Positions 1 through 64,000 of a DNA stretch of 64,000 bases are shown here, in pieces (the first letter of the stretch is position 1; each line of letters begins with the position of its first letter). The position numbers were made by a program, and so were the translations under genes. The notes beneath the pieces were generated by a model. That model did no database searches. It was not told the DNA's origin and worked only from the letters and a program-made list of their open reading frames with translations. Where the stretch lies: NCBI GenBank assembly GCA_034670305.1, contig JAXMNT010000031.1, positions 28,876 to 92,875 of the forward strand, read 5' to 3'. Origin of the DNA: Deltaproteobacteria bacterium (GTDB taxonomy: Bacteria; Myxococcota_A; Polyangia; Polyangiales; Houyiibacteriaceae).

Positions 1-1091
1 TGCTTCCGCTCGCCCGGACCCTGGACGAAAACAGCGAGTGGCCCACAAAACTCGTCGCGCGCATGGGCGAGATGGGGTTCCTCGGGATCGCCGTGCCCGA
101 GGAATACGGCGGTGCCGGCTTCGACTACGTCTCGTACGCGCTCGCGATGATCGAGATCAGCAAGGCATGTGCGTCCACGGGCGTCATCATGTCGGTGAAC
201 AACTCCTTGGTCTGCGACCCGCTCCTCAAGTTCGGAACCGAAGCGCAGAAGAAGGAGTTCCTCACGCCGCTCGCTTCGGGCGCGCAGCTCGGCTGCTTCG
301 GGCTGACCGAACCGAGCAGCGGCTCGGACGCGTCCGACATGCAGACGGTGGCGGTGCGCGACGGGGACGAGTGGGTGATCAACGGTTCGAAGAACTGGAT
401 CACCAACGGTCCGGCGGCCGACATGATCCTGGTCTTCTGTTGCACCGATCGCGCCCAAGGATCGCGCGGTACGACCGCGTTCATCGTTCCGAAGGGCACC
501 CCTGGTTTCAAACCTCAGGCCCCGGACCACAAGCTCGGCATCCACGCGGCCCACTCCTGCACCATCTTCTTCGAAGACTGCCGCATTCCCGACGCCTACC
601 GGGTCGGTGACGAGGGCGGCGGGTTCAAGATCGCGATGAACACCCTCGACGGAGGCCGCATCGGCATCGCGTCGCAGGCCATTGGCATCGCGGAGGCCGC
701 GTTCGAGAAAGCGGTCGTCTACGCCCAGGAGCGCAAGGCGTTCGGAAAGCCGATCGCCAAGCTTCAAGCCATTCAGTTCAAGCTCGCCGACATGGCGATG
801 GACATCGATGCGGCGCGCCTGCTCGTACTCCGTGCCGCGGAGTTGAAGAACTGGGCGCGCAAGGATCCCAAAGTGCGACACACCCAGGAGTCGGCCATGG
901 CGAAGCTCTTCGCGAGTGAGATGGCCACCCGGGTGACCCACCAGGCGCTTCAGGTGTTCGGTGGGTACGGCTACTCGAAGGAGTACGACATGGAACGTCA
1001 CTACCGCGACGCCCGCATCACCGAGATCTACGAAGGCACGAGCGAGATCATGCGCCTCGTCATCGCCGGCCAGGCCCTGAGGAACGCTTGA
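1..1091 (+). CDS. Acyl-CoA dehydrogenase (5' end lies before the window)
   Basis: Motifs GCFGLTEPSSGSD, NGSKNWITNG, LDGGRIGIA, GGYGY and RITEIYEGTSE; the frame is open back to the window start. Confidence 0.95.
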   Translation, partial: LPLARTLDENSEWPTKLVARMGEMGFLGIAVPEEYGGAGFDYVSYALAMIEISKACASTGVIMSVNNSLVCDPLLKFGTEAQKKEFLTPLASGAQLGCFGLTEPSSGSDASDMQTVAVRDGDEWVINGSKNWITNGPAADMILVFCCTDRAQGSRGTTAFIVPKGTPGFKPQAPDHKLGIHAAHSCTIFFEDCRIPDAYRVGDEGGGFKIAMNTLDGGRIGIASQAIGIAEAAFEKAVVYAQERKAFGKPIAKLQAIQFKLADMAMDIDAARLLVLRAAELKNWARKDPKVRHTQESAMAKLFASEMATRVTHQALQVFGGYGYSKEYDMERHYRDARITEIYEGTSEIMRLVIAGQALRNA

Positions 1092-1834
1092 ACATGTTTG
1101 AGAATCATTCGATGACCCTTTCGATGTGGCGCGGTGTGTGTGTGCTCGTTCTCGCGGCGGCCTGCGTCGCGTGCGGCGGCGACACGAGCGACGAGACCGT
1201 CGTCGCCGAGGAAGAGCACACCGCAGGGCATGAAACCGAGCGCCCGCCCGAAGATCGCAACGTGGCGATCGAAGGGCTGATGGGCACCATCAGCCGGGAC
1301 GCCGTGGAGCGCGGCATGGAACCCCGCATGGGCCGCTTCCTGCGTTGCTTCAGTCAGCGCTACGACACCAACGAGGTTCTCGGGGGACGCATCGAGCTCG
1401 CGTTTCGGATCCGGGTCGATGGTTCGGTGCTCTGGGTGTACCCCCGCTCGAGTTCGATCGGGGATCGGGACACCGAGCGTTGCCTTCTGGAGCAGGCGTC
1501 GTCCATCCGGTTCGCCCGTCCCCAGGGCGGCGAAGCGGAGTTCATGTACCCGCTCGATCTCGAGACGCCCGAAGATGTGCGTCCACCGCTCAACTGGACC
1601 TCGGATCGGGTCGCATCCGCACTCGAGACCAACCGCGGTGAGTTGGCCGATTGCGGCCGCGGACCGTTCAGCGTGACCGTTTACATCGCACCCGGCGGCG
1701 GCGTCGTCACCGCGGGCGCGTCGGCGTCGAGCCCGGAGCAGGCGGACTCGCTGGATTGCGTCGCCCGCACCGTCAGCGGCTGGGCCATGCCGGACCCCGG
1801 CTCGTACCCGGCCAAGGTCTCGTTCGACCTCTGA
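1088..1834 (+). CDS. Lipoprotein with AgmX/PglI C-terminal (TonB-C-like) domains
   Basis: Lipobox-like VAC; RCF...GRIELAFRIRVDGSV...ERCL..A..IRF pattern, with a second similar module near the C-terminus; true start may be 1094 or 1124. Confidence 0.65.
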   Translation: MNMFENHSMTLSMWRGVCVLVLAAACVACGGDTSDETVVAEEEHTAGHETERPPEDRNVAIEGLMGTISRDAVERGMEPRMGRFLRCFSQRYDTNEVLGGRIELAFRIRVDGSVLWVYPRSSSIGDRDTERCLLEQASSIRFARPQGGEAEFMYPLDLETPEDVRPPLNWTSDRVASALETNRGELADCGRGPFSVTVYIAPGGGVVTAGASASSPEQADSLDCVARTVSGWAMPDPGSYPAKVSFDL

Positions 1835-2961
1835 TGGAACCGGACGCTGAAACCCGCGTCGCGCTGCGCACGCGCCTCGAACGCGAGGCGCGGACGTTCG
1901 CCGACGGGCTTGTCGGCCGGGCCGGCGCCTTCGAAGCCGACGAGGGCGTGCCCGACGAGGTGTTCCGCGCGCTGGGCGAAAAGGGTTTGATGGCGGTGAA
2001 CGCGCCGATGGCGCTCGGTGGCCCGGACGCCGGCACGGTCGCGTACGCGCGGGCGATGATGCAGGTCGCGCGCGGGTGTGCGTCGACCGCGGTCACGATG
2101 GCCGTGACCAACATGGTGGGCGAGGTCGTCGCGCGTTTCGGAACCGAAGAACAGGCCCGCGCATACTGTCCGCGCTTGGCGGGCGGAGAACTCGGCGCGT
2201 TCGGACTGAGCGAGGTCGGCGCGGGCAGCGATCCCGGCGGCATGCGGACGGTGGCGGTGCCGGACGGGGAGGGCTGGGTGCTCGACGGCACCAAACAGTG
2301 GATCAGCCATGGCGACGCCTCGTGTGTGATCGTCGTCTGGGCGCGGACGGACGGCGACGGTTCCCGCGGCCTGAGTTGTTTCCTCGTGCCGGGCGATGCG
2401 CCCGGGCTCGGGGTCAGCAGCCACGAAGACAAGATGGGCTTGCGTGCGAGCCACACCGTCGCGTTGACGTTCGATGGGGTCCGGCTGCCGGCCTCCGCTT
2501 TGCTCGGACAGCGGGGCGGCGGGTTTCCGATCGCGATGATGGCGCTCGATGGCGGCCGCATCGGCATCGCGTCGCAGGCCATCGGCATCGCAACCGGCGC
2601 GTACGACGTCGCCGTCGAGTGGATCCGGTCCAACGAGGCGCGCCGCTCCCAGGCGAACCTGTTCCGGCTCGCCAACATGGCGACCGAGCTCGACGCGGCC
2701 CGGCTGCTGGCCTTGCGCGCGGCGCATCTCAAAGAAGACGGGTGCTCGTTCACGCGCGAAGCCTCGATCGCGAAAGCCTTCGCCACGGAAGCGGCGTGGC
2801 GGGTGTGCAACCTGGCGGTCGATATCGTGGGCCACCAAGCCCTGGTGCGCGGACACCGGATCGAGCGGGCACTTCGCGACGTGCGCGTCACCCGGATCTA
2901 CGAGGGCACCAGCGAAGTGCAGCGGATCGTCATCGGTCGCGCGGTGAGCGCGACGGGCTGA
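1834..2961 (+). CDS. Acyl-CoA dehydrogenase
   Basis: GAFGLSEVGAGSD, DGTKQWISHG, ALDGGRIGIASQA and RVTRIYEGTSE; ATG at 1834 overlaps the upstream TGA. Confidence 0.92.
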   Translation: MEPDAETRVALRTRLEREARTFADGLVGRAGAFEADEGVPDEVFRALGEKGLMAVNAPMALGGPDAGTVAYARAMMQVARGCASTAVTMAVTNMVGEVVARFGTEEQARAYCPRLAGGELGAFGLSEVGAGSDPGGMRTVAVPDGEGWVLDGTKQWISHGDASCVIVVWARTDGDGSRGLSCFLVPGDAPGLGVSSHEDKMGLRASHTVALTFDGVRLPASALLGQRGGGFPIAMMALDGGRIGIASQAIGIATGAYDVAVEWIRSNEARRSQANLFRLANMATELDAARLLALRAAHLKEDGCSFTREASIAKAFATEAAWRVCNLAVDIVGHQALVRGHRIERALRDVRVTRIYEGTSEVQRIVIGRAVSATG

Positions 2962-2973
2962 TAGGCTCCGCGC

Positions 2974-3297
2974 ATGGGCAAGAAGCAGAAGGGCGAGCGC
3001 AAGTCCGCCCGCAAGGAGCGGCGGGCGGAGGAACGCGAACGGGAGAAAGAGTTCGCAGCGATGGCAGAAGCCGCACGGCAAAAGCGCAAACGCTGGCTCA
3101 TCTTGATCCCGACTCTGACCCTCGTCGCAGCGGCCGTCTGCTGGTTTGGGCTCGAGGATCGCCGACTCGTCGGCGTCAGCGCGCTCATCGGTGTGTTGCT
3201 GTTTCTGATGGTCGCCTTGGGTTCGATCGGCGCCGAGGTACAACCTCGGGATCGCACGCGTTCGGGCAGCATCGACTTCGGCACCAGGGACAAGTAG
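2974..3297 (+). CDS. Small hypothetical membrane protein (2 TM, basic N-terminus)
   Basis: Two hydrophobic segments; host-like codon usage. Confidence 0.7.
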   Translation: MGKKQKGERKSARKERRAEEREREKEFAAMAEAARQKRKRWLILIPTLTLVAAAVCWFGLEDRRLVGVSALIGVLLFLMVALGSIGAEVQPRDRTRSGSIDFGTRDK

Positions 3298-3519
3298 GCC
3301 GTTCGCTCGACCCCTGAAGTGTAAGCAATCTCTCCCTGGTTCGTTCTCCAGCCGACTGGGGAATGCCTGCAAATCCGGGCGAAATCAGCGAGTTGAGTGA
3401 AGCGGTGGCCAGGGCCACCCAGATTGAGTATGAACACCGGCGGCGATTCCCCGTCCAACCTGGACTTGGAATCTCTGCCCAGCCCACGAGCTTGGGCGCG
3501 AAAGGATGGAGGGGTCTCG

Positions 3520-4182
3520 ATGAATGGAATGCGACTCAGCGCAGTAGTGTTTGTCGCCGTCATGGCGAGCGGTTGCTACGTGCGCGCCACGGGCCGGGTC
3601 CCGCGTGCCACGGTGCGGGTTCAAACGAACACGCCGCCGCCGCCCAACGCCACCGTCACCGTGAACGCGGGTGCGGGAGGGCAGGCGACCCTGGCATCCG
3701 GTGTCACGGTCATCGAGACCAGCTGTCAGCAGGGCGCCCAGGAGCTGTGCAACGGCCTCGACGACAACTGCGACGGCCAGATCGACGAAGGCTGCGGATA
3801 CCAGTCGGGCAACATCCAGATCACGCTCGCGTGGCAGGGTGGTGCGGACCTCGACATGTACGTCACCGACCCCCAGGGCGAGACGATCAGCTACGGCAAC
3901 ACGAACGTGTCGTCGGGCGGTGTGCTCGACCACGACGCGCGTGGCGCCTGCAACCCGAACGAACCGAACAGCACGATCGAGAACGTCTACTGGAACCAGC
4001 CGAACCCGCCGCCCGGCAACTACAACGTCGAAGTCCACTACTGGGACGGCAGCGGCTGCAGCACCGGTGCGGGCCCGACCAACATGACCCTCTCGGTCGC
4101 GGTCGGCGGACAGGTTCGAGGCGCGTGGCAGTACACGATTCAGCCGGGACAGCGCATCCCCGTGGTCCAGTTCCCCATCTGA
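3520..4182 (+). CDS. Lipoprotein with MopE-related putative metal-binding motif and YfaP/DUF2135-like domain
   Basis: RBS GGAGG before ATG 3520; lipobox ASGC; ELCNGLDDNCDGQIDEGC; ITLAW..DLDMYVTDP..LDHD..ENVYW..PGNY. Confidence 0.8.
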   Translation: MNGMRLSAVVFVAVMASGCYVRATGRVPRATVRVQTNTPPPPNATVTVNAGAGGQATLASGVTVIETSCQQGAQELCNGLDDNCDGQIDEGCGYQSGNIQITLAWQGGADLDMYVTDPQGETISYGNTNVSSGGVLDHDARGACNPNEPNSTIENVYWNQPNPPPGNYNVEVHYWDGSGCSTGAGPTNMTLSVAVGGQVRGAWQYTIQPGQRIPVVQFPI

Positions 4183-4204
4183 ACCGGGACCGCTGATCGA
4201 AGAG

Positions 4205-4234
4205 ACCTCGCCGTGTGAACGGCGGGGTTTTTTT
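4205..4234 (+). terminator. Intrinsic (Rho-independent) terminator
   Basis: ACCTCGCCGT-GTGA-ACGGCGGGGT stem followed by a T run, just after the stop at 4182. Confidence 0.85.
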
Positions 4235-4341
4235 GTGTTTGATGTCTCGGCGCGCAGCCAGGCTCCTGCCTCTCCAGGATGAGCCCTGCGTGGTGGATCA
4301 GCTCCTGGGACTTCGGCGGCGGCCTGCTAGGGTGCGCGACC

Positions 4342-5793
4342 GTGAACGTCGACACCGAACTCCCTCCGCCCGAGCGGCGCATCTTCTGCAACCGAACGCT
4401 GAACCTTCGCTCCATCCGCGCGATCGGTTTCGACATGGATTACACGCTCATTCACTACAACGTGAAGGTGTGGGAAGAACACGCTTACGAGCACGCCAAG
4501 CGCCGGCTCGCAGAGCGGGGATGGCCGGTGACCGCGCTGCGGTTCGACCCGGACTTCGCCTGTCTCGGTCTCGTGCTGGACGTGGAGCGCGGCAACGTCA
4601 TCAAAGCCAACCGCTTCGGGTTCGTGAAGCGGGCGTGCCACGGCACCCGCGACATTCCGTACCGCGCCATGCGCGACGTCTACGCCCGTGAGCTGGTGGA
4701 CCTCTCCGATCCGCAATGGCGGTTCATGAATACCCTCTTCGCGCTCTCAGAAGCCTGTCTGTTCGCCCAGGCGGTCGACCTGCTCGACGCTGGCAAACTC
4801 GAAGAGCTGGGACCGCTGCACTACCGCGACGTCTACGCGGCCGTCCGCAGCGCCATCGACGAAGCGCACATGATGGGTGAACTCAAGGCCGAGATCATGG
4901 CCGCGCCGGATCGGTTCGTGGAGCTCGACGAAGAGCTCGCGTTGACGCTCATGGACCTGCGGCACTCCGGCAAGAAGTTGTTGCTCATCACCAACTCGGA
5001 GTGGGCGTACAGCGCCCACATGATGAGCTACGCGTTCGACCGTTTCTGTCCCGAGGGCACGACTTGGCGCGACTTGTTCGACCTGGTGATCGTAAGCGCG
5101 CGCAAGCCCGCGTTCTTCGAGGGGCAGGTGCCGGTCTTCGAGGTCGTCGACGAGGTGGCCGGTACGCTCAAGCCGGTCGTGGGAGCGCTGGAAGAGGGCG
5201 GGCTCTACCTCGGCGGACATGCGCGCCTCGTCGAGCAACTCCTCGACGTCGCCGGCGAAGAGATCCTCTACGTGGGCGACCACATCTTCAGCGACGTGAA
5301 CGTCAGCAAGAAGATGCATCGCTGGCGCACCGCGCTCGTGGTTCGGGAGCTGGAAGAAGATCTTCGCGCGCTCGAGGGGTTCAAGCCAAGCCAGAAGGCC
5401 CTCTCCCTGATGATGGAAGAGAAGGAGAAGCTGGAGCACCAGTTCTCCCAGGTCCGGCTCGCGCTCCAGCGCAAAGAGGGCGGCTACGGCCCGCAGGTCG
5501 AGGACTCCGCATCGTCGCTCAAGGAGCAGATCCGCGCCGTGCGCGCGAAGCTCGTGGACCTCGACGCGAAGATCGCGCCGCTCGCGAAAGCGGCCAGCGA
5601 ACTCTCGCACCCGCGCTGGGGTCTGCTGATGCGCACCGGCAACGACAAGAGCCATCTGGCACGGCAGATCGAGAAGAACGCAGACATCTACGCCGCGCGG
5701 GTCAGCAACCTGCTCTCGCAGACCCCGTTCGTGTACCTGCGCTCACCGCGCACGAGCCTCCCCCACGACCACGGCCCGTCCGGCGGCGTCTAA
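4342..5793 (+). CDS. HAD-IG family 5'-nucleotidase (cN-II-like)
   Basis: IFCNRTLNL, GFDMDYTL, LITNS, ARKPAFF, YVGDHIFSD; GTG start at 4342 inferred. Confidence 0.93.
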   Translation: MNVDTELPPPERRIFCNRTLNLRSIRAIGFDMDYTLIHYNVKVWEEHAYEHAKRRLAERGWPVTALRFDPDFACLGLVLDVERGNVIKANRFGFVKRACHGTRDIPYRAMRDVYARELVDLSDPQWRFMNTLFALSEACLFAQAVDLLDAGKLEELGPLHYRDVYAAVRSAIDEAHMMGELKAEIMAAPDRFVELDEELALTLMDLRHSGKKLLLITNSEWAYSAHMMSYAFDRFCPEGTTWRDLFDLVIVSARKPAFFEGQVPVFEVVDEVAGTLKPVVGALEEGGLYLGGHARLVEQLLDVAGEEILYVGDHIFSDVNVSKKMHRWRTALVVRELEEDLRALEGFKPSQKALSLMMEEKEKLEHQFSQVRLALQRKEGGYGPQVEDSASSLKEQIRAVRAKLVDLDAKIAPLAKAASELSHPRWGLLMRTGNDKSHLARQIEKNADIYAARVSNLLSQTPFVYLRSPRTSLPHDHGPSGGV

Positions 5794-5797
5794 CAAC

Positions 5798-6298
5798 CTA
5801 GTTGTCTTCCGGGGTGGGGGGGTCGAACTCGCCGCGGCAGATTTGCAGCATGCCTTCGACTTCGAGTGCGACTTCGATCTCGGGCCGGGTCATCAGGAAC
5901 CGCTCGAGGAAGCCGCGCGCTGCGGCATGTTCGCCGCGCTGAAAGTGCAGCATGCCGAGCAGGTGCAGTCCGTCGGGATCGTCTTTGCGCAGCCGGAGCA
6001 CCCGGGAGCCCATCTTGAGTGCGCGGTTGTGGTCGCCCAGCAAGCGCAGCGTGTGGCCTGCGGCGATCATCGCGCCGATGTAGTCCGGCACCAGCTCGAT
6101 CGCGGCCACGTAGCACTTCAGCGCGCGCGCGAAGTCGTGTTTTTCGTAGAACGCGTTGCCCAGGAAGAAGTGCGCGTACTCGTTGTCGTTGTGGGCCTCC
6201 GCGACCTGCGACAGCTCGGCGACGGCCTGGTCGAGTTCGCCCACCTGCAGCAGTTCGATGCCCTCTTCGACTTGGTCCCACTTGGTTTCGTCGTTCAC
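5798..6298 (-). CDS. Tetratricopeptide repeat protein
   Basis: Repeated TPR patterns (AHFFLGNAF..A...Y..AI..P; LHLLGMLHF..G..A). Confidence 0.85.
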   Translation of the reverse strand: MNDETKWDQVEEGIELLQVGELDQAVAELSQVAEAHNDNEYAHFFLGNAFYEKHDFARALKCYVAAIELVPDYIGAMIAAGHTLRLLGDHNRALKMGSRVLRLRKDDPDGLHLLGMLHFQRGEHAAARGFLERFLMTRPEIEVALEVEGMLQICRGEFDPPTPEDN

Positions 6299-7014
6299 AG
6301 GGCTCCGTCTTGGTGCTCGACGAACCAGTCTGCAAGCGCCTCGACCAGAAGTCTCCGCTTCGCGGGGTCTTCGGCGAGGTCGTTGCGCAACTCGATCTCG
6401 AGGGGGCGCTTGCCATGCTTCAGCGCGTGCCGCTCTACGCTGTAGATCAGGCCTTCTCTGCCCGAGTAGGGTTCGTTGTAGTCCACCTCGAACCCCGCCT
6501 CAGCGCAGCGCGCGCCAAGCGACCGGGCGGCCTCTTCTTCGGTGTCGAAGAGGATGCCGAGCTCCAAAGTGCGCGGGTTGCCTTCGTAGAGGGGAGTGAA
6601 GGTGTGTACGGAGAACATCCAGCGGGCTGCGCTCGCGGCCGCCGCGGCATCCACCGCAGCGTGGTAGGGCCGGTACAATTGTTCGATGCGGCGCTGCCGC
6701 TCGTCGGGCCCGATGCCGGTGTTCATCTCGATCGACAGGCCCTCCGCGGTGTCTCGGAACAGGGTCGGAGAGTCTTCGGGACGGTTCGCATCGGCGAGCA
6801 GCCGCGAGAAGCGGGCCAGTACCGCCGGGGCGTGGAGGCGCTCCGCGAGTTCTCGGGTCAATGGGTCGGCCCCAAGATCGTACGACCAGTGGGTCCCTTG
6901 CAGCCGAAGATCGGCATCCTTCCACACCCAACCAGGGGGGAACCTCTCCGAGGCGTGTTCGCAAGTGAGCAGGACAGGCCCAGGGCCTGTTACAGTGTCG
7001 ACAGGATTGGTCAC
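6295..7014 (-). CDS. N-formylglutamate amidohydrolase family protein
   Basis: LLTCEHAS, HWSYDLGA, SRLLADANR, YRPYH, SVHTFTP, NEPYSG, EIELRNDL; GTG start inferred (alternative ATG at 7068). Confidence 0.88.
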   Translation of the reverse strand: MTNPVDTVTGPGPVLLTCEHASERFPPGWVWKDADLRLQGTHWSYDLGADPLTRELAERLHAPAVLARFSRLLADANRPEDSPTLFRDTAEGLSIEMNTGIGPDERQRRIEQLYRPYHAAVDAAAAASAARWMFSVHTFTPLYEGNPRTLELGILFDTEEEAARSLGARCAEAGFEVDYNEPYSGREGLIYSVERHALKHGKRPLEIELRNDLAEDPAKRRLLVEALADWFVEHQDGAL

Positions 7015-7066
7015 GTAGACGGGAAGTTGGTTCGGCCGCGCCGGATCGGCAACAATTGAGTTCTCC

Positions 7067-8836
7067 ATGGGGGACGAAGAAGCAAAAGCAGCAGCCCGAG
7101 CGCCCGGCGTTCTGGTTCCCGACGAAGAAGAAGACGGCGCAGCGACGCCGGAGGACGGGGATCTGCCTGTCGCGCTCGGACGCAAGCCCCGCCCCCGCAA
7201 AGCCAGCGAACCACGGGTCACCGGCGTCCCGGTCCCGGACGAGGAGGACGAAGATCCCCCCGCCCCGCCGCTGCTGCGCAAGCCCCTCGCGCGGGTGCCG
7301 ATCGTGAAGAAAGCCGCGCCCCGCGGCGGTCTCACTGAGGTGATGGCCGCCACAGCCGCCCGCATCCAGGACCGCACGCCGATCGGGGTGCCGGTGAAAG
7401 ATCCGGAGCCCCCCCCACCTGCGAAGAAGGGCACGCTGATGGGGGTCGGCAAGGTGGCTGTCCCCGTGCCGGCGCCCAAGGTGCCCGCCCCAGCGGTCGC
7501 GTTGCCCCGTCCCCAACCGAAACCCGCCGCCCCGCCCGCCGCCGATGAGACCGTGCGCGACTCCGCGCCCCGCATCTCCGACTCCGACATTCTCGACTCC
7601 GGGGATCTCGAGGAGCTGCCCGACGACGGGGTCGATCTCTTCTCTCCCGCCAGCATCGGCGGTGCCCAGCCATCTGGCCGGACGTCGAACCCACCGCCCG
7701 CGCTTCCGGATCTTACGGCGCGACCCAAACCGCCCGCGCCTCCGCTGCCGATTCGGCGACCCGGCGCGCCGAAGACCCCACCGCCGCCGAGCAAGAGCAA
7801 ACGGCGCCCGCGCAAGGAAGCGGCCGCGGCCGCCCTCTCGCTCGAGCCGGCACGCGACTCGGGGATCGACTTCGAAGAGGTCCTTCACGCGCCGCCTTCC
7901 GTTCCGCCCGCACCGATGGGTGCGTCGGACATGCCGCCGCCCGTGCTCGGGCTCTCGGTGTCCCCTCCTCCAGATCGGTCGGCCGGCACGGCCCGGATCA
8001 TCGCGGTCATCGTGCTGATGGGTGCGATCGCGGCGGGTGCCTTCTACTTCGGCACCCGACACGGCCGGGACGAGACCCTCGCGCGGTCGGCGAACGAGCC
8101 TCGCACCGGGGAGACCGAGACGGAGACGGGCACCGAGACCGAGACGGGCACCGAAACCGAGACGGGCACCGAAACCGAGACGGGCACCGAAACCGAGACG
8201 GGCACCGAAACCGAGACGGGCGAGCCGGAGACAGGTACCGAGACCGAGACCGAAACGGGCACCGAGACCGAGACGGGCACCGAGACCGAGACCGCCAGCG
8301 GGACCGAGACCGCCACCATGAACGCGATGGCGATGGGGGGGCGGATGGTGAACACGCCCACGCAGACGGCGTCGACCATGTACGACCCGGCCACGATGCG
8401 GTTCGTGCCGGACGGTGCGTCGACCTCGATGACGACGACGACGGCAACCGCGATGACGACGGGCGCCACCCGCTTCGACCCGGCGAGCGGCATGTTCGTG
8501 CCAGTCGACACGCCGGCGGCGATGACCACGACCCCGATGCATACCGCCCCGACGATGGCGTCCGACGAGGACCTTCCAGAGGCGCCCACCCGCGAGCAGG
8601 TTCAGTCGGCGCTCACCCGGGTCCGTCCCGCGGTGCAGGCGTGCGTCGAAGGGCACGGCACCGTGCCGGTGCGCATCACGATCGTCTCGTCGGGCCGAGT
8701 CACGACGGCGCGGGTGGAAGATGACTACTTCGGCCGTGCGCCCACAGGCTCATGCATCGCCCGCGCGGTACGCACCGCGCGCTTCCCCCGGTTCACCCGG
8801 GACAGTTTCGTGGTGCTGTACCCCTTCCATCTCTAG
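7067..8836 (+). CDS. Pro-rich bitopic membrane protein with Glu/Thr repeat and C-terminal AgmX/PglI-like domain
   Basis: Low-complexity Pro-rich N-terminus, one TM (IIAVIVLMGAIAAGAFYF), (TETETG)n, C-terminal ACV..G.V.VRITI..SGRV...CIARAVRTARFP. Confidence 0.75.
   Translation: MGDEEAKAAARAPGVLVPDEEEDGAATPEDGDLPVALGRKPRPRKASEPRVTGVPVPDEEDEDPPAPPLLRKPLARVPIVKKAAPRGGLTEVMAATAARIQDRTPIGVPVKDPEPPPPAKKGTLMGVGKVAVPVPAPKVPAPAVALPRPQPKPAAPPAADETVRDSAPRISDSDILDSGDLEELPDDGVDLFSPASIGGAQPSGRTSNPPPALPDLTARPKPPAPPLPIRRPGAPKTPPPPSKSKRRPRKEAAAAALSLEPARDSGIDFEEVLHAPPSVPPAPMGASDMPPPVLGLSVSPPPDRSAGTARIIAVIVLMGAIAAGAFYFGTRHGRDETLARSANEPRTGETETETGTETETGTETETGTETETGTETETGTETETGEPETGTETETETGTETETGTETETASGTETATMNAMAMGGRMVNTPTQTASTMYDPATMRFVPDGASTSMTTTTATAMTTGATRFDPASGMFVPVDTPAAMTTTPMHTAPTMASDEDLPEAPTREQVQSALTRVRPAVQACVEGHGTVPVRITIVSSGRVTTARVEDDYFGRAPTGSCIARAVRTARFPRFTRDSFVVLYPFHL
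8105..8312 (+). repeat. Coding 18-bp/6-bp tandem repeat (ACCGAAACCGAGACGGGC)n encoding TETETG
   Basis: Tandem units directly visible. Confidence 0.95.
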
Positions 8837-9044
8837 CAGGTCGCTGAAAAGCGACCTGCTCCCTTGCCGTTGCCCTTGCCCGTGCCCTTGCCCGCGTCGT
8901 GGACGCCGTGTGTTTCGCGACGGAGAGGCCGCGAATCGGTCGGTGCTACGCGGCGCAGCTCCGCAGCCGCGCGACGCGTAGGAGGTTGTATGCGGCGCCG
9001 GCCAAGTAGGCGGCGAACTGTGTCTTGCGTCTGCCTCGATATTG
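8833..9044 (-). mobile_element. Right-end remnant of an IS5/IS1182-like element (transposase C-terminal fragment plus terminal IR)
   Basis: Minus strand 9044-8946 reads QYRGRRKTQFAAYLAGAAYNLLRVARLRSCAA*, resembling DDE transposase C-termini; ends in TTTTCAGCGACCTGCTAG at a CTAG site. Confidence 0.7.
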
Positions 9045-9186
9045 TCTCTCGCGCGGGAGGCTCTGGCTCCAGAGCCGTTTCCAAGGGCCCTAAGAAAGCC
9101 GAAGGCGTCTGGGCCCGCAGGAACCCCGCGAGAGACCAGCAATATTCGACAGCGGTGTCACTGGGACGGGGGTTTGGGGGCCGCGC

Positions 9187-10437
9187 CTACAAGAACGTCT
9201 GACCGAGCCCTCGGTAGGTCTTGGCTTCGCCGACGACCCGCCCATCGGCCAACAGGGTGAGGGCATCGAAGCGCTCGCAGAGTTCTCCGGCCTTGCAGTG
9301 ACGGAAGAACACCGGGTCGCCGATCCCGAGTTCGAGTCCCGGCGGAACCTGCAGTGGGGTCTGCACCTCGCCGGCGCCTTCCGCCTCGAGCAGCGACAGG
9401 CCCGCGGGCAAGTAGGGGCTCGGCAACCGGGACGGGTCCGCCGCGCCCGAAGCGATGTACCCGCCACCGAGACAGGTCACGATCGAATCGGTGGGTCGGC
9501 GCACGACGGGGAGCACGAAGCCCGCGGCCGGCTCGTGCCGAAACGAGTCGAACCCATCGAAGCTGGTCGGCACGAAGACGCCGCTGCCGGCGCTGACCTC
9601 GGTCACGCTCGGATCCCCCGCGGTGGACTCGAGGCTGCCGGTGCCGCCACCGTTGACGAACCGAATCGGGTGACCGTCGGTTCGCAGCGCGTCCACGATC
9701 GCCTTTCGTCGCGTCCGCACGAGTCCGATCGAACGTTTCTTGAGCTGGCGTACGATTCGGTCGAACACCCAGCGACCGGTGCGGTCGGGGAGCCCCGCGA
9801 TCTGCGCCTCGTACCCCATGACCCCTTCGAGGCGCACCCCGCGGGTGCGATGTACGGCCTGCCCGATCGCGCGCGCGTCTTCGACCTCGGTCACGGGCGA
9901 ACGGCGCACGCCAAAGTGGAGCAGCGACGTTGGAAGTGTGTCCCGCCCGATGCCCCCGAACGCAGCGCGCAAGGGAACCACCGAGAGCGACATGTCGACG
10001 TCGAGGCAGACGGGCACGTCGAGGGAGCGAGCGAACGCGAGCGCGCCAATGCGTTCGACGTGTTCGATCGAGTCCACCATCAACGTGATGTTCGCGCCGA
10101 CTTCGATCCGGTCGAGCGCCGCTTCGAGCTCCGCCGCGTCGACGTTCGGGTACGCGACGACGATGTCGTCGATGCCAAAGTGTTCGTGTAAGAACGCTGC
10201 CTCACCCGGCGTGAATCCCAAGACGCCCCGGTACGCGGGGTGCTCGAGCACGCGCAAGATCAACTCCGGGCAGCGAAGGCTCTTGCTGGCGATCCGGATG
10301 GGCCGACCGGCGGCACGCTGGGCCATGGCCTCCAGGTTGCGGTCGATGCGTTCGAGGTCCGCCCAGGCGAGCGGCAACCGGCGACCCGCGATCCACTGCC
10401 GGTACGCGTCGTAGAGCGCCGCGAGGTCGGTGGACAC
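9187..10437 (-). CDS. PLP-dependent alanine-racemase-fold amino acid deaminase/aldolase (DSD1/D-threonine aldolase-like)
   Basis: IRIASKSLRC, GVMGYEAQIAG, FVNGGGTGS, TEVSAGSG, EGAGEVQTP, FRHCKAGELCERF; GTG start inferred. Confidence 0.88.
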   Translation of the reverse strand: MSTDLAALYDAYRQWIAGRRLPLAWADLERIDRNLEAMAQRAAGRPIRIASKSLRCPELILRVLEHPAYRGVLGFTPGEAAFLHEHFGIDDIVVAYPNVDAAELEAALDRIEVGANITLMVDSIEHVERIGALAFARSLDVPVCLDVDMSLSVVPLRAAFGGIGRDTLPTSLLHFGVRRSPVTEVEDARAIGQAVHRTRGVRLEGVMGYEAQIAGLPDRTGRWVFDRIVRQLKKRSIGLVRTRRKAIVDALRTDGHPIRFVNGGGTGSLESTAGDPSVTEVSAGSGVFVPTSFDGFDSFRHEPAAGFVLPVVRRPTDSIVTCLGGGYIASGAADPSRLPSPYLPAGLSLLEAEGAGEVQTPLQVPPGLELGIGDPVFFRHCKAGELCERFDALTLLADGRVVGEAKTYRGLGQTFL

Positions 10438-10442
10438 GACCG

Positions 10443-10811
10443 CTAGCGCTCGGAGGGCACTTCGATGAGGAGGGAAGCAGAGCGCGTCACCCCGTCTTGG
10501 TCCTGTGCCCGAAACTCCATCGTGCCGGGGAGGGTCGGCACGTCGATCGTGACCACCGGATCGTCGAACACGGTGATGAACCCGTAGTTGGTCTCTACTG
10601 GCTGGAGCAACCGCACTTCGAGGATCTCGTCTCGCTCGAACCCGCACGCCTCGATGACGAGGGTGACCTCGTCCCGTTCGACGACGGTCCCTGGACTCGG
10701 ACTCAGAAAACGCACGCTTCGGTCCGAACACGTCTCGGCGTCTCCGCAGCCTGCCGCGGACAGCGCGAGCGCAACCACGAGTGCGGCCCGCAGGGATGGG
10801 AAAGGAGTCAT
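10443..10811 (-). CDS. Small hypothetical lipoprotein
   Basis: MTPFPSLRAALVVALALSAAGC lipoprotein signal; beta-rich body; starts just downstream of purF. Confidence 0.65.
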   Translation of the reverse strand: MTPFPSLRAALVVALALSAAGCGDAETCSDRSVRFLSPSPGTVVERDEVTLVIEACGFERDEILEVRLLQPVETNYGFITVFDDPVVTIDVPTLPGTMEFRAQDQDGVTRSASLLIEVPSER

Positions 10812-10818
10812 CGCGCCA

Positions 10819-12252
10819 TCATACGCCAACCAGCGGGAGCTGGCGGCGGGCGTGCTTGGCTTCGATCGGGATCGGGTAGTTGCCGCTGAAACACGCGTCG
10901 CAGTAGCCCTTGCCGCCGACCCCGCGGCGGAGCCCTTCGATCGAGAGGTACCCGAGTGAATCGGCGGTGACGAACTTCGCGATGTCTTCCGGAGGATGTC
11001 GGCTCGCGATGAGCTCGTCCCGACTCGGGGTGTCGATGCCGTAGAAACAGGGCCACTGGGTGGGCGGTGAGCTGATCCGGAGATGCACCTCGGCCGCGCC
11101 GGCATCGCGCAACATCTTCACGATCTTGCGGCTCGTCGTACCGCGCACGATCGAGTCGTCGACGACGGCGACACGCTTGCCCCTCAAGAGATCCGGCACC
11201 GGATGAAGTTTCAGCCGCACACCGAAGTGGCGGATGGACTGCGAGGGTTCGATGAACGTGCGGCCGACGTAGTGGCTGCGGATGAGCCCCATCTCGTAGG
11301 GGATGCCGGTGTGCTTCGCGAATCCGAGCGCTGCGGCGGTGCCGCTGTCCGGCACGGGGATCACCATGTCCGCTTCCACCGGCTGTTCTTCGGCCAGCAC
11401 CGCGCCGAGGCGTTTGCGCGCTTCGTAGACACTGATCCCGTCGAACGAGCTGTCGGGGCGCGCGAAGTACACGTACTCGAAGATGCACATCTTCCGCGGC
11501 TCCTTCTCGAAGGGGCGCAGTGAGCGCATGCCGAACTTGTTCGCGACGATCATCTCGCCCGGTTCGACGTCGCGCACGTACTCCGCTCCGATGAGCTGGA
11601 AGGCGGGTGGTTCGCTCGCGACCACCGTCGCGTCGCCTTTGCGCCCGAGACACAGTGGGCGGAATCCGTTCGGGTCGCGGACCGCGACGAGTTCTTCTGG
11701 AGACAAAAAGACCAGCGAGTAGGCGCCGTGCACTTGGCTCAGGGCGTCGGCGACGCGGTCCACCATGGTCTCCGCTTGGCTGCGTGCGATCAGGTGAACG
11801 AAGACCTCCGTGTCGCTCGACGACGAGAAGATCGAGCCCTTCGCTTCCAGCTCCTCTCGCAGGCGGTCGCCGTCGACGAGGTTGCCGTTGTGCGCGACTG
11901 CGATGCTTCCGTGACCGCAGTCCACTGCGATGGGCTGCGCGTTCTCGATGCGGCTTCCACCCGCGGTCGAGTAGCGCACATGACCGATGGCCGCGCTTCC
12001 GGGCAGGTTCTCGATGGTGGTGGCGGTGAACACGTCCTGCACGAGGCCGAGGCCCCGGTGTACGAAGAGCTGTTCGCCGTTGGAGCTCGTGATGCCGGCG
12101 GCTTCTTGGCCACGGTGCTGCAGCGAGTGCAGCCCGAGGTAGGTCAGGTTCGCCGCCTCGTCGTCTCCAAACACTCCGAACACGCCGCATTGGTCGTGGA
12201 AGTGATCGTCCAGAACGTCTTCGTCATCCGCGAAAGGAGGGAAGTCGGCCAC
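10819..12252 (-). CDS. purF: Amidophosphoribosyltransferase
   Basis: Propeptide then [62 protein letters not shown]. Confidence 0.97.
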
Positions 12253-12295
12253 GGGCGGGAGTGTGCCTGTTTGTCCGGCGGGGGCAAGGGGCGAG

Positions 12296-12612
12296 GGGCC
12301 GAAGCCGAGGGGCCGAAGCCCGAAGCCGACAGCGACGCCGAAGCCGAAGCCGACGCCGAAGCCGACGGCGACGCCGACGCCGAAGCCGACGCCGAAGCCG
12401 AAACCGACGCCGAAGCCGAAGCCGACGCCGAAGGCGACGCCGAAGGCGACGCCGAAGGCGACGCCGAAGGCGACGCCGAAGCCGATGCCGAGAACCGACG
12501 CCGAGAACCGATGCCGAGAACCGATGCCGAGAACCGATGCCGAAGACCGATGGCGTAGAACCGACGCCGAAAACCGATGCGACGCTGACGCCGAAGCCGA
12601 AAACCGATGCCG
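12296..12612. repeat. Intergenic hexamer array (GCCGAA/GCCGAC) grading into 13-bp CCGATGCCGAGAA units
   Basis: Directly visible between the divergent purF and HupE/UreJ genes. Confidence 0.95.
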
Positions 12613-12666
12613 ACGTGGATCCGGGACCGCTGGGCAGGGGATTGGGGGGCGTGGTAGGTCAGCGGC

Positions 12667-13776
12667 ATGAAGTTTCGACGCAACCGTGTGGGGTCGGTGT
12701 GGCTCGCATCGGCGTTGCTGGCGGCGGTGCTCGCAGTGCTCGTGCCCTCCGTGACGGCGCATGCGCACCTCGGCAGCCGCAAGTACGTCCGGGTGGAACC
12801 GGGGCAGGGTGGGGCGGCGGTGGAGGTGGAGGTCGAGGCGGTGGATGCGTCCATGCAGCTCGATCTCGGCGAGGACGTCGACCTCGACGCACTGCGCGCC
12901 CGCGCACCCGCCATCAAGCAGTGGCTCTCGCAGGGCATCGCGCTCACGTCGGAGGGTGGGGACTGCACCGTGGAGGCTGGGGACCCGGAGATGACGGTGC
13001 GGGACGAGACGCCCTTCGTACGGGTGATGCTCCAGTTCAGCTGTCCCAGTCAGGAAGGGCTGGTGCTGACCGACGACACCATCTTCCCGGACGACGTGCA
13101 GCACGAGGCGATGGTGCGCATCGCGTTCGGCGCCGACGAAGACGCGCACGTGTTGCGGCGCGGCAGCCGCGAGCTCCCGATCGAACCCGTCTCGGCGATG
13201 ACGGTCGCGGGCACCTTCCTGTGGGAGGGGGTGCTTCACTTCGCGCTCGGGTTCGACCACGTCCTGTTTCTGCTCTCGCTCGTGCTGGCCGCCGGGTTCG
13301 TCAGCCGCAAGGAAGGCGTCAAGCGCGCGCTGCGCGATGTGGCCATCCTGGTGACGGCGTTCACGCTCGGACACAGCGTCACGCTGATCGCGGCGGCGCT
13401 GCAGTACGTGGTCTTACCGTCGCAGCCCGTCGAAATCGTCATCGCGGCATCGATCGCAGTCGTCGCCGTGATGAACATCGTGCGCCCCGAACACCGCGGC
13501 GCGCTGCCCTGGCTCGCGGGCGGATTCGGGTTGATCCACGGCTTCGGGTTCTCCTCGGTGTTGGCCGAGCTCGGTTTGCCGGCGGAGCAGAACGTCCTGG
13601 CGCTCGTGTGTTTCAACGTCGGCATCGAGCTGGCGCAGCTCGCCTTCGTCGCCATCGTGATGGGCCCCATCGCGTGGGCGGCCAAACAGTCCGGCTACAA
13701 ACGGTTCGTCCAGGTCGCATCCGCGCTCATCGGCCTCCTCGCATTGTTCTGGGTCGTCGAACGCGTGATGGGCTGA
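12667..13776 (+). CDS. HupE/UreJ family protein with N-terminal extracytoplasmic domain
   Basis: Signal peptide ending [42 protein letters not shown]. Confidence 0.9.
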
Positions 13777-13779
13777 GGC

Positions 13780-15930
13780 GTGCGCAGTCGCTGGTTCCAC
13801 GTTCCGCTGCTCCACTCGCACGGGGCCCTCGAGAAGAAGGTCACGTGGCTCGAACTCTTCTACGACCTGATCTTCGTCGCCGCGTTCATCCAGCTCGGCA
13901 ACGGCCTCTCCGAGCACGTCGACGGCACCGGCGTGCTCGTGTTCTGCGGTGTGTTCGTCCCGCTCTGGACCGCGTGGACCGGTTTCACGTTCTTCGCGAA
14001 CCGGTTCACGGTCGACGACATCCTGCACCGCGTGATGGTGTTCCTGCAGATGTTCGCGGTGGGCGGCATGGCGTTGTCCGCGCCGGAGGTTCTCCGCGGA
14101 CAACACGTCCCCTTCGCACTCGCGACGGCCGGCGCCCTCTTCATCATCGCGCTGCTGCACTACCGGGTGCATCAGCAAACCGAAGAAGGGCGGGACTACT
14201 GCTTCTTCTGGGGCGGCGTGTTCCTCGTGAGTTCGATCGGCTGGCTCGCCAGTGCGTTCGTGATGGCGCACATCGCCTACTGGATCTGGGCGGGCGCGAC
14301 CGTGACCATCCTCGGCGCCCCGATGCATCGGCGGTCCCGCGAACTCGCGGAGCGCTACCCGATCGACTTCGAACACCTCGGTGAGCGCTACGGCCTGCTC
14401 ACCCTGATCGTGCTCGGCGAGTCCTTCGTGAAGGTGCTCTCGCTGCTGGCCGCGGAGGGCGCGGGGCTCGATGTCTACGCCCAGGCCGCCGTCGTTCTGC
14501 TCGTCACGTGCGGCGTCTGGTGGGTCTACTTCGACGATGTCGCCGGCGCGCACGTGCGCAAGGGGCCGGCCAAGTGGGTCGTGTGGCTCTACGCGCACCT
14601 GCCCCTGCAAGCGGCGATCGTGGCCACCGGCGTGGCCCTCAAGAAGGCGGTGCACTTCACCTGGGACGAGCCGGCCGGCGCAGGCTACCGGTGGCTGCTC
14701 GCAGGGGCGGTCGCGCTGGTGTTCTTCGCGGTCGCCATGGTGGACTCGGTCACCGAGCGGAAGTCGGCGGAGCTGAGCGATCGGGCCCGGATCAACGTGC
14801 GCTGGATCAGCGGCGTGTTGCTTCTCGTGCTGGCGCCCGCGGGCAACCTGATGAGCGGGGGGCTGTTCTTGGCCCTGCTCACGGGCGTGGTCATCACCCA
14901 GGTGATCCTCGACGTCGCGATGGCGCCGTTCGAGGAGAACGAGCACTCCGAGGAGCGCCTCGGCGCCCGGTCCCTGGCGGACCGAGTCCAGTCCGGCGAA
15001 GCCCTGCCGGTCCGCCGCGATCTGACCGAGTCCGTGCGCAAAGGCACCCCCTCGGCGATGCGGCGGGATCTCTACTTCTATTTCATGGAAGGCAGCTGGG
15101 GACGCATCTTCGTCGCGTTCTTGATCGTGTTCCTGGTGACCAACATCTTCTTCGGGGCGCTCTACGCGCTCGAGCCGGGGGCCGTCGCGGGCGTCGATAC
15201 GTTTGGAGACGCGTTCTTCTTCAGCGTGCAGACGATGTCGACCATCGGCTACGGCGCGCTCTCTCCGGAGACTGCGTATGGCAACGCGGTGGTCACGGCG
15301 GAGGCGGCCATCGGCATCATCGGGGTGGCCATCGTCACTGGGCTCGTGTTCGCCAAAGCATCCCGCGCGACCTCGTCGGTGCTCTTCAGCAACGTGGTCA
15401 CGATCCACACCCACCACGGCAAACCGACGCTCAGCTTTCGCGCGGGCAACGCCCGGGGCAACGAGGTGGTGGATGCGACGGTCAGCATCACGCTGGTCAA
15501 AGACGTGATGACACCGGAGGGGCTGCACCTGCGGAAGCTCTTCGATGTGCTGCCGACGCGGGCTCGGTCCCCACTCTTCGTGCTCAGCTGGCAGATCATG
15601 CATCCCATCGAAGGGGACAGTCCGTTGATCGACGTCGACTGGGATGCGCCGGAAGGACAGATCATCGCGCTCATCGTGACGATCATGGGGCACGACGGGA
15701 CCTACGCGCAGACGATCCACGCGCGCCACACGTACTACCCGGAGGACTTCCGGGTCGGCCACCGTTTCGTCGACGTGATCAGCCAGCTCGACGACGGCCG
15801 GCTGCAAGTCGACTACGGCGCGTTCCACGACACCACTGCGCTTCCCACAGACAGCACTGCGCTTCCCACAGACAGCACTGCGCTTCCCAAAGACAGCACC
15901 GAGGGGACCGTGCGTCCCGAGGAGGAGTAG
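13780..15930 (+). CDS. LtrA (low temperature requirement A) domain fused to a KirBac-type inward rectifier K+ channel
   Basis: N-terminal VTWLELFYDLIFV and ERYGLLTLIVLGES; C-terminal DAFFFSVQTMSTIGYG filter, GKPTLSFRAGNARGN, SWQIMHPIEGDSPL. Confidence 0.88.
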   Translation: MRSRWFHVPLLHSHGALEKKVTWLELFYDLIFVAAFIQLGNGLSEHVDGTGVLVFCGVFVPLWTAWTGFTFFANRFTVDDILHRVMVFLQMFAVGGMALSAPEVLRGQHVPFALATAGALFIIALLHYRVHQQTEEGRDYCFFWGGVFLVSSIGWLASAFVMAHIAYWIWAGATVTILGAPMHRRSRELAERYPIDFEHLGERYGLLTLIVLGESFVKVLSLLAAEGAGLDVYAQAAVVLLVTCGVWWVYFDDVAGAHVRKGPAKWVVWLYAHLPLQAAIVATGVALKKAVHFTWDEPAGAGYRWLLAGAVALVFFAVAMVDSVTERKSAELSDRARINVRWISGVLLLVLAPAGNLMSGGLFLALLTGVVITQVILDVAMAPFEENEHSEERLGARSLADRVQSGEALPVRRDLTESVRKGTPSAMRRDLYFYFMEGSWGRIFVAFLIVFLVTNIFFGALYALEPGAVAGVDTFGDAFFFSVQTMSTIGYGALSPETAYGNAVVTAEAAIGIIGVAIVTGLVFAKASRATSSVLFSNVVTIHTHHGKPTLSFRAGNARGNEVVDATVSITLVKDVMTPEGLHLRKLFDVLPTRARSPLFVLSWQIMHPIEGDSPLIDVDWDAPEGQIIALIVTIMGHDGTYAQTIHARHTYYPEDFRVGHRFVDVISQLDDGRLQVDYGAFHDTTALPTDSTALPTDSTALPKDSTEGTVRPEEE
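15834..15899 (+). repeat. 21-bp tandem repeat x3 (CACTGCGCTTCCCACAGACAG) encoding TALPTDS
   Basis: Directly visible at the 3' end of the channel gene. Confidence 0.95.
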
Positions 15931-15975
15931 TAGCCTGTCGCTCGGTTTTGATTCGGCGACACGGTAGACTCGGCC

Positions 15976-18039
15976 ATGCACAGCTTGGCCCGCCTGGTTC
16001 TCGTTCTCTGCTTGGGCCTCGTGGCCTGTGACCCGTCGCCGGGCGGCGACGCCGACGCCGGGCGAAGGGACGCCCTCACCGACGCACGCATCGCGCAGCC
16101 GGACGAGGACGGCGACTTCATCTCCGATGCCGACGAAGGGCGCGCCGACGGTGTGGACACCGACGCCGATGGCGTTCCGGACTTCCAGGACCTGGATTCG
16201 GACGGAGATGGCTTCTCCGATGCGGAGGAAGCCGGCGACGAAGACACCGGGACGCCGCCTCGCGACTCGGACTCCGACGGCGTGCCGGACTACCGCGACC
16301 TCGACTCCGACGGCAACGGCATCGAAGACCGGGTGGAGGGCGGCGCCGACACCGACGGCGACGGAGTGCCGGACTACGCGGACCTGGACGACGACGGAGA
16401 CTTCCTCAGCGATGTGGACGAGATCGCGGGCAACGTGGGCAGCCCGCCGGACTACGACGGAGATGGGCTCCCCGACTTCCGCGACACGGACTCCGACGAC
16501 GACACCATCGCCGACCGGAACGAAGGCGCGCTCGACACGGATGGGGACGGCATCGCGGACCGCTTCGACCTCGACTCCGACAACGACACCCTGACCGACG
16601 CCATCGAGGCGGGAGACTCCGACGTGGCGACCCCGCCGGTGGACACCGACGGCGACGGACTCGCTGACTACCGCGATCCGGATTCCGACAACGACGGCTT
16701 GGCGGACGAGGTGGAGGTTCGGTTCGGCACCGATCCGACCCTGGTCGACACCGACGGCGACGGAGTGTCCGACCTCATCGAGTTCGCGGCGGGCAGCGAC
16801 GGGACGGACCCGCTCGACAGCCCGCGCACCGCAGGCGACTTCGTCTTCGAGGTGCCGTTCGAAGAGACCCCGCGCCCCGAGCGCGACACGCTTCAGTTCC
16901 GGACCAACATTCGCTCCGCGGACATCTACTTCTCGTTCGATACCTCGACCACGATGATCCAGGAGATGAACGCGATGCGGGACCCGGTCACCGGCGTGCC
17001 GGCGATCCTGAATGAACTCCTCTGCACCGAGACCGCCACCGCGTGCGAAGAAGACGACGACTGCGGCGCCGCCGAGGTGTGCGGGGTGCGCGGCATGTGC
17101 GCGGAAGATCCCGAGGTGGATGGCTGCTTGCTCGATGTGAACACCGGCGTCGGCCAGTGGCACCACATCGACACGTTCCAGAACCTCCTCTCGCTGCAAC
17201 CGGATCCGATGGCCACCGCCAGCGCGATCCCGAGTGCGCCGGACTGGTTCGTTGCGCCGGTGCAAGCAGCGGCGTGTGCCGCCGACCCCACGAACTGCAC
17301 AAACACCGGCACGCTCTCGTGCGCAGCATCCGGGGTGGGTTGCCCAGGGTACCGCGAAGACGCGGTGCGCATCTACGTGCACGTCTCCGATGCGAACAAC
17401 GAGTGCCGCTGCGGCGTCGAACGCAGCTCCTGCGGTGCGGGCGGCGCACCGGCGCGCTGTGGCATGTTCACGACCGCCTTCGCAGGCGCGGAGCTGGCCC
17501 GGCAAGGGATCAAGTTCATTGGACTCATCGGCGTCGGAACAGCGTTCGGGGATGGAACCGCGACCGGCATCGCCGAGGAGATGGGGCGCGCCTCGGGCAG
17601 CCTCGACGCGGCGGGCGATCCATTCGTCTACCCAGCGAACGACGCGGCCGTCGTGTCCCGCACGGTGGACGCGGTGCGGACGGTGGTGACGGAGACGCGG
17701 TTCGACATCACGATCGAAGCGACCGATCTGCCCGACGACGCGGGCGACTCACTTCAGTTCATCGAGCGGCTCGAAATCAACGAGACGGGCGCCGGCTGCA
17801 CCAGCGGCCTCATGACCCGCGACGACGACGGCGACACCTTCGACGACGCGTTCGTTCAGGTCGAACCAGGCGTACGCGTCTGCTGGGACGTCGTCGTCCG
17901 CCAGAACGACAGCGTCCCCCCGACCCGCGAACCCCAGGTCTTCCGCGCCCGCCTCACGGTCTACGCGGACGGCTCCGAAGTGGACGGCCGCACCGTGTAC
18001 TTCCTGGTGCCCGCCGACGTGGACCTGCCCATCATCTGA
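15976..18039 (+). CDS. Lipoprotein with DxDxDG calcium-binding (TSP3-like) repeats and VWA-like domain (CglD-like architecture)
   Basis: Lipobox LVAC; many DxDxDG..D..D.DSD repeats; [18 protein letters not shown]-like strand; Cys-rich inserts. Confidence 0.78.
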
Positions 18040-18052
18040 GCGGAGCTGCAGC

Positions 18053-18191
18053 CGTCGGGATCGGCATCGGCATCGGCATCGGGATCGGCATCGGCTTCGG
18101 CTTCGGCGTCGGCATCGGCGTCGGCGTCGGCTTCGGCATCGGCATCGGCTTCGGCGTCGGCTTCGGCGTCGGCTTCGGCGTCGGCTTCGGA
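18053..18191. repeat. Intergenic (TCGGCN)n hexamer array
   Basis: Directly visible between convergent genes. Confidence 0.95.
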
Positions 18192-18219
18192 AGCGGCCAC
18201 AGCCCCGCCCCTCACCCAG

Positions 18220-18275
18220 AGGGCAAGGGCAAGGGCACGGGCAAGGGCACGGGGGGAGAAGTCTTCGACTTCTCC

Positions 18276-18276
<1 letters not shown>
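18220..18276 (-). terminator. Hairpin GGGAGAAGTC-GAA-GACTTCTCCC followed by (CCCGTG/CCCTTG)n after the katG stop; possible terminator or 3' element
   Basis: Perfect 10-bp stem at 18254-18276 abutting the stop codon; no U-tract. Confidence 0.5.
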
Positions 18277-20468
<2,192 letters not shown>

Positions 20469-20541
20469 TCAGCCCCAGGTCCGCGGGACGGTCTCACACC
20501 AACAGGGGCTCCGTCACCCCCGCGCCCAAGGCCGCCAACCA

Positions 20542-20819
20542 CGGGCACGGGCACGCGCACGGGCACGGTCTCCTCCGGATTCGACTCCGGCGTCAGCCTC
20601 GGCCTCGGCTTCGGCGTCGGCTTCGGCCTCGGCTCCAGCGTCGGCCTCGGCTCCGGCGTCGGCTTCGGCGTCGGCCTCGGCCTCGGCTTCGGCGTCCGGC
20701 GTCCGGCGTCGGCTTCGGCTTCGGCGTCGGCTCCGGCTTCGGCTTCGGCCTCGGCGTCGGCCTCGGCTTCGGCCTCGGCTTCGGCTTCGGCTCCGGCTCC
20801 GGCGTCGGCGTCGGCCTCA
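20542..20819. repeat. Short (GGGCAC)n tract plus long (TCGGCN)n hexamer array
   Basis: Directly visible in the intergenic region. Confidence 0.93.
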
Positions 20820-20846
20820 GTTCAGCGGCTCAGAGAATCAAAGAGA

Positions 20847-22007
20847 TCAGAGCGTGTCGCAGACGCCATATTCCCGCCCGTCGAACACGAGCGGGGTCAT
20901 GAAGCCGTAGCACGCGGACCCCGCGCCGCAGATGCCACCGACGGTGCCGGGGGTCAGACACCAGCGCAGGCACTGGGAGGTGGGGCTGCCGATGCAACCG
21001 AAGCCGACTTGGCAATCGCCGTCGTCGGTGCAGGTGCCGCCTTGGCCGGTCGCTCCGGGCGGGCCCTGGCAGTCGGTCAGAACGCGGCCGCTCATCTCGG
21101 TGAAGAACCCGCAGTAGGTGCCGGCCGGGCACCCGGCGTTGGTCGACGGATCGCAGTGGCGCGTGCAGACGGTGTCGGTGCTGCCGGTGATGTTCACGAG
21201 GCAGCGCGAGCCGGCGCCCGAGCAGTCGCCGTGACCGTCGCAGAAGTGTTTGCACATCGGGAGGTTCATCCCGGCGGTGGCGTGCACGTTCACGCACAGG
21301 TTGCCGGGCGAACAGATGTCCGAGTCGCAACGATCGCCTTCCGCGGACGTGCCGGCCGGGAAGCAGGTGCGGGCGCCGGTGCCGTCGAGGTAGCAGCCCT
21401 GCATCGACGGGCAGCCGCACTGAGGCGAGACGGTCCGGCAGGGGCTCTCCGAGCAGGTGGCGTCGCGGCAACCGACCGTCGGGTCGCACGTCAGCGGCGC
21501 AACACACATCGAGTCCTCGGCCGTGAACACGCAGACGCCGTCGACACACTCATCGACCGTGCACGAGACCCCGTCGGAGCACACCACCGGCGTGCCCGCG
21601 CGGCAGCCACCCGAGACACAGGTTTCGATGCCGTTGCAGTCGTTGCCGTCATCGCAGTCGGCGGGGCCGACGCAGCCCGCGTCGCTCGGCGCGTCGGTGC
21701 CTGCGTCGGTGGGCATCGGTCCGCTGTCGACACCGCCAGCGTCCACATCGGAACCGGCGTCGTCGTCCGGGCCGGCGTCTTCGTCCGGTGCGGCGTCCTC
21801 TGGCACCGATGCGTCGTCGAGGACCGGCGCGTCCTCACCGCTCGGCGCGTCGTCTTGTTCGGGCGCGTCCTCGAGCAGCGGCGCATCCGCGGCGCCGACG
21901 TCCGCGCTCGACGCATCCTGTCCTGCATCGCGTGGGGTCGTGGGCGTTCCACCCGCCGCACACCCAACCAGAGCCATCGCACAACCGCACACCAAGAAAT
22001 AACGCAT
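20847..22007 (-). CDS. Cys-rich lipoprotein (myxobacterial disulfide-rich repeats)
   Basis: MRYFLVCGCAMALVGC lipobox; DAG-rich linker; CDDGNDCNGIETC and CSDGVSCTVDEC repeats. Confidence 0.8.
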   Translation of the reverse strand: MRYFLVCGCAMALVGCAAGGTPTTPRDAGQDASSADVGAADAPLLEDAPEQDDAPSGEDAPVLDDASVPEDAAPDEDAGPDDDAGSDVDAGGVDSGPMPTDAGTDAPSDAGCVGPADCDDGNDCNGIETCVSGGCRAGTPVVCSDGVSCTVDECVDGVCVFTAEDSMCVAPLTCDPTVGCRDATCSESPCRTVSPQCGCPSMQGCYLDGTGARTCFPAGTSAEGDRCDSDICSPGNLCVNVHATAGMNLPMCKHFCDGHGDCSGAGSRCLVNITGSTDTVCTRHCDPSTNAGCPAGTYCGFFTEMSGRVLTDCQGPPGATGQGGTCTDDGDCQVGFGCIGSPTSQCLRWCLTPGTVGGICGAGSACYGFMTPLVFDGREYGVCDTL

Positions 22008-22100
22008 CACATGCTCCCCACGCCCCACCCTACGAGAGGGCCGGGGGCCGATCAATGCGCGGCCTGGAACCACCCGCGCGCCGTGATCTAGTATCGCGCC

Positions 22101-23288
22101 ATGATCAAGCCACTCCAGGCCACACTCACTGCGTTCGTGCTTCTCTGTCTGGCCGGCCCGGTCGGCGCCCAGGACGCGGTCTTCGACGATGGCTACCTCG
22201 CGATCCAGCTCGAGAACGAAGTCAACGGGCGGGGTGGCACCGAACCGGCCGACGTGAACTACCACCCGGGCTTTCGGATGCGCTTCTTCGGGGCGGCGCA
22301 AGGAGACGCGGTCGTGGTGCGGTGGAAACAGGGCCGGCGAACCCTGGCCGAGATCCGTTGTCCCCTCGAGGCCCGCTACGACCACTTTCAGACGACCTTC
22401 AGCCAGCGCTGCTGGACTCAGGACGCTCCGGAGCTGACAGCCCACGGCGCAGTGCAGGTGGAGATCGATCTCGTCGACGACAGCGCCGATACCCAGCGCA
22501 CCGTTCGCACGCTCGCTGTGACGGTGGGCCGCTACTGGCACTGGGACCGCCGCGTCGGCAACCGGGACGTGCACTCCCCGCGCTACCAGGTGCGCATGGA
22601 CGACTCGATGGGACTGAGCACCATCCTGATGTCGCCGCCGGACTCCGGCGAGTCGTTCGGCAACGTCTACTTTCACTTCTGGGCCGCGCTCGCGGACGGC
22701 AACTCCAACTACCGGGACGCCTCGTGGCGTTGCTCTTTGAATGGGACCCGGGTTCCCGAACTCGATCGTGGCTCCGACGTCGTCGAGTCGACGGTCGATG
22801 TCAGCGTCGACAACGACCAGATGGTCGGGCGCGAGCGCACCACGACGCATTTCACGTACCGCCAGATGTGGGTCAAACCGCATATGCTGTGGGACCCGTC
22901 CGGCGGCCAGAGCGGTGCCGACGCGTGGCGCTACAACCTCAGCGCACACCCCGGCACCTACGAATGCCAGCTCCGCGACGCGGGGCGCATGGTCCGCACC
23001 TTCCGATTCACGGTCACCGCCGCGGGCACCGTCGACCCGCATCCGGTCGAGGCGGCCGCCGGCCTGACCTTCCGGCCCGGCGCGCACTTCGTGGAGACCG
23101 GGTTTCCGACCTCCAACCCGAGCGAGTTCGTCTTCAACCGCAACGCGATCCGCGCGGGCGTCGGGTTCGGGCGCTCATGGCCAGCGGTGCCGGCCATCCG
23201 AACCTGGCTCGATGGGCTGCCGCCCGCGTACGGATCGAGTGAACCGACCGCGCCCCGGGGGGCCGCGCGAGGACGTCGGCGACGGTAG
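22101..23288 (+). CDS. Secreted hypothetical protein
   Basis: Signal peptide (..LAGPVGA-Q); beta-rich; host-like codon usage. Confidence 0.75.
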   Translation: MIKPLQATLTAFVLLCLAGPVGAQDAVFDDGYLAIQLENEVNGRGGTEPADVNYHPGFRMRFFGAAQGDAVVVRWKQGRRTLAEIRCPLEARYDHFQTTFSQRCWTQDAPELTAHGAVQVEIDLVDDSADTQRTVRTLAVTVGRYWHWDRRVGNRDVHSPRYQVRMDDSMGLSTILMSPPDSGESFGNVYFHFWAALADGNSNYRDASWRCSLNGTRVPELDRGSDVVESTVDVSVDNDQMVGRERTTTHFTYRQMWVKPHMLWDPSGGQSGADAWRYNLSAHPGTYECQLRDAGRMVRTFRFTVTAAGTVDPHPVEAAAGLTFRPGAHFVETGFPTSNPSEFVFNRNAIRAGVGFGRSWPAVPAIRTWLDGLPPAYGSSEPTAPRGAARGRRRR

Positions 23289-23306
23289 GCGCTCTGCAGA
23301 CGCGCT

Positions 23307-24737
23307 CTAGCCGTTGAGCAAGAACGCGATGCCGATGCCGAGCGCGACCAGCACGATGGCGCCGACGAGCAGCACCCACCAGGGGGGCCAACCGGTGTCC
23401 GCCTTCGGCGGCGTGAGCGCAGGGGGTGCGGCCAGACCGGCCAGTGGCGGCGGCGGGGGACCGGGCATCGCCGGCGGTCGATCGGCGGGACGGGTGGGCC
23501 GCCCGACTTTCGTCTCGACCGGTTCCATCTTCCGGGGGTCCGTTCCAAACGGACCGTAGGATCCGCTCTGGGGGAGCGATCCCGTCAGCGACTGGAACGA
23601 ACCGGTCAGCTGGGAACTCTGCGGGGGGAGGGGTTCCCGATCTTCGGGTCCGAAGACGAGTCCCAGGTAGCGCGCGACCTCTTCGTCGGAGACCGGCCCG
23701 CCGGTCTTCGACAACCAGGTGTCGAGCGCGTCCCGCATGTGTCCGGCCTTCGGGAAGCGGTCGTCCGGGTGTTTCTGCAGCGCCCTCTGAACGATGGCGT
23801 CGAGCTCCGGTGCGAGGTGCGGAAGCACCGACCGGGCACTCGGCACGTCCTCTCGGACGATGGCCTCGAGCGTCGGCATCATGCCGCCGCGGTGGTAGAG
23901 CGGGGAACACGTGAGCGTTTCGTAGAGGCAGATGCCCAGCGTGAAGATGTCGCAGCGGGTGTCGAGCTGCTTGCCGCGCGCTTGCTCCGGCGCGAGGTAG
24001 GAGAACTTCCCTTTCACCACGCCTTCTTCGCTGCGCTGGTCGGTGCTGGTCCGGGCGATCCCGAAGTCGAGCAACTTCACCTTGCCCGTCCACGAGACCA
24101 TGATGTTGTGAGGGCTCACGTCCCGGTGAATGATGCCGAGGGGGCGCCCGTTGACGCCCATCGCGTGGTGCACGTAGTCGAGCGCCGCGGCGACCCGCGC
24201 GATGATGTGCGCGCCGATGCGCGGGGGGAGTGGCCGGTCGGCACCGGCCCGCCGAAGCAGCTTTCGAAGGGCCACGCCGTAGACCCACTCGAGGGCCATG
24301 AACGTCGTGCCCTCGATCTCGCCAGCCTCGTACACGTGGCAGACGTTCGGGTGGTAGAGGCGGGTGGCGATGTCCGCTTCCTCCTGGAACATCCGGCCGA
24401 ACTCGACGTCGTCCTCTCGTTCCGGGAGGATGCGTTTGAGCACGAGGTGCCGCGGCTGCCCGGTCGTACTCGGCTCTCGGCCCAGATACACCTCGGCCAT
24501 GCCGCCCCGAGCCAGGCGTCCCAGAATTTCGAATGGGCCGAATTGCGCGAGGGCAGGGTACGCGGGTACCTGCGGCGACTCGTCGAGCGACATGTCGACG
24601 ACCGTTCCCTCCTCTTCATCGAACCCGGCGAAGAGGGACTCCAAATCCGGGACCGGCGGTTCGGCCACACGCAAGCATACCAGGATGGCGGCGAAGTGGC
24701 GTGTGATGTGTCTCGGTCCGGCGGAGACCCGAACCAA
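23307..24737 (-). CDS. Eukaryotic-like Ser/Thr protein kinase with C-terminal TM anchor
   Basis: GGMAEVY, VLKRI, HRDVSPHN, DFGIA, YLAPE; start uncertain and probably downstream of 24737. Confidence 0.93.
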   Translation of the reverse strand: MVRVSAGPRHITRHFAAILVCLRVAEPPVPDLESLFAGFDEEEGTVVDMSLDESPQVPAYPALAQFGPFEILGRLARGGMAEVYLGREPSTTGQPRHLVLKRILPEREDDVEFGRMFQEEADIATRLYHPNVCHVYEAGEIEGTTFMALEWVYGVALRKLLRRAGADRPLPPRIGAHIIARVAAALDYVHHAMGVNGRPLGIIHRDVSPHNIMVSWTGKVKLLDFGIARTSTDQRSEEGVVKGKFSYLAPEQARGKQLDTRCDIFTLGICLYETLTCSPLYHRGGMMPTLEAIVREDVPSARSVLPHLAPELDAIVQRALQKHPDDRFPKAGHMRDALDTWLSKTGGPVSDEEVARYLGLVFGPEDREPLPPQSSQLTGSFQSLTGSLPQSGSYGPFGTDPRKMEPVETKVGRPTRPADRPPAMPGPPPPPLAGLAAPPALTPPKADTGWPPWWVLLVGAIVLVALGIGIAFLLNG

Positions 24738-24768
24738 GGCCCGAGCCGTTCCGCGCTATCCTTGCCAG

Positions 24769-25482
24769 GTGTGTGGCCGGTTCAGTTTCGCGGTGGATCC
24801 GGAGGACGTCTTCTCCGACTTCGACTGGCTCGATCGACCGCAGGAGCCGCTGTGGGCGGGCGAGAAACCCGGACCGCGCTTCAACGTGGCGCCCACCCAG
24901 CCCGCGGTGGTGTTGGGCCAGCGGGCGGGTGCGGCGCCCAAACCAGCCCGCTTCGACTGGGGATTCGTGCCCCGCTGGGCCAAAGACACCAAGGGTGCGG
25001 CGCGCCGCATCAACGCCCGCTCCGAGTCGATCTCACAGCGGCCGATGTTCGCCGATTCGTTCCGCGCCCGGCGGTGCCTGGTGCCCGTGACCGGCTGGTT
25101 CGAGTGGCGGGTTGGCGGCGCCGATCGGCGTCCGGTGCATTTCCACCAGGAAGGTCGGTTGATGACATTGGCCGGAGTGTGGGACCGATGCGCGCTGCCC
25201 GGACGCGCGCCGATCTTCACCTTCGCCATCCTCACCCGTCCCTCGCTGGGGGCGGTGCGTGACGTACATCACCGCATGCCGGTCGTGGTGGGGGAAGCCG
25301 GCCGGGCAGCCTGGCTCGACCCCACCCAAACGGTGGAGGTCGCCGCTGTGGAGCGCCTGGACGCGCCGCTCGTACCCACCACCGTCTCGACCCGTGTGAA
25401 CTCGGTTCGCTACGACGACCCTCGATGCCTCGAGCCGGATGCCGGCCACGGAGAAGACGCTCAGACGGATCTCTTCCGATGA
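24769..25482 (+). CDS. SOS response-associated peptidase (SRAP/YedK/HMCES family)
   Basis: GTG start gives (M)CGRF; RFNVAPTQ, INARSES, GWFEW, HHRMPV. Confidence 0.93.
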   Translation: MCGRFSFAVDPEDVFSDFDWLDRPQEPLWAGEKPGPRFNVAPTQPAVVLGQRAGAAPKPARFDWGFVPRWAKDTKGAARRINARSESISQRPMFADSFRARRCLVPVTGWFEWRVGGADRRPVHFHQEGRLMTLAGVWDRCALPGRAPIFTFAILTRPSLGAVRDVHHRMPVVVGEAGRAAWLDPTQTVEVAAVERLDAPLVPTTVSTRVNSVRYDDPRCLEPDAGHGEDAQTDLFR

Positions 25483-26900
25483 TCCGGATCGCCATGCGCA
25501 TCGAAGGGTTGCTCGTCGGATGGACCAGCGCGCTCGGGTCCGCTTGGGCCTACCTCCGCGACCTGCGCGCACTTCGCCCGGAGTGGTCGCTTGGGCTCGG
25601 AGAAGAGACGTATGCATCGACCCCGGTGCCGCTGTGGACGCACGCCGGGCCGCGGGTGGTGTCGTGCGACGGGGGTGTGCTGACGGTGGGGGCGATCGAA
25701 GCCGGACGCGCCGATCAAGAGGTGCGGATGACACGTCTCGTGGTCGCGGAATCGGTCCATGTGTTCGACGCGGTCACCGACGGACGGTTCCTCTGGATCG
25801 GTGCGGTCCGCGAGGGGGCGCTCTCAGCCTACCGCGTCCACGTCGAATCCTCGGCGGTCGCTGCGTTGGAGGTGGACGACCAAGCCGACGTCACCCAGCT
25901 CGCAGTCGCCGCGCTCGATGGTGGGGTGGCCTTGCTGCACGGCATGGTCGATGCGCGGCTGGGGGTGCTGTGTGTGGATCGCGACATGAATCTGGCGCGG
26001 AGCGTGCGGCACCCGCTCTCCGCGCCGCTTCGGCACCTCGCGGCGTTCGGCGCCCGGGACGTGGCGCTCGCGCTCCTCTGCGACCCGGGCCAGCTCGACA
26101 TCGCGCTGCTCGGCATCGATGGCCGGCTGAAGGAGCGACCCCATCGCGCGATCGAAGGGGTGTTGGATCAACGCCCGGAGGTGGTCTGGATGGACGATGG
26201 GTTCGCGGTGTTCGGACAGACCGAGGCGGGGCTGGTGTGGAAACGGTTCGATCGTCCGAACACCGGAATCGTGGAAGGTGCGCGGGCGGGTGCGGCGGCT
26301 CACTTTCACGGGACCCTGGTCGGTGCCCAGATGCGTTCGGAGGGGATCGAAGATCGCCTCACGCTCTCGATGCAGGAGGTCAGTGGTCGAGGCGGGCAGG
26401 TGCACACCCTCGGGCTCGCGCCGGGCGAGTTCCGGGTGCGGCAGCGCCGGGAAGATGCCGCCGCCATCCTCGGGCGGCTCGTCGCGATGTTCGATCGGAC
26501 CTCGTATCGAGAGACGGCATTGCACGGCGTACAGACCGAACGGGACGAGGTGTCGATCGCACTGCCGCTCGAGGACGGAGACGCGCTGCTCGTGGTGGTC
26601 TGGGCGTGCGCCGAGTCCGTGGTCGTTCGAGTCTCGCGGGGCGTCGCGCCCCACGAAGGGATGAGTTTGTTGCGTCTTGCCCGCTGGGTGCGGGAGCGAC
26701 GCGCCCGCAAAATCGAGGCGGCGGCGTCTCGAACTTGGGCGCAAGGCTGTCTTGAAGGCATCGACGGTGCCGAACTCTTGGGGGCAGAGCGCAGAGCGAC
26801 GTTTCGCTGGCTCGAGTTTCGGGGCAAAGGGTGCCCCGCCGCCACGGCGCTCCGCGATCTGTTGCGCCGCTTCGACGCCGACAGCGACACCTCCGGATAG
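25479..26900 (+). CDS. Hypothetical protein (beta-rich N-terminal part)
   Basis: ATGA overlap with the SRAP gene; long ORF filling the gap to dapA. Confidence 0.6.
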   Translation: MIRIAMRIEGLLVGWTSALGSAWAYLRDLRALRPEWSLGLGEETYASTPVPLWTHAGPRVVSCDGGVLTVGAIEAGRADQEVRMTRLVVAESVHVFDAVTDGRFLWIGAVREGALSAYRVHVESSAVAALEVDDQADVTQLAVAALDGGVALLHGMVDARLGVLCVDRDMNLARSVRHPLSAPLRHLAAFGARDVALALLCDPGQLDIALLGIDGRLKERPHRAIEGVLDQRPEVVWMDDGFAVFGQTEAGLVWKRFDRPNTGIVEGARAGAAAHFHGTLVGAQMRSEGIEDRLTLSMQEVSGRGGQVHTLGLAPGEFRVRQRREDAAAILGRLVAMFDRTSYRETALHGVQTERDEVSIALPLEDGDALLVVVWACAESVVVRVSRGVAPHEGMSLLRLARWVRERRARKIEAAASRTWAQGCLEGIDGAELLGAERRATFRWLEFRGKGCPAATALRDLLRRFDADSDTSG

Positions 26901-26903
26901 ATC

Positions 26904-27000
26904 CCTGCCAGTGCGATGCCCACGGCCAGCACTGCGATTCCCGAAGCCAGCACTGCGAGTCCCGAAGCCAGCACTGCGGTTCTCGAGGCCAACACTTCGG
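26904..27000 (+). repeat. 21-bp tandem repeat (GCCAGCACTGCGATTCCCGAA), 3 good and 2 degenerate copies
   Basis: Directly visible upstream of dapA. Confidence 0.85.
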
Positions 27001-27060
27001 CCGTGCGGAAACGCGGCACGGCGATTGATTTTGTGGGCGTCCTCCAACACTCTCGCCGCC

Positions 27061-27933
27061 ATGAGGTTCGAGGGCGCGTTCACCGCATTGGTCACACCAT
27101 TTCGCGACGGATCGGTCGACGAGAAAGCGCTCGCAGCGCTGGTCGAAGCACAGATCGAGGGCGGCATCGACGGCCTGGTGCCGTGCGGCACGACGGGCGA
27201 GAGCGTCGCACTCGATGCCGACGAACACGAGCGTGTGGTTGCGGTGGTGGCGGAAGCGGCGGCGGGCCGGGTGCCCGTGGTGGCCGGCGCGAGCACGAAC
27301 TCGACGCGCAAGTCCATCGAGTTGGCTCGGCGTTCCAAGTCCGCCGGTGCGGACGGCCTGTTGCTCGTCTGCCCCTACTACAACAAGCCGACGCAGGCGG
27401 GTCTCGAGGCCCACGTGCGCGCGATCTTGGACGCGGTGCCACTGCCGGCGATGCTGTACAACATCCCCGGCCGCAGCGCCGTCGACATGGAGGTCGACAC
27501 GATCGCCCGCCTCGCCCAGCACGAGCTGGTGGTGGCCCTGAAGGAGGCCACGGGGAACATCCTCAAGGCCCAGGATGTCGTGGCGGCATGCGGAGACCGA
27601 CTCACGGTGCTGAGCGGTGACGACGCCTTGACCGTGGGTATGGCGGCGGTGGGTGGCCGAGGGGTGGTGAGCGTGCTCTCGAACCTCTGCCCCGGACCCG
27701 TCTCCGAGGTCGCCGCGGCGTGCCTCGATGGCGACTTCGCGCGAGCGCGTGCGCGCCACCAGAAATTGCTCCCCGTGATCCGAGCCGTGTTCGTAGAGAC
27801 GAACCCAGGGCCGATCAAAGCGGTCCTCGCCGCGCGCGGACGGATGGGACCCGAGATGCGGCTGCCGATGGTTCCGCCGAGCGCGGAGGTGCTGGCCGGC
27901 GTGCTCGCCACCATCGAGGCGCAGGGCTTGTGA
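27061..27933 (+). CDS. dapA: 4-hydroxy-tetrahydrodipicolinate synthase
   Basis: ALVTPF, CGTTGES, PYYNKPTQ, LYNIPGRS, ALKEATG, ETNPGPIK. Confidence 0.96.
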   Translation: MRFEGAFTALVTPFRDGSVDEKALAALVEAQIEGGIDGLVPCGTTGESVALDADEHERVVAVVAEAAAGRVPVVAGASTNSTRKSIELARRSKSAGADGLLLVCPYYNKPTQAGLEAHVRAILDAVPLPAMLYNIPGRSAVDMEVDTIARLAQHELVVALKEATGNILKAQDVVAACGDRLTVLSGDDALTVGMAAVGGRGVVSVLSNLCPGPVSEVAAACLDGDFARARARHQKLLPVIRAVFVETNPGPIKAVLAARGRMGPEMRLPMVPPSAEVLAGVLATIEAQGL

Positions 27934-28727
27934 CTGCGGCGACGGAGGCCGCGGTGAAGCTGGGTGTTCTTGGGGCGGCCGGCCGGATGGGCCGGGCGGT
28001 GGTCCAGGCGGCCACGGAAGCGGGCCACCCCATCGTCGCTGCGGTCGACCATGGGGACGCGCTGGGTCGGGATGTCGGCCAGTGGGCCGGGCTCGATCCG
28101 ATCGGCGTACCGATCGTGGAAGACCTCGAGGCGCTCGCCGCTGCGGATGTGGTGGTCGATTTCAGCTTGCCGGGTGTCGCAAAGAAACTCTTCGAGCGGG
28201 CCGCTGGATGGAAGACCGCGGTGGTGACCGGTACGACCGGGTTCGACTCCACCGAGGCGCACGATCGCCTGGCGGAGAAAGTGGCGCTGGTGGCGGCCGC
28301 GAACTTCAGCCAGGGCGTGACCCTGCTGGTGCACCTGTGCGCGATGGTCACCGACAAGATGGGGCCCTCCTTCGATCCAGAAATCGTCGAGCTGCACCAC
28401 CGCCGGAAGGTCGACGCGCCCAGCGGGACCGCGCTCGCGATGGCGGAAGCGGTCCGGTCGGTCCGCGAGGCCCGCCCGCTCCATGGGCGCAGCGGTGTGG
28501 TGGGCGCACGAACCGACGACGAGATCGGGGTGCTGGCGGTCCGCGGCGGGGACGTCGTCGGGGAGCACACCCTGTACCTCCTGGGGGAGGGCGAACGGCT
28601 GGAGCTCACCCACCGCGCGACCGACCGGATGATCTTCGCGCGCGGCGCGGTCCGGGCGGCGGCCTGGGTCTTGGGGCGTCCCCCAGGCAACTATGGGATG
28701 GTCGACGTGATGGGGCTGAACCTCTGA
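27930..28727 (+). CDS. dapB: 4-hydroxy-tetrahydrodipicolinate reductase
   Basis: GAAGRMG, VTGTTG, ANFSQG, ELHHRRKVDAPSGTA, VVGEH. Confidence 0.96.
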   Translation: MTAATEAAVKLGVLGAAGRMGRAVVQAATEAGHPIVAAVDHGDALGRDVGQWAGLDPIGVPIVEDLEALAAADVVVDFSLPGVAKKLFERAAGWKTAVVTGTTGFDSTEAHDRLAEKVALVAAANFSQGVTLLVHLCAMVTDKMGPSFDPEIVELHHRRKVDAPSGTALAMAEAVRSVREARPLHGRSGVVGARTDDEIGVLAVRGGDVVGEHTLYLLGEGERLELTHRATDRMIFARGAVRAAAWVLGRPPGNYGMVDVMGLNL

Positions 28728-28741
28728 TAGACTCGACCGCC

Positions 28742-30892
28742 ATGGGCGAAGCCTGTCCGCAGTGCCAGACGCCGTTCGCCCCGGGCACCAAGTTTTGCGG
28801 GCAATGCGGGTACGACCTCGTTTCGCGGCCCCCGGTTGCGCCCGCCGCGGCGCCTGGGCCGAAGCGCACGATGATGGGCATGGCAGAAGTGCACGCGCCC
28901 GCGTCGCCGCCGGGGCGAGAGTTCGCCAAGACGATGATGGACCCGTCGCCGGCCGGCATGGCGGTGCCGCCGGCGGCCGCACCGGCGCCCGCGAAGAAGG
29001 CCCCGCAGCGGACCATGATGGGCATGGCGGCGGTCCAAGTGCCGCCAGGGCATCCAGCCGCGTCGGCACCCGTCGCGCCCACCACCCCCGCGGCGCCGGC
29101 TGCTCCGATCGCGCCGGCTGCGCCGGTGGCTGCCCCCGCCGCCCAGCCTGGGTCGGGCAAGAAACCTCCGATGCGCACCATGCTCGGGATGCCGGCGGTG
29201 ATGCCCGGTGCCCCCGCCCCGCCCGCCGACCCGGCCGCGGCGTCACCGCCGCAGCCCTCGCCGCAGGCTTCGCCCCAGGCTGCGTTGCCGCCGAGCCCGG
29301 CCGCACCAGGGGCGGGGTTTCAGCCAGCGCCCGCCCACCATCAGACCGGTGTCGTGCACCCGCAGGGTGGGCACCTGCTCTCCGCCCAGGCCGAGGTGAG
29401 CCCAGAAGAATCGCCGCCTGCCGCCGCGCCGGCGCAGCCCCGCGTGGTGAAGCCCTCGAACCGAACCATGCTGGGCGTGCCCATTGCGGCCTCCGCCCCG
29501 GCGGCCGCAGCGGCACCCGCACCGACGGGCAAGCCGCCCGTCAAGAGCAACCGCACCATGCTCGGTGTGGCCGCTCCGGTCGGGCCTGCGGGCCAACCGC
29601 TGCCGCCGCGCTCCCACGACGGGCCTGGCGCACCCCAAGACGGGACGCCGGTCGCTGCCTCCATGGGCGCGTGGGGCGACGAAGACGAGGTTCCGGTCCG
29701 CAAGAAGGGCAAAGGCGGTCTGGTCGCGATCGTCGTTCTGTTGATCCTCGCGGCGAGCGGTGCCGGCGTCGGCGTCTGGATGTTCCTGAAGAACGCCACC
29801 CCGGACATTCAAGTGAGCGTGGTCCAAACCGATGCCGGGGAAGCATTGCAGATCGATGTGCCCGGCGCGGCCGACGGCACCGTCGTGCGCTTCAACGCGC
29901 GGGAGATGCCGCTCGAGACCGGCCGGGCCCAGTTCACGCTCGCTGCGAATGATCTTCGCATCGGGGACAACGAAGTGAATGTGGAGATCGTAGGCCCCGA
30001 CGGTTCGACCGACCAAGCCAGCGTGGTGCTCTCGGTGAGCTACCGCGTTCGGGCAGACCTCAGCGCGCTCGAGGCCGAGCCACCCAAACTTCGCATCGTC
30101 GTCGACGTGCTCCCGCAATCCGCCGTCACCTTGAACGAAGTTGCAGTGCCGCTCGATTCCACCGGCCACGGGTTCGTCGACCACGACCTCGACTCGCCCG
30201 CCGACGCCGCCCAGTACGAGCGCACGTTTCACTACCGCGTCGTGCCCCCAGGCGGGACCCCGGCCGAAGGCGATGTCGCGGTGCGCATCCCGTTTGCGAC
30301 GTTGCAGGTCGATCGCCCGGGCGCGACGACCGTGACGGAGAGCGCCCGCGTCGAAGTCGCGGGGTCGAGTCATCCGGAAGCCAAGGTCACGCTCGATGGC
30401 ACCGAACTGTTGTTGACGGCCGAAGGCCGATTCGTCACCACCATCGAGATCCCAGAAGTCGGCGAGACCGAACACACGCTCGTCGCACGGCAGCCAGGGA
30501 GGGCACCCCGCGCGCGGACCTTCTCGATCCGGCGGGTGGCCGACCTGGCGGCGGAAGCCCGCGCGTACACCGTCGATGCGTCGCTCACCTACACGCGCAT
30601 CGCGGGCAACCCGGACACGTACCGCGGTCAGCGCGCGGCCTTCGAAGGGCGCGTCTACAACGTCGATGTGCACGATGGACAGAGCGATCTGCAGATCGTG
30701 TTGCGCGAGTGCCCAGGCAGCGGGCGCTGTCCGCTCTGGGTCACGTTCGAAGGCGCCACCGAGGCGGGGCTGAACGACTGGGTGCGGGTCGTGGGCGAGC
30801 TCGGCGGGCATCAGCAGTTCCGGGCCCCCTCCGGCGAAGTGATGTCGGTGCCCAAACTCGACGCCGTCTTCGTCGTGCCGGCGGGGGAGTAG
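28742..30892 (+). CDS. Zinc-ribbon, Pro/Ala-rich bitopic membrane protein with extracytoplasmic beta-rich domains
   Basis: CPQC..FCGQCG; repeated RTM(M/L)G motifs; one TM; beta-rich C-terminus. Confidence 0.78.
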   Translation: MGEACPQCQTPFAPGTKFCGQCGYDLVSRPPVAPAAAPGPKRTMMGMAEVHAPASPPGREFAKTMMDPSPAGMAVPPAAAPAPAKKAPQRTMMGMAAVQVPPGHPAASAPVAPTTPAAPAAPIAPAAPVAAPAAQPGSGKKPPMRTMLGMPAVMPGAPAPPADPAAASPPQPSPQASPQAALPPSPAAPGAGFQPAPAHHQTGVVHPQGGHLLSAQAEVSPEESPPAAAPAQPRVVKPSNRTMLGVPIAASAPAAAAAPAPTGKPPVKSNRTMLGVAAPVGPAGQPLPPRSHDGPGAPQDGTPVAASMGAWGDEDEVPVRKKGKGGLVAIVVLLILAASGAGVGVWMFLKNATPDIQVSVVQTDAGEALQIDVPGAADGTVVRFNAREMPLETGRAQFTLAANDLRIGDNEVNVEIVGPDGSTDQASVVLSVSYRVRADLSALEAEPPKLRIVVDVLPQSAVTLNEVAVPLDSTGHGFVDHDLDSPADAAQYERTFHYRVVPPGGTPAEGDVAVRIPFATLQVDRPGATTVTESARVEVAGSSHPEAKVTLDGTELLLTAEGRFVTTIEIPEVGETEHTLVARQPGRAPRARTFSIRRVADLAAEARAYTVDASLTYTRIAGNPDTYRGQRAAFEGRVYNVDVHDGQSDLQIVLRECPGSGRCPLWVTFEGATEAGLNDWVRVVGELGGHQQFRAPSGEVMSVPKLDAVFVVPAGE

Positions 30893-32920
30893 GTGGGGAC
30901 CAGCTCGAACGAGACCGCGGACACGATGGATCTCGGGCCCTGCAGTGAGTGCGGACGGAAGAACCCGTTCGACGCGCGCTTCTGCGGCGGGTGCGGGTTT
31001 CAGTTCCAGGGCGGCGACGACGACGGTCCAGAAGAAAACGTCGCCGACCCGCTCATCGGCCGGGTGATCGCGGACCGGTACCGCATCATCGAGCTGCTCG
31101 GACGCGGCGGCATGGGCGTGGTCTACAAGGTCGAGCACATCCACATCGGCAAGTTCATGGCGATGAAGCTCCTCCACGGAGAGCTCGCCCGCGACCGCAA
31201 CACCGTGAAACGTTTTCAGCGGGAGGCCGAAGCCATCTCGCGTCTGAGCCACCCCAACAGCGTGCAGGTGTTCGACTTCGGGCGCAGCGAGGGGCTCATG
31301 TACCTGGTGATGGAGTACCTGGAAGGGCGGGACCTCGGACAGGTCATTCGCGACGAAGGCCACCTCGACTTTCAGCGCGTGGCGCGGCTCGCGTCGCAGG
31401 TGTGCGCGTCGGTCGCCCAGGCGCACGCCGAGGGGGTCGTGCACCGGGATCTGAAACCCGAGAACGTGATGATCCTTCCGGCCCGCCAAGGCTCGAACGA
31501 GATCGCGAAGGTGCTGGACTTCGGACTCGCGAAGCTTCGCGATCAGATGGGCAACGTGACGGTCACCCGCGCAGGCCACATCGTCGGCACGCCGTACTAC
31601 ATGGCGCCCGAGCAGATCAAAGGCGAGGACGTCGACGCGCGCGGCGACGTGTATGCGATCGGCGCGATGATCTACAAGGCGTGCACGGGGGTGCCGCCGT
31701 TCGTTGCCAACACTCCGATGGGCGTGTTGACCAAACACCTCACCGAAGAGCTCGTGCCGCCTTCGTCGCGCAGTGGTTTTCATCTGCCGCCAGACGCAGA
31801 CCGCATCGTCGGCCGCGCCATGCAGAAGGAGCGTGAAGACCGCTACCAGGACGCAGAGTCGCTTCGACAGGATCTGCTCCTCTACCTCCAGTCGGTCGGC
31901 GAGGCCCTCAGCGAGCCGACGATGTCGGGCATCAAGGTGGGCCGCGCGCAGCCCGAGGGCGTGGCCACCCGAGGCGACGTCGAGAAGTACGAACGCCGAC
32001 TTCGCCGCCGCGGCGCAGCCCTCTACGTGCTGCTCGTGGCGCTGTTGGCGGGCGCGGGATTCGGCGGGTGGAAGCTCTGGCAGCGCTACGAACAAAAGGT
32101 CGAAACGCTGACGGCGGAACTCGAACCGAACAACACGCCCGAGACTGCCAACCCACTGCCGGCCGACACCGAGGTCACCGCGCTCCTCGGCAAGCGACAG
32201 GACCGCGAGTTCGGTGACATCGATCTCTACGCGCTCGAGGGGTACGTGCCCGACCCGGCTGGCCGTGTGCTGCGAGTCGACGTGAGCGCGTTGCCGAACA
32301 TCGACGTGATGGTCGACGTGATCCGCGTGGGCCAACAGAACCCCGTGCTGAGCGCGGACTCGGTTGGCGCGGGCAGCGACGAGCGCATCCCCAACTTCCC
32401 TCTTGGGGACCACAGCTACATGATCCGGGTGCACGAGCGCTGGATCACCGGCCGGCTGCCCACGGAGAACGTGTCCGATCACTACACCGTTCAGTGGTCG
32501 TACGGACCGGCCGAAGCAGGCTTCGAGATCGAGGTCAACGACTCGCTCGAACTGGCGACCCCGATCAGTTCTCCGGGATCGATCCAGGGTTTCCTCGGGT
32601 GGGCGGGCGACGTGGACACCTTCTGCGTGCGCGACGACGAAGCGAACGCCGGCACCGCCGACATCGCGGTGAGCGGGCTCGCCGGCGTGGATGTGGTGTT
32701 GCGCGTCGTCGACCGAACCCTCCAGCGAAGTCGGAAGGTGGACGAACAGTCGGTCGGCGCTGGTGAAGCGATGGCGGGTCAGACCATCCAACCTGGCCGG
32801 ACGTGCGTGGAGCTGTCCCTCAACGATCCGCGGGACGCGGTGCGGCGCGCCCAACCGAACGAACCCTACACACTGACCTTCTCCCCCGCGGCGGCTGTGC
32901 CCGAGCCGGTCGAGCCCTGA
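30893..32920 (+). CDS. Membrane Ser/Thr protein kinase with N-terminal zinc ribbon and extracytoplasmic repeats
   Basis: CSEC..FCGGCG; GRGGMGVVY, HRDLKPEN, DFGLAK, GTPYYMAPE; TM; ELEPNNT and EIEVNDS modules. Confidence 0.94.
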   Translation: MGTSSNETADTMDLGPCSECGRKNPFDARFCGGCGFQFQGGDDDGPEENVADPLIGRVIADRYRIIELLGRGGMGVVYKVEHIHIGKFMAMKLLHGELARDRNTVKRFQREAEAISRLSHPNSVQVFDFGRSEGLMYLVMEYLEGRDLGQVIRDEGHLDFQRVARLASQVCASVAQAHAEGVVHRDLKPENVMILPARQGSNEIAKVLDFGLAKLRDQMGNVTVTRAGHIVGTPYYMAPEQIKGEDVDARGDVYAIGAMIYKACTGVPPFVANTPMGVLTKHLTEELVPPSSRSGFHLPPDADRIVGRAMQKEREDRYQDAESLRQDLLLYLQSVGEALSEPTMSGIKVGRAQPEGVATRGDVEKYERRLRRRGAALYVLLVALLAGAGFGGWKLWQRYEQKVETLTAELEPNNTPETANPLPADTEVTALLGKRQDREFGDIDLYALEGYVPDPAGRVLRVDVSALPNIDVMVDVIRVGQQNPVLSADSVGAGSDERIPNFPLGDHSYMIRVHERWITGRLPTENVSDHYTVQWSYGPAEAGFEIEVNDSLELATPISSPGSIQGFLGWAGDVDTFCVRDDEANAGTADIAVSGLAGVDVVLRVVDRTLQRSRKVDEQSVGAGEAMAGQTIQPGRTCVELSLNDPRDAVRRAQPNEPYTLTFSPAAAVPEPVEP

Positions 32921-32927
32921 GCAGAGC

Positions 32928-34118
32928 GTGCAGCGCGTGCACAGGTTGCTGACATCGGCCAAGCGGCGGCGTCGCGTGATGGGCGCGGTGTGGCTCGGTG
33001 CGCTTGGTGTCTTCGGCGTGTTCGCGACCGATGTCGGCGCGCGTCCGGTGCCCACGGGACGCTTCGTCGAGATCCCCTTCGGGGTCTCGGTGCAGCATCC
33101 GTCGCGGACCGGAGGCGTCGACGCGCAGCGGTCGTGGCGCACCGACGCCCGACTTCCCGAACGCGCACCCACCGAACTGTGGCGGGCGAGGGTGGGGCTC
33201 GGCCGGGCGACGACCCCGGCGATCGCGCAGGACGGCACCGCGTTCTTCGGCACGGTCAGTGGCCTCAGCGCGCTGACGTCGGAAGGGGCCGTGCGCTGGG
33301 CGCTTCCGCTCGGTGTCGTCAACGCCACCCCGTCGCTTCGGCCGGATGGCAGCGTCGCGGTCGCGCTCGGACACGGGCAGTTGGTCTTCGTCGGTGCCGG
33401 CGGGGCGGGCAGCCGCGTGCCTTTGGCCGGCGCTTCGTGGGGATCACCGCTGGTGCTCGACGACGGCTCGGTGGTCGTGGGTTCCGGGACCATCCTGCAG
33501 CGCGTGGACGCGGACGGCCGGTCCATGTTCCGGGTGTCGCTGAGTGAGAACCTCACCGGCACCGCCGCCCTCAGCGGAGAGTTCGTCGTGGTTCCGGTCG
33601 GCGCGTCGCTGCACTGGGTCGGGCTGAGCGGGCAACCGCGACGCGTGGTCGAGCTCGGCGCGAACATCGCGGCCGGACCGTCGATCAACCGCGACGGTGA
33701 AGCGTGGGTGCTCACCCACGACGGCCAACTGATTCGGGTCACCGAGAGCGGTCGCATCGCCGTGCGCACAGTGCTCGACGGAGTGCGGGGATCCCCGGCG
33801 ACCAACCTCGCGATCGCGCCGGACGGTTCGGTTCGTTTCGGCACACTGACCACGGGGCTCCTCAACGTGAGTGCCGACGGCGTCGAGCGCTGGCGCTTCG
33901 AACGGCCCGACGCACAAATCTCCGGGCCGGTCGTCGTGGACGCGGACGGACATGCGCTGACGGTGGAACCGGGCGGGGACCTCATCGCGGTCGGTGCGGA
34001 CGGATCGCTTCGCTGGGCCATTCCGCTCGAGGCCCGCGTGGACGTCGCGCCGGCCGTCGCCGCCGACGGAACGATCTACGTCTCCTTCGTCCAAGGCGAA
34101 GTCCACGCCTTTCGGTAG
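32928..34118 (+). CDS. PQQ-binding-like beta-propeller protein (BamB-like)
   Basis: Repeated P.(I/V)..DG...G..A...G..RW blades. Confidence 0.8.
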   Translation: MQRVHRLLTSAKRRRRVMGAVWLGALGVFGVFATDVGARPVPTGRFVEIPFGVSVQHPSRTGGVDAQRSWRTDARLPERAPTELWRARVGLGRATTPAIAQDGTAFFGTVSGLSALTSEGAVRWALPLGVVNATPSLRPDGSVAVALGHGQLVFVGAGGAGSRVPLAGASWGSPLVLDDGSVVVGSGTILQRVDADGRSMFRVSLSENLTGTAALSGEFVVVPVGASLHWVGLSGQPRRVVELGANIAAGPSINRDGEAWVLTHDGQLIRVTESGRIAVRTVLDGVRGSPATNLAIAPDGSVRFGTLTTGLLNVSADGVERWRFERPDAQISGPVVVDADGHALTVEPGGDLIAVGADGSLRWAIPLEARVDVAPAVAADGTIYVSFVQGEVHAFR

Positions 34119-34198
34119 GCGTGGACTTTCGTGGGGGGCCGCTCTCATCGGTATGCTCGACGGGGGTCCGCGGGGCGAGGATGGTAGGTTGCGCGCAC

Positions 34199-35233
34199 AT
34201 GACCGACTCAAGTGACCTCCCACCCAACACGTTCTTCATCGAAGTATCCGGTTCCGGACTTCCCGAAGTGGACGGCCTCTTCGTCCCGTCCACGGCACCT
34301 CCGGTGGAATCGGAATCGGGGACGGTCTCGAGCCTTGGCTACTGGAACGAGCGCATGGCGTGGGACCGAGCCGACGGGAAGTGCGCCCGAAGCCCCGCCA
34401 TCTCGTACTCGCAGACCTACCAGTCCTGGAGGATCTGCCGGCTCGACGGGCACCTTGCCTACGACGCGACGTGCGAAGACGAGATGCCGCCGACGGACCG
34501 GGAGTGGCACGTCTACAAGAAGGGCTTGGCCCCTGCGCCCAAGGTGACTCTGCACTACATCGACCCGAGACTGCCGTGCCCCGCGCCAAACGTCGTGTTC
34601 GTCCTGGGCGGTCCCGGTGCCGGCAAAGGAACGATGTGTGAGCTGGCCGAGACGCAGCTCGGCTGGACGCATCTGTCGACCGGCAACCTCCTTCGTGAGG
34701 AGCGCGAGAAGGGAGGCGCGACCACGGCAACCATCGCTGAGTTCATCGCAGCCGGCAAACTCGTCCCCAACGAGATCGTCGTCACGCTGCTCAAGAACGC
34801 GATGGAGACCGTGACGAGGACGACGGGAAAGAACAACTTCCTGCTCGATGGGTTTCCGCGCTCGCTCAACAACCTCGACGGCTGGTACGAGATCTTCGGC
34901 CGCGACGCGGAGCTGCCCAAGATGTTGTACTTCGAGTGCCCCTACGAAGTGCTCGAACAGCGCATCTTGGGGCGCGCCAAGTTCTCCGGACGAACCGACG
35001 ACAACGTCGAGAGCATGAAGCTCCGGTTCGACACCTTCAAAGAAGAGACCCTGCCCACCGTCGAGCTCTTCACCAGCAAGAACAAGTGCACCAACATCGA
35101 CACGAGCCAAGACCGCGAGACGGTCTACGCCACGGTGAAGGACCATCTCGAGGAGTACACGGACGCGCGGTTCGTCGACAAGCCGCTCACCGAACGCTCC
35201 GAACAGCTCCTCGGTCTGCGCGCATGGAAGTAG
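34199..35233 (+). CDS. UMP-CMP/adenylate kinase family protein with ~125-aa N-terminal extension
   Basis: VVFVLGGPGAGKGT, HLSTGNLLR, FLLDGFPRS, GRTDDN.ES...RF. Confidence 0.9.
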   Translation: MTDSSDLPPNTFFIEVSGSGLPEVDGLFVPSTAPPVESESGTVSSLGYWNERMAWDRADGKCARSPAISYSQTYQSWRICRLDGHLAYDATCEDEMPPTDREWHVYKKGLAPAPKVTLHYIDPRLPCPAPNVVFVLGGPGAGKGTMCELAETQLGWTHLSTGNLLREEREKGGATTATIAEFIAAGKLVPNEIVVTLLKNAMETVTRTTGKNNFLLDGFPRSLNNLDGWYEIFGRDAELPKMLYFECPYEVLEQRILGRAKFSGRTDDNVESMKLRFDTFKEETLPTVELFTSKNKCTNIDTSQDRETVYATVKDHLEEYTDARFVDKPLTERSEQLLGLRAWK

Positions 35234-36009
35234 ACACGGAGCCGTCGAAACGAGACCTGCCAAGGGGTCCGAACTTCGGTCGGACGCAACCATGCGCGCT
35301 CCACGTGCTTCTCGTCCTCTGTGTATTCGGCTGCGGTAGCGGTGGTTCGGAGCTCGATGGGGAGGCCACGAGTCAGCGTCCGCCGGAGGCTTCTGAAGGG
35401 AGTGAGGAGGCGGTCGTTCCCGTCCCCGAGGGCGAGCAGTTTCTCGAGCAGCTTCCGACTGTCATCGCGTCTCGGGTTCGCGACGCCTGCGCGCGGTCGC
35501 TGGCGACGCAATGGATGTCCTGCGCGCTTCCGGCTGCCGTGGAGTCGGTTGGAGAGGCATCGTCGGGGCTCGACGAACGAGCCCATTTGTCGCACCAGGT
35601 TTCCGCAGCCCTTCGAGCGCAGCTTGGTTCATCATCGCTACCACGAGAGTTGCGACTGTTGGCGTTGTACGAGGAGGCGCGCGTCTACGACAACCTGGCC
35701 CCGTCGGCGGCCGAGTACGAAGCGTCTCCTGCAGCAAACCCGGAGTCGGTGCGCGAAGAGGATGTCCTGGAGCAGTCCGGCACGCCGGAGCAAGCTGCGA
35801 TGCCAACAAACGTTATCGAGTGCTTTGCCGCGAGCAGATATCTCCTGGTTTGGCGCGCAGCGAGCGCTGCTCGACTCCGTGCACCCTTCGTTGCCAACAC
35901 CCGGCGCCGGCTCCGTGAACTGGGCGAGGAGCGGTTGACCGAGTGCGCCGAACACGCTGGGCAAGCGGATCCCTCGTTTGAGCCCTTTGATCCATCTGAG
36001 CTCGATTGA
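35224..36009 (+). CDS. Hypothetical protein (possible lipoprotein)
   Basis: LLVLCVFGC lipobox-like segment; atypical codon usage; start uncertain. Confidence 0.4.
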   Translation: MEVDTEPSKRDLPRGPNFGRTQPCALHVLLVLCVFGCGSGGSELDGEATSQRPPEASEGSEEAVVPVPEGEQFLEQLPTVIASRVRDACARSLATQWMSCALPAAVESVGEASSGLDERAHLSHQVSAALRAQLGSSSLPRELRLLALYEEARVYDNLAPSAAEYEASPAANPESVREEDVLEQSGTPEQAAMPTNVIECFAASRYLLVWRAASAARLRAPFVANTRRRLRELGEERLTECAEHAGQADPSFEPFDPSELD

Positions 36010-36030
36010 GGACGAACCTCACGGGCCGGC

Positions 36031-37200
36031 TTACGTCGTAGGCGGGCCGACTTCGTCGCCGTCGCGCATCGCGTCGGCGGTCTGTTTCGACCACTGGGCG
36101 TAGTCCCCGGCTGCGATGTGGGCGCGGGCGCCGGCGACGAGTTCGCCGTAGAACGAGAGGTTGTGTTCGGTGATGAGCCGGTGGCCCAGCAGCTCGTCGC
36201 ACTTCACCAGATGCCGGATGTACGACCGGCTGTACTGCGCGCAGACGGGGCAACCACAGACGGTGTCGATGGGGCCGTCGTCTTCTTTGTGGCGCGCCTG
36301 GCGGAGGTTCACGCGGCCGTGCCAGGTGAGCGCTTGCCCGTTTCGCGCGTTGCGCGTTGGGAGCACGCAGTCGAAGAGATCGATGCCCGCGCCGATGGCG
36401 TGCAGAAGATCGAACGGGGTGCCGACGCCCATCAAGTAGCGCGGTTTGTCCTGGGGCATCTCGTGCGCGATCGCATCGAGCAGCTCGTACATGCGCGGGA
36501 TCGGTTCGCCGACCGAGAAGCCGCCGAGCGCGACACCATCGACGTCGAGCGCTGCGATGTCGGCGAGGTGACTTCGCCGCAGGTCTTCGAACGTCGCGCC
36601 TTGCACGATGCCAAACCGCGCTTGTCCTTCGGCGGCCGGTTCCGCGAGGGAGCGCGCCGCCCACGCGGTGGTCTTGCGCATCGCGTCTTCCACCTGGCTG
36701 CGTTCGGCTTCGCCGGGCGGGCACACGTCCAGCACCATCGCGATCGTGGATCGCAGCAGCCGCTGCACCCGCATGGACTCCTCCGGGGTGAGCCGCTTCT
36801 TGGCGCCGTCGAGGTGCGACCGGAACGTGACTCCGTCGTCGTCGATCTTGTTCATGTGCGCCAGGCTGAAGACTTGGAATCCGCCGCTGTCGGTGAGGAG
36901 CGCGTGCGGCCAATTCATGAACTCGGTGATGCCGCCGCGACGGTCGATGAGCTCCGCGCCGGGCCGCAGCCAGAGGTGGTACGTGTTCGCCAGGATGAGG
37001 CGGGCCCCCGTGGCTTCGACTTCGGCAGGCGTCAGGCCCTTCACGGTGCCGTACGTGCCGACGGGCATGAACGTCGGTGTCTGGACGGCGGCGCGCGGCG
37101 TGGTGAAGGTCCCGGTGCGCGCGTGCCCGTCCTGCGCGGTCTGCTCGAAGAAGAACCCTTCGGTCGGCAGAGCGGTGCCGGACGTCGTCGTCGCCGTCAT
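36031..37200 (-). CDS. tgt: tRNA-guanine transglycosylase
   Basis: TPTFMPVGT, LANTYHL, TDSGGFQV, FGIVQG, PRYLMGVG, FDCVLPTRNAR, CGCPVC. Confidence 0.97.
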   Translation of the reverse strand: MTATTTSGTALPTEGFFFEQTAQDGHARTGTFTTPRAAVQTPTFMPVGTYGTVKGLTPAEVEATGARLILANTYHLWLRPGAELIDRRGGITEFMNWPHALLTDSGGFQVFSLAHMNKIDDDGVTFRSHLDGAKKRLTPEESMRVQRLLRSTIAMVLDVCPPGEAERSQVEDAMRKTTAWAARSLAEPAAEGQARFGIVQGATFEDLRRSHLADIAALDVDGVALGGFSVGEPIPRMYELLDAIAHEMPQDKPRYLMGVGTPFDLLHAIGAGIDLFDCVLPTRNARNGQALTWHGRVNLRQARHKEDDGPIDTVCGCPVCAQYSRSYIRHLVKCDELLGHRLITEHNLSFYGELVAGARAHIAAGDYAQWSKQTADAMRDGDEVGPPTT

Positions 37201-38255
37201 GGTCGGTGCTTCGGGCTGCGGCGGATCAACATCGCGTCTCCGTAGCTGAAGAACCGGTACTGCGCTTCTACCGCGTGCCGGTACGCCGCCCGGATGGTGT
37301 CGGTGCCGCCGAGCGCCATCACCAGCGCGAGCAGCGTCGAACGCGGCAGGTGGAAGTTGGTGAGCACGTGGTCGACCACGCTCGGCTCGTAGGGCGGGCG
37401 AATGAAGAGCTTCGTGCGCCCGGAACCCGCCAACGAACCGCGTTCCGCTCGACCTGCGTGTGCGCTCTCGAGCGTGCGGACCACGGTGGTGCCAACGGCA
37501 ACCACCGGACGACCGGCGGCCCGGGCCGCCTCGATCGCGCGCGCGGCTTCTTCGCCGACGGCCCAGCGCTCTTCGTGCATCTCGTGCGCGTCGAGCGTGT
37601 CCACGCCGACCGGCCGAAACGTGCCCGCGCCCACGTGCAGCAACACCCGCGCGAAGGTGTGTCCCGCGGCCTTCATGCGCTCCACGAGCGCGTCGGTGAA
37701 GTGCAGTCCCGCGGTCGGTGCTGCCACCGCGCCCGGTTCGCTGGCGAAGATGGTCTGGTAGCGCTCCGGGTCGAACGCCGGGTCGTGGGCGCGCCGGATG
37801 TACGGCGGCAGCGGCATCTCTCCGAGTTGCTCGATCGCCGCGTCCACGTCGTCTCCGCGGAGTTCGACTTCGATCGTCCCGTCCTCTCGACGGCTCAGCA
37901 CGGTCGCGTTCAGCGCGCTGGAGAACGCCACCACTTGGCCGGGTTTGAGCTTCTTGCTGGTCCGCCCCATTGCGTGCCACCGCTGGGAAGCGACACTTCG
38001 ATGCAGCCGCTCGAGGAGGAGAATCTCCACCGCGCCTCCCGTAGGCTTGACCCCCCGCAACCGCGCCGGCAGCACCCGGGTCTCGTTGACCACGAAAAGC
38101 GAAGGCGGAAGCAACTCGGGCAGGTCGACGATGTGCGCGTCTTGGTGGCCGGTGTCTTGGTCGACCACGAGCAGCCGCGCGCCATCGCGCGCTTCGGACG
38201 GGACCTGCGCGATGAGTTCGTCCGGCAAGTCGTAGTCGAGTTCGTCCGTACGCAT
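37197..38255 (-). CDS. queA: S-adenosylmethionine:tRNA ribosyltransferase-isomerase
   Basis: DYDLPDELIAQ, PLPPYI, YQTIFA..GAVAAPTAGLHF, HVGAGTF, TNFHLPRSTL, YRFFSYGDAM. Confidence 0.97.
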   Translation of the reverse strand: MRTDELDYDLPDELIAQVPSEARDGARLLVVDQDTGHQDAHIVDLPELLPPSLFVVNETRVLPARLRGVKPTGGAVEILLLERLHRSVASQRWHAMGRTSKKLKPGQVVAFSSALNATVLSRREDGTIEVELRGDDVDAAIEQLGEMPLPPYIRRAHDPAFDPERYQTIFASEPGAVAAPTAGLHFTDALVERMKAAGHTFARVLLHVGAGTFRPVGVDTLDAHEMHEERWAVGEEAARAIEAARAAGRPVVAVGTTVVRTLESAHAGRAERGSLAGSGRTKLFIRPPYEPSVVDHVLTNFHLPRSTLLALVMALGGTDTIRAAYRHAVEAQYRFFSYGDAMLIRRSPKHRP

Positions 38256-38394
38256 CGGCCGTGCGCGGTACGACAGCGTCCGCCAAGGAGCAAGCAGCGG
38301 CCGACGAGTGTCCTGGCCGGCTTCTGGACGAATGCACCAAGCCGCCGGACGAATGGACAAAGCCGACCCCCACTATTCGCCCCACCGTAGGAGC

Positions 38395-39198
38395 ATGACT
38401 CGACTCACCGGACTCTGGACCCTCTCTCTACTCTCCCTGTCGCCGCTCATGCTCGCCGCATGCGACGACGACGGGGTCACGCCCGACGACGCCGGAGACC
38501 TGGCCGATGCGATCGTCGACGACGCCACCATGGACGACGCAGGCGTAGACGACCGGCGGTTCGTCGCGCTCGTCCGCGGCACGCTCTTCACGGACGACCT
38601 CGCGATGGCGCAGGCCCGTCACGACATGCTGGCGGTGGGCGGCGAATCTGCGGCGCGCGACGCGGGCGACACCGGCCACGACGCCATGCTCGGCACGACC
38701 CTGCTCGGCACGACCGAGAACGCGTTCGTCGGGCTCGACCAGTGGAACTCGCTGACCGGCATGACCACTTTCTACGACAACCCGGACTTCGCCGAAGCGT
38801 TCGGCATGCTCTTCGACGGCGCGCCGAACCTCGAGTTCTTCCAGACCGCTGGATTTCATCAGTGGGGCGACCTGGCCTCGGGCGACGCGGGCGGCGACCA
38901 CGTCTTCGTGGTGGTGCGCGGACGGCTCGCCGAAGCGGACCTCGACGCAGCGCGTATGGCCCACGACGCAGTCGCCGCGGGCGGCGAAGAGATGGTCCGA
39001 GCCGCAGGAGACGTGGCCCACGTCGCGTTCGTCGGCCTGACCGACACCCAGGAGTTCTTCGCGATCGACATCTGGAACGACACGACCAACCTCGAAGCGG
39101 TCTACACGGACCCGGACTTCCAGATGGCGTTCGGGTCGCTCTTCTCCGCGCCCCCCACCATCGCCGTGCACGCCTCCACCGAGTGGCACCAGTGGTGA
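38395..39198 (+). CDS. Lipoprotein with two tandem dimeric alpha-beta barrel-like domains
   Basis: RBS AGGAG; lipobox LAAC; internal duplication (VRG.L..D...A...HD....GGE......GD..H...D.W.....Y..PDF..AFG.LF..P). Confidence 0.75.
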   Translation: MTRLTGLWTLSLLSLSPLMLAACDDDGVTPDDAGDLADAIVDDATMDDAGVDDRRFVALVRGTLFTDDLAMAQARHDMLAVGGESAARDAGDTGHDAMLGTTLLGTTENAFVGLDQWNSLTGMTTFYDNPDFAEAFGMLFDGAPNLEFFQTAGFHQWGDLASGDAGGDHVFVVVRGRLAEADLDAARMAHDAVAAGGEEMVRAAGDVAHVAFVGLTDTQEFFAIDIWNDTTNLEAVYTDPDFQMAFGSLFSAPPTIAVHASTEWHQW

Positions 39199-39560
39199 GC
39201 CCCGTGGCCGACTTCGGACGCAACATGAAGGTCACGCTCGGCGCGTCCCGCCGGGCGGCCTGGACCGCGATGATGACGGAGGCCTTCGGCGCATCCTTCG
39301 CCGATCCGATGCCCTCGATGCGCATCTTCACGCTGACGGACGGGTTCTCGCTCGGCGCTCAGTTCATCGAGGACGGCGGCGCCCTCACCGTCGAGCAGAG
39401 CTTCCTCGCGCCTTGGCTCGAGTTCCGCGTGCCCGACCTCGAGGCCACCAGCGCGGTCCTCGCGAAGCTCGGCGTCGAAAGCTTCGAGTACGTGGACGCC
39501 ACCCACACCTACTACCGGGCGCCGGGCGGGCTCGTCTTCCGGCTCGCTTCGTCCGCGTAG
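39195..39560 (+). CDS. Small VOC/glyoxalase-like protein
   Basis: GTGA overlap with the upstream gene; WLEFRVPDL...LAKLGV...YYRAPGGLVFRL resembles a VOC C-terminus. Confidence 0.55.
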   Translation: MSPVADFGRNMKVTLGASRRAAWTAMMTEAFGASFADPMPSMRIFTLTDGFSLGAQFIEDGGALTVEQSFLAPWLEFRVPDLEATSAVLAKLGVESFEYVDATHTYYRAPGGLVFRLASSA

Positions 39561-39574
39561 GGATCGGGCGTACC

Positions 39575-40516
39575 ATGGCATCGATGGACGGCCTCAGCGA
39601 GATCCTCCGGGCCGGGCGGCTCCGGAGCACGGTGTTCTCCCGTGCGGTGCTCGGAGAGCCGTGGGGTGTCGACAGCGGCGAGCTTCGGAGCGGCGTCTTT
39701 CACGCGGTCGTCGAGGGGCGCGCCTGGCTCACCTTGCCGGACGCCGCGCCGCTCGAGTTGCCGCAGGGCGCCGCGGTGTTCCTGCCCCACCGGACCCGCC
39801 ATGTCATGTCCAGTGCGCCGGGTTTGTCGGGGCGTTCAGCGCGCGAGCTGACGATGCGGGAGGAGCGCGGCGGGGTGCCCACCCTGGTGGTCGACGGCGG
39901 CGGCCGCCTCACTCGGCTCATCTGCGGCAGCATCCGCTTCGCCCACTCGGAGGCGCATCCATTGCTCTCCGTGTTGCCCCGTGCGATCTCGGTGAAGCCC
40001 GCCCCGGACAACGCCGCGTGGCTCGAAGCGACCCTTCGACTCATCGAACACGAACTCACCGCCGCGCAGCCGGGCGCATCGACCCTGGTGGCGCGCCTCT
40101 CCGATGTGTTGCTCGTCAACGCCATCCGGCACTGGGTGGTGGAGCACGCGTTCGAAGAAGGAAGCGGCTGGGTCCGCGGCCTCACCGATCCGCGCGTGGC
40201 CCGCGCGCTCGGCTGCGTGCACCGCGACCCTGCGCAACCGTGGACCGTCGACACCCTCGCGCGCCGCTCCGGCATGAGCCGCTCCGGGTTCGCGGCGCGC
40301 TTCGCGGAGCTGGTCGGCGAATCCCCCGCCCGCTACCTCACCCGCTGGCGTATGCACCTCGCCGCCCAAGCGCTGCGCGAGTGCGGCGACTCGATGGCGA
40401 CGATCGCCGAGTCGGTCGGCTACAGCTCCGAGCACGCATTCGCGAAAGCGTTCAAGCGCACCCTCGGCGTCACGCCGGGCGCCTTCCGCGTCGACCCCGC
40501 CCAACTCCCATCCTGA
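39575..40516 (+). CDS. AraC family transcriptional regulator with cupin_6 sensor (RclR-like)
   Basis: MDGLSEIL, FHAVVEG, PWTVDTLA..GMSRSGFA..F...GESP..YL..WRM, GYSSEHAF.KAFKR. Confidence 0.92.
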   Translation: MASMDGLSEILRAGRLRSTVFSRAVLGEPWGVDSGELRSGVFHAVVEGRAWLTLPDAAPLELPQGAAVFLPHRTRHVMSSAPGLSGRSARELTMREERGGVPTLVVDGGGRLTRLICGSIRFAHSEAHPLLSVLPRAISVKPAPDNAAWLEATLRLIEHELTAAQPGASTLVARLSDVLLVNAIRHWVVEHAFEEGSGWVRGLTDPRVARALGCVHRDPAQPWTVDTLARRSGMSRSGFAARFAELVGESPARYLTRWRMHLAAQALRECGDSMATIAESVGYSSEHAFAKAFKRTLGVTPGAFRVDPAQLPS

Positions 40517-40518
40517 GA

Positions 40519-40654
40519 CAAGCGGAAGCGGAAGCGGAAGCGAAAGCGAAAGCGGAAGCGGAAGCGGAAGCGGAAGCGGAAGCGGAAGCGGAAGCGGAAG
40601 CGGAAGCGGAAGCGGAGCGGAACGGCATCGGCGTCGGCATCGGCATCGGCATCG
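40519..40654. repeat. Intergenic (AAGCGG)n then (GGCATC)n hexamer arrays
   Basis: Directly visible. Confidence 0.95.
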
Positions 40655-40672
40655 CCTGCTACAGTCTCCCGC

Positions 40673-41623
40673 GTGAAAGCAGTTCAGTTCGATGGTGCGC
40701 AGGTCATTCTCTCCGACGTCCCGCGGCCCGAGGTTCCAAGCGACCACGCGCTCGTGCGCGTGTCCCTCGCCGGGGTCTGCAACACGGACCTGGAGATCGT
40801 GCGCGGGTACATGGGGTTCGAAGGCACCCTCGGCCACGAGTTCGTCGGCGTGGTCCACGAGTGCGAAGACAAGTCGTGGCTCGGTCGCCGGGTGTGCGGC
40901 GACATCAACTTCGCGTGCCGAACGTGCGCCGTGTGCGCCGCGGGCGACTTCCACCACTGCCCCAGCCGAACCGTGCTCGGCATCCTCGCTGCACCCGGTG
41001 CGTTCGCGGAGTACGTCTCGGTGCCGGTCGCGAACCTCTACCCGGTGGAGGAACAGGTCGAGGACAGCCAGGCCGTGTTCGTCGAACCGCTCGCCGCGGC
41101 GTTCGAGATTCTGACCCAGGTCGAGGTGACCCAGTCGACGCGCGTCTTGGTGCTGGGCGACGGCAAACTCGGCTTGCTCTGCGCGATGGCGCTGGCCACC
41201 GAGACCTCGGCGCTCACCGTGCTCGGCCGCCACGCACGCAAACTCGACCTCGTGGACTCGATCGCGCGCACCACCGTCGACCCGGCGGAGCTGGCGGACG
41301 AACCCTTCGATCTGGTCGTCGAAGCCACCGGCTCGGCCGCGGGGTTGAATGCCGCGCTCGATCGGGTGCGGCCCCGCGGGACCATCGTGCTCAAGAGCAC
41401 CTTCGCCGAACCCCCTGCGTTCGACACCAACCGCCTCGTCATCGACGAAGTCACGCTGCTCGGCTCCCGGTGCGGCCCCTTCGACCGCGCGCTTCAGGCG
41501 CTCGCCGACAACGAAGTGGATCCGCGCCCGCTGGTGGATGACTCCTTCGCGCTCGAAGACGGGCCCGCAGCGGTCGCGCGGGCGGCCAAGCGCGGGACGC
41601 TGAAGATTCTGTTGCGTCCGTAG
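40673..41623 (+). CDS. Zn-dependent alcohol dehydrogenase family protein
   Basis: GVCNTD, GHEFVG, CRTC..C....HC, GDGKLG, GSRCGP. Confidence 0.93.
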   Translation: MKAVQFDGAQVILSDVPRPEVPSDHALVRVSLAGVCNTDLEIVRGYMGFEGTLGHEFVGVVHECEDKSWLGRRVCGDINFACRTCAVCAAGDFHHCPSRTVLGILAAPGAFAEYVSVPVANLYPVEEQVEDSQAVFVEPLAAAFEILTQVEVTQSTRVLVLGDGKLGLLCAMALATETSALTVLGRHARKLDLVDSIARTTVDPAELADEPFDLVVEATGSAAGLNAALDRVRPRGTIVLKSTFAEPPAFDTNRLVIDEVTLLGSRCGPFDRALQALADNEVDPRPLVDDSFALEDGPAAVARAAKRGTLKILLRP

Positions 41624-41689
41624 AGAGAACTTTGAAGTGGGCGGTGCGCGAGGGGGCGCGACGCTGAAGTCGACTTCGACCGACTTCGA

Positions 41690-41775
41690 CCGACAGTGAC
41701 AGCGGCAGAGACAGCGGCAGAGTCAGCGGCAGAGACAGCGTCAGCGGCAGAGTCAGCAGCAGCAACAGCAACAGC
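41690..41775. repeat. Purine-rich 12-bp/6-bp repeat tract (CAGCGGCAGAGA)n
   Basis: Directly visible. Confidence 0.9.
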
Positions 41776-41776
41776 T

Positions 41777-41995
41777 TGAAGCCTCTTCCTTCGGAAAATC
41801 GGCTCCCTTCAATCCTTCGGATTTCGGGAACACCCTACTCGGGGTGGGCTTGCTGGCTCGGCGGCAATTCTATCGTGGCGGAGTGCTCGCCTGCGTAAAG
41901 GGTGGCCTGCGGCCCCCAGCCTTCGGAAGGCTGGCTTCGCCCTTGACCCAGGCTCCGCTCTCCACCGGGGGCGCTTCGCGCCGCCGAGCAATTTC
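41777..41995. other. Multi-hairpin structured non-coding element upstream of the four-helix-bundle gene
   Basis: Stems 41856-41865/41980-41989, 41916-41934, 41811-41823, 41786-41796 and 41970-41982. Confidence 0.7.
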
Positions 41996-42025
41996 GCTCT
42001 GGTGTGTGGCGCGTTGGAGGCTCTG

Positions 42026-42337
42026 ATGATTGTTCTCGAATCTAGTTTTGTTCTCGTTGGTGAGTTGCGCGGGGTGCTGGCGGCTGTTTCTCGCAAGGAC
42101 CGTTCGCTGGGTGAGCAGATGCGGCGGGCGGCTCAGTCCGTTGTTCTGAACTGCGCGGAAGCGAAGAACGCTCGCGGGAAGCGGAGCGTGGATAGGTTTT
42201 CCATTGCCTACGGTGAGGCGAGCGAGCTGAAGGCGGCTCTTCGGTTGGTGCGGCTGTTTGGGTACGCAGACGTGAGCGAAGAGGTGTTCGGTCGCTGCGA
42301 TGAGGTCTGCGCGATGTTGTACCGGTTGAGTCGCTAG
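42026..42337 (+). CDS. Four helix bundle protein (23S rRNA IVS / Avd-like family)
   Basis: RBS GGAGG; DRSLGEQMRRAAQSVVLNCAEA...RF.IAYGEASEL..AL motif; T-rich third codon positions unlike neighbouring genes. Confidence 0.85.
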   Translation: MIVLESSFVLVGELRGVLAAVSRKDRSLGEQMRRAAQSVVLNCAEAKNARGKRSVDRFSIAYGEASELKAALRLVRLFGYADVSEEVFGRCDEVCAMLYRLSR

Positions 42338-42362
42338 AGCGGCGCGAGGCCCGCGCGAGTCG

Positions 42363-42470
42363 CGGGCCTCGGCTTCGGCCTCGGCTTCGGCCTCGGCTTC
42401 GGCTTCGGCCTCGGCCTCGGCTTCGGCTTCGGCTTCGGCGTCGGGATCGGCTTCGGCGTCGGGATTGGAT
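42363..42470. repeat. Intergenic (TCGGCN)n hexamer array
   Basis: Directly visible. Confidence 0.93.
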
Positions 42471-42627
42471 CACGCCACCCCGCCAACCGCGCGCCGCCAT
42501 CTGCGCGCAATCGAACAAAAGCACCGCTGCGCGTGATGGTCCGCACCCCGTCACCGGGTTGTCACTTTGGTGTCACGCGCTGCGCTGCTAGTCAGCGCGT
42601 GTCTAGAGAACCCCGAGGAGGCGATTG

Positions 42628-44199
42628 ATGAAGCGGCCTGTGAAACGTGCGTTGGTGTCCGTGTCGGACAAAACTGGCATCGTCGATCTCGCGCGGGGAC
42701 TCGCGGAAGCGGGCGTCGAGCTCCTCTCCACCGGCGGCACCGCCAAAGCCATCCGCGAGGCCGGCATCGCGGTGCGCGACGTCTCCGAGTTCACCGACTC
42801 CCCCGAGGTCATGGACGGACGCGTCAAGACGCTCCATCCACGCGTGCACGGCGGCATCTTGATGCGCGACGATCAGAAAGACCGCGACGAGCTCACCTCG
42901 CTCGGCGGCGCGCCCATCGACCTCGTGATCGTGAACCTCTACCCCTTCGAGCAGACGGTCGCGAAGGGCGCTGCGCACGAAGTCGTCGTCGAGAACATCG
43001 ACATCGGTGGCCCCTCGATGCTGCGCAGCGCGGCCAAGAACCACACCCGCGTCGCGGTCGTCACCGACCCCGCGGACTACGACGAAGTGCTCGTCGCCGT
43101 GCGTGAAGGCGGCACCGAACTCCCGCTCCGCGCCAAGCTCGCGGCCAAAGCGTTCACCCAGACCGCGGCGTACGACGGAGCCATTGCGGCGTACATGACC
43201 TCACTCTCCGAAGATGGGAACGGCGAAGGCGAACGCGCGCTCTTCCCCGGCACGCTCACGCTCCAGTTCGAGAAGGCCTACGACGTCCGCTACGGCGAGA
43301 ACCCGCATCAGAAGGGCGCCTTCTACATCGAGCGCGGCGCGCCCGATGGGAGCTTGGCGCGTGCGGAATCCCTCGGCGCCGGTGGCAAGGAGCTCAGCTT
43401 CAACAACCTCGTGGACGTCGACGCGACGCTCGAGTGCGTGCGCGAGTTCGAGGGCCCGGCCGCGGTCGTCGTCAAACACACGAACCCCTGCGGCGTGGCC
43501 ACATCGAAGTCGCTCACCGAGGCCTACACGCTCGCGCGCGCGGCGGATTCCCTCAGCGCGTTCGGCGGCATCGTCGCGGTGAACCGCCCGGTGGATCTCG
43601 CCACCGCCGAAGTCATGGCCGAGACCTTCATCGAGTGCGTCATCGCGCCGTCGTTCGAACCGGACGCGTTGGCCCGCCTCCAGAGAAAGAAGGCGCTGCG
43701 GCTGCTCGCGACCGGCGCGTGGCTCGGCGCCGACGCGCCGATGATGCACTTCAAGCGGGTCAGCGGCGGCCTGGTCGTCCAGGACCGCGACGCGACGGCG
43801 CCGGGCGAAGTCGCCGGTGGCCGGGTGGTCACCAAGCGCGCACCGACCGAAGCGGAACTCGCCTCGATGGATCTCGCCTGGCGGGTCTGCAAACACGTGA
43901 AGTCGAACGCCATCGTCTTCGCGCACCACAACCGCACCGTCGGTGTCGGCGCCGGACAGATGAGCCGGGTGCTCGCGGTGGAGATCGCCGCCAAGAAAGC
44001 CGGCGCCGAAGCCAAGGGATCCGCCATGGCCTCGGATGCGTTCTTCCCGTTCCCGGACGGCATCGAAGCGGCGGCGGCGGCGGGCGTGACCGCGGTCGTG
44101 CAGCCGGGCGGCAGCAAGAAGGACGACGACATCATCGCCGCCTGCGACGCGGCGGGCATCGCGATGGTGTTGACGGGCTTTCGGCACTTCAAACACTGA
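42628..44199 (+). CDS. purH: Bifunctional AICAR transformylase/IMP cyclohydrolase
   Basis: RALVSVSDKTG, STGGT, GRVKTLHP, IDIGGP, RYGENPHQ, KHTNPCG, ASDAFFPF, RHFKH. Confidence 0.98.
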   Translation: MKRPVKRALVSVSDKTGIVDLARGLAEAGVELLSTGGTAKAIREAGIAVRDVSEFTDSPEVMDGRVKTLHPRVHGGILMRDDQKDRDELTSLGGAPIDLVIVNLYPFEQTVAKGAAHEVVVENIDIGGPSMLRSAAKNHTRVAVVTDPADYDEVLVAVREGGTELPLRAKLAAKAFTQTAAYDGAIAAYMTSLSEDGNGEGERALFPGTLTLQFEKAYDVRYGENPHQKGAFYIERGAPDGSLARAESLGAGGKELSFNNLVDVDATLECVREFEGPAAVVVKHTNPCGVATSKSLTEAYTLARAADSLSAFGGIVAVNRPVDLATAEVMAETFIECVIAPSFEPDALARLQRKKALRLLATGAWLGADAPMMHFKRVSGGLVVQDRDATAPGEVAGGRVVTKRAPTEAELASMDLAWRVCKHVKSNAIVFAHHNRTVGVGAGQMSRVLAVEIAAKKAGAEAKGSAMASDAFFPFPDGIEAAAAAGVTAVVQPGGSKKDDDIIAACDAAGIAMVLTGFRHFKH

Positions 44200-44224
44200 G
44201 CTGGCTGGGCGGCCGAAGCTGAAA

Positions 44225-44430
44225 GCCGGCGCCGAAGCCGACGCCGAAGCCGAAGCCGACGCCGAAGCCGAAGCCGAAGCCGAAGCCGAAGCCGAAGCCG
44301 AGGCCGAAGCCGACTCCGAAGCCGACTCCGAAGCCGACGCCGAAGCCGACGCCGAAGCCGACGCTGACGCCGACGCCGACGCCGAAGCCGACGCCGAAGC
44401 CGATGGCGATGCCGATGGCGATGGCGATGC
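44225..44430. repeat. Intergenic (GCCGAA/GCCGAC)n hexamer array between purH and purD
   Basis: Directly visible. Confidence 0.95.
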
Positions 44431-44470
44431 TTGATGGCGATGCGGCGTATTACCCTGACCCCGAAGTAGA

Positions 44471-45754
44471 ATGGACGGACGCGTGACCAAGGTGCTCATC
44501 GTTGGATCCGGCGGACGCGAACACGCGATCGCCTGGCGTTTGAACCGCGACGGAGCGGCGATCTTCGTCGCGCCCGGCAACGCGGGCACCGCGCGCGTGG
44601 GCGAGAACCATCCGGTGGCCGCGACCGACCTCGACGGGCAGGTCGCGCTCGCGCAATCGCTCGAAGTCGATCTGGTGATCATTGGACCCGAAGCCCCGCT
44701 CGTCGCGGGCCTCGCCGACCGGCTGCGCGCCGCGGGCATCGCTTGCTTCGGACCCGGCGCAGCCGCCGCGCGGCTCGAAGGGTCGAAGGTGTTCGCGAAG
44801 CAGTGCATGGCCAAGTACGGCGTGCCGACCGGCGCGTTCGAAGTCTTCGACGACGCCGACGCCGCCACCGCCTACCTCGAAGCCAACTTCGAGCAGCGGC
44901 CTTGTGTGGTCAAAGCCGACGGCCTCGCCGCCGGCAAAGGCGTCGTCGTACCGGCCACCCTCGAAGAAGCCATCGCCGCGATCGATCTCGTGATGCGGGA
45001 GCGTGCATTCGGGGACGCGGGCAACGAAGTCGTGCTCGAAGAGAAGCTCGTCGGCGAAGAGGTCAGCTACCACGTGGTCTGCGACGGCTCACGCTACGTC
45101 GCGCTCGCCACCGCGCAGGATCACAAACGCGCGTTCGAAGGCGACAAGGGTCCGAACACCGGCGGCATGGGTGCGGTGTCGCCGCCCGCCATCGTCGACG
45201 CCGCCCTCGAAGCGCGCATCCAACGCGAGGTCGTCGAACCGATGATCGCCGGCCTCGCCGCCGACGGCATCGAGCTGCGCGGCGCGCTCTTCATCGGCCT
45301 GATGATCGTCGACGGCGCGCCGCAGGTGCTCGAGTTCAACGTGCGCTTCGGCGACCCCGAGACCCAGTGCCTGATGGCCCGGTGGGGCGGCAGCGCGCTC
45401 GCGCTCTTCCAAGACGCCGCCCGCGGTGATCTCAGCCACGTGACGACCACGTGGGAAGCGCCGTCGTCCTTGTGCGTCGTCGTCGCGAGCGAGGGCTACC
45501 CCAGCACGTATCCGAAGGGCGTGCCCATCGCGGGCCTCGAAGAAGCCGAAGGCATCGAAGGCGCCCACGTCTTCTTCGCCGGCGTCGCCGACCAAGACGG
45601 AACCCCCGTGACCTCCGGCGGCCGCGTCCTCGGCGTCACCGGCATCGGCGAGAACGCCGATGAAGCCGCGGAACGGGCCTACGCCGCCATCGACCGCCTC
45701 TGCTTCCGCGGCATGCAATTCCGCCGAGACATCGGCCACCACAGCCGCTCGTAG
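44471..45754 (+). CDS. purD: Phosphoribosylamine-glycine ligase
   Basis: [56 protein letters not shown]. Confidence 0.98.
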
Positions 45755-45790
45755 CTTCGGGGAGCGGACGCCTCCCGTCAGAGGTTGCGG

Positions 45791-46660
45791 TCAGTCGTTG
45801 GTCGGCTTGGCTGCTTCCTCGAACGCGCTCAAGAACTCTGCATCCAAGAGGTCGTCGTCGGCGTACTTCGCGTCGTCAACGACATCGAAGCCGCCACTCC
45901 GCGTTACCAGCCGGTGCCGAGCTCCCACGAGTCGGCAGCTCGGTAGGTAGAACTTCTGGATGAAGGGCTCGGCGGTGCTGGCCTTCGTGAGGAACGAGAC
46001 ACCCATCGTGTTCGGAATGAACCACCGGTGCGGTCCGAACGCGCCGAACTGATGAGACACCACGTCTGAGATGAGGCGCACCGCTTTCAATGCCCTGTCT
46101 CGTGTCTCTTGCGGAAGGCTCGGATCGAAGTGAACGCTGGAGTTCCGGACCCCGTGTAGCTCGCGAAGGGCCTGCTCGGAGTCCGGTTCGAGCACGCTCC
46201 AGTTTCGGAGCACATCGATCACAAACGTCCATTTGTCGAAGGACTGCTTGTCGTAGACCTTCTTGTACTCGGGGCGGTCTTGGTAGTCGTCCCGAAGCTC
46301 CAGGATCAGGTGGTTGAGGATTCGTTCGCCGAGCGCCCCGGCTGCGGTCAGCGCCGGGTAGTAGGCGCCGATCACGAAGGCGTTCCGTGCCTCGCGCAAG
46401 AACTGGTTGTGGTAGCCGATGACCGACGTGGGGGCCGCGCCCAAGTCTCGAAAGTTCTCCGCCTTGATGTCTGCGTACGCCGAGCCGAACTGATGCTGGA
46501 GCCCGGCGAGCAACTCGGCCTTTTGCTGTGCCAGCCGAACTCTCCCCTCCTCACCCCAACCATCGTTCGGCTCCATGTTCAGCAGGTTGGCCCGGAAGTC
46601 GAAGTCCATCCGCATCACGCGGTACCGCTTCATTCCGGTGAACTCGGGTTCCACCTTCAA
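45791..46660 (-). CDS. Hypothetical protein with HEPN-like motifs (putative RNase effector)
   Basis: FLREARNAFVIGAYYPAL...GERIL and RNSSVH (RxxxxH); start overlaps the hsdS stop. Confidence 0.65.
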   Translation of the reverse strand: MKVEPEFTGMKRYRVMRMDFDFRANLLNMEPNDGWGEEGRVRLAQQKAELLAGLQHQFGSAYADIKAENFRDLGAAPTSVIGYHNQFLREARNAFVIGAYYPALTAAGALGERILNHLILELRDDYQDRPEYKKVYDKQSFDKWTFVIDVLRNWSVLEPDSEQALRELHGVRNSSVHFDPSLPQETRDRALKAVRLISDVVSHQFGAFGPHRWFIPNTMGVSFLTKASTAEPFIQKFYLPSCRLVGARHRLVTRSGGFDVVDDAKYADDDLLDAEFLSAFEEAAKPTND

Positions 46661-48141
46661 GACTTCGCTTCGTCCTTGGCTCGGCCGCGGTCCTTCCGCA
46701 TCTTCTTCGGGGCTGCAGCCTCGCGTTCGGCTCGGATGCGTTCGAGGAGGACGGAGGCTGGCTCGTCGTTCGGGTCTTGGGGAACGAGCTCGCCTCGGAA
46801 GGCCTGGGCTAGAAGAGCGCGGTTCAAGTCGGCCAAGCGACCGACGCCCGCCTCAACCTCCGGCAACACGTTGGACAACGCCAACGCCGATTCGATTCGC
46901 GGCACGAGTACCTTGAGCTCTGCCAGCGGCGGCACAGCCAGCGGCAGACGATTGAGGGCACCTTGCGTCAACTTCGCCCTTCCCGTCGTGCCCGTGAGCC
47001 ACGGCCAAACGGGGTAGTGCATGAGCGAGAAGTGAATGAATCGTGTGTCGAGTGGCGCCAATGGCCGCAGAACATGCGCGTGATTGTTCACCCAGCATTT
47101 GCCTGTGACTCGGTAGGCGATCGGTTTCGTCCGGCCATAGAAGGTCTCGTCCTCAGTCACCAACACAAGAGGCTCGTCGAAGAGCCATTGGTCAATGAGG
47201 TCTACCTGCCCGTTTGCGCCGTAGTAGGGGAACGGGCCGGGCGCCCGGTTCTTGCGCGTGACCGGGACCCGGTGTGAATCCAGGCATTCGGTTACGCACG
47301 ACACACTCGTCCAGGTCCACCCGGCGGGAAGTGAATGCTGGCCATTGAGGAATTCAGGCTCGTCCGGCTCCTTGTACTTCGACTTCCACTTGTCGTTCTT
47401 GGGGGTCTTGCCCTTTGCTTTCTGCTTGGCGAGGTAGTCCTTTTCCCAGCGGCGGCGGCGTTCGGCGCGGATACGTTCGAGGAGTTGGTCAGCCGGCTCG
47501 ACGTCGGGGTTCTGGGCGCGCCAGTCGGCTGTGAGGTCGCCTCGGAATGCGGCAGCGAGGACAGACTGGCGGAACTGCTCGAGCAGCGGCGGAACGGCGT
47601 CGAGCGCCTCCTTCGCCCGCCGACTCCGCGCCAGCAGTGCGTCGACCTTCACGGCGATGCGCCGCTGCTCGTTGAGCGGCGGAATCGGCATCTCGACCTC
47701 TGCGAGATCGCTCTTGCGAATCGACGGCACCGCTGTAGCGATCGAAAGCGGGTAGAGATCGAGTGTCTTCATGAAGAAGAGAAGGAACAGCTCATCAGCT
47801 CCGTACGGAATGACGGCGAACACGTTGTTATCCACCAGTAGATCGCGGCCGGCGATAACTCGCCGATTGAGCCGGATCGCCTCACCGATCTTCGCAAGCA
47901 ACGTGGCACCAGCCGGAAGCAGCCGAGCTTTGAGCTTCACGAGATCGGCGGCATCCACCCAATGGACCGCGCCCTCGAGGACAAGTTCGCCCGCCTTCAC
48001 CGTCGCAGAGATGTCGCGCACCTTTGCGAATGGATAGTCACCCTCTGAACGCCCCTGGAGCGCCTTCGGAAAGCCGTAACCTGAACGGATATCGGCGACA
48101 TCTCCAAGCCTAGCCTTCAGCCATCCTGGCGGGTGATTCAC
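46657..48141 (-). CDS. hsdS: Type I restriction-modification specificity subunit
   Basis: P.GW...LG, IPPLNEQRRI, LP.GW.W, VPPLAE, AFRGEL, EPA..LLERI; two TRDs with conserved spacers. Confidence 0.95.
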   Translation of the reverse strand: MNHPPGWLKARLGDVADIRSGYGFPKALQGRSEGDYPFAKVRDISATVKAGELVLEGAVHWVDAADLVKLKARLLPAGATLLAKIGEAIRLNRRVIAGRDLLVDNNVFAVIPYGADELFLLFFMKTLDLYPLSIATAVPSIRKSDLAEVEMPIPPLNEQRRIAVKVDALLARSRRAKEALDAVPPLLEQFRQSVLAAAFRGDLTADWRAQNPDVEPADQLLERIRAERRRRWEKDYLAKQKAKGKTPKNDKWKSKYKEPDEPEFLNGQHSLPAGWTWTSVSCVTECLDSHRVPVTRKNRAPGPFPYYGANGQVDLIDQWLFDEPLVLVTEDETFYGRTKPIAYRVTGKCWVNNHAHVLRPLAPLDTRFIHFSLMHYPVWPWLTGTTGRAKLTQGALNRLPLAVPPLAELKVLVPRIESALALSNVLPEVEAGVGRLADLNRALLAQAFRGELVPQDPNDEPASVLLERIRAEREAAAPKKMRKDRGRAKDEAKS

Positions 48142-49592
48142 TCAGCCGCCTCCCCGTCCACAGCCGGCGTCTCCAGCAACTCACTCAGCGCCTCGAGTTC
48201 CGCCATCGCGCTCTGGAGATGCCCGATAATCTCGGCCGCGATCTCGTCCGGCTCGCCGAGGTCTTCCTGGCTCTGGGCGTCGTCGTCCCGCAGCCATGAG
48301 ATGTCGAGGTTGTCGCCGCGCTTCTGGATCTCCTCGCGGGTGAAGCAGCGGAAGCGCCCCTCCTCGCCTTGGTCCTTCCGTTTGGAGGTCCCGTCGGTCT
48401 TGTTTCCGAACGCCTTCTCGAACTCCGCGAAGTGCGCCCGCGTGAACGGGGTCCGCTTGCCGAATTTCGGCATGTTGGTGCGGAGGTCGTAGATCCAGAC
48501 GGCTTTGGTATTGCCCTCGTCCTTCTTGCCCCGCTGAAAGAAGAGCACGTTGGTCTTCACGCCTTGGGCGTAGAAGATCCCAGTCGGCAGGCGGAGGATG
48601 GTGTGCAGGTTGCACTTGTCCATGAGGTCCTGCCGGATCTTCGTGCCGGTGTTCTCCTCGAACAGCACGTTGTCCGGAAGCACGACGGCCGCGCGACCAC
48701 CGGGCTTCAGCCCACGGTAGATGTGCTGGAGGAAGGCGAGCTGCTTGTTGCTCGTCGGGAACGTGAAGTCGTCCCGCGTGGGGCCGCCGCCGCCCTTCTT
48801 CGTACCGAAGGGCGGGTTGGTCAGCACGATGTCGGACTTCGGAAGGCCGGACCCGAGGGACGAGAGGCTGTCGCCGCGTTCGAAGTTGCCGCGGATGTCG
48901 TGGAGCATCAGGTTCATCAACATGAGCCGATGCGTCTCGGGCACGAGCTCCACGCCGACGAACGCCTCGTTCGCCATGAAGTTCTGGAGCGCCTCGTTTA
49001 GCTCGAAGTAGTCGTCGGTCTGCGCCCGCATGTAGCGGTCCGCCGCAATGAGAAAACCCCCCGTGCCAGCAGCAGGGTCTTGAATCACTTCGCCCGGCTG
49101 TGGCTTCACCAGACCGACCATGCAGTCGATGAGCGCGCGGGGCGTGAAGTACTGGCCGGCGCCCGACTTCTTCTCGCCTGCGTTCTTCTCGAGGAGCCCC
49201 TCGTACAGGTCCCCGAGCCCCTCTTGTTTGGCGTCGTACCAGTCGAGCGCGTCGATGTCCGTGATCAGCTTCTTCAACGTCACGGGCTTGCGGATCGCGG
49301 TGGCTGCGTCCGCGTAGATCGCGAGCACGATGCCTTCGGTCTTGGTGCCAAGGTGCAGGAGGAGCTCGCGGTAGAAGACGTGCTGGTCGGGGCCCGTCTT
49401 GCCAACGAGGTCTTCCCAGCGATGACCCTCCGGGAGTGCGTACCGCCACCGCTGCTCACGCGTCTCCTGCTCCATCTTGAGGAAGAGCAGCCAGGTCAGC
49501 TCCGTGACGTACTGGTGGTACGTGATGCCGTCGTCGCGGAGGACGTCGCAGAGACGCCAGAGCTTTTGAACGATGTCGTGGGTGGTGGTCAT
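48138..49592 (-). CDS. hsdM: Type I restriction-modification methyltransferase (EcoKI-like, m6A)
   Basis: KLWRLCDVLRDDG, GQYFTPR, DPAAGTGGFL, NPPF. Confidence 0.96.
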   Translation of the reverse strand: MTTTHDIVQKLWRLCDVLRDDGITYHQYVTELTWLLFLKMEQETREQRWRYALPEGHRWEDLVGKTGPDQHVFYRELLLHLGTKTEGIVLAIYADAATAIRKPVTLKKLITDIDALDWYDAKQEGLGDLYEGLLEKNAGEKKSGAGQYFTPRALIDCMVGLVKPQPGEVIQDPAAGTGGFLIAADRYMRAQTDDYFELNEALQNFMANEAFVGVELVPETHRLMLMNLMLHDIRGNFERGDSLSSLGSGLPKSDIVLTNPPFGTKKGGGGPTRDDFTFPTSNKQLAFLQHIYRGLKPGGRAAVVLPDNVLFEENTGTKIRQDLMDKCNLHTILRLPTGIFYAQGVKTNVLFFQRGKKDEGNTKAVWIYDLRTNMPKFGKRTPFTRAHFAEFEKAFGNKTDGTSKRKDQGEEGRFRCFTREEIQKRGDNLDISWLRDDDAQSQEDLGEPDEIAAEIIGHLQSAMAELEALSELLETPAVDGEAAE

Positions 49593-50494
49593 GCGGACGT
49601 CGTTTCTGTCACGTCGGAGGCAGCCTCGGCCAGCTCTTCTTCGATCGCTTTGAGGCTCTTGCCGGAAGCGTCGCGCCAGGCTTCGCGGCCGTTGTACGCG
49701 CCGCCGGCGAGGATGGCGGCCGCAGCCGACGGGCTCGTAAAGAGCACATCCCGCGTCAACCGGATTGCGCCACCTTCGATCACCAACGAATCATCCGCGA
49801 GCAGTTCCTCTCGAAGCGTGCGGTAGCCCTTGCCGAGGGAGTCGCGCACTTTGGCGTCGCCCTTCGAACCTTCGAACACAACGAAGCCTTCGTCGGTCGA
49901 GGCTCCGGTGGCGTCCACCCGACCCTTGCCGATGCTGAACCGGAGCGTCCGCTTGGCCAGCGGCGCTTCGGCTCCTCCGTTGCTGGGCGCGATGGGCTGA
50001 AGGGCGTTGAAGCCGAGCGAACCCAGAAGGACCGCGAGGGGTCCGAGGAACTCCTCCATCGCGTCCCGTTCGGAGCGAGGCAGCGCTGGGGCCTGGGGAG
50101 CGTTGCCGTTCATCAACTCCACCCGCTTGGTGCGCGTGGCGATGGTGATGAGCCTGGCTTCCAGGTACTTCACGTGGGCCTTGGTGAGGTTCTCATCCTT
50201 GCTCGTGAAGAACACCACGCGGCTCCAGAAGTCCTTGGTTCGAAGGTGGTTCTGAAGTCGTGCGAGCACGTTCTCGGCTTCGCCGAGATAGAGCGCCGGC
50301 CGACCGGACTCCGCCTCACCGAAGAGGAAGTACACACCTGGTCGTTGGCTCTCGTTCCAGTCCGAGAGTTCGTTGATACGGCTACGTGGGCAGACGATGG
50401 CCTGTCCCGTCCAGTTCACGAGCTCCGCGTGACGGATGCCGCTCGGCGTCCCGTCGGCGAGGTAGATGCGAATGGTCTTGCCGAAGGTGGTCAT
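49589..50494 (-). CDS. GIY-YIG nuclease with C-terminal DUF4357 (RAMA-like) domain
   Basis: GKTIRIYL.DG, PGVYFL..LYLGEAEN..RL..H, KAHVKYLE, FTSPSAAA....NG...W. Confidence 0.85.
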   Translation of the reverse strand: MTTFGKTIRIYLADGTPSGIRHAELVNWTGQAIVCPRSRINELSDWNESQRPGVYFLFGEAESGRPALYLGEAENVLARLQNHLRTKDFWSRVVFFTSKDENLTKAHVKYLEARLITIATRTKRVELMNGNAPQAPALPRSERDAMEEFLGPLAVLLGSLGFNALQPIAPSNGGAEAPLAKRTLRFSIGKGRVDATGASTDEGFVVFEGSKGDAKVRDSLGKGYRTLREELLADDSLVIEGGAIRLTRDVLFTSPSAAAAILAGGAYNGREAWRDASGKSLKAIEEELAEAASDVTETTSA

Positions 50495-50545
50495 GCCGAT
50501 GGGTCTACGGGTTCAGGGTGGCGCTGTCGACGGATCCGAGCACCT

Positions 50546-53500
50546 TCACGCGCCCTCCTTCCACACCGCTTCACCGATGCGTCCGAGCACGTCTTCGAGC
50601 TTGCCGTTGAAGATCTTGTTGAGGCGGGTGAAGCCTCCGTGGTCCGTGAAGGGACTTCGGTCCAAGGCCTCGCGGTCGACGATGGTGCTGGCCTTCATTT
50701 GATCGGCGATGCGCTTGAGCCACTTGCGCTGGTGAACGTTCCAGGCCTGCGAGCTGAGGATGGCGGTCAAGGCGCGGTCCACCCGCTCGGGGTACGGCAC
50801 CAGCGCGTCGCCGAGCGCGGCCTGCCGGATGAAACCGACGATGCTCGCGGCGATGTCGACGTTGCTCTGCTGGCGCCACGCCGTGCGCAGGCTTGGTTCG
50901 TCGTAGCCGGCCTTGTCGAGCGCGAGCTTCAACTCCTTGAGCTGCGCGCGGGTGAGGTCGCGCGGGCGCTGCGTCACGAGCAACAGCGCCGGGATCTCGT
51001 TCAGGTTCTTCTTGATGAACTCGCCGAACGCTTTGAGGTAGGCGTCGGGGCGGGTGCGGTCTTTGCCGTATCCCCGCGCGACCTCGACGACCTCGTCGAC
51101 GTGGTCGGAGATGAAGATGACGTCGCGGGTCGCGATCTTCCGATCGAGGAAGTCGGCCAGGTCGGGTTTCGCCTCGAACTGCTTTGCCGCGTCCGTCGAG
51201 GTGCCTTTGCGAAGCTTCTCGAGAAACTCCTCCACCGAGTCTCCGGCGAGCTGCTTGAACTGCGTGGCGAGGTCGCCGGTGAGCATGGCCTTCTTCCGGT
51301 GGAGCTTCGCGAGCAGCTCCCCGAGCACCCAATCCCGCGCCTCGGTGTTCTCGAGCGAGGTGAGCTCAGCCACCAGCTCGGCGTACGTGGTCTTTCGGGT
51401 CGTGGCGACGGGCTTCATCTGCGACACGTTCTTGAGCGCCGCGTAGAGGTCGACCGCGTCGTAGATGCGGAAGACCTCCTTGCCGATCTCCGGGCACAAC
51501 CGAGTCGCGCGGCCGAGCATCTGCTCGTAGAGGATTCGAGAGCCCACCCGCCGGAGGAACACGAGGTTGGTGATGGCTGGCACATTGATGCCCGTGGTGA
51601 GCAGATCGACGGTGACGGCGATGGCGGGCTTCTGCTCGTTCTTGTAGCGCCGGATGAGTTCCCGCGGCCGGTCGCACGCGCCGGTGATCTTCTGAATCCT
51701 CGCCGCGTCCACCCCGCCGAGAAAGTCCGCATAGGTCTCCCGCAAGACCCGGACGAACAGGTCGCAGTGCCGGTCGTTCGTGCAGAACACCAACGTCTTC
51801 TCAGGGCCTTCCGGGTCGATGTGTTGGACGAGGACGTCGCAGACCGCGCGGTTGAAACTCTCGGTCACCACGTCCCGGTTGAACCCGTCGATCTCGATTT
51901 TGACTTCGTCGGGCAGCAGGAAGAGTTGTTCCGACTTGGTCACCGGCGAGTAGGTCGCGACCTCTTCTCCAGCCTTCCAGACGATCCCGCTTTGGGAGAG
52001 GGCGGTCACGATGCGGATCGGCGGTTCGTGATCGACCAAGTAACCGTCGATCACCGCTTCGGGGTAGCTGTAGGTGTAGACGGGTTCGCCGAAGATCTGT
52101 TGGGTGTGCAGCGCCGGCGTGGCGGTGAGCCCGATCTTCATGGCGTCGAAGTAGTCCAGCACACGGGTGTACTTGGAGACGTAGTCGGTCTCGTCTCGGA
52201 ACGTCATCTCGACGTCGCTCATGCCCGCGTCGAGGGTGTAGCCGCGGTGGCTCTCATCGATGACGATGCAGTCGTAGCTGTCCACGGCGGGCGGGTCGTC
52301 CTTGTTGAGGACTTGGCTCACCAGACTTTGGATGGTCGCGATGTGCAGGCGGGTGTCGGTCTCAGGGCCTTCTTTGCTGTCGAGACCTTTGAGATCGAAG
52401 ATCTCCACGAAGGTCTTCATCTGATCGACCTTCACGTCTTTGAATGCGCCCTCTGCCTGCTCACCAAGGGCAGAGCGGTCGACCACGAAGAGGATGCGGT
52501 TGAACCGGTCGGCTTTGAGCAGCCGATAGACCAGTCCAATGCAAGTCCGGGTCTTTCCAGTCCCCGTAGCCATCGCGAGCAGGGCGGTGCGCTTGCCGTT
52601 CACGATGGCGCGCTCGACCTCGCGGATCGCCTGCTCTTGGTAGTAGCGCAGGCCAAGCCGCTCGACCGGTTCGTCCTTCAGCTTTTGGTGGGCGAGTTCG
52701 TGGTCTTGCGCGAGGAGTTTCGAGAGCCCCTCGGGGCTGTGCCACCCGACGAGCGCGCGCGGCATGTTGTCGGGCCGACGAACATCCTGAAACCAGATGC
52801 CGCTCTCTTCGATGATCTGTTTCATGAAGGGGCGGCCATTGGTTGCAAAGAGGAACGGGACCTTGAACTCCCCCCAAGGACCGCCGGCCGCTCGAACGTC
52901 CTTGCCGAACGTCACGCCACTTGCGTATCGCTTCGACTGGTCGAGCGCACCAACGACACGGCGGCGCCCGCGCTTGGCTTCCACAATCGCGATGAACTCC
53001 AGCCCCACGAACAACGCGTAGTCGGCCGGACCATTCTTGGTGGGCCACTCCGCAATCGCGAGGTTCTTCCCTTTCTGAGGGCGGCTCCCCTTGCTGTGTC
53101 GGAGCTGGACCGAGTCCGCTTGCCAGCCGGCCTCGCGGAGCTGGAGGTCGATGAGTTCGCGTGTCTCGGCCTCCGTCAGGTCCAGGTTCGCGCCAGCGGT
53201 CGCGGCCTGTTCCACGAGGCGCTGCACGCCGGCCTGCTGTTCGGCCGGAGGTTGCGCGGCCACGGTTGCTTGGAGCGCCGTGACTTCGTCGTCGCGCGCA
53301 GCCGCGAGCTCATCGAAGGCGTCTTCGGTCTCTTCCAGCTTGGCCCGCAGAACCGCGACCTGCTTCTCGTAGTCTTCCCGGAGTTCCCGCTCGAAGTCGG
53401 CGACCTCCTGGGCCTCGGCGCTGACTTCCGCCGCCTTGGCGGCCTCGTCTCGGAGCTGTTGCAGCTCCGCCGCCATCTCGGCCGTGACGTCCTTGGGCGC

Positions 53501-53929
53501 CGCTGGCGGAATGAACGGCCCGGCCTTGTAGCTCGGGGGCAGCTTTCCGAGCGTGGTGAGCACGGCGACGCTGAGCCGGCGCGACATCTTGAGTTGATGA
53601 AGCGCGTCGCCAACGGTGCCCAAGCCATCGTGAACGGCCTGGTTGCCCGCCTTGCGCAGCCCGTGGAACAGCTGCGCCACGTCCGGGGCGAGAAGCCCGC
53701 GGGACCGCAGGTCGTTGATGAGGTCGTGCTGCTTCTCGGTGGGCAGGAGCTGGAGCCCGGCGTGGGCGGCAAGCTCGCGCGCGAGCCTCTCTCCCAGCAA
53801 TCGAAGCCGCATCAGGCACGCGACCGGGTCGATGGTGAACTGCATTTCGGCCTGAGCGCCGAGTACGACCAAGGAGGGATCCAGGTACTTGAGGACCCCG
53901 AAGTTGCGAGACTTTTCACCCCCGTTCAC
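50546..53929 (-). CDS. hsdR: Type I restriction endonuclease subunit R (EcoKI-like) with N-terminal DUF4145-like region
   Basis: ADY.L...IVEAKR nuclease motif, MATGTGKT, DESHRG, GLTATP, EQMLGRATR. Confidence 0.96.
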   Translation of the reverse strand: MNGGEKSRNFGVLKYLDPSLVVLGAQAEMQFTIDPVACLMRLRLLGERLARELAAHAGLQLLPTEKQHDLINDLRSRGLLAPDVAQLFHGLRKAGNQAVHDGLGTVGDALHQLKMSRRLSVAVLTTLGKLPPSYKAGPFIPPAAPKDVTAEMAAELQQLRDEAAKAAEVSAEAQEVADFERELREDYEKQVAVLRAKLEETEDAFDELAAARDDEVTALQATVAAQPPAEQQAGVQRLVEQAATAGANLDLTEAETRELIDLQLREAGWQADSVQLRHSKGSRPQKGKNLAIAEWPTKNGPADYALFVGLEFIAIVEAKRGRRRVVGALDQSKRYASGVTFGKDVRAAGGPWGEFKVPFLFATNGRPFMKQIIEESGIWFQDVRRPDNMPRALVGWHSPEGLSKLLAQDHELAHQKLKDEPVERLGLRYYQEQAIREVERAIVNGKRTALLAMATGTGKTRTCIGLVYRLLKADRFNRILFVVDRSALGEQAEGAFKDVKVDQMKTFVEIFDLKGLDSKEGPETDTRLHIATIQSLVSQVLNKDDPPAVDSYDCIVIDESHRGYTLDAGMSDVEMTFRDETDYVSKYTRVLDYFDAMKIGLTATPALHTQQIFGEPVYTYSYPEAVIDGYLVDHEPPIRIVTALSQSGIVWKAGEEVATYSPVTKSEQLFLLPDEVKIEIDGFNRDVVTESFNRAVCDVLVQHIDPEGPEKTLVFCTNDRHCDLFVRVLRETYADFLGGVDAARIQKITGACDRPRELIRRYKNEQKPAIAVTVDLLTTGINVPAITNLVFLRRVGSRILYEQMLGRATRLCPEIGKEVFRIYDAVDLYAALKNVSQMKPVATTRKTTYAELVAELTSLENTEARDWVLGELLAKLHRKKAMLTGDLATQFKQLAGDSVEEFLEKLRKGTSTDAAKQFEAKPDLADFLDRKIATRDVIFISDHVDEVVEVARGYGKDRTRPDAYLKAFGEFIKKNLNEIPALLLVTQRPRDLTRAQLKELKLALDKAGYDEPSLRTAWRQQSNVDIAASIVGFIRQAALGDALVPYPERVDRALTAILSSQAWNVHQRKWLKRIADQMKASTIVDREALDRSPFTDHGGFTRLNKIFNGKLEDVLGRIGEAVWKEGA

Positions 53930-54124
53930 TCCGCAAGACTACCTCATGGCGGGGCCCCGCGAATCGCCTTTGATGCGTCCGTTGAACTGCAGGGCGTCGC
54001 TCCTTCGAAGCGGTCTGATGGGAGCATCCGGTAGATTCAGGCTGCATGCAGGACCGAGCGGCAGCGGCTCGACAAGAACTCGAAGGAACACGCTCAGGCC
54101 CCAATGGCTGCTGAGACGCTCAGC

Positions 54125-54375
54125 CGTCACCTGTTGCGGACTCGATGACCTTTGGGTCTGGGTGTAGCCAATAGGGAGGCGGGGTTCCGGCGCGCAGGTG
54201 CTTGGCCAGCGGTCCGGACGCGCAGCACGTCGGGGGTGCTTGTTGCCAATGCAGCATGCTGCTGCACCGCTCTGGACTGCCGTGTTCGGGGCGGCGCCGT
54301 TCGTTGCCCGGCTCTGTCCTGAGGCGCAGCGTCAGGCTCGGCTTCGTGCGGACCACAAGTGGCTGCGCGTGAAGC
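54125..54375. repeat. Left arm of ~250-bp imperfect inverted repeat flanking the Y1 transposase
   Basis: Reverse complement aligns with 55121-55371, including an exact 20-mer (54295-54314 vs 55183-55202). Confidence 0.88.
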
Positions 54376-54378
54376 CCC

Positions 54379-55071
54379 TCACCTGCGAGGGCCGGGTATG
54401 TCGTCGATGGGGATCCTCCCGCGCTTTCTCCATCCGACGCGGAGCAACCAAGTGCCGGCCCTTGGCATCCTTGGAGCAGAATCGTCCGGACACCGGGGAG
54501 TCGACTTCCATCCGTCGAAGGCGCCCGCGGTGGAGCAGGGATCCACCCAGTGGGCCTTGAACTTCTGGCGGCGGCCCGCGTGTTTGCGGGCGTTGTTCAA
54601 GACGTAGCGGAGCGCGTGGCGGACCTGGGTCGGGGTCTTCAGCGGCTCCACGTGGTAGCGGTCTGGGAACACTTGGCCGCGGCGGCCGAGGTGCTTGTTG
54701 AGCCGTTTGGCCAGACGAATGGTGAGCCCCTGCATGCCGAGCCGCAGCGCCATCGTGCCCTTCGACTCCACGATGAGGTGCACGTGATTGCTCTGAATCG
54801 AGAAGTGCACGATGCGCATGCCGTTGCGTTCTGCGGCTTCTTCGAAGACCGCAAAGCAGATCGCACGAACGTCGCGGCGTCGGAGACTGGGCAGGTCCTT
54901 CGCGACCTTGATGGTGACGTGGACAGGGTGCCGGTTCTGAATGCCCGGGCGGCGCCGATGCGGCACGCCTGCGCGCTGTCCTTTGGGCTTGCGACCCGCG
55001 CCAGCCCGTCGGCCACCGTGCTGGCGGAAGTGCAAGTCCAGCTGTTTGGGTTTTCGTGTGCGACGCGCCAT
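54379..55071 (-). CDS. HUH-family Y1 transposase (RAYT / IS200-like TnpA)
   Basis: PVHVT, SIQSNHVHLIVE (HUH), G.VF.DRYH, ALRYVLNN (catalytic Tyr). Confidence 0.88.
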   Translation of the reverse strand: MARRTRKPKQLDLHFRQHGGRRAGAGRKPKGQRAGVPHRRRPGIQNRHPVHVTIKVAKDLPSLRRRDVRAICFAVFEEAAERNGMRIVHFSIQSNHVHLIVESKGTMALRLGMQGLTIRLAKRLNKHLGRRGQVFPDRYHVEPLKTPTQVRHALRYVLNNARKHAGRRQKFKAHWVDPCSTAGAFDGWKSTPRCPDDSAPRMPRAGTWLLRVGWRKRGRIPIDDIPGPRR

Positions 55072-55120
55072 CTTGATAAGGCAGATATAGCGTATCGAGC
55101 CGTCGTTTCAAGGCGATTCT

Positions 55121-55371
55121 GCTTCGCGCAGCCACTTTCCTGACCGCCGCGGACGCGGGTCTGTCGCTGCGCTTTGTGCCGTGAGCCGGGCAACGAACGG
55201 CGGCTCTCCGAACACGGCAGTTCAAGCGGTGCAGCAGCATGGTGCATCAGCAAAGAAGCCCCGCAGCCGCGCCGCTGCCACCGTCGCTGTCTCGCGGCTC
55301 CACTTCAAGCCGGAACCCCGCCGCCTTCTCAGCTACGCCAGAACGCCGGCATGCTCCCGCAACGGGTGACG
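55121..55371. repeat. Right arm of ~250-bp imperfect inverted repeat
   Basis: Inverted match to 54125-54375. Confidence 0.88.
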
Positions 55372-55514
55372 CTCGGTCCGGCAAATGCGGCGGGTCGGCC
55401 CCGCTCCAGTCCAGCGGTGCGGCCGCATTGGCAAAAAGCAACCGCCGACTTCCGGAGCGTGAGTGTGAGTGAGAGGAGCGCCCAGACACTCGCGAGGCCC
55501 CATGCATGGTTCCT

Positions 55515-55579
55515 GATGAAAATGATTTGCAACATCGACGCGGGCTGCTAGAAGTCGGTTCATGAAAGTCATTTTCAAC
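55515..55579 (+). promoter_or_regulatory. Two Fur-box-like 19-bp AT-rich palindromes
   Basis: GATGAAAATGATTTGCAAC (55515-55533) and CATGAAAGTCATTTTCAAC (55561-55579) upstream of or overlapping the start of an iron-uptake-type operon. Confidence 0.7.
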
Positions 55580-57091
55580 AAGGGTGCGGCTGTCACCTTG
55601 GTTTTCTTCTCTCTGGTGGCTTGTGGCGACGACGATGGGTCGGTCGACGCGGGGCCGGGGATGGACGCGGCGATCGATGCGTTTGCGGACGATGCGCCTG
55701 CGACCGACGCGGCGGTGGACGCCATCGCGTGCGAAGCGGTGGCCAACACGCCGGCTTACGTGTTCGAGCGCGAGGGCGTCTCGACGGCGAGCTACGCAGG
55801 GCAGAGCTTTCGCCATCTGCTGATCGATCGGTTGAGCGGTTTCATCGGCGGTCTGAGCGACCGGATCGACGCCGACGGGGCAGGGCGCTTCGACGAGAAA
55901 GAAGAGCTGCTGGCTTCGTTCGACTTCTACTTCCGGTTCGATGGCGCGGCGAACGGCATGGAGCCGCATGGGCTGCAGACCGAACCCGAATCCGCCCAGA
56001 CCCTCTGGGACGACATCGCGTCTGGCCGCAACTTGCTCGACAAGACGGCCGGACAAGACGACTCGACCGACCACGCAGACTGGGACGACGGCGCCTTCGC
56101 CGGGTGGACGACGTTCGATGGCGAAGCGGTCACCTCTCCGGTGCAGCTCATCGACAGCCTGCTCGGTGCGCTCGCCGACAACGGCGTGGCGCGTGCGAAC
56201 GGTGAGCAGCCGCGCGGTCCGAACGACGAAGCGCTTCCGGTGTACGTCACCCCCGAAGGCCTCGACCTGCAACAGCTGCTGCAGAAGGTGCTCTTGATGA
56301 GCGTGACCTTCAGCCAGGCCACCGACGACTACCTGGACGACGACGTGGACGGCAAGGGGCTGCTCACCTCCAACGCGCTCGGCGAGGATGCCTACACGCC
56401 GCTCGAACACGCCTGGGACGAGGCCTTCGGCTACTTCGGCGCACCCGCCGACCACCCGGACTACACCGCGGACGAGTTGGCTTCGAGCGGGGACGGCCGG
56501 GCCGACTGGCAGGGCGCCCACGACACGAACGCGGACTGCCGCATCGACCTGGTCTCGGAGTACGCGTGGGGCGCGGTGGTCAACGCCGCCAAACGCGACC
56601 GTGGTTCCACGACCGGCACGACCTTCGGCACGGACGCGTTCGAAGCGTTCTTGGCCGGCCGTGCGCTCATCGCAGGGGCCGATGGTGCACTCGACGAGGG
56701 CACGCTCGCCATGCTGCGGACCCACCGCGACGCCGCGGTGCGCAACTGGGAGAACGCGATCGCCGCGACGGTGGTGCACTACATCAACGACGTGCTCGCC
56801 GACATGGACGCGATGGGCACGGACGACTACTCGTTCACCGACCACGCGAAGCACTGGTCGGAGCTGAAGGGCTTCGCGATCGGGCTGCAGTTCAACCCGC
56901 GCTCGCCTCTGCACGCGGGCGCTGGCGAAGCGACCCAGTTCCTCGTGTTGCACGGGTACCTCGGGGACCTACCGGTGCTCGAAGCGGCTGGCGAAGAAGC
57001 GCTGGCGGCCTATGCCTCGGCCCTGGCCGATGCGCGCACCCTCTTGCAGGACGCGTACGGCTTCGATCCGGCCGACGTCGCGGCCTGGTAG
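55562..57091 (+). CDS. DUF4856-like acidic lipoprotein
   Basis: Lipobox LVAC; Y.F.R.G.S.SY.GQ.R, QLLQK.L, EHAWDEAFGYFG, HYIN, HWSELKGF. Confidence 0.75.
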   Translation: MKVIFNKGAAVTLVFFSLVACGDDDGSVDAGPGMDAAIDAFADDAPATDAAVDAIACEAVANTPAYVFEREGVSTASYAGQSFRHLLIDRLSGFIGGLSDRIDADGAGRFDEKEELLASFDFYFRFDGAANGMEPHGLQTEPESAQTLWDDIASGRNLLDKTAGQDDSTDHADWDDGAFAGWTTFDGEAVTSPVQLIDSLLGALADNGVARANGEQPRGPNDEALPVYVTPEGLDLQQLLQKVLLMSVTFSQATDDYLDDDVDGKGLLTSNALGEDAYTPLEHAWDEAFGYFGAPADHPDYTADELASSGDGRADWQGAHDTNADCRIDLVSEYAWGAVVNAAKRDRGSTTGTTFGTDAFEAFLAGRALIAGADGALDEGTLAMLRTHRDAAVRNWENAIAATVVHYINDVLADMDAMGTDDYSFTDHAKHWSELKGFAIGLQFNPRSPLHAGAGEATQFLVLHGYLGDLPVLEAAGEEALAAYASALADARTLLQDAYGFDPADVAAW

Positions 57092-57102
57092 CAAGGACCC
57101 CC

Positions 57103-58284
57103 ATGACCCGCTCCCTCTCCTCCACGGTTTGTCTCCTCGCGTGCGTGCTGATGTCTTGCGACAGCGGCACCACGCCGCCCGATCCCACCGGCGCGGCGCG
57201 GCTGGAAGCGGCAGGTGCGATGGCGCAGGTCGTGCGGGCCCGGCTCGACGATGCGACGACGGCGGTGTCTGCGCTCACCACCGCCGTCGACGCTTGGGCG
57301 GCGGCGCCGACCGACGCGTCGCTGCGCACCGCGGCCCAAGACCAGTGGCTCGCGACGATGCTGGCGTGGCAACACCTGGAGCCGATGCAAGTCGGACCGG
57401 CGGCCGCGATGGACCTCGGGGTCGGCGGGCAGGATCTGCGAGACCGCATCTACTCCTGGCCGATCGTCAATGCGTGCCGGGTCGACCAGGAGCTCGCGGA
57501 AGGCGCGTACACGGACGCGGATGCGTTCGCGGCCGAAGCGATCAATGTGCTCGGGCTCGACGCGCTCGAGTACCTGCTCTTCGTCGATTCGACGACCAAC
57601 GCGTGTGCACCGAACTCGTCGCTCAACCTCGACGGGAGCTGGGACGCGATCGTGGCCGAGCTGCCCACCCGGCGCGCGGCCTACGCAGCCACGCTCACGA
57701 CGCTCCTGAACCGCGACTTGGCCACGTTGCGGGCGGCGTGGGATGGCACCGATGGGTTCTTGCTCGAAGTGCAGTCCGCGGGCACCGGGAGTGCGCTCTT
57801 CTCGTCCGCGCAGGATGCGCTCAATGCGATCAGCGACGCGCTCTTCTACGTCGACAAGGAGACCAAGGACATGAAGGTCGCCGGTCCGGCTGGGATCTCG
57901 CCGGACTGTCTGACCGCGCCGTGTCCCGAGCTGCGTGAGTCCCAGTACGCGAACGCCTCGATCCGGTTCGTGCACGCCAACCTGCTCGGCACCCAAGAGA
58001 TGATGCTCGGCGCCGGTGGCGCAGAGCCGCGTGGGTTCCTGTGGCTGCTCGAGGAGCTCGACCAGGCGGCGCTCGCCGCCGAACTGCGCACGACGTTGCA
58101 GGCGGCGATCGACCAGGCCGCAGCACTCGGTGAGCGCACGGTGGAAGAGGTCTTGGCCGAGAGCGCGACCGGGTTGATGGCGCTCTACGAAGCGATCCGG
58201 GTGTTCACCGAGTTGCTCAAGACCCAGTTCGTGACCGTGCTCGATCTCGACCTGCCGAACCGCGCCGAAGGCGACGACGACTGA
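57103..58284 (+). CDS. Imelysin family (iron-regulated) lipoprotein
   Basis: Lipobox LMSC; AWQ..E....GP, IYSWP, GLDALEYLLF, terminal EGDDD. Confidence 0.85.
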   Translation: MTRSLSSTVCLLACVLMSCDSGTTPPDPTGAARLEAAGAMAQVVRARLDDATTAVSALTTAVDAWAAAPTDASLRTAAQDQWLATMLAWQHLEPMQVGPAAAMDLGVGGQDLRDRIYSWPIVNACRVDQELAEGAYTDADAFAAEAINVLGLDALEYLLFVDSTTNACAPNSSLNLDGSWDAIVAELPTRRAAYAATLTTLLNRDLATLRAAWDGTDGFLLEVQSAGTGSALFSSAQDALNAISDALFYVDKETKDMKVAGPAGISPDCLTAPCPELRESQYANASIRFVHANLLGTQEMMLGAGGAEPRGFLWLLEELDQAALAAELRTTLQAAIDQAAALGERTVEEVLAESATGLMALYEAIRVFTELLKTQFVTVLDLDLPNRAEGDDD

Positions 58285-59660
58285 TGCTGCGCTGGCGAAC
58301 CATCGAAGAGAAGCTCGAACGCCCGGTCGACGCGTCGTCGCTCGGGGTGTTCCGGGTGCTCTTCGGTGTCGTCGCGCTGATCGGGGCGCTGCGGTTCTTC
58401 GCCAACGGGTGGATCGACCGCTTCTTCGTTCAGCCGACCTACTTCTTTCAGTACTGGGGCTTCGAGTGGGTGCAGCCGCTGTCCGAGCCGGCGATGTACG
58501 CCGCGTTCGGCGTGCTGGTGATCAGCGCACTCTTGATCACGGTTGGTCTCTTCTACCGCTTCGCCATCGCGATCTACTTCGTCGTCTTCACCTACGTGGA
58601 GCTCATCGACGTCACCAACTACCTGAACCACTACTACCTGGTCAGCCTGCTCGCGTTCTGGATGTGTTTCATGCCGCTCGGGCGCGTGCATGGAATGGAC
58701 GCGAGACTTCGAGGGGCGCTGACTCGGTTGCCTCGGTGGATGCTCGGCAGCCTTCAATTGCAGGTCGCGTGCGTGTACGTGTTCGCGGCGCTGGCCAAGG
58801 TCAGCGGTGACTGGCTGCTCGCGGCCCAGCCACTCGATCTCTGGCTCTCGGCCCGGGCCGATGCATTCCCGGTCTCTTGGATTGCCGGCATCGATTGGGC
58901 GCCGATCGCGATGAGCTGGGCGGGCTTCTTGTTCGACCTCACGATTGTCTTCTGGCTCTCGTGGCGGCGGACCCGCGCGGTGGCCTATGCGGTGTTGCTC
59001 GCGTTCCACTGGATGACGCACTTGCTCTTCGACATCGGCATGTTCCCGCTGATCATGAGCGTCGCGGCGACGGTGTTCTTCGATGCGTCTTGGCCGCGGC
59101 GGTGGCTGGCTCTGCGACGCAGCCGCGGGCACGGGCACGGGCACGGGCACGAAGGGCAAGGGCACGGGCACGGGCAAGGGCTTCCTCGATGGGCGCGGCT
59201 GGCCGTGGGGGGGGCGTTGGCCACGGTCGCGCTCGCGCAGGTGGTGGTGCCGTTGCGCAGCCACCTCTACGAAGGCGATGTGCTCTGGCACGAACAGGGC
59301 ATGCGCTGGAGCTGGCGGGTGCTCTGCCGCGAGAAAGCCGGGAGTGTGTCGTACCGGGTCCGCACGCCGGGCCGCGCGACCGAGATGCGTGTGCCGCCCT
59401 CCCGCTACCTCACCGCGCATCAGGAGCGGCAGATGGCGGGGCAGCCGGATTTGATCGTGCAGCTCGCGCACCACATCGCGGAGGAGTTCCCTGGCAGCGA
59501 GGTGCGGGTCGACGCGGTGGTGTCGCTCAACGGTCGCCCCCCGGCCCGGCTCGTCGATCCCGAAGTCGACCTCGCCCAGACGCAGGCGGGGCTCTCGGCC
59601 GCTTCGTGGATCCTCCCTCGACCTGAAACGCAGCCTCCGCGGCTGGCGAGAAACCGATGA
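58284..59660 (+). CDS. HTTM-domain vitamin K-dependent gamma-carboxylase-like protein
   Basis: RPVDASSLGVFRVLFG, YLNHYYL, YVFAALAK..DWL, FH......IGMFP, SW, SLNGR...LVDP.VDL, WILP. Confidence 0.88.
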   Translation: MLRWRTIEEKLERPVDASSLGVFRVLFGVVALIGALRFFANGWIDRFFVQPTYFFQYWGFEWVQPLSEPAMYAAFGVLVISALLITVGLFYRFAIAIYFVVFTYVELIDVTNYLNHYYLVSLLAFWMCFMPLGRVHGMDARLRGALTRLPRWMLGSLQLQVACVYVFAALAKVSGDWLLAAQPLDLWLSARADAFPVSWIAGIDWAPIAMSWAGFLFDLTIVFWLSWRRTRAVAYAVLLAFHWMTHLLFDIGMFPLIMSVAATVFFDASWPRRWLALRRSRGHGHGHGHEGQGHGHGQGLPRWARLAVGGALATVALAQVVVPLRSHLYEGDVLWHEQGMRWSWRVLCREKAGSVSYRVRTPGRATEMRVPPSRYLTAHQERQMAGQPDLIVQLAHHIAEEFPGSEVRVDAVVSLNGRPPARLVDPEVDLAQTQAGLSAASWILPRPETQPPRLARNR

Positions 59661-62218
59661 CCTGGAACCTGCGGCTTTGGCTCAGTGCGTGTGTGTGCTT
59701 CGTTGCGGCGGGTGCAGTCCAGGTGTCGGCCCAGGACGGGGGCGTGCCGGACGCGGGCGTGTCGGATGCCGGCGTGGCGGACGGTGGCGTGCCGGATGCC
59801 GGTGACGCGGGCGACGCGGGTGACGGTGATGCGGGGGCCGGCGCCGAAGCCGACGCCGACGCCGATGCCGAAGCCGATGCCGAAGCCGATGCCGAAGCCG
59901 ACGCCGAAGCCGATGCCGACGCCGATGCCGATGCCGAGGCCGAGGCCGACGCCGATGCCGAGGCCGATGCCGACTCCGACTTCGTGCTCGATGCCGACTC
60001 CGACTTCGCGCTCGAGGACGAGGACGACTTCGTGCTCGAAGACGAGGATGAGGGTGGCGGGCAGACCGTTGGAGCAGCGGCTGCGCTCTCGCCCGAGGCG
60101 GTGGCGGAGCAGGACCTTCGGCTCGACGAAGTGGAGGTCGTGGGGCGGCGGCGGCGCGATCCGTTGCGGAGTGGCGGTTCGAGCGCGCATCTGGACGAAG
60201 CGCAGCTCGACACGCTCGACTACGACGACCCGCACCAGCTCTTGCTCCAGGTGCCAGGCGTCTACATCCGGACCGAAGACGGGTTCGGGCTGCGGCCGAA
60301 CATCGGGCTGCGCGGCACCAACCCCGAGCGTTCGAAGAAGGTCACGCTGCTCGAGGACGGAGTGCTCTTTGGGCCCGCGCCCTACGCCGCGCCGGCCGCC
60401 TACTACTTTCCACTCATGGCGCGCATGACCGGCGTCGACGTCTACAAGGGGCCGGGCGCACTGCTCTACGGGCCGCAGACCATCGGCGGTGCGATCGACT
60501 TCCGGAGCCGCGACGTGCCGACCCGGGCCGAGGGGGCGTTCGATGTCGCGTTTGGCCGCTTCTCTTCGCGCCGCCTGCATCTGCACTGGGGCACGTCGAA
60601 CCGGCACGGCGGCATCCTCTTCGAGGGGCTCGACGTGGCGAGCGACGGCTTCAAGGAGATCGACGGCAGCGATCGCTCCACCGGCTTTCATCGCAGCGAC
60701 TTCCGCGTGCGCGCGTTCCTGCAGAACGACCCGGATTCGAGCACCTACCACCGGGTGGATCTGCGGGTCGGCGTGGGGCGCGAGCGGAGCAACGAGACCT
60801 ACCTCGGGCTCACCGATGCCGACTATGCCGCGAACCCCAACCGCCGCTACGCCGCGAGCGAGCGGGACAACATGCGCTGGTGGCGGACCGAAGCGCGGCT
60901 GACCTGGCGGGCCGAAGTCGGCGACCACCTGCGCTTCGTCACCGATGTGTACCGGCACGACTTCGACCGGTCGTGGTTGCGGTTCAACCGGTTCGGGGAC
61001 GAGACGATCAGCAGCCGAGACGTGTTGCTCGCACCGACCGGCCGGCGCGCGATCTACTACGACCTGCTCACTGGTGCGCAGGACACCTCGAGCCCCGACG
61101 AGCGCATCGCCCTCATCGACAACCACCGGCAGTACGTCTCCCAGGGCATTCAGACCCGAGCGCGTTTCGAGCGCACCCGTGGCGGCTTGCGGCACCTGCT
61201 CGAAGCCGGGGCGCGGCTGCATCACGACTCGGTCGACCGCGAACACACCGAACACTTCTTCGCGATGACCTCCGGGTCGCTGGTCGACTTGAACGACGCC
61301 TCGGTCGCGACCGACAACTTCGACAGCGCGTTCGCGACCAGCCTCTACGGGGTGTACGGCCTGACGTTCTGGAAGTTCACCGTCACGCCGGGCGTGCGCG
61401 CCGAGCTCGTGCGTACGAACCGAGACGACGACCTCACCGGCCTGTCGATGGACAGCTTCGATGCGACGGTGCTCCCAGGCGTCGGACTCACCTACGCGGT
61501 CCGCCGCGATCTGGATCTGGTCGCGGGCGTGCATCGTGGCTACAGCCCGGTCGGCCCTGGACAGGAAGAACGTGCGGATCCGGAGACCTCGATCGCGTAC
61601 GAGCTCGGCGCCCGCTACCAACGCCCGGCCCGCGGGCGCCTGCTCGAGGTGATGGGGTTCGTGAACGACTACTCCAACCTGCTCGGTCAGTGTGCGTTCA
61701 GCACCGGCTGCGATGCGATGCGGCTCGACGAGCAGTACAACGGCGGACAGGTGGTGGTGTTCGGGGTGGAAGCGGTCGGCACGCTGCGCATCGACTTCGG
61801 GGACATCGAGGTCCCACTGCGCGCGACCTACACCTACACCGATTCCCGGTTCCGCGACGCGTTCGAGGTCGCCGATCCGACGCTTGGCGAAGTCGTGCCC
61901 GGCGACCGGCTGCCGTACATCCCGATGCACCAGGCGCAGCTCCAGCTCGGGGTGGAGCACGAACGGGCCGGCGGCACACTCTCGGCGACCTATGTCGGGG
62001 AGATGCGCGAGCAGGCGGGGCAGGGCGACGAGGGCGAGCGGACCGAGCGCTACCTGGGGCTCGACGCGAACGTCTGGGTGCGGGTTCACGAGCGGGTCCG
62101 TGCCTACGTTCGGGGGGAGAACCTCCTGAACCAGCAGCCGATCACGAGCCGCCGACCGTTCGGCGCCCGCGGCAACCGCCCGCTCTCGGTCTGGGCGGGC
62201 GTGAAGGTCGATTTTTGA
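59657..62218 (+). CDS. TonB-dependent receptor (FecA-like) with long acidic N-terminal extension
   Basis: Signal peptide; LDEVEVVG TonB box; VPGVYIR.EDGFGLRPNIGLRG, LLEDG, VYKGP..LLYGP..IGG; NLLN; terminal Phe. Confidence 0.93.
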   Translation: MTWNLRLWLSACVCFVAAGAVQVSAQDGGVPDAGVSDAGVADGGVPDAGDAGDAGDGDAGAGAEADADADAEADAEADAEADAEADADADADAEAEADADAEADADSDFVLDADSDFALEDEDDFVLEDEDEGGGQTVGAAAALSPEAVAEQDLRLDEVEVVGRRRRDPLRSGGSSAHLDEAQLDTLDYDDPHQLLLQVPGVYIRTEDGFGLRPNIGLRGTNPERSKKVTLLEDGVLFGPAPYAAPAAYYFPLMARMTGVDVYKGPGALLYGPQTIGGAIDFRSRDVPTRAEGAFDVAFGRFSSRRLHLHWGTSNRHGGILFEGLDVASDGFKEIDGSDRSTGFHRSDFRVRAFLQNDPDSSTYHRVDLRVGVGRERSNETYLGLTDADYAANPNRRYAASERDNMRWWRTEARLTWRAEVGDHLRFVTDVYRHDFDRSWLRFNRFGDETISSRDVLLAPTGRRAIYYDLLTGAQDTSSPDERIALIDNHRQYVSQGIQTRARFERTRGGLRHLLEAGARLHHDSVDREHTEHFFAMTSGSLVDLNDASVATDNFDSAFATSLYGVYGLTFWKFTVTPGVRAELVRTNRDDDLTGLSMDSFDATVLPGVGLTYAVRRDLDLVAGVHRGYSPVGPGQEERADPETSIAYELGARYQRPARGRLLEVMGFVNDYSNLLGQCAFSTGCDAMRLDEQYNGGQVVVFGVEAVGTLRIDFGDIEVPLRATYTYTDSRFRDAFEVADPTLGEVVPGDRLPYIPMHQAQLQLGVEHERAGGTLSATYVGEMREQAGQGDEGERTERYLGLDANVWVRVHERVRAYVRGENLLNQQPITSRRPFGARGNRPLSVWAGVKVDF

Positions 62219-62322
62219 ACCTCCGGGGTTGCTGCATTCGTCATCGGATCGCCTCCGGAGAGTTTCGCGGCAACCAACCAGAAGTTCCTTGCTGACCCCA
62301 ATCTGGGAGACTATCGCCGGGC

Positions 62323-63879
62323 GTGCCCGATTCGATCCTCGATGCCCTGCCTGATCCAGTGGTGGTCGTGCGCGATGGCATCGTCCGGCGCATCAACGGG
62401 AAGATGGCCGCCCTGTTGCGGGTCGATCGCGACGTCGTGGAAGGCCGCACGCTCGAGGATCTCGTGGAGACGCTTCCCGATCTTCACGCCGCGTCGGACG
62501 ACGCCGGCGCATCGGTCCGGCTCGTCTTCCGCCCCCCCGACGGCGCCCGCGTCGCGCTCGACGTACGGGTTGGCCAGGCCCCGGATGAGGAAGGGCTGGA
62601 CCTGGTGCTCGTCTGCCACGACGCCACCGAAGCGGCGAGCCTCCACGAGACGATCGGCCAACTGAGCGCGCTCTACGTGACCCGGCGCAGCGCCGCGATG
62701 ATCGACCTCGATTCGCTGCTGCGCGAGAGCCGGCCGGTGTTCGAAGGGCTCGGTTGGAACATCGGCCTCTGGGAGATCGACTCAGCGCACGCGACGCTCC
62801 GGTACTCGTACTTCGCGCTCCCCGAGGGGGTGAGCCTCGGTCCGAGCGCGTCCCTCATCCGTGCGCTCGAAGGGCGACGTCTTCCGCTCGAGAAGGTCCC
62901 GCGCGTGGCAGAGGTCGTGCGGAACCGGCGGGGGGTGTTTGCCTCGAACCTTCCGCAGATCGGCGCGGCGCTTCTGTCCAAACTCGATCTGAAGAGCGAG
63001 GACGTGGAAGGCCAGATGAAGGAAGCGGGCTTTCTGCGCGGTGCCTTCGCGCCGGTCTTCGTTCAGGAGCGGGTGCGCTACGTCTTGCTGGTCAGCGGAC
63101 AGCGCCTCTCGGAACGCGACTTCGCCGCGGTTCAGCTCTTCGCGGCCATGATCAGCGCCGCGGAGCAAGTAAGCGAACTCGGCGAAGAGGTCGCGCGTCA
63201 GGAGCGGCACGCCGCGCTTGGGCAGATGGCGACGCAGGTCGCCCACGAGGTGCGCAACCCGCTGGCGGTGTTGTTCCAGGTCACCAGCCAGATGAGGCGG
63301 CGCCTCGGTCTCGGCGAAGACGTGGACGACTTGCTCACGATGGTCGATCAGGAATCTCGGCGGCTGAGTCGGCTGGTCGACGATCTGGTGCACTTCGCCG
63401 CGCCGCTCGTGCCGCGCATCCGGGAAGTGCATCTGAGCACCATCGTTCGGCAAACCATCGAGAGCCTTCAGAGCGAGCCACTGGAGCGCATCGAGGAGTG
63501 TGTGCGGGTGTCGCCGGGCCTCGACGATCACTCGGTGCTCGCGGATCCCATTCTGCTTCGGCAGGCGCTCGCGCATTTGCTCACCAACGCCTGCGCGTTC
63601 GCGGGCGACGAAGGCCACGTCGAACTGACCGCGCAGCGCGAGGGGAAGCGGGTCCGGCTGAAGGTCTGCAACAGTGGACCGCCGCTGTCGGCCGAAGTGG
63701 CCAGGCGGGTGTTCGAACCGTTCTTCACCACGAAGGCGGTGGGAAGTGGCCTGGGGCTCGCGGTGGTCCGGCGCTTGGTCGAAGACATCGGTGGCCGAGT
63801 GACGCTCGACCCCAGCGACGACAGCATCGTGTTCTCGGTCTGGCTCCCGGCCGCGAAGCCGACCACGACGACACCCTAG
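62323..63879 (+). CDS. PAS/GAF sensor histidine kinase
   Basis: N-terminal PAS-like region; AHEVRNPL H-box, LLTNA, FEPFFTTK..GSGLGL. Confidence 0.92.
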   Translation: MPDSILDALPDPVVVVRDGIVRRINGKMAALLRVDRDVVEGRTLEDLVETLPDLHAASDDAGASVRLVFRPPDGARVALDVRVGQAPDEEGLDLVLVCHDATEAASLHETIGQLSALYVTRRSAAMIDLDSLLRESRPVFEGLGWNIGLWEIDSAHATLRYSYFALPEGVSLGPSASLIRALEGRRLPLEKVPRVAEVVRNRRGVFASNLPQIGAALLSKLDLKSEDVEGQMKEAGFLRGAFAPVFVQERVRYVLLVSGQRLSERDFAAVQLFAAMISAAEQVSELGEEVARQERHAALGQMATQVAHEVRNPLAVLFQVTSQMRRRLGLGEDVDDLLTMVDQESRRLSRLVDDLVHFAAPLVPRIREVHLSTIVRQTIESLQSEPLERIEECVRVSPGLDDHSVLADPILLRQALAHLLTNACAFAGDEGHVELTAQREGKRVRLKVCNSGPPLSAEVARRVFEPFFTTKAVGSGLGLAVVRRLVEDIGGRVTLDPSDDSIVFSVWLPAAKPTTTTP

Positions 63880-63955
63880 CAGGTTGCTGAAGAACGCCCG
63901 CAGGGCGTTCTCGCAGCCTGCCCCTTGCCCCTGCCCTTGCCTTTGCCCTTGCCCG
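63876..63955 (+). mobile_element. IS/MITE-like terminal IR with hairpin and (CCCTTG)n tail
   Basis: CTAGCAGGTTGCTGAAGAA closely matches CTAGCAGGTCGCTGAAAAG at 8833; both overlap a TAG stop codon. Confidence 0.6.
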
Positions 63956-64000
63956 CGGATCAGCGGTCAGATCGCTTGATCAGCGCGACGAGCATCGCGA

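Follow-up and report, generated by a model that had tools for sequence, protein, structure and literature searches.

A putative Fur-regulated uptake operon pairs a tail-bearing imelysin with a GGCX-type protein in Myxococcota and Bacteroidota

Four genes that encode a DUF4856 lipoprotein, an imelysin, an HTTM/VKGC protein and a TonB-dependent receptor form a genuine operon that occurs widely in two bacterial phyla; it is an annotated but uncharacterised cluster, and it is not peculiar to the window, by which we mean the whole 64-kb stretch of DNA analysed here. What is new here is the link between a C-terminal tail ending in D-x-D-COOH and the imelysin that adjoins the HTTM gene. Our tentative reading is that the operon is a Fur-repressed iron-acquisition module in which a GGCX-type enzyme may carboxylate an acidic stretch of the imelysin for Fe(III) binding.

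In animals, vitamin K-dependent carboxylation is textbook knowledge; for imelysins, a connection with iron has long been recognised, to our knowledge with no mechanism to explain it. The operon is a concrete, testable setting for the role of the bacterial HTTM/VKGC homologues, which comprise 1436 clusters at 50% identity (E <= 1e-30), and it bears on the imelysin proteins too: it offers a regulator (Fur), a condition (iron limitation), a few candidate substrates next door and a candidate site (the D-x-D-COOH tail).

Layout, regulation and distribution of the operon

The sequence-only reading described four plus-strand genes behind two Fur-like boxes, the last three overlapping at stop and start. 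All four ORFs and both boxes were recovered, and so were the overlaps, a 1-nt TGATG at the imelysin/HTTM junction and a 4-nt ATGA at the HTTM/receptor junction. The genes encode, in order, a DUF4856 lipoprotein of 509 aa (55562 to 57091; PF16148, E = 2.3e-15), then, across an 11-nt gap, an imelysin-like lipoprotein of the GxxxxE variant type with 393 aa as counted from the ATG 3' of an AAGGA-like spacer (57103 to 58284; PF09375, E = 5.3e-33), an HTTM/VKGC inner-membrane protein of 458 aa (58284 to 59660; PF05090, E = 7.5e-73; PF22777, E = 3.3e-36) and a TonB-dependent outer-membrane receptor of 853 aa (59657 to 62218; Plug PF07715, E = 1.1e-10). Next to the operon lie a type I restriction system and a histidine kinase, and neither biosynthetic genes nor ABC transporter, permease or TonB-ExbBD genes were found within or beside it.

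Against a 19-position motif that we take to be the E. coli Fur consensus, our yardstick for box scores, box 1 (55518 to 55536) and box 2 (55558 to 55576, overlapping the ATG at 55562) each score 14/19. They are the sole positions in the window that score at least 13/19 and two of only six that score at least 14/19 in the 7.93-Mb genome, in which we count two Fur-family genes. Box 2 agrees at every invariant position of the clade consensus derived from 46 orthologous sites, which is of the classical Fur type, and the box lies on the first codons of the first gene in the orthologues too. A box is present between -300 and +60 of the first gene in 47 of 52 orthologous Myxococcota loci (4.50 per kb, as against 0.059 per kb outside this interval), and a Riemerella-type box stands upstream in 69 of 75 Bacteroidota loci (2.98 per kb, as against 0.28 per kb outside). 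A table for Riemerella anatipestifer places four adjacent genes with matching annotations among the Fur/iron-regulated genes (PMC5609570, in the part that holds this table). The conservation of the boxes at orthologous promoters in two phyla, together with the Riemerella listing, supports the earlier proposal of a Fur-boxed metal-uptake operon, and the sequence data are best described as those of a Fur-type, iron-regulated, TonB-dependent uptake operon.

Conservation of the neighbourhood had been named as a check, and the same gene order does recur in Myxococcota and Bacteroidota. Among 109 Myxococcota loci, 87 of 94 have the imelysin immediately upstream of the HTTM gene and 74 of 91 have the receptor immediately downstream, and 8 further loci carry the receptor upstream on the opposite strand; among 80 Bacteroidota loci there is a DUF4856 match in 75 and a receptor match directly downstream in 76, all of these being counts across related genomes and not independent samples. 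At one Bacteroidota locus all four families were confirmed by Pfam, and a small CxxCH Haem_bd gene adjoins the cluster at 18 of the 80.

Several known systems resemble the operon in part. Riemerella anatipestifer carries an adjacent TonB-dependent receptor, vitamin K-dependent gamma-carboxylase, imelysin lipoprotein and hypothetical protein (RAYM_09779-09794), a likeness that rests on annotation names and flavobacterial loci in a phylum other than that of the window; the passages of the paper that concern these four genes do not study their function (PMC5609570). The Pseudomonas aeruginosa PA4370-PA4373 type (IrpA, ICMP, IPPA) is Fur-regulated, as the window operon is predicted to be, and like it has two acidic helical lipoproteins, and in both cases one of the two lipoproteins is without the His of GxHxxE; IPPA is also the best match of the window imelysin model (TM 0.82). 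The window operon differs from this type in that it has no peroxidase, carries DUF4856 where that type has its first imelysin, with no similarity detectable between the two, and adds the receptor and the HTTM protein. In relatives, a single operon holds imelysinA, a di-haem peroxidase, imelysinB and HTTM. EfeUOB is similar in the M75/imelysin domain fold of EfeO (Foldseek E = 1.7e-3) and in its iron-uptake context, but the four genes and their neighbours include neither the EfeU permease nor the EfeB peroxidase, the window system has no cupredoxin domain, and it uses an outer-membrane receptor.

The HTTM protein compared with human GGCX

The PF05090 match covers positions 2-259 of the 259 in the profile, and the HTTM protein aligns with residues 47-505 of human GGCX (phmmer E = 1.1e-32; profile E = 2.6e-65), the two having in common the nine-helix HTTM domain, the linker and the first lumenal lobe (PBD-1). 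The animal GGCX motifs that had been listed for the window protein align in order with the human sequence, including the Lys that matches K218, and the residues on which a misalignment would have told against an enzyme (this Lys, the Asn-His pair and the quinone pocket) all line up with GGCX. The counterpart of the catalytic base K218 is Lys172 of the window protein, and 149 of 150 representatives have Lys there; N115 and H116 take the place of the Glu-pocket pair Asn159 and His160, and each of the two is likewise conserved in 149 of 150. In GGCX, Asn159 and His160 hydrogen-bond the carboxyl group of the substrate, and His160 supports carbanion formation (GGCX paper). The identical residues are K218, N159, H160, V210, A214, D222, W223, F286, H287, F294 and F299. 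The naphthoquinone pocket (V210, W223, F286, F294, F299 and M401) is thus identical at five of six positions, M401 being Val in the window, and W223, F286 and F299 are found in all 150 representatives and F294 in 143. The earlier appeal to menaquinone agrees with a MenA homologue in the genome that scores 192 bits against a cut-off of 102.

The differences from GGCX are as distinct. [quoted passage not shown] At the position of Tyr395, which in GGCX is the third residue to donate a hydrogen bond to the Glu carboxylate, the window protein has Met, and the 150 representatives have F in 57, M in 37, Y in 28 and H in 13 cases. N158, K217 and R436 are replaced by Leu, Ala and Gln, N158 and R436 not being kept among the 150 representatives either, and the Cys99-Cys450 pair is absent. 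Arg stands at the position of human G396 in 127 and of D400 in 88 of the 150, and the HTTM family alignment shows no conserved Cys or haem motifs. The HTTM protein is not known to act on any substrate with a propeptide, and unlike GGCX it is encoded within a putatively iron-regulated uptake operon. The window protein also has a His/Gly-rich loop, specific to the window, within a loop of variable length. Another bacterial HTTM-domain enzyme, MloH of malonomycin biosynthesis, is reported to carboxylate an aspartyl unit in the portion of the literature drawn on here; MloH is fused to a DUF5819-like region, belongs to a polyketide-peptide pathway and is likened to the window protein by description.

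The imelysin tail and the other partner proteins

The AF2 model of the imelysin (pLDDT 91.1) matches IrpA, ICMP, IPPA and EfeO in Foldseek, with 4ecg, 7xrx and 3pf0 at E = 2e-8 to 1.4e-7, and four Cys are invariant among its orthologues. At the GxHxxE motif the window protein reads G-L-D-A-L-E, and in the orthologues the His position is occupied by D, A, T, S or F. A GxxxxE variant of the motif was described in 2011 (PMC3143127, in the part that treats the motif), and the window sequence fits it.

The last helix of the imelysin comprises residues 355-379, after which model confidence falls, and the flexible tail that follows (58240 to 58281, plus strand) is delimited by the model and by orthologue conservation. 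All 92 Myxococcota orthologues and 75 of the 76 from Bacteroidota finish in D-x-D-COOH; the conserved residues are Asp and not Glu, a preceding Glu being kept in 48 of 92. Among 62 imelysin ORFs of relatives, 30 have the tail and are followed by HTTM, 12 have the tail without HTTM next, 20 have neither, and none is followed by HTTM without having the tail, so that HTTM follows 0 of 20 tail-less paralogues. Three operons with two or three imelysins carry the tail solely on the copy that adjoins HTTM. For 8 of the 42 tail-bearing imelysins there is no HTTM within the stretch examined, and two genomes that are 95-96% complete have a tail-bearing imelysin and receptor with no PF22777 match anywhere, which implies that the role of the tail is not strictly HTTM-dependent.

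In the DUF4856 protein a lipobox (LVAC) is followed by a disordered acidic linker and a body that is entirely helical. It scores 56.9 bits against a profile cut-off of 22.3, but over positions 127-260 of 358 only, while a flavobacterial counterpart matches DUF4856 over its full length (E = 1.4e-149). No solved fold could be assigned to its AF2 model (pLDDT 86.6); acidic and His motifs are conserved in the orthologue alignment. The receptor matches TIGR01783, the profile of the TonB-dependent siderophore receptor subfamily, over residues 180-828 (E = 8.9e-30), with 103.9 bits lying below the cut-off of 223.5. Its best solved relative is FecA, in the plug region only (E = 2.6e-19), and its FecA family score is 79.7 bits against a cut-off of 1100. 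The orthologues match PF00593, so that both plug and beta-barrel are represented. The N-terminal extension of the receptor, an acidic (D/E-A)n low-complexity stretch read from the translation (59735 to 60106, plus strand), is often acidic or Pro-rich in orthologues, differing in make-up and not conserved in Glu content.

Possible mechanism and rival readings

In the scheme that we tentatively favour, the module would have four parts: the receptor in the outer membrane, DUF4856 and a B-type imelysin as its two acidic lipoproteins, and one GGCX-type enzyme in the inner membrane. Working at the periplasmic face, the HTTM protein would use menaquinol, probably along with O2, to abstract a proton from a carbon adjacent to a carboxylate and attach CO2 there, the likeliest substrate being an acidic stretch of the co-encoded imelysin, its C-terminal tail first of all. 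Modification would take place while the imelysin lipoprotein is still at the inner membrane, and the extra carboxyl groups would create a stronger Fe(III)-binding site for iron capture or hand-over at the receptor. The original interpretation of the locus as a Gla-type system thus survives in part: the Fur-type uptake operon, the catalytic Lys, Asn-His pair and quinone pocket of GGCX and the MenA homologue all stand, whereas PBD-2, the Arch and Tyr395 are not kept. The narrower proposal, that Asp and/or Glu of the tail are carboxylated to give a protein-tethered polycarboxylate iron chelator feeding the dedicated receptor, we regard as doubtful. If it were true, vitamin K-dependent protein carboxylation would have its first bacterial pathway, and metal uptake its first system built on Gla or carboxy-Asp, one found across hundreds of aerobic Myxococcota and Bacteroidota. 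Should the enzyme modify its partner, it would make metal-binding sites by a novel route, in which Gla chemistry might have its evolutionary root; if there is no modification, what remains is an iron system, widespread and as yet unstudied, of marine and soil bacteria and of fish and bird pathogens.

It is possible, though not probable, that the HTTM protein performs the quinol half-reaction only and carboxylates no protein; deprotonation, oxidation or epoxidation would then deliver electrons or reactive oxygen chemistry to imelysin-bound iron, reducing Fe(III) or oxidising Fe(II). This would be the role that EfeB or di-haem peroxidases have in other imelysin operons, and the loss of PBD-2, the Arch and Tyr395 and the Haem_bd gene beside the Bacteroidota clusters (18/80) are in keeping with it, as is a Leptospira orthologue that reportedly has epoxidase and no carboxylase activity. 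However, HTTM shares an operon with a di-haem peroxidase (PF06537) in three relatives and so is not simply a substitute for it, the family is without conserved Cys or haem motifs, and the retention of the carboxylate-binding, carbanion-supporting Asn159 and His160 argues for more than a redox reaction. An unlikely reading is that the substrate is small, a periplasmic organic acid or carboxylate-type iron chelator that is carboxylated or otherwise activated, with the product taken up or recycled via the receptor and the lipoproteins serving as binding proteins. The aspartyl unit on which MloH acts is part of a polyketide-peptide intermediate (in the source portion cited above), the propeptide clamp is absent, Arg is common at the G396 and D400 positions, and the ferric dicitrate receptor FecA is the best solved relative of the window receptor, if in the plug only; against this, the FecA score is far under the family cut-off, the operon and its flanks are without biosynthetic genes, and the association of the imelysin tail with HTTM points to a protein partner.

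As the sole inner-membrane protein encoded in the operon, HTTM might instead be a non-catalytic permease or membrane anchor that takes metal from the imelysin, either across the inner membrane or at it. We consider this very improbable: the His/Gly-rich loop would suit such a role, and so would the fact that no ABC transporter, permease or TonB-ExbBD gene lies within or beside the operon, but the His/Gly-rich stretch is particular to the window and sits within a loop of variable length, and the catalytic and quinone-pocket residues are near-invariant across 150 divergent representatives. There is also a slight chance that the operon answers to another metal or to stress, its boxes being bound by Zur, PerR or another paralogue of the Fur family. 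The genome does have two Fur-family genes, and Leptospira imelysin operons respond to peroxide and iron limitation (PMC7567364, in the part that deals with these operons); the clade consensus box is nevertheless that of classical Fur.

A Fur-boxed operon in two phyla

Four genes on the + strand encode a 509-aa protein that matches DUF4856 and carries a lipobox (55562-57091), an imelysin-like lipoprotein of 393 aa (57103-58284), an HTTM protein of 458 aa that also matches the lumenal domain of vitamin K-dependent carboxylase, VKGC (58284-59660), and a TonB-dependent receptor of 853 aa (59657-62218). The junctions are, in order, an 11-nt spacer, a 1-nt overlap (TGATG) and a 4-nt overlap (ATGA), which bears out the sequence-only reading of four close-packed genes with the last three overlapping at stop and start. 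Because the four genes are flanked by an opposite-strand type I restriction-modification system upstream and a PAS histidine kinase downstream, they form a self-contained unit, and the adjoining genes include no inner-membrane permease, ABC transporter or TonB-ExbBD. The restriction-modification system lies directly 5' of the operon (45791-53929, - strand), with hsdS (46657-48141), hsdM (48138-49592), a DUF4357 protein (49589-50494) and hsdR (50546-53929), all on the - strand.

To describe the occurrence of this arrangement, we collected 61 loci in an HTTM search and then the best 80 of the 453 relatives found by a profile search, and these HTTM relatives all lie in Myxococcota-type records. 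Among 109 distinct Myxococcota loci, an imelysin gene stands immediately 5' of the HTTM gene in 87 of the 94 with room for it and a receptor gene immediately 3' in 74/91, and in eight further loci, of Myxococcaceae type, the receptor gene lies 5' on the opposite strand; DUF4856 was found by tblastn in 52 of 87 loci. Starting from a distant HTTM representative (38% identity), we obtained over 595 matches in Bacteroidota, and the 80 loci taken from these, from Flavobacteriaceae, Cytophagales and Balneolales, have the same gene order as the window, with a DUF4856 match in 75/80 and a receptor match immediately downstream in 76/80; in one of them all four families were verified by Pfam. The neighbourhood conservation that the earlier reading had proposed to check is thus found in both phyla. 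In Riemerella anatipestifer, the genes RAYM_09779-09794 are annotated, in the Fur/iron-regulated gene table of PMC5609570, as a TonB-dependent receptor, a vitamin K-dependent gamma-carboxylase, an imelysin lipoprotein and a hypothetical protein.

We scanned for Fur boxes with the 19-base E. coli consensus. The two Fur-like boxes that had been noticed ahead of the operon are confirmed, one at 55518, shortly ahead of the first start codon, and the other at 55558, overlapping it; each agrees at 14/19 bases, and no other position in the 64-kb window reaches at least 13/19. Six positions reach 14/19 in the whole 7.93-Mb assembly, two of them being the boxes of this operon, and the genome encodes two Fur-family proteins. 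Across the orthologous Myxococcota loci that hold the first gene plus its upstream DNA, a box of at least 13/19 is found within -300 to +60 of the estimated start in 47/52, with a density of 4.50 per kb in this interval vs 0.059 per kb elsewhere in the loci. The best sites from 46 loci yield a classical Fur-type consensus, with which the second box of the window agrees at every non-varying position, and in several orthologues, as in the window, a Fur-like box is encoded within the first five codons. For the Bacteroidota loci, a Riemerella-type Fur box, as given in PMC5609570, is present upstream in 69/75 (2.98 per kb vs 0.28 outside), and the E. coli-type consensus, used as a control, shows no enrichment there. 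These results point to iron regulation of the module of receptor, two lipoproteins and GGCX-type enzyme. The sequencing runs listed as containing this stretch are DNA runs from a single study, with no RNA run among them. Extra Fur-like boxes occur just 3' of the receptor gene in four loci (L014, L019, L022 and L041), and this suggests a further, putatively iron-regulated gene after the receptor in several orthologous loci.

The two lipoproteins and their partner receptor

All three of these proteins are highly acidic: the lipoproteins have net charges of -61 and -32, and the receptor has one of -62. The receptor has an acidic (D/E-A)n low-complexity stretch of about 120 aa between its signal peptide and plug (59735-60106). 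In its orthologues the extensions are often acidic or Pro-rich and of varying make-up, for example Asp-Ser or Glu-Pro repeats, and one of them holds 36 Asp and 1 Glu, with start codons crudely assigned. Since the composition varies among orthologues, we rejected the acidic N-terminal extension as a conserved Glu substrate of general occurrence.

The model of the DUF4856 protein is predicted to be all-helical (pLDDT 86.6). When it was examined as a possible hidden imelysin, Foldseek returned nothing for it at E values up to 0.001, VIA-align returned generic helical bundles (best Z 8.0; ICMP at rank 35 with Z 4.6), and neither gave a convincing solved structural relative; when its profile was compared with that of the imelysin by hhalign, only the signal peptides were alike. 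Many Asp, Glu and His residues are invariant in the DUF4856 alignment, and these acidic and His motifs look like metal ligands. The orthologues also share a C-terminal N-[VL]-x-x-W (57050-57088; alignment A3).

The imelysin model (pLDDT 91.1) resembles IrpA, ICMP, IPPA, EfeO, Algp7 and EfeM, with the top TM-score to IPPA. The protein has four invariant Cys, its GxHxxE motif is without the His, and beyond the last helix it is predicted to carry a flexible tail, of which the final three residues are D-x-D. This tail is absent from the list of features in the sequence-only reading. It is present in 92/92 Myxococcota imelysin orthologues, as GDND in 76 of them, and in 75/76 Bacteroidota orthologues, as D-[ASNT]-DGD, at an overall identity of about 22%.

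To relate the tail to the enzyme, we used all the imelysin-family matches of 30 related genomes, taking 64 and leaving out the two of the window's genome; 62 of the 64 are complete ORFs with downstream room. Thirty of these 62 have the DxD tail and an HTTM gene next, 12 have the tail and no HTTM gene next, none has an HTTM gene next without the tail, and 20 have neither, counts that are descriptive and not a test because related genomes are non-independent. Within three operons composed of imelysin(s), a di-haem peroxidase, an imelysin and HTTM, only the copy adjoining HTTM has the tail. For four of the 12 tailed imelysins without an adjacent HTTM gene, one lies nearby in a different arrangement, and for the other eight the retrieved stretch contains none; five of those genomes were searched whole, and HTTM is found elsewhere in three. 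The genomes G226 and G120 (loci L271 and L253), which are 95-96% complete, have no match to the VKGC lumenal domain anywhere, and in both the DxD-tailed imelysin adjoins a TonB-dependent receptor. Given the 30 vs 12 tally and these two nearly complete genomes, the tail marks out an imelysin clade whose members have HTTM as a partner in most cases, though not in all. The tightest link of the enzyme within the module is shown to be with the tail-bearing imelysin.

The HTTM protein compared with human GGCX

The HTTM protein aligns to residues 47-505 of human GGCX with an E value of 1.1e-32 as a single sequence and 2.6e-65 as a profile of 30 orthologues. With residue roles taken from a cryo-EM preprint, the catalytic base K218 is kept (Lys172), as are N159 and H160, which bind the substrate carboxyl, V210, W223, F286, F294 and F299 of the naphthoquinone pocket, and A214 and G259 of the tail tunnel. 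Replaced are M401 of the naphthoquinone pocket (Val), Y395, which forms a hydrogen bond to Glu (Met), the other Glu-pocket contacts N158 and R436 (Leu and Gln) and K217, which couples the cap to the second lumenal lobe, PBD-2 (Ala); the disulfide pair C99-C450 is absent. Among 150 divergent HTTM representatives, the equivalents of K218, N159, H160 and H287 are each kept in 149, those of W223, F286 and F299 in all 150 and that of F294 in 143, and the Y395 position is F in 57, M in 37, Y in 28 and H in 13. The likeness to GGCX that had been read from motifs therefore stands, with the catalytic Lys and the Asn-His pair aligned and conserved.

The protein ends past the first lumenal lobe (PBD-1), without a second lobe or an Arch domain; in the human enzyme, according to the preprint, PBD-2 and the Arch domain complete the propeptide clamp and are required for activity. 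Within the GGCX family it is a truncated form that has the catalytic site and lacks the propeptide clamp and Tyr395. From the conserved residues, we read it as a putatively active quinol-dependent enzyme that would have kept carboxylate binding and, probably, carbanion formation, and its substrate recognition must differ from that of the human enzyme. The genome encodes a VKOR homologue and a MenA homologue, the latter above the cut-off; a search of it for MqnA/D gave no match. The HTTM domain is followed, ahead of the last helix, by a His/Gly-rich loop (aa 283-300; 59130-59183), where orthologues have loops of varying length. Since the His/Gly-rich loop occurs in the window protein alone, its reading as a conserved metal site was rejected.

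Proposed working and occurrence of the system

In its apparent mode of working, the system combines Fur-controlled TonB-dependent uptake with an imelysin module. Homology with the lumenal active site would place the action of the HTTM enzyme at the periplasmic face, where the enzyme may use menaquinol and O2 to modify a carboxylate-bearing substrate. The carriers of the operon met here belong to aerobic groups. The preferred candidate for the substrate is the partner imelysin, with the tail modified before other parts, and the added carboxyl groups would create a malonate-like Fe(III) site; we put this forward tentatively, as a possible rather than a probable course.

The chief alternative is a role in redox chemistry alone, by analogy with the peroxidases of other imelysin operons, and this would agree with the Haem_bd gene (PF14376) beside 18/80 Bacteroidota clusters, although operons holding HTTM together with a peroxidase speak against it and weaken the case for HTTM as a simple peroxidase replacement. 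Such a hybrid operon in relatives (L230, 3593-8677; also L231 and L232) consists of an imelysin, a di-haem oxidoreductase (PF06537), a tailed imelysin and HTTM, and it connects the HTTM gene with imelysin-peroxidase systems of the classical kind. Haem_bd itself is a small membrane-anchored CxxCH protein (L118, 2839-3318, and 17 other Bacteroidota loci), found beside the cluster in 0/109 Myxococcota loci and nowhere in the window's genome. Action on a small-molecule substrate, for which MloH is a precedent, is less likely, as are a non-catalytic membrane role and a function of the operon other than in iron.

Our literature search found nothing on the function of the operon, whose genes are named only in the regulon table, nothing joining HTTM with imelysin, nothing on DUF4856 and nothing on a vitamin K-dependent carboxylase of Leptospira in connection with epoxidase activity. 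Imelysin and gamma-carboxylase are mentioned together in a single paper, which is also the one that brings gamma-carboxylase together with TonB-dependent receptors and iron. Papers on the HTTM domain and TonB-dependent proteins contained nothing related to iron, those on bacterial HTTM none on iron uptake as far as titles or the start of abstracts tell, and those examined on imelysin, TonB-dependent proteins and iron do not treat the function of the HTTM gene. The operon is widespread, not unique to the window, and offers a clear experimental handle. The lumenal-domain family occurs in 49/201 sampled genomes and 39/143 genera of the window's phylum and is absent from 14/14 control genomes, and the HTTM/VKGC family comprises 1436 clusters at 50% identity (E up to 1e-30). 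Close HTTM homologues (49-53% identity) also occur without imelysin or receptor in four loci (L016, L018, L058 and L071); the one in L018 lies beside genes for a zinc-type alcohol dehydrogenase and an FGE-sulfatase-like protein.
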